Part shown: piece after piece, positions 1-26,260 of the stretch
Numbering within the stretch: position 1 is the first letter of the stretch
Layout of the letters: every line of letters starts with the position of its first letter
Virus record (IMG/VR): IMGVR_UViG_3300020045_005532
Span: 1 to 26,260 of that record
DNA from: a virus
Taxonomy: Duplodnaviria; Caudoviricetes
Direction: 5' to 3' (one strand)
Length of the DNA: 26,260 nucleotides
Translations under genes and position numbers: made by a program
The notes under the pieces: model-generated
What the model was told of the DNA's origin: nothing
Seen by the model: only the letters and a program-made list of their open reading frames with translations
Database searches by the model: none

Positions 1-2
1 GC

Positions 3-278
3 GAGCATCCAGATAGTGCGAGTCCATTAATGCAATACACCGGATTAAAAGACAACCTAGGAAACCCTATTTTCGAAGGCGACATATTGCGCGTTTCAAA
101 TGATGATTATCATGAGACAGCGGATTATGAAGTGGTTTATTGCGCCGATGATGGCTATCCGGCATTTGATTTAAAAGGCTTTGTTAGTGACTCAAATAGT
201 TTCTCTGAGATTATCAATAGCGGGCTTTATCACTATGTCGTTGCTGGCAATATTTACCAGATGCCGGAGCCAATTTGA
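3..278 (+). CDS. YopX-family phage protein, 5'-truncated by window edge
   Basis: LMQYTGLKD..G..IFEGDIL and terminal V.GNIY motifs typical of YopX; frame is open upstream of the ATG at 30 to the window start. Confidence 0.85.
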   Translation, partial: EHPDSASPLMQYTGLKDNLGNPIFEGDILRVSNDDYHETADYEVVYCADDGYPAFDLKGFVSDSNSFSEIINSGLYHYVVAGNIYQMPEPI

Positions 279-688
279 AACCCCCCCCCGACCTAAAAAT
301 CTACGGCGACATAAATCACCGTGATGCTAAATGCCGTAAAGAATGGGTTGAGCAAAAAGAATGGTTTGGGCTGCTAAAGGAAAGGCGGCCACAATACTAT
401 GCGGTTGCAGTACATCCAAAGAACGAGGGTAAGCGCAACGGCAAGCAGTCGTCACAGGATAGCGAACAAGGCTCACTTAACACTGGCGCTAGTGACATAT
501 TGATTCCTGCTGGCTTATCGTTTGTGTGCGAAGTAAAGCGGGTTGACCATACGTTGTCCTCAATATCTGCCGACCAATTGACATATCTTCGTTCTGCGCG
601 TGACTTGGGCGCATTCACCTGTATAGCCCTAGGTTGCGCCGCTGCATGGGAGGCGCTTTTGGAGTGGGAGAAATTACTTTTAAAATAA
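275..688 (+). CDS. VRR-NUC domain nuclease
   Basis: EQ...HPKNEGKR...G..D....F..EVKR.......Q..YL....G.F...A.G...A pattern of phage VRR-NUC (PD-(D/E)XK) proteins; TTGA overlap with the previous stop. Confidence 0.85.
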   Translation: MKPPPDLKIYGDINHRDAKCRKEWVEQKEWFGLLKERRPQYYAVAVHPKNEGKRNGKQSSQDSEQGSLNTGASDILIPAGLSFVCEVKRVDHTLSSISADQLTYLRSARDLGAFTCIALGCAAAWEALLEWEKLLLK

Positions 689-712
689 AGTGAAATATTT
701 GCTGCAAAAGTG

Positions 713-741
713 TTGCGTTTAAAATGCTGCCGATATAGTAT
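713..741 (+). promoter_or_regulatory. Putative sigma70 promoter
   Basis: TTGCGT (713-718), 17 bp, TAGTAT (736-741) in an intergenic gap ahead of AAGGAG RBS and ORF 786. Confidence 0.6.
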
Positions 742-785
742 GGGCTCACTGAAACAACAAACGTAACCTACGAAGGAGAAACAAA

Positions 786-1091
786 ATGCAATTAGAATTG
801 ATTCCAGATATAAAAAGCGATGTTGAAATTGCTTTTTCTACACAAAGAACAAACCCAAAGCTTTTGGCTATTGCGCGCGAAAATGGTTTTTATAACGGAA
901 AAACAAAGTTTAATAAAATGTTTTCTGACTTATTTTTTAGTGGCGGAAAGATCAGTGCTAAAGCTGGCATTGATGATGCGGTAAAGACTAAGATCCTTAG
1001 ATATTTTAAGGCTCTTGCGTCATCTTATGAGCCTAAGCACGAAGAAAAAGAGGCTGTTTGTGCGCTTCTTTTATCTTGGCTTTGCGAGTAA
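786..1091 (+). CDS. Hypothetical phage protein
   Basis: Strong AAGGAG RBS; 101 aa; C-terminal PKHEEKEAVCA motif resembles a recurrent phage hypothetical family. Confidence 0.85.
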   Translation: MQLELIPDIKSDVEIAFSTQRTNPKLLAIARENGFYNGKTKFNKMFSDLFFSGGKISAKAGIDDAVKTKILRYFKALASSYEPKHEEKEAVCALLLSWLCE

Positions 1092-1097
1092 CTAGCC

Positions 1098-1424
1098 ATG
1101 AAAAAAACCTACATAGCAATCGGCCACTTGATCCAAGACCTACGCGCAGCACACGCAGCCGGAATCCGCGCCATGAAACTGGCAAACAAGCTGGACAAAA
1201 AATGGCGCTCGCGTGTGTTCTCGCAGATGAATCGCATTCGTGCAGAGCTTAAGCGTTACGAGTCACAAATTCACGATGGCTTTACGGTTATTACTTATTC
1301 TGGCTGTATTATTTCTAAGTATAAGCCTGTGCCGCAATATGGCCGCATGATTCGTGCAACTGCGCAGCAGGTTACAAAATGCTTCGTATTAGATTACGCT
1401 AACTACTCAAAATTGGAATCTTAA
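1098..1424 (+). CDS. Hypothetical basic protein
   Basis: 108 aa ORF tightly packed in the + strand operon. Confidence 0.7.
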   Translation: MKKTYIAIGHLIQDLRAAHAAGIRAMKLANKLDKKWRSRVFSQMNRIRAELKRYESQIHDGFTVITYSGCIISKYKPVPQYGRMIRATAQQVTKCFVLDYANYSKLES

Positions 1425-1426
1425 TC

Positions 1427-1792
1427 ATGCAACTAGCAAAAATTGAAAGCGCAAGACTGGAAATCCAAGAGCGCGGAATTTTAAACTTTTGGATTAATGT
1501 CAATTATGAAGATGGTATGAGTCAGAGTGTTGGCGGAATTGCTCTAGATACTTATGACAAGAAAACCGAGCGGCGTATAGGTACTGCTTACGGATGCGAA
1601 GTTATTCGCCGGCTACTTTTAGAGCTTGGGGTAAATGACTTTAGTGAAATGGCTGGTAAAATTATTTGGGTTATTGGTGAAGGAGATGGATTCAGCTTTA
1701 AGCCTACGGGAATAAAAGCGCTTCATGTTAATAACAAAAAATCTAATCCGGTTATTTTTTATGAAATACTTTCTCAATTTGGAGAGCCATAA
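1427..1792 (+). CDS. Hypothetical phage protein
   Basis: 121 aa; AKIES..L.I..RGIL...Q..GG..LD pattern resembles a common phage hypothetical family; stop overlaps next start. Confidence 0.8.
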   Translation: MQLAKIESARLEIQERGILNFWINVNYEDGMSQSVGGIALDTYDKKTERRIGTAYGCEVIRRLLLELGVNDFSEMAGKIIWVIGEGDGFSFKPTGIKALHVNNKKSNPVIFYEILSQFGEP

Positions 1793-2178
1793 TGCTACTA
1801 ACCCGCAACCAATTTCTAATCATCCTCGCCGTCCTGATTGTGTCGTGTGGCGCATGGGGGATTCTGCTTAAGATGTTTATTGATTCAAGTTTAGCGTTAA
1901 AGTGGTCGCTGATGGTTTGGTTTTTTGGTGGGTGTTTGGTTACGCTGGTTGCTGGTGGAGCTATAACGTATTTTGCCAACAAGAACTATGAGCGGAAATC
2001 AAAAAAATATAGCGGTCTACTTGGGCTACGGCATATAAATTGTAGATGTGTAACTGTTCCGCAAAAGCGCCTTAGCGACATAAAAATCGAAGGCGAAATA
2101 AACCCAGCACTAACCGCCATGAAACAAAAACTAACCGAAGTCAAACAAGCAGCAGAAAAGGGGATTGGCCGTGAATAA
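1792..2178 (+). CDS. Hypothetical membrane protein
   Basis: Two N-terminal hydrophobic segments, basic C-terminal half; TAATG coupling to previous gene. Confidence 0.7.
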   Translation: MLLTRNQFLIILAVLIVSCGAWGILLKMFIDSSLALKWSLMVWFFGGCLVTLVAGGAITYFANKNYERKSKKYSGLLGLRHINCRCVTVPQKRLSDIKIEGEINPALTAMKQKLTEVKQAAEKGIGRE

Positions 2179-2476
2179 AGAAATTACTCAAGCACTGATG
2201 GAAATGAACGAACGCAAAGCAAAGCGCAAAGAAGCCGAACTAACTACGTTAATAATGGCCTTCATCATTATTACAGCATTTTTTCTGGCGGTTATTGGTG
2301 TGAATATCGGCTACACGCTCGACTACGACACAATAGCAAACCTGTTTTTCAGCTCGATGCTAATACTGGCGGCGATTGTTATTATCGAGAACACCAGCAA
2401 GCTTGTACTGACTGCCAGCGTGTTTTCAGGCGTGTTTGTTGCTACCGGCCTATATTTAATTTGGAGCGCGTCATGA
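2171..2476 (+). CDS. Hypothetical membrane protein (3 predicted TM segments)
   Basis: Three hydrophobic stretches; probable GTG start at 2171 overlapping previous stop (track start 2165). Confidence 0.7.
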   Translation: MNKEITQALMEMNERKAKRKEAELTTLIMAFIIITAFFLAVIGVNIGYTLDYDTIANLFFSSMLILAAIVIIENTSKLVLTASVFSGVFVATGLYLIWSAS

Positions 2477-2958
2477 GTTTACGGGATGAGATGCCAGTCA
2501 ATACTGGCGTAACTTTTTGCGGTGTTAAGGCTGCTGAGAATGAAGAGCTATCCTATGCCGTTAAAACCTTTCTTGCGCAAGGTGGAAAAATTACCGTAGT
2601 TCCATCTGGACTAGGTAAAGATGTTATCGAATTCAATAAAACGATTGAAAGCAAAAAACAGGCTGAAATGCGCGAGGGATTCCAGAAGACGCCTAAGCCT
2701 AACGCGATCAATGCGACAATTAAAAAGCATATCAGCGAAGCCGAAAATGCAGCCAAGCGAAAAACGCGCTCCAATCCAGTAATGCGCCCAGAAAATCGCG
2801 CCAAAAGTGGTCGAATGAATATTCACCAGACGCCGAACGGTAAATGGGTTGTGACGGTTAAGTCTATGCACGTTGGCACCTTTGATGACGAATCAGCAGC
2901 AATCAAAGCGCGGGATGATGAGCGTAGCCGGTTGAAGTTGCCAGAGGCGGCATATTGA
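2473..2958 (+). CDS. Putative transcription regulator: SutA-like RNAP-binding motif plus C-terminal AP2-like DNA-binding domain
   Basis: ELSYAVKTFLAQGGKITVVP resembles the SutA FLxxGGK(V/I) motif; C-terminus KSG..NI......KW.V.V...HVGTFDD...A..ARD is AP2-like; ATGA overlap supports start 2473. Confidence 0.6.
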   Translation: MSLRDEMPVNTGVTFCGVKAAENEELSYAVKTFLAQGGKITVVPSGLGKDVIEFNKTIESKKQAEMREGFQKTPKPNAINATIKKHISEAENAAKRKTRSNPVMRPENRAKSGRMNIHQTPNGKWVVTVKSMHVGTFDDESAAIKARDDERSRLKLPEAAY

Positions 2959-3089
2959 AACGCTGCTGGTACGTTACTCTAAAATGCGGCACCAAATGTA
3001 CAATGATTATCGAAGAACCTTGCAGCGAGGACGAAGCATTACAGCATGCTCGCGATAGGTTTGATGGTAGGGTTTTGATGGTTAATTAA
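2955..3089 (+). CDS. Small hypothetical protein, 44 aa (not in ORF track)
   Basis: TTG start overlapping previous TGA, GAGG at 2944-2947; MKRCWYVTLKCGTKCTMIIEEPCSEDEALQHARDRFDGRVLMVN fills the gap exactly. Confidence 0.6.
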   Translation: MKRCWYVTLKCGTKCTMIIEEPCSEDEALQHARDRFDGRVLMVN

Positions 3090-3102
3090 TGGCAGGCAAA
3101 AC

Positions 3103-3456
3103 ATGATTAAAAATTTAGAACACGTTCAGTGCATTGATACTCAATATCGAGCGCCAGACTTTCCGAAATTGTGCGCTCATACAGAAAACCAATCATATGA
3201 GCCAACAATAGGCAATGGCTTTAAGCGTAGGCATAGGCTTACTTTAACGCTATTTGTCGAATTTGATGCAAACCAAGCCCAATATGATACTGCTCGCGAT
3301 TCAGCAAAAAAGCATTTAGCTAATAGTCTTTATGGTGAAATGCTAAGTAGGCTTGTCGGTATTCAGCATACCGTATCTGGAGGCGACACAAACATCGCAC
3401 TTTCAATGATCGATAAACTAAAGCGTGATTTAGTTGAATCGCTTCATGGGATTTAA
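3103..3456 (+). CDS. Hypothetical phage protein
   Basis: 117 aa ORF in operon context. Confidence 0.75.
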   Translation: MIKNLEHVQCIDTQYRAPDFPKLCAHTENQSYEPTIGNGFKRRHRLTLTLFVEFDANQAQYDTARDSAKKHLANSLYGEMLSRLVGIQHTVSGGDTNIALSMIDKLKRDLVESLHGI

Positions 3457-3479
3457 TCTTTAACTGATAGGAATTTATT

Positions 3480-4100
3480 ATGCAAAAACTACAACTAAAA
3501 CCAGGCGATTACGTTAGCACCAAATCAAAAAACACACTACCGATAGAGCGATTACTGAAAATATTGGATTACAACCATGTATCTGGAGTTTTTACATGGA
3601 AGGCAAGAGATAGATCTTACTTTAAGTTTATACATCATTTTGTCTCATGGAATAAAAGATTCTCAGGAAAAACAGCAGGAGTAAAAATATCCAAGAAAAA
3701 CAAGATTTATATAAAATTAAACATAGATGGTGTTAATTTATATGCTCACCGAATAGCGTGGGCAATATTCTATGGTGAGTGGCCAGAATTAGAATTAGAC
3801 CATATAAATGGTAACTCAGAGGATAATTCTATATCAAACCTAAGGCATGTCAGCAGATTAGAAAACTGTAGAAATGTATCAACACAAAAAAATAGTTTTA
3901 GTGGATATTGTGGGGTTAATTGGCATTCTATAGCAAAAAAATGGAGGGCTAGAGTTAAAATTTGCGGAGTTGAGTATTATATTGGACTTTTTGATGATCC
4001 AGAGATTGCCGCTAAAGCAATAAAAGAAAAAAGGGATTCTATGGGTTTTCATAATAATCATGGGTTGCAAATAATTCATAATGTTGGTGCATTAGTATGA
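3480..4100 (+). CDS. HNH homing-type endonuclease with C-terminal AP2-like domain
   Basis: AHRIAW...G.WP...LDHING...DN...NLR......N..N HNH motif, then SGY.GV.W....KKWRA.......YIGLFD AP2-like domain; visibly more AT-rich than flanks. Confidence 0.92.
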   Translation: MQKLQLKPGDYVSTKSKNTLPIERLLKILDYNHVSGVFTWKARDRSYFKFIHHFVSWNKRFSGKTAGVKISKKNKIYIKLNIDGVNLYAHRIAWAIFYGEWPELELDHINGNSEDNSISNLRHVSRLENCRNVSTQKNSFSGYCGVNWHSIAKKWRARVKICGVEYYIGLFDDPEIAAKAIKEKRDSMGFHNNHGLQIIHNVGALV

Positions 4101-4747
4101 ACGAACTACTCCTACGCCTAACCGCTAACATGCCGATGAAGCAGATTAATATTGATGAAATAAGAGTTTGGTCACATGTTCCGTTTGCTACAGGTAAAGA
4201 AGAGTTGCGCGATGGAGTTATAGACAGCAAACCTTATTTGCAAAGATATTACGCCGGAACATTCCGCGATGGCTCAGACCTATGGCTGCATAGATTTTTG
4301 TCTGCTGACGGTGACAGGCATTTGCATAGCCATCCGTTTGAGTTTTCTTCTGTGATGCTATGCGGTGGATACACAGAGGAGTTTATTGATCGTAATGGAT
4401 GCAAAGATCATCGCGTTACTTTGCCGAATCCTAAGAGCAAGCTGCAAATATACCTTGAGGAAATATTGGAAAGCTTAAAAAGCAAGAATCCAATGTTTTG
4501 GATGACATTTTTAAATCTTTCCTGTGGCGCGCAGAACCAACTTGACGCATACGACTGGCACCGCATAGCAAGCGTATTGCCTGAAACATGGACAGCCGTA
4601 ATAGTAAATCCAAAGCGCTTGCCTAAGTGGTTTTTTAAGGATGACAGCGGGCATCTAAAGGATAAGCTTTCTAGCCCTAGAGATTGGTGGAAGGATTATA
4701 AGGTGCGTCCTGAGTGTGGGATTGCGGGGGATGATAATCGTGTGTGA
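4097..4747 (+). CDS. Phage cupin-like metal-binding protein
   Basis: YLQRYY...LHRF...D.DRHLHSHP....S..L.GGY.E...WHRI His-rich cupin-like pattern. Confidence 0.65.
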   Translation: MNELLLRLTANMPMKQINIDEIRVWSHVPFATGKEELRDGVIDSKPYLQRYYAGTFRDGSDLWLHRFLSADGDRHLHSHPFEFSSVMLCGGYTEEFIDRNGCKDHRVTLPNPKSKLQIYLEEILESLKSKNPMFWMTFLNLSCGAQNQLDAYDWHRIASVLPETWTAVIVNPKRLPKWFFKDDSGHLKDKLSSPRDWWKDYKVRPECGIAGDDNRV

Positions 4748-5003
4748 AAAATCTAGAGATCACCACATTGAATACATTAAAAGCATAGGCATAAATCCAT
4801 GCAAGTGCGGCAATAATGATCTAATTGCGCACCCAGAAAGCCAATCAACTGATTTTGATGATGATGGATTTCCAGTTATAGACGACTACAATTTTATTCA
4901 GTGCAAAAGCTGTGGCGCTACAGTATGGGGTTGCGGCAAGGATGAGATTGAGCAGTGGAATAAGCAAGAATATGATGATTATGACTCTGGCGCATTAAAA
5001 TGA
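4716..5003 (+). CDS. Lar-like (restriction alleviation family) zinc-ribbon protein; true start may be slightly downstream
   Basis: PCKCG...IQCKSCGA......IEQWN resembles the Lar pattern of two Cys pairs and terminal WN. Confidence 0.55.
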   Translation: MGLRGMIIVCEKSRDHHIEYIKSIGINPCKCGNNDLIAHPESQSTDFDDDGFPVIDDYNFIQCKSCGATVWGCGKDEIEQWNKQEYDDYDSGALK

Positions 5004-5473
5004 AAAAATCCAAAAACAAAACCAGCCGTGCAAAAACAATAGCCCAAGTTCGCAAAAAATTCATAGGGTTGACAGTTAATTGGACTGACAAAGACCCGCT
5101 TATTGCCGAAGATGAATCACTAATCTACAGCGATGCAGTAACCCATAAAAACCCTATCCTTAACTTAACGATAGGTAGAATCTGGCGCGATCACGCACAT
5201 GATATTTTGGTAAGCGAATTCACGTGGTTATTGACTGTAGATATTGTTTTCGATGCTGTTAATCGTGGCGAGTTGAAAATAATACAGGGTGAATTTCATT
5301 GCTCTTGCGCACTACAAAAGCCTGGCGATACGCGAATGAATGATGCAATTCTTGAGTTTGTGCAATCTGAGCGCGCTAACAATGATAAAATAGCGCTAGA
5401 CTTAGGCGACAAACACAAAAGCTATGGCGTATATTTGCGGACTGATTTTAAAGCTGTAATTCTAGGTGTTTAG
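5000..5473 (+). CDS. Hypothetical protein
   Basis: 157 aa, ATGA overlap, basic N-terminus. Confidence 0.75.
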   Translation: MKKSKNKTSRAKTIAQVRKKFIGLTVNWTDKDPLIAEDESLIYSDAVTHKNPILNLTIGRIWRDHAHDILVSEFTWLLTVDIVFDAVNRGELKIIQGEFHCSCALQKPGDTRMNDAILEFVQSERANNDKIALDLGDKHKSYGVYLRTDFKAVILGV

Positions 5474-5475
5474 TG

Positions 5476-5503
5476 TTGCGTTTTTGCTGCATCGGTGTAT
5501 TAT
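5476..5503 (+). promoter_or_regulatory. Putative sigma70 promoter reading into the cassette array
   Basis: TTGCGT (5476-5481), 16 bp, TATTAT (5498-5503); shares GTGTTGCGTTT..TGCTGC with the promoter at 710-730. Confidence 0.5.
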
Positions 5504-5515
5504 TTGTTTAAGTGA

Positions 5516-5599
5516 ATGTAACGCCCATGTTCAGCCGCTCCTTTTTACAAACTAGCTGCGCGATATTCTAGCCGCGTCGGCTGTAATGACTGGTTACAT
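5516..5599 (-). repeat. attC-like site 1 (84 bp)
   Basis: Minus strand: R'' ATGTAAC, spacer CAGTC, L'' ATTACAGC (extra A), CGAC...GCG, L' GCTGAAC, spacer ATGGGC, R' GTTACAT. Confidence 0.88.
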
Positions 5600-5630
5600 T
5601 TACATAGCAATTTTATTTAGGAGGTGACTT

Positions 5631-5822
5631 ATGGGTTTTGATTTGAATTTTTTAAATGCGATAGCTGAGATCAAGAAAAAACACGGTAAACCGAAAGAGG
5701 ACGTTCGCAGCGTAATTGAATGCCCAACGCGCAAAGGTAATTTGCGGTATTTAGTTTCAAGCTACAACGGCCACACGCACGGCACCTGCGAAACACCCGG
5801 CTGCTTAAAGTGGATGGAATAG
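5631..5822 (+). CDS. Cassette A ORF, 63 aa putative Zn-binding phage-type protein
   Basis: AGGAGGT RBS; IECP....L.Y..S.YNGH.HG.C.T.GCL.WME motif; stop lies 3 bp before the next attC. Confidence 0.85.
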   Translation: MGFDLNFLNAIAEIKKKHGKPKEDVRSVIECPTRKGNLRYLVSSYNGHTHGTCETPGCLKWME

Positions 5823-5825
5823 TGA

Positions 5826-5909
5826 ATGTAACGTTGAGCTAAAGCGCTGCATTTAAGCAGCGATAAAAACGCAAATTTATAGACAGTCGCTTTGAGTGAC
5901 TGGTTACAT
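5826..5909 (-). repeat. attC-like site 2 (84 bp)
   Basis: Minus strand: ATGTAAC CAGTC ACTCAAAG (extra C) CGACTG...CAGCG CTTTAGC TCAAC GTTACAT. Confidence 0.88.
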
Positions 5910-5929
5910 TTACCGATGGAGGGTTCGCA

Positions 5930-6094
5930 ATGAAAACAAAGTACAGAGCCATGATAGAGCAGAATGGTGGCCAATATTACGGATGGATTACATTCCACGC
6001 CGAAAAATGGGAACGCAAAAACGAATGCACTCTGCTAGTAGATGGTTATGAAATGGAGTTTGACGAACCAATTGATGACCCTGAAGAGTGGTGA
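5930..6094 (+). CDS. Cassette B ORF, 54 aa acidic protein (not in ORF track)
   Basis: GGAGG at 5918-5922; MKTKYRAMIEQNGGQYYGWITFHAEKWERKNECTLLVDGYEMEFDEPIDDPEEW; TGA directly abuts attC 3. Confidence 0.8.
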   Translation: MKTKYRAMIEQNGGQYYGWITFHAEKWERKNECTLLVDGYEMEFDEPIDDPEEW

Positions 6095-6180
6095 ATGTAA
6101 CGTTGAGCACAACGGCGGCTTTTAACTGGTAATTTAAAACTGATATTTACAACCCGTCCCGTTGCTGTGACTGGTTAAAT
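6095..6180 (-). repeat. attC-like site 3 (86 bp)
   Basis: Minus strand: ATTTAAC CAGTC ACAGCAAC (extra G) GGGACGG...CCGCC GTTGTGC TCAAC GTTACAT. Confidence 0.88.
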
Positions 6181-6194
6181 TTAGGAGACACACT

Positions 6195-6482
6195 TTGAAC
6201 AACCAAATTCAAACATGGGCACAAGGGCGATTTGTAGAGCAGCCACACGAAAGCAATTTTACTGATGCGCAAAAGGCGCAAGCTAACGAGCTAGAGAGGT
6301 TTTTGGTTAGACCCGATCCTCTTGATACGGCCATTTGTAGGGCGTACAGCCCGCAAGATGCTGAGTGGATAGCCTCGCGATTAAATTTAGCCTCAAAACT
6401 GGAGCAGCTTACCTACGACTTCGCAATGGGTAAAACTGACGGTGAAGAAATTCGCAGCTTTGTAAGGGCTAGCCTCGACTGA
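6195..6482 (+). CDS. Cassette C ORF, 95 aa hypothetical protein
   Basis: AGGAG RBS then TTG start; TGA directly abuts attC 4. Confidence 0.8.
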   Translation: MNNQIQTWAQGRFVEQPHESNFTDAQKAQANELERFLVRPDPLDTAICRAYSPQDAEWIASRLNLASKLEQLTYDFAMGKTDGEEIRSFVRASLD

Positions 6483-6569
6483 ATTTAACGCCCATGTTCA
6501 CGCGTGCCGTTTAACAAGTAATAAAGAACTAAGGCCTACCCGCATCGCGCGTGTAACGCCTTGTTATGA
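6483..6569 (-). repeat. attC-like site 4 (87 bp)
   Basis: Minus strand: TCATAAC AAGGC GTTACACG (extra A)...CGTGAAC ATGGGC GTTAAAT. Confidence 0.88.
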
Positions 6570-6596
6570 CCAACACAACGTTAGTGAGATAGCGAA

Positions 6597-6749
6597 ATGC
6601 ACAACCAAGATGACAAAAATCACACAATACCAGACGATTACGAAACTTACGACAAGCGATATTTTCAAGGTCGTGAATGTCGGATATACCGCAAGGGTGA
6701 TTACTGGTTTAGCCAGCTTTCTAAACGCTGGATAAAGCTTAGCTACTGA
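6597..6749 (+). CDS. Cassette D ORF, 50 aa protein (not in ORF track)
   Basis: MHNQDDKNHTIPDDYETYDKRYFQGRECRIYRKGDYWFSQLSKRWIKLSY; tandem TGA TAG stops abut attC 5; only a weak GAG RBS. Confidence 0.7.
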   Translation: MHNQDDKNHTIPDDYETYDKRYFQGRECRIYRKGDYWFSQLSKRWIKLSY

Positions 6750-6752
6750 TAG

Positions 6753-6837
6753 TCATAACGTTGAGCACAACGGCGGCTTTTAACGGCCGGAAGAGTGCGA
6801 CACTCTAATTCCGTCCAGTTGCTGTGACTGGTTACAT
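6753..6837 (-). repeat. attC-like site 5 (85 bp)
   Basis: Minus strand: ATGTAAC CAGTC ACAGCAAC (extra G) TGGACGG...CCGCC GTTGTGC TCAAC GTTATGA; outer arms match attC 3. Confidence 0.88.
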
Positions 6838-6860
6838 TTACATAGCGAGGTTAATTAAAA

Positions 6861-7013
6861 ATGACTGCGGAACAATATAAAAGAGATTTTGAAATTTGGT
6901 ATTTTGCGCAATTCGGAAATGGCATTGGGCTTAACTTTGATGATGATGGCTACGAGAACGAAACTGTAAACGCGATGTGGATTGGTTTTTGTGCCGGAAG
7001 AATGACAGCCTAG
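6861..7013 (+). CDS. Cassette E ORF, 50 aa phage-type protein (not in ORF track)
   Basis: GAGGT RBS; MTAEQYKRDFEIWYFAQFGNGIGLNFDDDGYENETVNAMWIGFCAGRMTA has the FE.W...Y....V..MW.G pattern common in small phage proteins; TAG TGA stops at cassette end. Confidence 0.8.
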   Translation: MTAEQYKRDFEIWYFAQFGNGIGLNFDDDGYENETVNAMWIGFCAGRMTA

Positions 7014-7016
7014 TGA

Positions 7017-7035
7017 ATGTAACAGTTTATTCAAC
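7017..7035 (-). other. attI-like simple recombination site
   Basis: Minus strand GTTGAAT-AAACT-GTTACAT (L box, 5 bp, R box) closes the last cassette; no partner arm for an attC hairpin seen in 7036-7200. Confidence 0.6.
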
Positions 7036-7181
7036 TGGTCAGGCCGTAAAACTACGACATTTAGGCGACATGCATCATTGATTTTATTGAAGTTTTTCGC
7101 TGTGTTTGTAGCTTTACTGGGTAGGCCGCTTTTCCACAGAAATTGCACTATATTTGTGCTTTGCACCATATTAACTCAAAC

Positions 7182-7370
7182 TTAGCCAGTCATCGAGCTG
7201 GCTTTTTTTCGTCTGCTATTTCTCATCTTGCACCTAGCCAAACAAAACCTATGCCATTTTGTCTTCGGATGAAAGAATTCTTGGCATGTTTTCTCTGCGC
7301 ATTTGATGACTCCGCCGCCACAATGTGCACACTTATTATCTTTCGTAACGTGCATGAGTAACATCTGCAT
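7182..7370 (-). CDS. Small Cys-rich zinc-finger protein
   Basis: CAHC...C....C...F.P....HRFC..RC..R..R, resembling CGNR-type/phage zinc fingers; GAGAGG upstream of ATG. Confidence 0.65.
   Translation of the reverse strand: MQMLLMHVTKDNKCAHCGGGVIKCAEKTCQEFFHPKTKWHRFCLARCKMRNSRRKKASSMTG
7184..7209 (+). terminator. Rho-independent terminator after the cassette array
   Basis: AGCCAG-TCATCGAG-CTGGCT stem-loop followed by a T run. Confidence 0.65.
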
Positions 7371-7462
7371 TGCCTCTCTAAAAAACCAAACTGTTAATGG
7401 TTATTATCGTTTTGCGAAGAACGTTTTATCCCATTAACAGCTCAGTTCGAGGTAATTATATC

Positions 7463-8191
7463 ATGGCTATGGAAATTAACGATATTGTAGGTGGTCGCGG
7501 TGGTTTTGGGCTTGGTGGCGGCGATAGCGGCTTGGGTCTAATCGCCATTCTTGCAGCAACCGGCGCGCTTGGAAATAACAATCGCCGCAATGACTGTGAT
7601 CGCGATTGTGTTACGCAGGCAGATTTAAATGGCAAGGCTATTGGCGATCTTAAGGGCGAGATTAAAGACGCTCAGGCCGAGCTGCAATTAGGTGCTGCGC
7701 GAGCAGAGGCAAGCATAAATGCAACAACTACTGCAACTGGCAACTCACTGCAAAATGGCCAAACAGCAATACTTTTGCAGTCAGCAAATCAAACCGAGCG
7801 CCTTATGGCTGGAATTGCTGCGGTTGACACCAATGTGGATCGTCAGGCTTGCATGCTTCAGTCAGCGATAAAGGACTCTGAGCGCAACATTCTGGAAGTA
7901 CTCAACCAAAACCGCATCCGCGATCTTGAGCAACAACTAACGGTTTCTCAGTTGCGTGAAGGTGAAGGGCGTCAAATCATTCGCGATAATGATAACGCGC
8001 ACAAACAGGAAATCACCGTAACTCAGATCCAAAACAACAACCAGCTGCAAATTCAAGAGATTCGCCATAGCTTGGCACTTTTGGGTAGCGGCGTGGCTCA
8101 GGTTGCGCGTGCCACTAACAGCCAAGTAGTTGTAGGCTCAACAGGGGTTGCAGGGGTGCAGTCGGCAAACCCAAACAACGTAAACGTGTAG
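7463..8191 (+). CDS. Gly-rich, hydrophobic-N-terminus coiled-coil protein of unknown function
   Basis: GAGGT RBS supports ATG 7463 over track start 7397; GGFGLGGG-hydrophobic-NNN head then long Q/N/A-rich helical region. Confidence 0.85.
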   Translation: MAMEINDIVGGRGGFGLGGGDSGLGLIAILAATGALGNNNRRNDCDRDCVTQADLNGKAIGDLKGEIKDAQAELQLGAARAEASINATTTATGNSLQNGQTAILLQSANQTERLMAGIAAVDTNVDRQACMLQSAIKDSERNILEVLNQNRIRDLEQQLTVSQLREGEGRQIIRDNDNAHKQEITVTQIQNNNQLQIQEIRHSLALLGSGVAQVARATNSQVVVGSTGVAGVQSANPNNVNV

Positions 8192-8201
8192 GGAGTAGAT
8201 C

Positions 8202-8402
8202 ATGCCAGAGCATCATGGGCGGGTTTATTTTACTACGTGGTTTGATAAGTCAGGCGTTTTTCACGTGTCGCCAAAAGATGGCGTTGAGCTTATGGCTATC
8301 AAACATTTGCTTTACGAAATTGGCGAGCACACTATGGAAAAAATGGTTGTGTTTGATACGGATGTTCCTATAGCGCTTGGGAGTGATCCTAAGACTTATT
8401 AG
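8202..8402 (+). CDS. Hypothetical protein, 66 aa
   Basis: GGGAG RBS; followed by terminator. Confidence 0.7.
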   Translation: MPEHHGRVYFTTWFDKSGVFHVSPKDGVELMAIKHLLYEIGEHTMEKMVVFDTDVPIALGSDPKTY

Positions 8403-8409
8403 GGGTCAT

Positions 8410-8439
8410 AAAAAACCCGCCGTAATTGGCGGGTTTTTT
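8410..8439. terminator. Bidirectional rho-independent terminator
   Basis: AAAAAACCCGCC-GTAATT-GGCGGGTTTTTT between convergent genes. Confidence 0.92.
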
Positions 8440-8460
8440 GTATTTACCACATAGTATTTT

Positions 8461-8730
8461 TTAAGCTAATCGTGATGTATCTAATGACCGTCGCAATGAC
8501 ACAAAGCCATGGCAAGCCGTTGATTCACCAGAGCCAGAGCCGATAGCTTTAGCAATAAATACGGTTTTCATTGAGCGACCGATTGCGCAAATCTGCTCGA
8601 CCTTCGCCATTACAGCGGGCTCGAACTTTGAAACCATTCGCGCAAACGCATCGACACAAACAGCACTTAATGCGGACATAGCAATTGATAATACGGAAAT
8701 AAATCGCCGATATAAATGTGATCCAGCCAT
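8461..8730 (-). CDS. Hypothetical protein with hydrophobic N-terminus
   Basis: GAGGT RBS; 89 aa; ends just before bidirectional terminator. Confidence 0.7.
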   Translation of the reverse strand: MAGSHLYRRFISVLSIAMSALSAVCVDAFARMVSKFEPAVMAKVEQICAIGRSMKTVFIAKAIGSGSGESTACHGFVSLRRSLDTSRLA

Positions 8731-8786
8731 AATAAATACCTCGTTAAATGTTAAAGATTCATGAATCCTTTTTTCAAAGGAAATTT

Positions 8787-8815
8787 AATTTACAGCTTAT
8801 GGATATTTTTTGCAA
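8787..8815 (-). promoter_or_regulatory. Possible sigma70 promoter for the 8461-8730 gene
   Basis: Minus strand TTGCAA, 17 bp, TAAATT in an AT-rich gap. Confidence 0.35.
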
Positions 8816-8828
8816 TAGCGTCATAATT

Positions 8829-10730
8829 TTAAAGTCCTGTCACAGTCAACCCGCCAACAGTCGGCCCCGAAACCGTCAACCCTCTTACAGTCAGTCCGCC
8901 CCCAGAAGCCGGTGGAGCAACACTAAACTGAACAGCCCCACGACTAGTGCCATCGTGCGCAGACGTTGCCAGAAGCGAGTTTGTAGGCGTTACGCAATAC
9001 TTTGCAAAGTCGATAATATCCGCAGTAGTAAAGGCAGGTGTTATTCCAGATTCTTGCTTTCCGGTTGCCGAATTAAAGCCGTTTAATTTTAGCAGCTCTG
9101 CAAAAACCTGAGACGTGGTTGTTAACCCCTTGGTTGCAGCAAACGCTAGAATAATTGAGTTCCCAACAGGGTAGTCGGTCATTGTTGGATTTAGGTCGTC
9201 ATCGCTTCCACCAAATCCAGCATCACCGATTGTTTTTCCGGTTGTTACAACAAATCTATAAAGGTTTGTAGGAAATACAGTGACCAAATTCCAGTAGGTG
9301 TTGTAATCCATCACGTCAATTTGATCGGTTGGAACGATGCCGCCAAGCCCTGCAACAGTTGACAAATTGATGCCAGCAACCTGACCGTCAGATGATAGAT
9401 TGTTTATTACGCCAACAATATTAGATAATATCGTTACAACGCTAGAGCCTGTCATATACCCGTTTGATTCAGTTCTAAAAATCAGGCCGTAGGGGTTGGC
9501 GAAATTAGCGCTAGCCTTCTTGGATAGGTACGTATTGTGCTCAATAGTAACGTTTGCCGTTGAGCTTGCGCCAAGCCTGTTTGCAAAAACGCCTCCTTTG
9601 TCATCTAAAACAATATTCCGCTTAACGCTTATATCGCCAGAAGCGGGCAAAAAATACCAGTCGCTTGCGTTTTCTGCGCCGGATGGGTGAATAATGCCCT
9701 CGATGAAGTTATCTTCTATCGTTTTTACAGACCCATTATCAAAAAGATGGAAGTTGCCCTTTGCTGAATTGTGGCTAACATCCATAATAAATACAGAGCT
9801 TGCAACTGTGTCAGCAAAGAAAAAACAACCTTCTGTCTTTTCACTTTGTCGAAATGCAAGATTGCTTGTTGTGTGTGTTATCGCTAAATTTTTAACTCGA
9901 TCCACTGCAACAGAGTCAATCACGGTGTTTGGGTAACTAGATAGATAGTCAGGCTTAAAGAATCGTATTAATTTTGATGATGTTGGGTCGTTGTGTGTTG
10001 CGGTAAAATTGTCGTATTCGCGCAGTCCTACTGGTGTACCAGCGCCAGATTCGCAGCCAACATAAATCAAAAACGAGCCAGAAACGTCAGCAACATGGGA
10101 ATGACGGTAATCGTTATTTTTCCAAACGAAATCATTATTCAGTCCCGCGAAAGCGGTACTACCGAATAATCCAGCATCATTAAAAGATATATTTTCATAC
10201 CTCATATGATTTCCAGTTGCACTACCTCCGCCCATTTTTATACTGGCCATGTTTTTAATAACAACATGCTTTAAATCTATTAATCCAGTTGAGTAGCCAT
10301 TGCTCGCGCTAGAACAAATTAAAGGTAAAGGCTCACCACTAACATAGTCAGAGCGGGTAAATACATATTGATTTCCTAACGTACCGTGCGCTGTGAATTT
10401 GTTTGGCACATTAGTTGAAGATGTGGCGGTTTGTATCCAGCGATAATTTGATAATCCATCGAAAACTGCTCCAGGATATCCTATGACTTCATTCCACTGA
10501 TTTACCGTTGCATCTGCTGTTAGCTGTAATACTCCGCGATGATGAAATCCTGCGCGATTGCTAAATGACCCGCCTGTGAGTGTGATTGTAGGGTTGAATG
10601 TTACATTAGCAGGTATTGTCATCATATGACTAACAACTACCGTATCGCCCGCAACCGGAATACCATTAGGCGTCCATTTGGTTGGGTCGTTTACGTCCCC
10701 CGCAGCAAAGCTTGCATAAGCCACGCCCAT
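8829..10730 (-). CDS. Large beta-rich protein, probable parallel beta-helix (pectin-lyase-like) with G8-like N-terminus
   Basis: N-terminal GD.NDP..W....P.AGDTV.V motif; repeated I..N-type strands (IEDNFI, VKRNIV, IEHNTY, ILSNIV, MDYNTY); ends RGAVQF plus GLTV repeats. Confidence 0.6.
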   Translation of the reverse strand: MGVAYASFAAGDVNDPTKWTPNGIPVAGDTVVVSHMMTIPANVTFNPTITLTGGSFSNRAGFHHRGVLQLTADATVNQWNEVIGYPGAVFDGLSNYRWIQTATSSTNVPNKFTAHGTLGNQYVFTRSDYVSGEPLPLICSSASNGYSTGLIDLKHVVIKNMASIKMGGGSATGNHMRYENISFNDAGLFGSTAFAGLNNDFVWKNNDYRHSHVADVSGSFLIYVGCESGAGTPVGLREYDNFTATHNDPTSSKLIRFFKPDYLSSYPNTVIDSVAVDRVKNLAITHTTSNLAFRQSEKTEGCFFFADTVASSVFIMDVSHNSAKGNFHLFDNGSVKTIEDNFIEGIIHPSGAENASDWYFLPASGDISVKRNIVLDDKGGVFANRLGASSTANVTIEHNTYLSKKASANFANPYGLIFRTESNGYMTGSSVVTILSNIVGVINNLSSDGQVAGINLSTVAGLGGIVPTDQIDVMDYNTYWNLVTVFPTNLYRFVVTTGKTIGDAGFGGSDDDLNPTMTDYPVGNSIILAFAATKGLTTTSQVFAELLKLNGFNSATGKQESGITPAFTTADIIDFAKYCVTPTNSLLATSAHDGTSRGAVQFSVAPPASGGGLTVRGLTVSGPTVGGLTVTGL

Positions 10731-10731
10731 A

Positions 10732-11286
10732 TTAAAATACCGCCTTAATATTTATCGTAGCGTAATTACTCATAACGCCCGTTGAATCTTGAGCCGCGAT
10801 TAACGCTGTTCCGCTAGGCTTGTTTAGTGCTAATTTTGTTTTATCGCCAAGCACTGAAAAAGATTTATCTTCAAAAATAATATGGTAGGCGATAACTTTA
10901 TCTAAGCTGCTGCCATCCTCTCGCTTTGTTGGACGTTCCCACTCAATGTATCCAGAGGTCGCAACCCGCGAGCTAGATGAACTAGACGCCGCGCCACTTG
11001 ACGCTTTAGAGCTGCTTGAAGATGTAGCGCTTTTTCGCCATTCCGTGTTGTACGTCAAAATTGGCTGAGTAACAGTAACCACGCAACCGCACTTCAAAGA
11101 TAACGCACTGGCAGCAGACTCAGCCCGCGCTTGGAGGTCGTAAGTCGGCGAAACCGCAACACCACCGGCACTCACAATGTAGCTGCCACCGGTTTTAGTC
11201 TGTACGGGATATTTATCAGCACCGCCGTAATCAGCAGCAAAAACAACGGATGCAAATAGCATGAGAGGTAAAATAAATATTTTCAT
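10732..11286 (-). CDS. Exported protein with poly-Ser linker and C-terminal FN3-like domain
   Basis: Signal peptide MKIFILPLMLFASVVFA; SATSSSSSKASSGAASSSSSS linker; IEWERPTKREDGSSL....YHI......A.DS.G..S FN3-like motif. Confidence 0.7.
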   Translation of the reverse strand: MKIFILPLMLFASVVFAADYGGADKYPVQTKTGGSYIVSAGGVAVSPTYDLQARAESAASALSLKCGCVVTVTQPILTYNTEWRKSATSSSSSKASSGAASSSSSSRVATSGYIEWERPTKREDGSSLDKVIAYHIIFEDKSFSVLGDKTKLALNKPSGTALIAAQDSTGVMSNYATINIKAVF

Positions 11287-11804
11287 TTGCGGTCATCCTG
11301 CAAAGGTAGTTTTGATGGATCACAATAATCTTTTGCGGATCTTGCGATCAGTTCGCGTTGTAATGCCGCGTAATTAACCTCTACCAAGCCTATTACTTCG
11401 GTGAGACGTAAATAATTTTGTTCAAGGGTTCGCGTATATTCGGCATTGGCTCCAGCAGCTTCTGATCCGCTGCCGGCGGTATTGGGCAGCTTTGAATTGT
11501 TTTCTGTTGGACTGTTCCGCATCCGCAAAACACACTTGCCAGCATCAAAACAATCACGCAATTTTTTAAGCTCATCATCTTTTACCTTTAAGTCATCAGC
11601 GGTTCTTTGTTCGCGGTTCGCAGCATCATCAGCAAGCGATCGCTCCTTTTTGATTAGCTTATCTTTTGCTTCGATTTCGCCAGCCTGTGCGATTTTGTCT
11701 TGTTTTAGCTGCTGGTTTTGCTCGGCCACGTAGTCATAGCGCATAAAGAAAGCTATTGCGGCAACGAATAAGGCCGCGTAAATGTACAGCTTTAGGTTAA
11801 TCAT
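11283..11804 (-). CDS. Rz: Rz-like inner-membrane spanin
   Basis: N-terminal TM, coiled-coil, LR....AG..VLR motif, directly after endolysin. Confidence 0.85.
   Translation of the reverse strand: MINLKLYIYAALFVAAIAFFMRYDYVAEQNQQLKQDKIAQAGEIEAKDKLIKKERSLADDAANREQRTADDLKVKDDELKKLRDCFDAGKCVLRMRNSPTENNSKLPNTAGSGSEAAGANAEYTRTLEQNYLRLTEVIGLVEVNYAALQRELIARSAKDYCDPSKLPLQDDRK
11393..11578 (-). CDS. Rz1: Rz1-like outer-membrane spanin lipoprotein embedded in Rz
   Basis: Alternate frame inside Rz; signal peptide ending VFCG-C lipobox; Pro-rich CPIPPAA...LLEP. Confidence 0.8.
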   Translation of the reverse strand: MMSLKNCVIVLMLASVFCGCGTVQQKTIQSCPIPPAADQKLLEPMPNIREPLNKIIYVSPK

Positions 11805-12361
11805 GCCAACGCCTCATAAGCTGCTTTGAGCTGTTCGTTGTACGGTACAATGCCAAGCCTATGAGCCTGTGCTGCATACCCTGAGCCATTGTAAATGTAC
11901 GCGACCATGTGCCAATCCTTTTGGCTTACTGCTCTTGCAAGTCGCCCATCGCTCTCGATAAATTTAACGAATGCATTTATTTGTGCTGGCAGACCCGTTT
12001 TGAAGTCGTCCCACATTGCACCTACAGAACTATAACCAAGCGTAGCCCAGTGGAAGCCCATGATTTGAGGTAATCCAATTGACGTGGAATTCATTGCACC
12101 ATTCGAGTCAATCGCAAACGCATTATTAAACGCAATCCACTCTTTCGACTGTACTTCTATTTTATTAACAGACCACGCACCGCTTGGGGCGTATGGAGCC
12201 ATTCGCTTAAACCATTTAGGTTCGAATTGGATAAGCAGTTTTCCGTTATCCGCAAAGCCCTTCCCGCCGGTCTCGACTTCGATAATCGCCTTTAGCGCTT
12301 TTTTATCAATGCCTGTATGGAGCGAGTCAATTATGGATATAATTTCTTTACTTAAGCTCAT
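11801..12361 (-). CDS. Endolysin, N-acetylmuramidase (DUF3380) family
   Basis: VETGG.GF...I.FE..WF, STSIGLPQIMGF, KDW...A..YNG..Y, Y...L..AY motifs. Confidence 0.92.
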   Translation of the reverse strand: MSLSKEIISIIDSLHTGIDKKALKAIIEVETGGKGFADNGKLLIQFEPKWFKRMAPYAPSGAWSVNKIEVQSKEWIAFNNAFAIDSNGAMNSTSIGLPQIMGFHWATLGYSSVGAMWDDFKTGLPAQINAFVKFIESDGRLARAVSQKDWHMVAYIYNGSGYAAQAHRLGIVPYNEQLKAAYEALA

Positions 12362-12587
12362 TTATGTTTTCCTGAATCGCTGGCGTTACTGCGTTTATTT
12401 TTGCTACTGATTCTTTGTTGTCGAAGAACAAAACATTAGAAAAAAGCCACATAATAACCAGAACCCATTCACCACTTTGAATATGCCTTGTCATTAATAA
12501 TAACGTTGTCACCACACACCAAAACGAACAATAGAAATATTTTCTACCACCGAAAGCATTGAATAGTGCGTTTTGGAAATCGTTCAT
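12348..12587 (-). CDS. Putative holin
   Basis: 79 aa, GGRK followed by two TM segments, immediately upstream of endolysin. Confidence 0.65.
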   Translation of the reverse strand: MNDFQNALFNAFGGRKYFYCSFWCVVTTLLLMTRHIQSGEWVLVIMWLFSNVLFFDNKESVAKINAVTPAIQENINELK

Positions 12588-12865
12588 AGCAGCAACTTAA
12601 TAACTGATAGTACGGATGATGGCGAAAACTGCGGGAAAAATGTCATCGCAGCAACATAACAAATCGCAATAGTTCCAAGCTTTGATTTAAGAGTGAGGCC
12701 TTTTTTATAGGCGTCCAAGACAGGCTTTAGTGTCTTTTGAAATTCTTCATGGCTGTTGCGTATTTCTCTGATTTCTGATGACAATCTGGTATCAACCTCG
12801 CCAATCAAAGCCGCTGCCCGTATAGCCTTTGACACATCAGAAAAAAACTCACGCTGCTCATTCAT
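12584..12865 (-). CDS. Lysis-region protein with C-terminal TM (holin/antiholin-like)
   Basis: Helical soluble part then hydrophobic tail; start at 12865 (MNEQ) chosen because it overlaps the upstream stop; track start 12916. Confidence 0.6.
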   Translation of the reverse strand: MNEQREFFSDVSKAIRAAALIGEVDTRLSSEIREIRNSHEEFQKTLKPVLDAYKKGLTLKSKLGTIAICYVAAMTFFPQFSPSSVLSVIKLLL

Positions 12866-13103
12866 GCAGTGCTCGGCGGCTCTTCTCTCGTCTGTCGATT
12901 CCTGCATAATTGCCAACCCTTAGCAATGGTTTGAATGTGTCCAGCGTATCACCGCGCGCCGCGCTTTTAAATACATGTATCATAGCGGTGATAAGCGGCA
13001 ATGGCCTACCAACCTCATCTAGCGTGTGCGTCAAAATATCTGCGCTATGCAGTATTTTATCGCAATCGTCGCTAGCAAAACGGCAGCTGTTGCGGCGTTC
13101 CAC
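12858..13103 (-). CDS. Hypothetical protein, 81 aa
   Basis: GGAG RBS before GTG; ERR and YAGIDRR motifs as seen in phage lysis-region proteins; bridges the gap between neighbours. Confidence 0.55.
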   Translation of the reverse strand: MERRNSCRFASDDCDKILHSADILTHTLDEVGRPLPLITAMIHVFKSAARGDTLDTFKPLLRVGNYAGIDRREKSRRALHE

Positions 13104-13348
13104 AATATACGCTCCGAACTCATAAATTCAACGTTTTCATCGGTTAAAGGCATTTGTTTATTGGCCATAAACGCGCACACACGATAGCCAAGAAATAGCG
13201 CCATTGATTCGCTATAGGTGAGATTCGTATCTGCCAAATAGCCGCACAGATAAATCGCCAAAGCAGCCGTATTCGCAGCCAATAGCATACCTAAAAATAA
13301 GCGAACTTTTACAGGCAATAATTCGTATAGGGATTTCAGACGGTTCAT
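13031..13348 (-). CDS. Hypothetical membrane protein
   Basis: 105 aa with hydrophobic segments; ATGA overlap with upstream gene. Confidence 0.6.
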   Translation of the reverse strand: MNRLKSLYELLPVKVRLFLGMLLAANTAALAIYLCGYLADTNLTYSESMALFLGYRVCAFMANKQMPLTDENVEFMSSERILWNAATAAVLLATIAIKYCIAQIF

Positions 13349-13734
13349 AGGGGGACTCCTTGCAGCAACACAGGAATACGGCTCATGTCGTCAAGAACAC
13401 CCACAACACCAAGCGCGGTAGTTGATACCAGCACGCGGTTATCGGCAACATTGACCGCGCGCGCATCAGCCCACTCATCAATAGAAATTTGCAGAACTTC
13501 AAGCCAAGTCCAATCTTCAATACCAGGAAGCCCGCACTCTTCTATCAGCATTTCAGCATTTGGCAGCTCAGATAAATCACCATCAATATTTTTTGCTAAA
13601 TAGCGAAAGCGTTTAGATTCATTTGGTGTGAATAGTGATCGCCATTCGGATTTGTCTATGCCGCTGGTTTTGTGTGTAGGCGACGGGATCGGATTATCCC
13701 AAATAGTGCCATTTGGTGTGTCAATGTATGCCAT
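13345..13734 (-). CDS. Hypothetical acidic protein, possible tail fibre assembly chaperone
   Basis: Position after tail-tip genes; I.K.EWRSLFT..E and ...RI..LL.G pattern. Confidence 0.5.
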   Translation of the reverse strand: MAYIDTPNGTIWDNPIPSPTHKTSGIDKSEWRSLFTPNESKRFRYLAKNIDGDLSELPNAEMLIEECGLPGIEDWTWLEVLQISIDEWADARAVNVADNRVLVSTTALGVVGVLDDMSRIPVLLQGVPL

Positions 13735-13736
13735 GA

Positions 13737-14201
13737 TTAAGCTGCCTGCGTTCTAGCCAAAGAAGTTGTGAATTTGCCAGTTTCGTTTTGATTGCTAGCA
13801 TACTGAACACGAATTGCGCTTGTGTAGACAATCGGCGGAAGCGAAGAGTTATTCCCAGACGAATGGTTTCCGGCCAATACTGCACCGCTATTTATTGTGG
13901 TTATCGCCGCGCTAGTGAAGTCATAAATGCTACCACCGTCCACAGTAACGACTATTCTCAATGTTCGGCTTGTGGTGTCATTTGTGAAAATAGAAAGCTG
14001 GCTTAAATAACCAGCGCTCCCAGTTTCGTTTATAAGGTCAACGAGTGTATTTGCTGTTAATGCGCCAGAAACAGAATTTCTAGCAGTTGCATTTTCGCCC
14101 AAGTTTGTAATTGCTGTATAACCAGCAGTGCTGCATGCGTTATATAAAGCCTTTGTTGCACCAGAACCTCTCTTAACCTGCGTTAACGGTACGTCTGCCA
14201 T
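13737..14201 (-). CDS. Tail-associated beta-rich protein
   Basis: Thr/Ser/Gly-rich, LRIVVTVDG motif, in tail operon. Confidence 0.55.
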   Translation of the reverse strand: MADVPLTQVKRGSGATKALYNACSTAGYTAITNLGENATARNSVSGALTANTLVDLINETGSAGYLSQLSIFTNDTTSRTLRIVVTVDGGSIYDFTSAAITTINSGAVLAGNHSSGNNSSLPPIVYTSAIRVQYASNQNETGKFTTSLARTQAA

Positions 14202-14897
14202 TTAAACCACCTCCAAAATTGAGGCGCTAACCGCCTTTAAATGAACAACTTCACCAGCGCGCAAAGTTATGTTTGTTCCGCTTGAGATCGACCCTGCATC
14301 ACCGCGAATGGTATATGCAGAATTCATAAGCCTAACCGCTTGAGTGCTGGCTGGGCTATTGCTAAGCACAATAAAATCATTTGTTGCGAGTGTTGGTAAT
14401 GACATATCAGCCGCGGCAGAAGTCGCTATGATTGTGCTTTGAGAATTTGGTATTAGGGTTGCGCTTGCAGTGTATGGGGTAAGCCATCGAGTGCCATTTG
14501 CAAAAGCCCAATCGGTATTTGAAACCCCGGGCTCGCTAGATGCTACGTTTGCAAGATTATTTAGCAGAGACCAATACGCGCCATTATGTAATACTGTTGC
14601 CGGTTTATTTAGTGCACCGGTTAATCCTGACCACAAACCCTTAAAATCTGACAAGTTTGCAGCCGCATCAGCACTTAATGCTGCTGCGGTTGCGCTGTTT
14701 TCGGCAGACACAACAAGGCTGGCAATCCACGTAATAGCGCTGCCGGCATAGGTCACAACATCCTGCAAATAGGCTTTAAACGGCGCGAAATAATCCAGAA
14801 ACGTAAACATCTTGCCAACAAATATGTCTTGGCCTTCTGTTCTGTCTGGCGTTGCCGGTACGCTGGCAATCGGTGTGGGTGGCGTAGGTGCTGGCAT
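14202..14897 (-). CDS. Short tail fibre/tail-tip protein
   Basis: Pro-rich start, helical Ala-rich stalk, FKGLWS.LTGAL..PATV.HNG..W.LL motif, C-terminal beta domain. Confidence 0.65.
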   Translation of the reverse strand: MPAPTPPTPIASVPATPDRTEGQDIFVGKMFTFLDYFAPFKAYLQDVVTYAGSAITWIASLVVSAENSATAAALSADAAANLSDFKGLWSGLTGALNKPATVLHNGAYWSLLNNLANVASSEPGVSNTDWAFANGTRWLTPYTASATLIPNSQSTIIATSAAADMSLPTLATNDFIVLSNSPASTQAVRLMNSAYTIRGDAGSISSGTNITLRAGEVVHLKAVSASILEVV

Positions 14898-14905
14898 TTA
14901 AACCT

Positions 14906-15820
14906 CTATGCTATGGTTTTAACTTTGATTGACACGTCAGAAGTACCGCTATAAATAATATTTGAAAAAGACTCATAGAAGCCGTATGAAAGCAGGTCAT
15001 CAAACGAATCGGTTGACCCTGACCATACGCATTCCTTGGTTTTTCCAATGCTCTCTAACGTGTTCCGCAAAAATCCAATTCTGTTAGAGTCAACTTTAAC
15101 ATTGTAATTCACTAGATTGATATTTGGGCGAAGCTCTTTGCCTGAAATGTTACCAAACGCATCATAATTAACGCGCGAAAGGTCGGCATTATCAAATCCG
15201 CTTCCATCAATCGCGGTGCCCAGCGTGCGGCGATTTCCTAGAACCAGTTCGCCAACACTTGCGGTGCTCGTTGACTGAAAATCAAAAGTCACTACAGCAT
15301 CGAGCGCGGGCGGCAAGTCGTAAACAACAAATGATGATCGGTAGCTAATTGGCGCCATAAAATAAAGCCATTCGTCAGTGACTTCGGTATTGTCCTGCAT
15401 CTGAATATCGCGATTATAAACCTCGCCGCCTTCGGCTACAGAATCAACCGTGATATTGACTACGCTCACACCAGTAACCGCGAAAGCAGCAGCGGTGCCA
15501 ACAATACCGCCAACAGTAACCTCAGTAAAAAAACCATCTTCCGCAACAGTTGGCGAGCTGATAATGCCGTTCACTAATCTGTAGGGGTTGTTTTTGTCGA
15601 TGTAAGTCCATTTGGCGGATACGCCAGGAACATCGGTAGAAATTACAGCTGCATTTGCGCGGTAGACCGAATTGTCTGGGGTGTAAATCACATAATCTTC
15701 TAAGGCAAACGATGTGGCGGTCCACGTAACAATACCAGGATAATCAGACGTCGATGAATCCGGCGCATTGGTATCCGTAATCATCGCATCTGTAATAGGT
15801 CTAGGTATCGTTACATACAT
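14906..15820 (-). CDS. Distal tail/tail-tip protein with carbohydrate-binding-like insertion
   Basis: Directly after tape measure; W....F...DYV......VY.A......PG....W CBM-like segment; SR...DAFGN and YGFY..F motifs. Confidence 0.65.
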   Translation of the reverse strand: MYVTIPRPITDAMITDTNAPDSSTSDYPGIVTWTATSFALEDYVIYTPDNSVYRANAAVISTDVPGVSAKWTYIDKNNPYRLVNGIISSPTVAEDGFFTEVTVGGIVGTAAAFAVTGVSVVNITVDSVAEGGEVYNRDIQMQDNTEVTDEWLYFMAPISYRSSFVVYDLPPALDAVVTFDFQSTSTASVGELVLGNRRTLGTAIDGSGFDNADLSRVNYDAFGNISGKELRPNINLVNYNVKVDSNRIGFLRNTLESIGKTKECVWSGSTDSFDDLLSYGFYESFSNIIYSGTSDVSIKVKTIA

Positions 15821-18800
15821 TAAGCTGGCACCGTATCATAAGCTATGCTAGATGTGTTCATGGCGGTTGTTTCCATTGCTGAAAGCTGTTTCAAGGACTG
15901 AACACGCTGCTCGTCACGAAGCCCCTGTATTTGCCCTGCAATTGCTTCTAGTGCTGCTATATTGTCTTTGTTTATATCTTCATTCAAATCAACCAAAGAC
16001 GCTATAAACTTGTCAACCGAATCTTTCAGCGATAATACACTGTTATCGATTCCCAGTAACGCATTTAGCTGATTTTCTGCCTTTAATAGTTGCGCATCAA
16101 GCCTATCTGTTTGCTCTTTTGCGTTAGAGAATGATGCATTTGCAATTATTTCAGCGTAGCGAGAAAGCGACTCGTTAAGCGTTAGCACCGAGGTATCTAT
16201 GCCGGTTAGCGCGTCATACTGTTCTTGGGCTGTTTTGGCAGTTGCATCAAGTGCCGCAACATCAAGCGCGTACTGATCATTGGCGGCTTTAATCATCTCA
16301 TCGTATTTTTCGAGAGACGCCCCAGAGTAGGATTCTGCGCTAACAAGCTGAGCGCTTAAAATATCAAGCTGGCGCTGGCTGTCACTGATCGACTCGCCGG
16401 TAATTTTTGCAAGCTCTGCAAGCTTGTTTTGAGTGACAGCAGTAGCAAAAGCCATCTCTGCAGCATTGCGATAAAGCGCCGGATCGTTTTGCTTAACAAT
16501 GCCAAGCGAGCCAGTAAGCTGCCCAGCAAGCGGTAACCCGCGACCAGCCCTAGCGTTGGCCAATGCAGTATCAATCTCAAACTCAGCAGCACGGCGGCGG
16601 GCAAGCGTTAACTTATCGCTACCAATGGCCATGTCATAAATGGTGCTGTTCAAATCATTGGATAGTGATTCCATTGATCGAATGCTTTCGTTTACTGCTG
16701 ACTGCTGCTCTTTAATCGATTCAACGCGAGCCTTAGCGATTGCATCTTGTGCCTCTTTTTCTGCATCAGCTTGGGCTTTTATTGCCGCAAGTCGAACATC
16801 AAGAGAAGCTTTTAATCTGTCTTTTTCAGCACCAATGGCAGAATCTACAGCGGACTTAGCGCTATATGCCGAACTAACCACGCCAGCAATCAGCGATTTT
16901 TCTGCATTGATTGACGCGCGCAAACCTTCAAACGCTGAGCTCGCATTGTCTTTTAGCATTTGGCTGTATTCTTGCGCGGCCTTGGTTGCTGCCTCTGTAG
17001 CATCGGTCACAGACTTGGTGGCTGGAACAAGCTGGGCGAACGCACCTGACAAGCTAATCATTAGCGCGAATTGTTCTTGCCCCGCTGCGGTCGATAAATC
17101 TATCGCTTCGATTAATGCGCGGAATGCCTCGCGAGACGTTGGCACAGCATCAACACCGATAGTTTTTAGCTTGTCGCCAATTTGTGCAAGTCCAGCAGCT
17201 GTGCGCTCAGAATCGGTAAAGAAATTCTGATAATAGGCGCCAAGAGATGTGCTTAACTGATCAAAACCGCCAGACAAATCGGCAATATTTTGCGTGATTC
17301 CAACTGCAGATAGCCCAACCGCTTTAAAGTTAAAGCTAAGCAGGCTTGCATATTGCGAGAAGGTGTTTGTCTCAGATGCTAACCTGATAACTGTTTCAAA
17401 CGCGCCCTCGCCCACTTTTTGGAATTGCAAAAGGGTATCGGTACCGCTTACAAGGAATCCTGCCCATGTGTCTAGCGTTGAACTAAAGAAGCTTTCAATC
17501 TCGGCGGTAAGCTCGTCCCCTTCCAAATCTTTAAGGCTAAGTTTTGTCGCATCAACCAAGAATTTTGCAGGATCAAATGCCACACCAAAGACCTTGCTCG
17601 CCTCTTCAAGCGCCGTTCCTGCGCTTACAAAAACGCTTGCAAATTGTGCCTTGAATATTTCATCAAGCGCCTCGGTTTGCTCCTTAACTTTTGAGCTCGT
17701 AGTAATACCTAAAAAGCTTTTTTTGGTTTTTACATCAGCAAAAGAAAACGCCTCTAGTGTTCCCGTCTCCAGAATGTCAGCAAGATTTGTCCCGATAATT
17801 TTAATGCCGGAATTTATGATGCTGGTTTTTTTGTTGTAAATAGCCTTACTTATTCCACCAAGAATACTATCGATAAACCCGCCAGCATCACCGCCTAGCA
17901 ATTTACCAGCAATGGATAGCCCTGTAGTAGACAACAGAGCATCGATGCCAGCGCCAGTGCTTGTGCCCGTCTTAATTCCGGAAGTCAGTCCAGACGTATC
18001 AACGGTGCGCGCAAAGCCTGCTGCGGCTCCTGCAATGCCGTCCTGAATAGCAAGAAGCGCACGATACATGCCGTAGTTAACATCTAGCGTAGACGATGCA
18101 GTGTCATTAAGGCCTGCGATTGCGTTTGCGATTGACTCAGATTTTTTATTGGCATCGCCCAGCACTGTGCCGGTTGACTGAATACCCTGGCGATAAGCGG
18201 CAGTTAGCTTCTCAAACTTAGCATCCTGCTTATCATTCCACGAAGAAATCAGCGACCCGCCCACAGCAATGCCAATAGCGGCATATGGCCCAAGGCTTCC
18301 AAGTAATCCACTCGCGCCCATAGCTTTGCCATCAGATCCTTTTGTCCCAACGCTACCAAGCACAGAGCTTATTTGCTTGCTTAGCTGATCAGTAATAAGC
18401 TCGACAGATGGGCGCAATACCAATGTTTTGAAAATATTGTCAACGGTATCGCGGAAGTTTTCTACTAAGCCTTTTCCGTCTTCGAAGCCGCGCAATAAGG
18501 AGTCAGTAATGCTGTCTTTTATTGATTCGGCAGATTTTTTAGCGGCCTCATCAATATCATCGAAATATGCGCTAACTTTTCCTACAGATCCTGAAAGATC
18601 ATCACTAATTCTATCAATGTTTAATTTATTTAAATCATCAATATTGCCATTGATATCCTTAAGTATTCCACTAAACAGTTCTGCCGTCTCAGCAGCTGAT
18701 TTATTGGCTTTACTGTAATCGTCAAACGCTCTTGCAGAAGCTAAAATATTTTTTGCTTCCTGCTCGGTTATATCAATTAATTTGTTTTTAATGTCATATT

Positions 18801-20700
18801 GAAGCTCTATTTCTTTACTGGTATTTCCAAGAAGATACGACTCTCTAGCAATTTGAGCATTCATATCCTTAATTGTTTTTGCGCGCGCTGTATCTGCAAT
18901 CAAAGCATCATAGGCGGCATCCGCATACCTCATTATGTCATCAGTAATATCAGCGCCAGATTTGAATTTTAATGTTTTTGCAAATGATTCTGCGCTTTCA
19001 GTAACCTTCTCAAATGAATTTGAGCTTGAAATAATAGCCAGCTTTTCTTGGATTCCTGCCACTTTTTGATTTACAGTTTCAAGCTTTGCCGCTGTCTCAT
19101 TAATAATTGCAGGCGTAATTCCACCAATGCCATATTTTGCGACATTAGATTGACTTTTTGGATCGCTCAATTTGTCTAAACTATCTTTTAGCTTTGCTGC
19201 TTCGCGCTGAGCAACAAAAAGCTGATCATTGAGTCCTTGCTCAGCCTGTGCTTTTTGAGCCTTACCTAATGATGCATAACGCTCTGCCAGCCCATCAACA
19301 GAATCGCCAAGTTTATCAGCCGCCTTCTCTGCATCGTTTGCAGACAGCGCGAAGTAGGCAATACCAGCGGCAGCAATAACCGCTAGGCCAACTGGGCCAC
19401 CAATTAGTGCGAGCGCACTTGATAGTCCCCGTATTGCGGTTGCGCCAGCACCAATACTAGCCATAGCGGTTGTAGATGCCGCTAGTCGTGCATTGGCTGC
19501 ATTGGCTGCGGTGGTCGCGGTGGTGTAGGAAAGTATTGACCCAGTTAGCCTTGCTTGCGTAATTGCCTGCTCATTTTGAGCAATTATTAGCGCGGCTATT
19601 GATTGTGTTGTGGTTCCATTCGCCCTTGCAGCATTGACGGCAGCGGTAGCGGCAACACTATCTGCACGAGCTTTTGCCAGGGATGCGGCGGCTGCCTCCT
19701 GCTCAACAACAGCCCTGCGTTGAGCGCCAACAGCCGCGCTATTCTCAACTGCTATCTGCGCATTAGTGGCCGCAATAGAAGCAATCGTTGCAGTAGTCTT
19801 GGCGGCCAAAGCTGACACAACTTTAGCACCAACTACTACCGAAAATATCAAAGCTGCATCGCTAACTAGATTAAGATTATTTGCAATAATTAATAAAGAC
19901 TGTCCTGCCAATGCGGATGCACTAGCGAGCGACTCGGATGTACCGACAAACTCAACTGCCAGTGTTTTTGCAAGCTCTGAATTTTGCGCAAATGTTCTGG
20001 TTGTTGTGTCAACCATTTTTTGCGCGGTTGATGAATAACTCTCCAATGCAGTTACAAGTATTTCAGACGTAATTCCGCCCGTTGCGGCAAAGTCTCTTAG
20101 TTCACCGCGTGAAATTTTAAGACTCTGCGCAAGAGCGTCAAGAATGCGTGGAGCGCCCTCTGCTACCGAGTTAAATTCATCGCCGCGTAGTACGCCAGAA
20201 GCAAAGCCTTGATTGAGCTGAGTGATTGCGCCAGCGGCATCTTTTGCAGATTTACCGCCAGCCAAAAATAAATTATTGATTGTTTTTGTTACGCCGATTA
20301 CTCGATCTTCAGAAACGCCAAGCGCAGAAACGGATCTGGTTATTTCAGCGTAAAGACGTGCCGTTCCTTCAAGCGAAGAAAACGTGTCCTTTGACAATTG
20401 AAGTGTTTTACTTCTGGTCACAAGCAATTCATTTTCTGAATCGGTAACCTGCTTTAGAACATTATTAACACTTGTCCATGCGTCAGAATATTCAATTATT
20501 TTATTTGTAGCTAGCGCAACAGCAACCGAACCGATAGCAGTATTTAATTTGCTAAAAGAGCCTGTTGCAGTTCGCCCAAGGCTTTCAGTTGCTCGCTCAG
20601 TATTACGGCTGGCTTGCGTTACTCGATTTAAATCCGTGACAGCAGTACGCGCATCTCTAGAATCAACCGCCAACCGCAAATAAGCCGTAAAATCTGCCAT
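15820..20700 (-). CDS. Tail tape measure protein
   Basis: 1626 aa, Ala-rich helical; N-terminal tape measure domain motif QLNQGFASGVLRGDEFNSVAE. Confidence 0.95.
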   Translation of the reverse strand: MADFTAYLRLAVDSRDARTAVTDLNRVTQASRNTERATESLGRTATGSFSKLNTAIGSVAVALATNKIIEYSDAWTSVNNVLKQVTDSENELLVTRSKTLQLSKDTFSSLEGTARLYAEITRSVSALGVSEDRVIGVTKTINNLFLAGGKSAKDAAGAITQLNQGFASGVLRGDEFNSVAEGAPRILDALAQSLKISRGELRDFAATGGITSEILVTALESYSSTAQKMVDTTTRTFAQNSELAKTLAVEFVGTSESLASASALAGQSLLIIANNLNLVSDAALIFSVVVGAKVVSALAAKTTATIASIAATNAQIAVENSAAVGAQRRAVVEQEAAAASLAKARADSVAATAAVNAARANGTTTQSIAALIIAQNEQAITQARLTGSILSYTTATTAANAANARLAASTTAMASIGAGATAIRGLSSALALIGGPVGLAVIAAAGIAYFALSANDAEKAADKLGDSVDGLAERYASLGKAQKAQAEQGLNDQLFVAQREAAKLKDSLDKLSDPKSQSNVAKYGIGGITPAIINETAAKLETVNQKVAGIQEKLAIISSSNSFEKVTESAESFAKTLKFKSGADITDDIMRYADAAYDALIADTARAKTIKDMNAQIARESYLLGNTSKEIELQYDIKNKLIDITEQEAKNILASARAFDDYSKANKSAAETAELFSGILKDINGNIDDLNKLNIDRISDDLSGSVGKVSAYFDDIDEAAKKSAESIKDSITDSLLRGFEDGKGLVENFRDTVDNIFKTLVLRPSVELITDQLSKQISSVLGSVGTKGSDGKAMGASGLLGSLGPYAAIGIAVGGSLISSWNDKQDAKFEKLTAAYRQGIQSTGTVLGDANKKSESIANAIAGLNDTASSTLDVNYGMYRALLAIQDGIAGAAAGFARTVDTSGLTSGIKTGTSTGAGIDALLSTTGLSIAGKLLGGDAGGFIDSILGGISKAIYNKKTSIINSGIKIIGTNLADILETGTLEAFSFADVKTKKSFLGITTSSKVKEQTEALDEIFKAQFASVFVSAGTALEEASKVFGVAFDPAKFLVDATKLSLKDLEGDELTAEIESFFSSTLDTWAGFLVSGTDTLLQFQKVGEGAFETVIRLASETNTFSQYASLLSFNFKAVGLSAVGITQNIADLSGGFDQLSTSLGAYYQNFFTDSERTAAGLAQIGDKLKTIGVDAVPTSREAFRALIEAIDLSTAAGQEQFALMISLSGAFAQLVPATKSVTDATEAATKAAQEYSQMLKDNASSAFEGLRASINAEKSLIAGVVSSAYSAKSAVDSAIGAEKDRLKASLDVRLAAIKAQADAEKEAQDAIAKARVESIKEQQSAVNESIRSMESLSNDLNSTIYDMAIGSDKLTLARRRAAEFEIDTALANARAGRGLPLAGQLTGSLGIVKQNDPALYRNAAEMAFATAVTQNKLAELAKITGESISDSQRQLDILSAQLVSAESYSGASLEKYDEMIKAANDQYALDVAALDATAKTAQEQYDALTGIDTSVLTLNESLSRYAEIIANASFSNAKEQTDRLDAQLLKAENQLNALLGIDNSVLSLKDSVDKFIASLVDLNEDINKDNIAALEAIAGQIQGLRDEQRVQSLKQLSAMETTAMNTSSIAYDTVPA

Positions 20701-20706
20701 AACTCT

Positions 20707-21177
20707 CTATCTCTTTGCGGTTGGTTTCTTGATATCGTTTGCGAGTAACTTTTTGCGCATTTGTTTTGCGTGTTCGCGCGGGTCAATCTCTGGCTGATAT
20801 GGTGATGCGCAATTTTCTTCTGTAGAGATTCGCGCTTGATGACAATACGCATCGCTCAGCATTAGAACCGTTTCACATTCCCACCCATTCAAATATCGCC
20901 CGGTAATTCTCATCCATGATTCAATGTGCTGTGGATCAAGCGGCACTAACGACATGCCGCCAATCTTTGCTCTGCCCATTGCCTCAAATGCGTTGATACA
21001 AGTGAAATCGCCCACAATCGGCGGCAATTGCCTGTAAGCATACATAAGGTTAGGGTCGCGGCGCCGAGGTATCCCAATGTCTATCTCTTTGCCGCTAGTT
21101 GTTTTCTTTTTCGGTACCGCGCTCAGCCAAACGTCATGCCTTACATATCGTTCGTAGCTTCGGCGGCTTTCGGCAAA
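20707..21177 (-). CDS. Tail assembly chaperone GT segment, reached by -1 frameshift
   Basis: The frame of track ORF 20707-21045 stays open up to the T TTT TTG slippery site at 21180-21174; I..W...TG..L..WE...L..L motif. Confidence 0.8.
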   Translation of the reverse strand, partial: FAESRRSYERYVRHDVWLSAVPKKKTTSGKEIDIGIPRRRDPNLMYAYRQLPPIVGDFTCINAFEAMGRAKIGGMSLVPLDPQHIESWMRITGRYLNGWECETVLMLSDAYCHQARISTEENCASPYQPEIDPREHAKQMRKKLLANDIKKPTAKR

Positions 21178-21557
21178 AAATCAGAACGGCTCACCAAATG
21201 TTTTTCCATTTGATCGAAAACGAACGGAAACATTGAGTAGAACGATTCAATATCTTTTTTGTCGGTGGTGTATTCTTTGTCGCCAACAGAGCAATTGATT
21301 AACTCGATTGTGCAAGCGGCTAAGCGCTTAATACCGAGAGTTTGAACTGCTTTTTTGTCGGCTTTTTTCATGCCATGAAGAACGCCTAACTGCTTTTCAA
21401 ATTCTTCATTGGCTTTTGCGAATTCGGCGGATTCTGGGCCATGCAATTTAGCCTGTGCGCCAGTTGGGTTTCCAATGTTGCCTTCGGCAATATCCAAAAT
21501 ATCAAACGTTACGCCTTGCTTAGAAAGCACGGAAACATCGCGAGTAGAAAAATCCAT
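21141..21557 (-). CDS. Tail assembly chaperone G
   Basis: Between tail tube and tape measure; ends ..DFL at the slippery site. Confidence 0.85.
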   Translation of the reverse strand: MDFSTRDVSVLSKQGVTFDILDIAEGNIGNPTGAQAKLHGPESAEFAKANEEFEKQLGVLHGMKKADKKAVQTLGIKRLAACTIELINCSVGDKEYTTDKKDIESFYSMFPFVFDQMEKHLVSRSDFLPKAAEATNDM

Positions 21558-21612
21558 AAGTCACCTGTCAGATAGTAGAGAGTGGTTAATAAATGCTGTC
21601 AGTAAAAATTAA

Positions 21613-21648
21613 CGTCACGCACCCGCTGACAGGGCCAAGTGCGTGACG
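21613..21648 (-). terminator. Stem-loop after tail tube gene (terminator or RNA-stabilising hairpin)
   Basis: CGTCACGCAC/GTGCGTGACG 10 bp inverted repeat followed on the - strand by TTAATTTTT. Confidence 0.55.
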
Positions 21649-21662
21649 GTCTTGCGACTCGG

Positions 21663-22340
21663 TTACGCTAATGCAAACGTTGCTGATACAGTAATATTTG
21701 CAGTTACGTTGGTATCGGTGCGTGGGTTTTCAGTCGACGCATCAGACCAAGAAACGAACTCATATAGAGCGGCAGGAGCAGCATAAACCGCAACACCGTC
21801 CTCGCCATCTTCAACCACTTGCACAGCATCACCAACGATAGAACCGTTAGCGTTTGCGGTGTAGGTAAGAGTCCACAAATCAGTACCAGCACGCACTACG
21901 ATTGGGGTAGTAGGCGCAACAGTTACGTTTGCAAACATGAAAGTGTTCGCTTCCAGTTGCTCATCCGCGAATGAGGTAATGGTTGCAGTAAAGTAGTGAA
22001 TTGTGCCGTCAACAAAGTGAATAGCCCAAGAGAATACTTTGCCCTTGTGAACGCCATCAAAGCCAGCTTTCAACAATTGCTGAGTGGTATCCGAGCCGGT
22101 GTGATTGCCCATTTGAATTGCGCGATCAGTGTAGGAAATTGCGCCTGCACGTTTTACTTTGGTGCCTGATTTTAATGGCGTGTACTCTTGGGTGTCAGCA
22201 CTACCGCCGCCGGCGCCAATATTTACAACGTCATCGACTTCAAGCCAAGTAAGCGCCTGGTAACCAGCTACGTCAAAAGTAGTAGGCTCGCCTAAGCAAG
22301 TTTTTAAGTACGTTCCGACCGCGAGATCTGTTTGTGCCAT
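21663..22340 (-). CDS. Major tail tube protein with C-terminal InlB B-repeat-like domain
   Basis: P.TFD.AGY.AL.W.EV..V..IG..G...K..G...Y tail tube pattern; C-terminal TLTYTA..NGSI.G...YEFVSWSD...NPR.D.NV....V.A.F. Confidence 0.85.
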   Translation of the reverse strand: MAQTDLAVGTYLKTCLGEPTTFDVAGYQALTWLEVDDVVNIGAGGGSADTQEYTPLKSGTKVKRAGAISYTDRAIQMGNHTGSDTTQQLLKAGFDGVHKGKVFSWAIHFVDGTIHYFTATITSFADEQLEANTFMFANVTVAPTTPIVVRAGTDLWTLTYTANANGSIVGDAVQVVEDGEDGVAVYAAPAALYEFVSWSDASTENPRTDTNVTANITVSATFALA

Positions 22341-22357
22341 GATATATAACCTCTTTG

Positions 22358-22762
22358 TTACAAGTTGCGCGGCAGAACCGCAGTGAAATAAATTCGTAAA
22401 ACTATTTTGTACCAGCCATCTACGTTTTCGCCTTTTGTTGCATCGCGGCGAGTTACTGTAAGTTGCTGCCCGTCATTCGTTAGTCGCAAGCCTATTTTAA
22501 AAGCGGCTCTAATTTCATCAGCTTTATTTTTTGCATCCCACGAATATTCATCGGGTGGATAGCGCAAAATAACCTGAAAAAATCCATCTGTTTGATCTTT
22601 GTGCTTTAATGAAAAAGCTGTTTCGTCATTAATAAAGCTTGTGACTTCTGCATATGCCGGCTGCGACAATGGGTCATAGCTTTTGTTTTCATACGCTATC
22701 GGCAATCCAAAACTGCTATCAATAAACTTCTTAACCAAAGCCTGCTCAAGTTTCGCTGTCAT
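22358..22762 (-). CDS. Tail terminator-like protein (DUF4128-type)
   Basis: PIAYEN..Y.P, G.FQV...YP, AD.I...F..G motifs; precedes tail tube. Confidence 0.8.
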   Translation of the reverse strand: MTAKLEQALVKKFIDSSFGLPIAYENKSYDPLSQPAYAEVTSFINDETAFSLKHKDQTDGFFQVILRYPPDEYSWDAKNKADEIRAAFKIGLRLTNDGQQLTVTRRDATKGENVDGWYKIVLRIYFTAVLPRNL

Positions 22763-23121
22763 CCTCTTGCACGCTCTCTAATAATTCGGCCAATACGCGC
22801 AATTGTTTTGCCGACCATGCCGTCTAATTCTTCCAGCTTGCCGATGTATGGCAGGTTGTTGGTGATGATCATTAGCGACTTTGGTTTTATCGCTGACACC
22901 ATGGCTGCCTTTGTTGCGCTACCAGTTTTGTCGGTTGTTTCAAGATCACCACTTGCTGGCGTTGTTACGGTTGTTTGCCAGTTGCCTTTAGCTCTGCCAC
23001 TCTTTACGCGAGTGTTATCAATGACCGAATTAAAAACATCAATCGTGATGCCGCGCTGTACTTGATCAATCGTTAGCATTGCTTGAGCCGCAATGCGCGC
23101 AACATCGTTGCCGAAACTCAT
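22759..23121 (-). CDS. HK97 gp10-like tail completion/neck protein
   Basis: V.SGRAKGNW and NNLPY...LE motifs. Confidence 0.8.
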   Translation of the reverse strand: MSFGNDVARIAAQAMLTIDQVQRGITIDVFNSVIDNTRVKSGRAKGNWQTTVTTPASGDLETTDKTGSATKAAMVSAIKPKSLMIITNNLPYIGKLEELDGMVGKTIARIGRIIRERARG

Positions 23122-23465
23122 TTTCTAATCCGCACAAATGAAACCAGCAATTTGTCAGTAGGCTTTTTAGATTCAATTTCCTGACTCGACCAGCCCGCTA
23201 TTTTGTCAGTCATTGCAGGCTCAAAACTTCCATCGATAATGCAAACCTTGTCGCCCGCTTTAATTCTTGTCCCGTCAATCAGATTTGCTTTAATCGGCAC
23301 AATCACGCCATTCGGTGAGAATGTTGCAGTTGTGCCAGGGGTGATGATCGCGCCAGTTGACGGATTTTTAACTTCCCCAGTAACGCGCGTAAACGTAATT
23401 GGTGCGCCAAACTCAGCAAGCAGGTCAAGTGCAACCTGCGCCATGTCATCGTAAAACGCGCTCAT
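23118..23465 (-). CDS. Head closure/head-tail joining protein
   Basis: FY......A..LL.EFG..IT and IDGTRI..GD motifs. Confidence 0.8.
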   Translation of the reverse strand: MSAFYDDMAQVALDLLAEFGAPITFTRVTGEVKNPSTGAIITPGTTATFSPNGVIVPIKANLIDGTRIKAGDKVCIIDGSFEPAMTDKIAGWSSQEIESKKPTDKLLVSFVRIRK

Positions 23466-23767
23466 TAACGCGCCTTGCTAATGGTTAGCGGATATGAGCC
23501 CGCTGCAATGCCGCTAATCACAATACGGCTGATCGCTGCACCATCACCAAACAAGCCAACTTCACCCGGTGTTCCAGTCAATCCTAAAATCTTTTCGGCA
23601 CCGGATCGCGTATGAACGGTAATCGTTGCGTCTTCCGCATCGAAGCCGTTAGCGTCCAACTGATAACCGCCAAAGTGGTTTAAGTCGTAGGTGTAGCAGT
23701 CCAGCGTGTCGCTAATACCACTAGATGCCCACGTAATTGGCTCACCTAAAATTGCTGTCTGTGCCAT
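23465..23767 (-). CDS. Hypothetical virion-region protein
   Basis: 100 aa beta-rich ORF between adaptor and closure genes; coupled by TAATG. Confidence 0.65.
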   Translation of the reverse strand: MAQTAILGEPITWASSGISDTLDCYTYDLNHFGGYQLDANGFDAEDATITVHTRSGAEKILGLTGTPGEVGLFGDGAAISRIVISGIAAGSYPLTISKAR

Positions 23768-23777
23768 AAATAAATTC

Positions 23778-24290
23778 CTATGCGCGAACTAATGGAATAC
23801 TGAAAAGTCCGCTACGGTTTAGCAGGCTGTTGAGTAGTGCATCAGCGGTACTTGTGCGGCTGAGTTTTTGGCCTGTGCTGTCACTCACGGCGTAAGTAAC
23901 ATCTACGGCGCCTTCAACACGTGCGCGCTTTTTAACTAAATTTGGGTTTGTGCTTGGGTTCCATGGATCGAAACCCGCTTTAATATCAAGCGCAGTTTGC
24001 AATTGGCACAAAATCACGTTTCTTGGTATCTCGGTGCTAGACCATGACCAGCCATCAATCTCAACGCCATAACGCGGGAAGCTTAGCGCTTGATCCCGGG
24101 TAACCCGTGTACCTTTCAAATTCGCTTCGTGCTGACCAATGAACTGAGCGGCTTTAATCAACTGAACATCAGCAGCAGCGTCATCAGCTACAACAATGCC
24201 AAGACTTAGCGCATAGGCAATGTAATCGGGGCGTGATACAAAAGTATTTGCCCCGGTTACTAATGCGCCAGTCTCGACAATTAGGGTCAT
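23778..24290 (-). CDS. Head-tail adaptor (DnaT-like phage family)
   Basis: MTLIVETG....GAN.FVS, G.R....QAL.FPR, IP......Q, V.GAV.V.Y motifs. Confidence 0.85.
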   Translation of the reverse strand: MTLIVETGALVTGANTFVSRPDYIAYALSLGIVVADDAAADVQLIKAAQFIGQHEANLKGTRVTRDQALSFPRYGVEIDGWSWSSTEIPRNVILCQLQTALDIKAGFDPWNPSTNPNLVKKRARVEGAVDVTYAVSDSTGQKLSRTSTADALLNSLLNRSGLFSIPLVRA

Positions 24291-24649
24291 TATTCGGCAG
24301 CTCCAGCAGCCAACAGCAAGTCAGCAGCAGCCTTTTCAGCTTCTACACGAGCGGTTTCACGCGAAGCTAATTCTTTCTCGATAGAATCGATCAAACCAGC
24401 GCGTGGTTTTGCATCAGCTTTTTCAGTTTCCAGATATGCAGCCAATTCTTCATCGGTAACCGCTGGAAAATCTTCAACAATTTTAGATACTGATCGGCTA
24501 AGAAAATCAGTTTCAACTTTTGCCATTATCACGGGCTTATGGAAAAGCTCATGCACTTCTGGATCAAAATCAGACTTATTAATTAGCACGCCACCATCAT
24601 GGCTGCTGTCAGCCGCCCAACCTTTTACTAATACTGTTTCCATTTTCAA
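24290..24649 (-). CDS. Hypothetical protein downstream of major capsid
   Basis: METV.V......VLINKSDFDP..HEL motif and helical E....K.R.GL...I C-terminus. Confidence 0.75.
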   Translation of the reverse strand: MKMETVLVKGWAADSSHDGGVLINKSDFDPEVHELFHKPVIMAKVETDFLSRSVSKIVEDFPAVTDEELAAYLETEKADAKPRAGLIDSIEKELASRETARVEAEKAAADLLLAAGAAE

Positions 24650-24702
24650 ATTCTCGCTGTCAGTGAATTAATGGCGCGTCTTGGTGACCGCGCCTATTTG
24701 GA

Positions 24703-25860
24703 TTAGCCGAGCAATAGAGCAGTCCACTCTGGCTTGATCAGCTTCACACCCCAAGCAGCAGAAATTTCATAGCGAACCATACGGTTGCCAGGATAGATTG
24801 CAAGCTCGAATGACATACCGGTACGAGGATCAACAATAGTACGAACATCAAGAGCCAAGTCGCCCTCTTCTGGACGCTCAGGTAAGCGAGTTGCCAGCAC
24901 GATAGCGTTACGGTTAAACGCCATATTGCGAGCGCTATTCGCAGACAGAGTGATGTTCGTAGCCGCAGCAGGAATTGCTTGGCGCAAGCCTGGAGCTGCA
25001 ATAGTAATAGTTCCGCCGTCAGCAACGCTTGAATCGCCAGACACGACAACATATTTTTCACTATCGCCAGAAATAGCGATAACATCGCCGGTCAAGATTG
25101 TACCAGTGCCCGCAGAAGCCAGAGTGATCACGGTAGCGCCAACGGCATATCCAGCGTTGTTGGTAGTGGCGGATGCGCCAGTACCTTTGGTGAATGTAAC
25201 GATTTGAGCTGATTCGCGAATGTCCATTCCAGAAACAGTTTCAAAAACACCTTGGCGCAAAATTGTGTCGGTGAATTCGGTTGCAGATGCTGCTTGCTTG
25301 CCAAGGAATTTTGCGCCTGCGCGAGTATTCAACACCAAGCTGTTATCGAATGTTGGTGGCGCGCCGTTGTCTTTCAGTACGCGCAATACTTCGGTAGCAT
25401 CGGTGTAGTCACCAGTGGTAGAAAAAGGAGTGTTGCCAGCGGTGCCGTAAGCGCGAGAAAAACCAACATGCAAAGCTGCTAAGTCGGCCTCCATTTCGTT
25501 TACAAGCTTGCGGATTGCTTGAGCGATTTGATTGACGCGAAGGTTGTTATAACCTGGGCCTGCGTTCATTTGGCCTTGTTCTTTACCGCTCCAGCTAAAT
25601 GGATAGCCGCGAGATTTGTTAATCACAACCTCAACGTTACCAATAGTTTGGTCAGCAGCAGCAGGGATAGACATTGCTGGGGCGATATCAAAACCAGCAG
25701 TGTTTTCAGGAACAATAGGAACGCGAACAGATTGGCCGGTAGGTGCTCGGTCAAATCGTGCGTCCATCATAACGGAAGGAATTAGGCCGGTAAGCTCGCG
25801 TGACACTTGGTCTACAGCGGCATAGGCATCGGGCAATAAGTCGGTAAGGGTGTTAGCCAT
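24703..25860 (-). CDS. Major capsid protein, P22 coat protein-like family
   Basis: 385 aa; MAN.LT.L.P..Y.A.D.VSREL.G.IP start, inserted beta domain (GTGTIL.GDVI..SGD..KYVV), NMAF.RNAI.LATR.P and WGVK.IKPE end. Confidence 0.9.
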   Translation of the reverse strand: MANTLTDLLPDAYAAVDQVSRELTGLIPSVMMDARFDRAPTGQSVRVPIVPENTAGFDIAPAMSIPAAADQTIGNVEVVINKSRGYPFSWSGKEQGQMNAGPGYNNLRVNQIAQAIRKLVNEMEADLAALHVGFSRAYGTAGNTPFSTTGDYTDATEVLRVLKDNGAPPTFDNSLVLNTRAGAKFLGKQAASATEFTDTILRQGVFETVSGMDIRESAQIVTFTKGTGASATTNNAGYAVGATVITLASAGTGTILTGDVIAISGDSEKYVVVSGDSSVADGGTITIAAPGLRQAIPAAATNITLSANSARNMAFNRNAIVLATRLPERPEEGDLALDVRTIVDPRTGMSFELAIYPGNRMVRYEISAAWGVKLIKPEWTALLLG

Positions 25861-25999
25861 TTTGTAAACCTCGGCATAAAAATTTAATTTTTAGCCAAGG
25901 CATAAAGAAAAAGTCCGCGCTTGGCAAAGATAGGAAAATCATCATTGCAAGTCACGGACTTGGGGCGATAAATCACGGATTTACTGCCACTTAAAACAA

Positions 26000-26028
26000 A
26001 GGTTAAACGTTATTTTATAACATGTCAA
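26000..26028 (-). promoter_or_regulatory. Putative sigma70 promoter upstream of major capsid gene
   Basis: Minus strand TTGACA (26028-26023), 17 bp, TAACCT (26005-26000). Confidence 0.65.
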
Positions 26029-26259
26029 TTAGTCAGCGTATTTTTCTCGCGAATCTTTGACGGATTTAAAATAGTCGGACTGATCACCGGGGTTCATTGC
26101 GTCAACTTGGGCGCGAGTCTTGAGCTTGTTGTTACCGCCACCTTGCCCGCCTGGGGAGCCTGCGCCGTTAGCGTTGCTGGCACGAATAAGCGATTTAAGA
26201 TAAGAAACCTTGCGTAACTCTTTTTCTAGGTCGTCAAGAGTTAGCGCCGTTTCGCGCCC
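26029..26259 (-). CDS. C-terminal part of capsid scaffolding protein (truncated by window edge, not in ORF track)
   Basis: Open frame GRETALTLDDLEKELRKVSYLKSLIRASNANGAGSPGGQGGGNNKLKTRAQVDAMNPGDQSDYFKSVKDSREKYAD-stop; Gly-rich tail and position before the capsid gene. Confidence 0.75.
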   Translation of the reverse strand, partial: GRETALTLDDLEKELRKVSYLKSLIRASNANGAGSPGGQGGGNNKLKTRAQVDAMNPGDQSDYFKSVKDSREKYAD

Positions 26260-26260
26260 A

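What the first reader, a model, noticed from the sequence alone, without database searches (positions are those of the whole stretch)
5476..7209. Inverted geometry: all cassette ORFs are antisense to attC and driven from the distal end
Seen: attC sites are canonical on the - strand but all five ORFs are on +, with RBS and start just beyond R'' and stop codons abutting the next R'. A sigma70-like promoter (5476-5503) lies just left of the array and a terminator (7184-7209) to its right. Established: in ordinary integrons nearly all ORFs point toward their own attC and are read from Pc next to attI, so the newest cassette is the best expressed. Inference: here the oldest cassette is promoter-proximal and new ones are appended at the end of the transcript. 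The same cassettes moved into a host integron would be antisense to Pc and silent, so host arrays could store phage genes harmlessly, while normal host cassettes captured by the phage would not be expressed.
Basis: partly seen in the sequence, partly recalled or inferred. Interest (0 to 1): 0.85.

Follow-up and report, generated by a model that had tools for sequence, protein, structure and literature searches.

The report
Phage integron with backwards genes
This phage fragment carries a bacterial-type integron docking site and five small gene cassettes, all written backwards, with no integrase in the fragment, so it likely borrows its host's integrase to swap accessory genes while captured host cassettes would stay silent.

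Summary
Real. In a siphovirus fragment, five attC hairpins (5516-6837) have top-strand anatomy on the minus strand, an attI-like half-site closes the array at 7017-7056, and all five ORFs read on plus. The polarity holds by extrahelical-base position and by a covariance model trained only on intI-anchored bacterial attCs. A near-identical attI (28-30 of 37 nt) sits beside true integron integrases with sense cassettes; the only genus-named relative of that integrase is from Cellvibrio. Across 32 viral contigs, 118 of 121 cassettes are antisense. None of the 15 array-bearing records searched holds an IntI. Relatives' cargo includes Acb2, Lar, methyltransferases and RNA-repair enzymes, and one phage holds a sense, host-type cassette at attI. 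Likely mechanism: host IntI acts in trans, new cassettes join the end of the phage transcript, and host cassettes land silent. The 5476 promoter is weak and seen in only one relative, and storage of phage genes in host arrays was not found. Phage attC clusters are published (Qi 2023). The inversion is present in PH101, whose sites that paper tested, but goes unremarked in the text searched. This scan noted the layout before on other DNA (39 notes).

The parts
5476..5503 (+). Weak sigma70-like promoter block (TTGCGT-16-TATTAT)
   Evidence: Sequence; 8 of 12 match, below the scan threshold; at the same place in relative L024
5516..5599 (-). attC 5 (distal, inferred oldest), top strand on minus
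   Evidence: missed by the covariance model at E<=1
5631..5822 (+). Cassette ORF, 63 aa, phrog_31210 (unknown function)
   Evidence: 86% identical cassette at another rank in L024
5826..5909 (-). attC 4
   Evidence: E 0.0014
5930..6094 (+). Cassette ORF, 54 aa, no family
6095..6180 (-). attC 3
   Evidence: E 0.23
6195..6482 (+). Cassette ORF, 95 aa; 53% identical to an ordinary gene of Aurantimonas phage AmM-1 with no attC around it
6483..6569 (-). attC 2
   Evidence: E 0.0059
6597..6749 (+). Cassette ORF, 50 aa, no family
6753..6837 (-). attC 1 (attI-proximal)
   Evidence: E 0.17
6861..7013 (+). Cassette ORF, 50 aa, no family; inferred newest cassette
7017..7056 (-). attI-like simple site: R box 7023-7017, 5-nt spacer, L box 7035-7029; predicted crossover between 7023 and 7022
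   Evidence: Conserved across relatives; 28-30 of 37 nt identical to the attI beside intI in L180/L200/L203
7057..7140 (-). Rest of the conserved attI region, with a second copy of the CGGC..GCCG-type motif near 7108-7135
7184..7210 (+). Intrinsic-terminator-like hairpin and U-tract

Best explanation
This phage fragment holds a host-type attI and five attC-bounded cassettes whose genes lie antisense to the att sites, with no integrase in the fragment, and the array is likely rearranged by the host's integron integrase acting in trans. Shown: att anatomy and polarity, ORF direction, the attI match to complete bacterial integrons, different cassette content at the same locus in a close relative, and one cassette at different ranks in two phages. 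Inferred: during infection the host IntI (a Cellvibrio-like integron is the best lead) excises cassettes through plus-strand attC hairpins and inserts circles at 7023/7022. The genes are read on plus from the phage early operon or the weak 5476 promoter to the terminator at 7184, so each new cassette is appended last. Also inferred, at about even odds: the inversion is selected as a strand firewall, because bacterial arrays can be rich in anti-phage cassettes, which would land silent here, while phage-built antisense cassettes (Acb2, Lar, methyltransferases in relatives) are expressed.
For: Polarity follows the rule that extrahelical bases lie on the arm opposite AAC on the bottom strand (PMC5027507, passages); window sites fit with plus as bottom. 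The covariance model hits only minus. The same scanner agrees with the tested strands of TJE1 and with intI-anchored arrays, where most calls are sense (L106: 21 of 26; L110: 18 of 24). A near-identical attI lies beside proteins over the TIGR02249 cut-off in L200 and L203, with 3 of 3 sense cassettes in L200. 118 of 121 core-matched cassettes in 32 viral contigs are antisense, and an SD-like motif follows R'' on the bottom strand in 82 of 118 against 3 of 118 on top. No PF00589 match in 13 of 15 array-bearing records, including four at 94-100% completeness; the 2 matches are not IntI. L177 carries a sense 200-aa cassette at rank 1 with a 114-nt attC 70-72% identical to L200's, and L167/L175 share one cassette with its 5'-side attC (97%) at ranks 1 and 5. 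PH101 has four attCs on plus and 3 of 3 annotated ORFs between them on minus; its bottom strands recombined with IntI1 better than its top strands (PMC9892861 section 3.4).
Against: The window is a 26-kb fragment, so a recombinase in the missing part is not excluded. The ORF-attC link is loose: of 13 homologous cassette pairs only 5 keep the same attC type on the 5' side, none on the 3' side, and 8 differ on both, one of them with a 99.6% identical body. Whole-cassette IntI movement alone does not explain that. The attI likeness is partly by construction, since the bacterial loci were found with a phage-derived pattern. A looser set gave 162 antisense, 10 sense and 1 tie of 173. TJE1 is a phage array in sense orientation, so inversion is not universal. 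A promoter-like site on minus at 7174-7147 points into the array, at chance level. Most cargo has no known function: 32 of 117 have a PHROG, 12 of 112 a Pfam hit, and none of the window's own five has a named function.
Confidence: 0.75

Rival explanations
1. The array arose from integron parts but is now reshuffled mainly by phage homologous recombination between repeated att arms and shared cassette ends, with little IntI involvement.
For: attC interiors are swapped under conserved bodies in 8 of 13 pairs. 24 of 118 cassettes in 16 contigs share the same end sequences around mostly unrelated ORFs. Complete relative G003 encodes an exonuclease, SSB, NinB- and NinG-like proteins.
Against: Each attC stays internally paired with its bulge, which homologous recombination does not need. 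attI is conserved at host quality. A host-type cassette with no phage homology sits exactly at the attI crossover in L177. Core and inverse core match in 121 of 142 units.
Confidence: 0.12
2. The phage encodes its own recombinase in the part of the genome missing from this fragment.
For: The window is incomplete; 2 of 15 array-bearing records hold a tyrosine recombinase.
Against: Four records at 94-100% completeness have no PF00589 match, and the two found are far below the IntI cut-off. 37 further ORFs of G003 gave no integrase family.
Confidence: 0.06
3. The minus strand is the recombinogenic one, so each ORF is followed by its own attC as usual and nothing is inverted.
For: Top-strand recombination occurs at low frequency for some attCs (PMC5027507). 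attC swaps at the R'' side could be R'' crossovers. The first extrahelical base is often not the classical G (C 50, G 36, A 21, T 11 of 118).
Against: The half-site without a hairpin is at the right end and matches attI of complete integrons. attC likeness follows the ORF's 5' side in 10 of 13 pairs (mean 0.63 against 0.51; background 0.54). PH101's ORF-strand attCs recombined better.
Confidence: 0.04
4. It is a piece of a host chromosomal array captured whole and inert.
For: attI and some attCs are host-like; capture of array segments by temperate phages is published (PMC9892861).
Against: Host-type arrays are mostly sense with longer genes. Cargo is phage-like. Close relative L024 has the same flanks and a different cassette set.
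Confidence: 0.03

Closest known systems
CALINs in virulent phages (Qi et al. 2023, PMC9892861: TJE1, PH101, P12002L, ctTUS972)
   Same: attC clusters without intI in tailed phages, small ORFs and orphan methyltransferases; PH101 and ctTUS972 show the same inversion when re-read here.
   Different: The paper's main text has no 'antisense', 'opposite' or 'reverse' and calls PH101 typical in layout; its figures were not seen. It names no attI for these CALINs in the parts read. Here a conserved host-type attI, a family of at least 32 contigs and a host-type cassette at attI are seen.
Sedentary chromosomal integrons of Gammaproteobacteria (Cellvibrio-like IntI in L200/L203; Pseudomonadales MAG arrays L093/L104)
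   Same: attI sequence, attC anatomy, matching core and inverse core, single-ORF cassettes.
   Different: They carry intI beside attI and mostly sense genes of 100-400 aa; the phage lacks intI, has antisense genes in cassettes of median 253 nt and attCs of mostly 80-89 nt.
Reverse-oriented single cassettes in bacterial arrays, such as toxin-antitoxin cassettes with their own promoter (recalled; own-promoter TA cassettes in PMC9892861)
   Same: A gene antisense to attC polarity inside an ordinary cassette.
   Different: There it is an exception with its own promoter; here it is the rule and the cassettes look promoterless.
Inverted-integrase integrons of Treponema (PMC4889954, passages)
   Same: A departure from standard integron geometry.
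   Different: There intI is flipped relative to attC; here there is no intI and the cargo genes are flipped.
PeSL-bounded early-gene modules of T4-type phages (recalled, not checked)
   Same: Small phage accessory genes shuffled between repeated boundary elements.
   Different: Those boundaries are promoter stem-loops; these are attC/attI sites of host integron type.

Membership tests
Complete integron | intI gene beside attI | tested here: not met
   No integrase family among 43 window ORFs; the ORF beyond attI is an unrelated phage protein
Complete integron | attI simple site at the head of the array | tested here: met
   7017-7056, 28-30 of 37 nt identical to intI-adjacent attI
Complete integron | Pc promoter at attI driving sense cassette genes | tested here: not met
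   All five ORFs point toward attI; one chance-level minus-strand promoter match at 7174-7147
Integron gene cassette / attC | R''-L''...L'-R' imperfect palindrome with extrahelical bases on the arm opposite AAC on the bottom strand | tested here: met
   rule from PMC5027507
Integron gene cassette / attC | Each cassette's core site complementary to its own inverse core | tested here: met
   5 of 5 in the window; 121 of 142 units in the family
Integron gene cassette / attC | Cassette moves as TTRRRY-body-attC-G unit | tested here: inconclusive
   Clear for L167/L175 and 5 of 13 pairs; 8 of 13 pairs changed attC on both sides
Integron gene cassette / attC | Recombination by IntI on the folded bottom strand | not testable with these tools
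   Shown in print for PH101 and TJE1 sites of similar build (PMC9892861), not for these
CALIN (phage-borne) | Two or more same-strand attC sites with no intI nearby | tested here: met
   Five sites and no intI in 26 kb
CALIN (phage-borne) | Located in a phage genome | tested here: met
   Major head, tail, tape measure, endolysin and spanin genes; G000 is a virus record

The most novel reading that the evidence does not exclude
These phages run a counter-defence integron on the host's own integrase and keep the two cassette pools apart by strand. They are also cassette factories: ordinary phage genes are fitted, start codon to stop codon, into a few reusable cassette end-frames and then paired with attC hairpins, which would expose how new integron cassettes are made.
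Probability: 0.35. Interest if true: 0.9.

Novelty: new variant of a known kind. Interest (0 to 1): 0.78.

Why it matters
Integrons are seen as bacterial stores of anti-phage cassettes (bioRxiv 10.1101/2024.07.02.601686, passages). If phages keep a host-type attI and use the host integrase to shuffle counter-defence genes, one enzyme serves both sides of the arms race, and gene direction decides which side can read a cassette. The arrays would be a ready list of candidate anti-defence genes: 85 of 117 proteins have no PHROG, beside a clear Acb2 homolog. The shared end-frames around unrelated ORFs, and cassette genes with non-cassette phage homologs, give a handle on the open question of cassette genesis (open by my own knowledge of the field).

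Tried and rejected
Rfam on 3000-9000 gave nothing over gathering score. Free MFE folding of the five sites as DNA did not separate the strands, and bottom-minus-top energy over 118 sites was small (-0.8 kcal/mol, 67 of 118), so neither is used. Blastn of the array, one attC and attI against GenBank phages gave no real relative. Three relatives found by major capsid protein showed no array in the DNA held, which did not reach the matching region. The host was not pinned. The attI motif was in 0 of 401 sampled Gammaproteobacteria. Genomes with 50-67% IntI relatives had related but different attI regions, and 5 of them gave no DNA match to window 1-12000. No RNA holder was listed. Four DNA runs laid as contigs covered att sites and cassette ends more than ORFs, with joints between shared ends whose middle is unknown; this is not used as evidence of excision. 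The Atlas gave only low-score leads for the 95-aa protein. One row with wrong coordinates was dropped before the covariance model was built. Of the 74 loci, most were chance matches; 17 loci (16 contigs after one proved a single site at that stage) were carried on as arrays. Literature: searches showed no paper on antisense phage cassette arrays; the library lacks most subscription journals, and figures and the Dryad annotation file of Qi 2023 were not seen.

Full report
Setting. The window is the whole record G000, a siphovirus fragment. Small early-type genes run on plus from 1 to 8402, and head, tail, tape-measure and lysis genes run on minus from 25860 down. None of 43 ORFs matched an integrase family in PHROGs or Pfam.

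The observation. Five hairpin sites lie at 5516-5599, 5826-5909, 6095-6180, 6483-6569 and 6753-6837. Read on minus, each has R'', a 5-nt spacer, an 8-nt L'' with an unpaired fourth base, a variable middle, a 7-nt L', a 5-6-nt spacer and R'. L-box pairing is 6.5-7 of 7 in that reading and 3.5-5 in the mirror reading, and 0 of 300 shuffles produced more than one site. Nivina et al. (PMC5027507; passages and one discussion section read) place extrahelical bases on the arm opposite the AAC triplet on the recombinogenic bottom strand, which makes plus the bottom strand here. A covariance model built from 12 attC top strands of intI-bearing bacterial arrays hit 4 of 5 window sites and 6 sites in relative L024, all on minus. 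Each cassette's first bases complement its own last bases. The five ORFs are on plus, start 14-31 nt past R'' and stop 0-3 nt before R': the mirror image of a normal cassette. The terminator-like hairpin is sound as a motif. The promoter block is present but sub-threshold and recurs at the same place only in L024 among close loci.

The right end is an attI. After the last ORF comes a half-site with no hairpin partner (7017-7056). A related element of about 130 nt heads most arrays in relatives. A metagenome scan with a pattern from this consensus returned 29 matches in 28 loci. In L200 and L203 the motif lies just upstream of a divergent gene scoring 375 and 378 bits on TIGR02249 (cut-off 265), and L180 holds the start of such a gene; L200 continues with three sense cassettes. 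The window's site matches these at 28-30 of 37 nt, the last 16 identical. The likeness is partly built into the search, but the position beside intI is not. The only genus-named relative of this IntI in the list is from Cellvibrio sp. BR, at 71%. That is a lead to the host, not an assignment.

A family. Pattern scans of IMG/VR gave arrays in 32 contigs including the window; three are near copies of each other. Of 142 attC-to-attC units, 121 have matching cores, and of these 118 have the longest ORF antisense (median 87% of the body), 2 sense and 1 tied; the other 21 split 18 to 3. A looser, larger set gave 162, 10 and 1 of 173. SD-like motifs follow R'' on the bottom strand in 82 of 118 and on top in 3. 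Anchoring on attI instead gave 91 antisense, 9 sense and 1 tie; 6 of the 9 sense units are in bacterial-type loci. As control, two Pseudomonadales MAG integrons with almost the same attC type gave mostly sense calls (21 of 26 in L106, 18 of 24 in L110, 11 of 17 in L103). Their antisense calls were mainly repeated cassettes with no conserved frame, a ParE-like ORF (label recalled) and one 57-aa ORF. PF00589 was absent from 13 of 15 array-bearing records, including four at 94-100% completeness, and the 2 hits are not IntI.

Movement. L024 shares the window's left-flank genes (62-92% identity), promoter block and terminator but carries a different cassette set, with the 63-aa cassette at another rank and a decayed distal attC. 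L167 and L175 carry one cassette at ranks 1 and 5, with the attC at the ORF's 5' side 97% identical. L177, a phage locus (spanin beside attI), has at rank 1 a sense 200-aa ORF with a 114-nt attC 70-72% identical to two of L200's: a host-type cassette in the newest slot, facing away from the phage genes. Against a simple picture, among 13 homologous pairs the 5'-side attC is the more alike in 10, the 3'-side in 2, with 1 tie, yet only 5 keep the same attC type and 8 changed it on both sides. attC interiors therefore also get swapped at or near R'', by R'' crossovers or short-homology recombination (inference).

Cargo. 32 of 117 cassette proteins match a PHROG and 12 of 112 a Pfam family. These include four DNA methyltransferases, an Acb2/Tad1 hairpin protein (E 3.5e-18; PDB 8H2J p26 at 3e-21; that p26 is Acb2 is recalled), Lar, a Pnk-type phosphatase, an RNA ligase, a 5'-nucleotidase and an HTH protein. 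The window's own five have no named function. One has a 53% homolog in phage AmM-1 with no attC around it. 24 of 118 cassettes in 16 contigs share the same end-frame, often with a similar leader up to the ATG, around mostly unrelated ORFs, and two smaller frames recur. Part of this is extended R''/R' complementarity, but the conserved mismatch and leader suggest common descent with ORF replacement (inference).

Mechanism. Most likely the host IntI excises and inserts cassettes on the phage chromosome, and the genes are read from the distal side. In 27 of 32 arrays a same-strand ORF ends at the last R', so read-through from a phage operon is the general case and the window's promoter a local one. 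New cassettes are appended downstream. Why the inversion is so consistent is not shown. I favour a strand firewall against the host's anti-phage cassettes (about 0.5). An alternative is that co-orienting genes with replication puts the bottom strand on the lagging template, which affects excision (PMC5371416, abstract only).

Against what is known. Qi et al. 2023 (PMC9892861; methods and results passages, section 3.4 and supplement part 1 read) reported 17 phage CALINs and showed bottom-strand recombination for TJE1 and PH101 sites. Re-read here, TJE1 is sense. PH101 has four attCs on plus with 3 of 3 intervening annotated genes on minus, and ctTUS972 has attCs on minus among plus genes. The inversion thus exists in public genomes and has indirect experimental backing, but the words for it are absent from that paper's text and my searches found no paper on it (passages of PMC8618304, PMC11551772, PMC9668308, PMC4889954, PMC13676570, PMC10462680 and three preprints). 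It is a phage CALIN by definition, not a complete integron, and it differs from published ones by a host-type attI and systematic inversion. This scan holds 39 earlier AI notes of the same layout on other genomes. They are unchecked, were read after my reading was formed, and are not counted as support.

Verdict. Observation confirmed; interpretation partly supported; new variant of a known kind; interest 0.78.

Noticed in passing
L182:3417-3443; L194:2456-2482 and 3089-3115: The same attI motif occurs, twice in tandem in L194, behind prophage-like regulator genes and is followed by sense, host-like ORFs with no attC detected: possibly attI-bounded units in a small prophage.
   Followed up: partly
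L093:7690-14165; L104/L106 arrays: Pseudomonadales MAG integrons hold many copies of two families of 272-nt and 316-nt cassettes with no conserved reading frame and fixed end sequences; possibly empty cassette frames or RNAs.
   Followed up: no
window 7463-8191: 242-aa Gly-rich, coiled-coil-like phage protein just past the terminator, with no PHROG or Pfam family; Atlas look-alikes are unnamed viral clusters.
   Followed up: partly
window 8408-8441: Very strong bidirectional terminator-like hairpin (z -6.5) where plus and minus gene blocks converge.
   Followed up: no
window 1427-1792 and L019:5006-5407: An ordinary early gene of the window is 65% identical to an ORF that starts right at an attC R'' inside G004's array, where several ORFs without attC interrupt the array.
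   Followed up: partly
L084/L085 and L019 (G004): G004 shares several early genes with the window at 51-87% but has its array at another position about 8 kb away, so the platform has moved or been gained more than once.
   Followed up: partly
L088:29240-30008 (Polaribacter phage P12002L): A methyltransferase gene lies between two attC sites of opposite polarity.
   Followed up: no
L198:1350-4027: A 767-kb bacterial contig has this attI and a sense array but no intI in the 4 kb upstream.
   Followed up: no
L010:11575-11931; L087: G001 has a second small array of opposite polarity about 4 kb from the first.
   Followed up: no
L165, L189 (118-119-nt attC cassettes): Some antisense ORFs start inside R'' itself, the ATG overlapping the GTTATG of the box.
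   Followed up: no

Follow-up and report, generated by a model that had tools for sequence, protein, structure and literature searches.

Are the sites which separate five small genes of this phage plain intergenic repeats, or are they the recombination sites of an integron, and which enzyme would then move cassettes whose genes all point the unexpected way? The window, i.e., the whole stretch of 26,260 bases that was analysed, is the full viral contig record and is siphovirus-like. The minus strand carries major head protein, connectors, tail tube, a tape measure protein of 1626 aa and lysis genes. The plus strand carries small early-type genes, and the five ORFs in question (50-95 aa) extend this early run. 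Gene annotation and family searches found no integrase in the 26-kb window. A search of the window against Rfam gave no match, and a blastn comparison of the array with 50,697 phage records yielded four short matches at chance level. Pfam and PHROG gave no match for a 633-aa protein of the tail region and for several small ORFs at 8832-10730 and 12587-14897; the 633-aa protein has relatives at 24-25% in two other array-bearing phages.

The attC site is described as a set of R''-L''/L'-R' boxes with conserved AAC and GTT, unpaired spacers of 5-6 nt and a length of 57-141 bp (PMC5027507). All five sites of the window have these boxes, spacers of 5 nt and 5-6 nt, and lengths of 84-87 bp:

5516..5599, minus strand: attC 1, 84 bp; top strand is minus, the recombinogenic bottom strand is plus
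5826..5909, minus strand: attC 2, 84 bp; bottom-strand bulges G16 and T23 with a 6-bp stem between them; same type present in the host-type array L065
6095..6180, minus strand: attC 3, 86 bp
6483..6569, minus strand: attC 4, 87 bp; the second bulge has 3 nt
6753..6837, minus strand: attC 5, 85 bp; three bulges

The cytosines of the left AAC are at 5522, 5832, 6101, 6489, 6759 and 7023, the guanines of the right GTT at 5593, 5903, 6174, 6563 and 6831. Together with the absence of intI from the 26 kb, the five sites correspond to the definition of a CALIN. Free-energy folding was tried and set aside, since for most sites its best structure was something other than the attC hairpin; constrained folding was used instead. 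The latter predicts folding into the recombinogenic form at values from 0.004 to 0.6, higher in the circle than in the array for units 3-5.

As to the polarity of the sites, extrahelical bases near positions 16 and 23-25 are restricted in all five to one arm, the one nearest the right end. In detail, a T is found at 23 or 24 in four of five sites, site 4 has a 3-nt bulge, and base 16 is a G in one site only; across the attC family the first bulge is a G in just 34 of 120 sites. The opposite polarity scores equally well in a single one of these 120. The bulged arm identifies the plus strand as the bottom strand, and hence every ORF in the window is inverted, with its attC in front. A second line of evidence comes from attC bodies which are at least 80% alike in different contigs. 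Of 273 such pairs, 127 have the right box in common (background 18%) and 30 the left one (background 13%). The right box is thus coupled to the body and the left box is not, which locates the crossover at the left end. The attC polarity is set by the bulges, by the linkage of the bodies and by the end of the array, and it is the polarity which the earlier note had proposed.

The cassettes and their genes are as follows; the unit lengths are 310, 269, 388, 270 and 264 bp for units 1-5.

5522..5831, minus strand: cassette unit 1, comprising attC 1 and the inverted ORF1; oldest position
5631..5822, plus strand: ORF1, 63 aa, PHROG 31210 (unknown function), strong ribosome-binding site
5930..6094, plus strand: ORF2, 54 aa, without family or relative; unit 2 is 5832-6100
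6195..6482, plus strand: ORF3, 95 aa, TTG start; unit 3 is 6101-6488
6597..6749, plus strand: ORF4, 50 aa, without family; unit 4 is 6489-6758
6861..7013, plus strand: ORF5, 50 aa; unit 5 is 6759-7022

The typical layout, an ORF on the top strand with the attC at its 3' side, is violated by all five units. Each ORF starts 14-32 nt past an attC and stops about 10 nt or less before the next AA/C, and most of the five are preceded by a clear ribosome-binding motif.

That these units are integron-type cassettes had been argued from the ends of the sites. The boxes, positions and unit lengths reported in the earlier note are all present in the sequence. The two outer boxes within one site differ at 1, 3 and 3 of 7 positions in sites 3, 4 and 5, respectively, and the right end of a site is said to be the reverse complement of the left end of the next one, e.g., GTTAAAT of site 3 and ATTTAAC of site 4, or GTTACAT of site 5 and ATGTAAC at 7017. 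Indeed, all five ORFs are flanked in this manner. The match extends over 8 nt in all five and over 10/11 nt with one G.T pair in four. When the units are circularised in silico at AA/C, the R box is fully paired in five of five; in the array it is chimeric. Three of the five matches involve the commonest box, so that the statistic is modest when taken for the window only (p = 0.033, 24 of 720 assignments). The 26 contigs of the attC family have 99 units, of which 80 show the match across the ORF and 10 within the site; 2000 shuffles gave a mean of 15.6 and a maximum of 28. This family-wide result is decisive. The units are cassettes rather than plain intergenic repeats, and their boundaries at AA/C were drawn correctly.

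Two further readings of the matching ends do not carry as far. It had been held that the ends fix the attC orientation independently of the bulges. The matching is symmetric, however: circles closed at G/TT on the plus strand restore the R box equally well in four of four testable units. Likewise, the ends were taken to record the insertion of each unit as a circle. They do record that each ORF once was in a cassette; to view each present junction as a product of IntI overstates the case. Circle junctions, which the note proposed to search for, were not found among the contigs of four of the nine listed runs, and contigs drop rare forms. The contigs of these runs contain attC sites of relatives and single units ending at AAC; a piece corresponding to 6583-6760, which covers ORF4, was found in run X7.

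The array is no singular case. A two-arm pattern located 17 loci in viral contigs, 10 in genomes and 30 among the metagenome matches listed. A profile built from structure-defined attC sites delimits arrays of 1-14 sites, mostly of 83-89 bp, in 26 sequences including the window. One pattern match (L002/G015) is without attC and was discarded. The longest ORF is inverted in 96 of 99 family units, a count which leaves out the G012 array (its piece L126 missed the array) and includes both of the near-duplicates L121 and L123. In the same 99 units, ribosome-binding motifs precede a plus start in 68 and a minus start in 5 instances. The backbones are diverse; few family contigs have structural genes in common with the window. 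Some family cassette ORFs start in or before the attC and are translated through the hairpin (L138 1608-1982, L045 4662-5036); the five ORFs of the window do not. Cassettes at L112 6357-6884 and L114 3470-3940 look by motif like DNA methyltransferases, as has been reported for other phage CALINs.

What stands at the head of this array? The half site at 7017-7023 is, as the earlier note missed, the junction with an attI-type site which matches the attI of Cellvibrio integrons:

7023..7135, minus strand: attI-type site; crossover between 7023 and 7022; core 7020-7034 identical to attI of the genus Cellvibrio; about 110 bp conserved among phages

Across phage contigs this conservation begins exactly at AA/C, and the first cassettes differ. 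Of 25 other arrays, 15 have an attI-type half site no more than 1.5 kb past their last attC (0.06 per 1.5 kb by chance, with a pattern drawn from the data), and 13 of these 15 match the last box as well. The remaining arrays comprise three with a variant attI, six with fewer than 900 bases left and one with none. Unexpectedly, the search for this attI also matched the region upstream of intI, at the junction with the first cassette, in a genome titled Cellvibrio sp. (L050, L052). We then have 31 intI loci of the genus, i.e., 30 of 48 matches plus L050. The attI pattern is located 213-336 bp upstream of intI in 12 of the 31 and is absent from 19; the exact 15-mer is present in 4. Of 151 genomes belonging to the host family, 17 contain the 15-nt core and 2 a reversed control, and 5 of 25 loci with the 15-mer have intI within 1.5 kb. 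The array is headed by an attI-type site, to judge from where it lies, from its conservation and from its identity with the site that precedes host intI. In several genomes of the host family the core is present in many copies, 11 in G160 and 4 each in G162 and G166 (L085-L109), with a different sequence after each and mostly without intI within 1.5 kb; these may be solo docking sites. The contigs L032, L034 and L064 have in common a sequence of about 60 nt left of the first attC, which may be the other half of an original, empty phage attI.

The host is likely Cellvibrio. This assignment draws on the attI identity, on contigs in bins, which may be mis-binned, and on one capsid relative: a protein 57% identical to the capsid protein of the window is present in only 1 of 64 genomes of the genus. 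IntI scores above the family cut-off in 41 of the 64, and phage-type arrays are present in three. An assignment by CRISPR spacer was considered and rejected; the two 31-bp matches represent a terminator and are not spacers.

The cassettes have been mobile. The earlier note proposed to look for the same units beside different neighbours, and two of the five are so found: ORF1 recurs at 86-87% amino acid identity in L118 and L119 and a homologue of ORF5 (71%) in L057, with other neighbours on both sides in each instance. These homologies stop at the AAC on the 3' side of the gene. L119 and the window are about 80% identical in the left flank and have only one cassette in common. Aurantimonas phage AmM-1 has a relative of ORF3 (53% identity) as an ordinary gene with no attC, which fits, without proving, a birth of cassettes from phage genes. 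Relatives with context were not found in viral contigs for ORF2, ORF3 and ORF4, nor in named phages for ORF1 and ORF2.

To which ORF, then, does an attC belong? The linkage with the ORF on its right, as postulated, is borne out by an array of a different kind. L065 has attC sites of 131-133 bp, the type of Cellvibrio integrons. Eight of its nine units are standard. The remaining one is phage-type: its attC has 84 bp and resembles site 2, the ORF to the right of this attC is inverted and encodes 79 aa, and the ends of the unit are those of units 1, 2 and 5. This unit confirms the unit boundaries. Homologous ORF pairs contribute little: in 12 of 19 the attC is closer on the left and in 7 on the right (p = 0.11), and, owing to missed sites, many of these pairs extend over two or more cassettes. 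Further, the attC body left of a given ORF often differs, and ORF1 is accompanied by three different bodies. Bodies were thus swapped, or genes captured more than once. The reverse of L065 is G171, in which the phage attI is situated upstream of the same gene as in L138 and L026. It is followed by three attC of host type (132-141 bp), with standard ORFs where readable, and by the start of a phage-type unit at the contig end. This continuation, cut short by the contig end, would favour capture over integration of a prophage through attI. Cassettes appear to have been traded in both directions between phage and host-type arrays, as is visible in L065 and G171.

Expression of the array is probably organised from its far end. 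Two elements are pertinent:

5476..5503, plus strand: candidate promoter, inferred and weak; -35-like 3/6, 16 nt, -10-like 5/6; at the distal array end facing the inverted ORFs; from direct reading, below the promoter-scan threshold
7184..7211, plus strand: intrinsic-terminator-like hairpin with T run, just beyond attI; folding z -3.7

L119, a syntenic relative, retains the candidate promoter as far as its homology with the window extends. The hairpin would terminate the cassette transcript. A scan for Pc gave one 9/12 match at 7174-7147 on the minus strand, and seven matches compared with 7.2 by chance. Left of attC 1, at 5504-5521, there is an 11-nt end which is the same as in units 1, 2 and 5, yet no cassette is behind it. 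The distal array end seems eroded by deletion beside the candidate promoter, since in L119 the divergence begins here too and the first attC is halved. Between attI and a terminator at 8408-8440, in the usual place of intI, two plus-strand ORFs are located (7397-8402). They encode a glycine-rich protein of 240-264 aa with a coiled-coil look and one of 66 aa, are without family match, and are missing at this position in L119.

All this leads us to propose, with a probability of roughly 80%, that the window carries a phage-borne integron platform: an attI-type site at 7023 and five attC cassettes with inverted genes which were likely excised as circles and inserted at AA/C by the IntI of the likely Cellvibrio host. 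During infection or lysogeny host IntI would fold and cut the plus-strand hairpins; units would leave as circles and be inserted at AA/C, newcomers entering beside attI. The cassette of ORF5, which adjoins attI, is then likely the newest. Early transcription of the phage would enter at the far (5522) end and stop at the terminator 7184-7211. With transcription from the far end the newest cassette would be the last to be transcribed, the reverse of a bacterial integron. By virtue of the inversion, phage cassettes would be antisense to the cassette promoter of the host, and captured host cassettes antisense to phage transcription.

The enzyme deserves scrutiny. A recombinase encoded by the phage itself, IntI-like or short and Xer-like, might run the array from outside the 26 kb; the phage record is partial, the window being a 26-kb part of a genome which may have an integrase elsewhere, and the related array G213:C453 adjoins a DUF4224 gene and the apparent start of an ordinary prophage integrase cut by the contig end. 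Against this, PF00589 has no match in 15 plus 5 viral records, mostly fragments, among them three with arrays and a completeness of at least 90%. Nor did the window or the compared contigs give any match below E 0.1 to a profile made from nine host IntI and Xer-type proteins. In the window neither the array nor the attI-like end has a tyrosine recombinase beside it, and the attI core agrees with that of host IntI loci. We consider a phage enzyme quite improbable. The lack of a tyrosine recombinase in the 20 viral records points to host IntI, which likely acts in trans on the phage array. Homologous recombination is a further candidate. The units could be former integron cassettes which are now shuffled in phages mainly by recombination between attC bodies, driven by phage single-strand annealing proteins; the hairpins would then be relics or RNA elements. 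The matched boxes of each ORF would likewise be preserved if the exchange took place within the bodies, the same ORF is found with different bodies, and we take an ORF adjoining the array in L045 to be Sak/Rad52-like. Yet the coupling of the right box and the background-level sharing of the left one are what a fixed crossover predicts, first cassettes switch exactly at AA/C of a conserved attI, and the exchange with a host attC of 131 bp and different body requires no long homology. As the main mechanism homologous recombination is unlikely; as a second route by which bodies are swapped it may still operate.

Could the array simply consist of ordinary host cassettes put in backwards, or of a captured fragment of a host integron? 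Recombination of the top strand is reported to yield insertion in the opposite orientation (Nivina et al. 2016, PMC5027507), and prophages with integron fragments are known (PMC9892861). As in our arrays, a gene inserted that way faces attI and is unreadable from Pc. But in the cases described by Nivina et al. (2016; PMC5027507) the whole cassette including its attC flips, as a rare error, whereas the phage arrays combine normal attC with an inverted gene in almost every unit: the attC polarity is correct relative to attI and the inversion is limited to the ORF. Host arrays have standard ORFs (8 of 9 units each in L065 and L124) and sites of 113-133 bp, as opposed to the 83-89 bp and the phage-like genes of the phage family, and a single phage cassette protein gave a short match (21 aa) among the 31 host loci. 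We regard this explanation as largely refuted and hardly credible.

How does the platform relate to known systems? A sedentary chromosomal integron has intI, attI, Pc and attC cassettes (PMC4889954). The phage array resembles the chromosomal integrons of Cellvibrio (L050, L124, L144-L173) in attI core, crossover, attC architecture, end-matching and two-way cassette exchange. It differs from them by the lack of intI in the DNA analysed, by bottom-strand ORFs with the attC at the 5' side, by homogeneous attC of 83-89 bp instead of 113-133 bp, by its small phage genes and by an expression predicted from the distal end. The window works like an integron and fits a CALIN; it is not a complete integron. 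Arrays of attC in phage genomes without intI have been described, and IntI1 recombined five of six phage attC tested (Qi 2023, PMC9892861). In one cryptic Shewanella prophage the CALIN has a host-type attI at its head, and attI is reported only from integrons captured by prophages (PMC9892861). The arrays of virulent phages are called typical. Neither a systematic inversion of the ORFs nor a conserved attI of phages is discussed in the available text of that paper, and the same holds for an attC family specific to phages and for exchange with host arrays (PMC9892861).

In our reanalysis of the published arrays TJE1 is standard, and three GenBank-annotated genes between four sites of PH101 oppose the attC polarity. 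The inversion is present in this one published example and is not remarked upon in the text available (PMC9892861). Two units of the PH101 CALIN (NC_029094 75919-77987, L185) also have a plus-strand ORF start behind R'. In the literature searched, which mostly leaves subscription journals uncovered, we came across no account of a phage attI whose cassettes are systematically reversed. While phage attC clusters are already published (Qi 2023), the attI and the systematic inversion are, as far as this literature goes, the new part. In practical terms, tools which assume a gene followed by its attC will assign phage cassettes to the wrong site.

Tentatively, one can go a step further. Cellvibrio phages might own a cassette pool in which ordinary phage genes are joined to a phage-specific 84-bp attC, the gene built in backwards, and docked by host IntI at a copied host attI, with the inversion serving as a firewall. 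We consider this possible, though somewhat doubtful. Anti-phage systems are stored in chromosomal integrons (bioRxiv 10.1101/2024.07.02.601686). If the firewall reading is true, host defence cassettes caught by the phage would be silent there, and phage genes would be silent in the host array. The origin of new cassettes is stated as unknown (PMC4889954); the proposed pool would represent a natural, repeated birth of cassettes, the unexplained step of integron biology. A candidate host genus, short defined sites and a standard assay make the borrowing of the enzyme, the choice of strand, silencing by orientation and cassette birth testable. A phage which has a docking site of its host and a pool of reversed cassettes would exploit the adaptive machine of the host for its own accessory genes.
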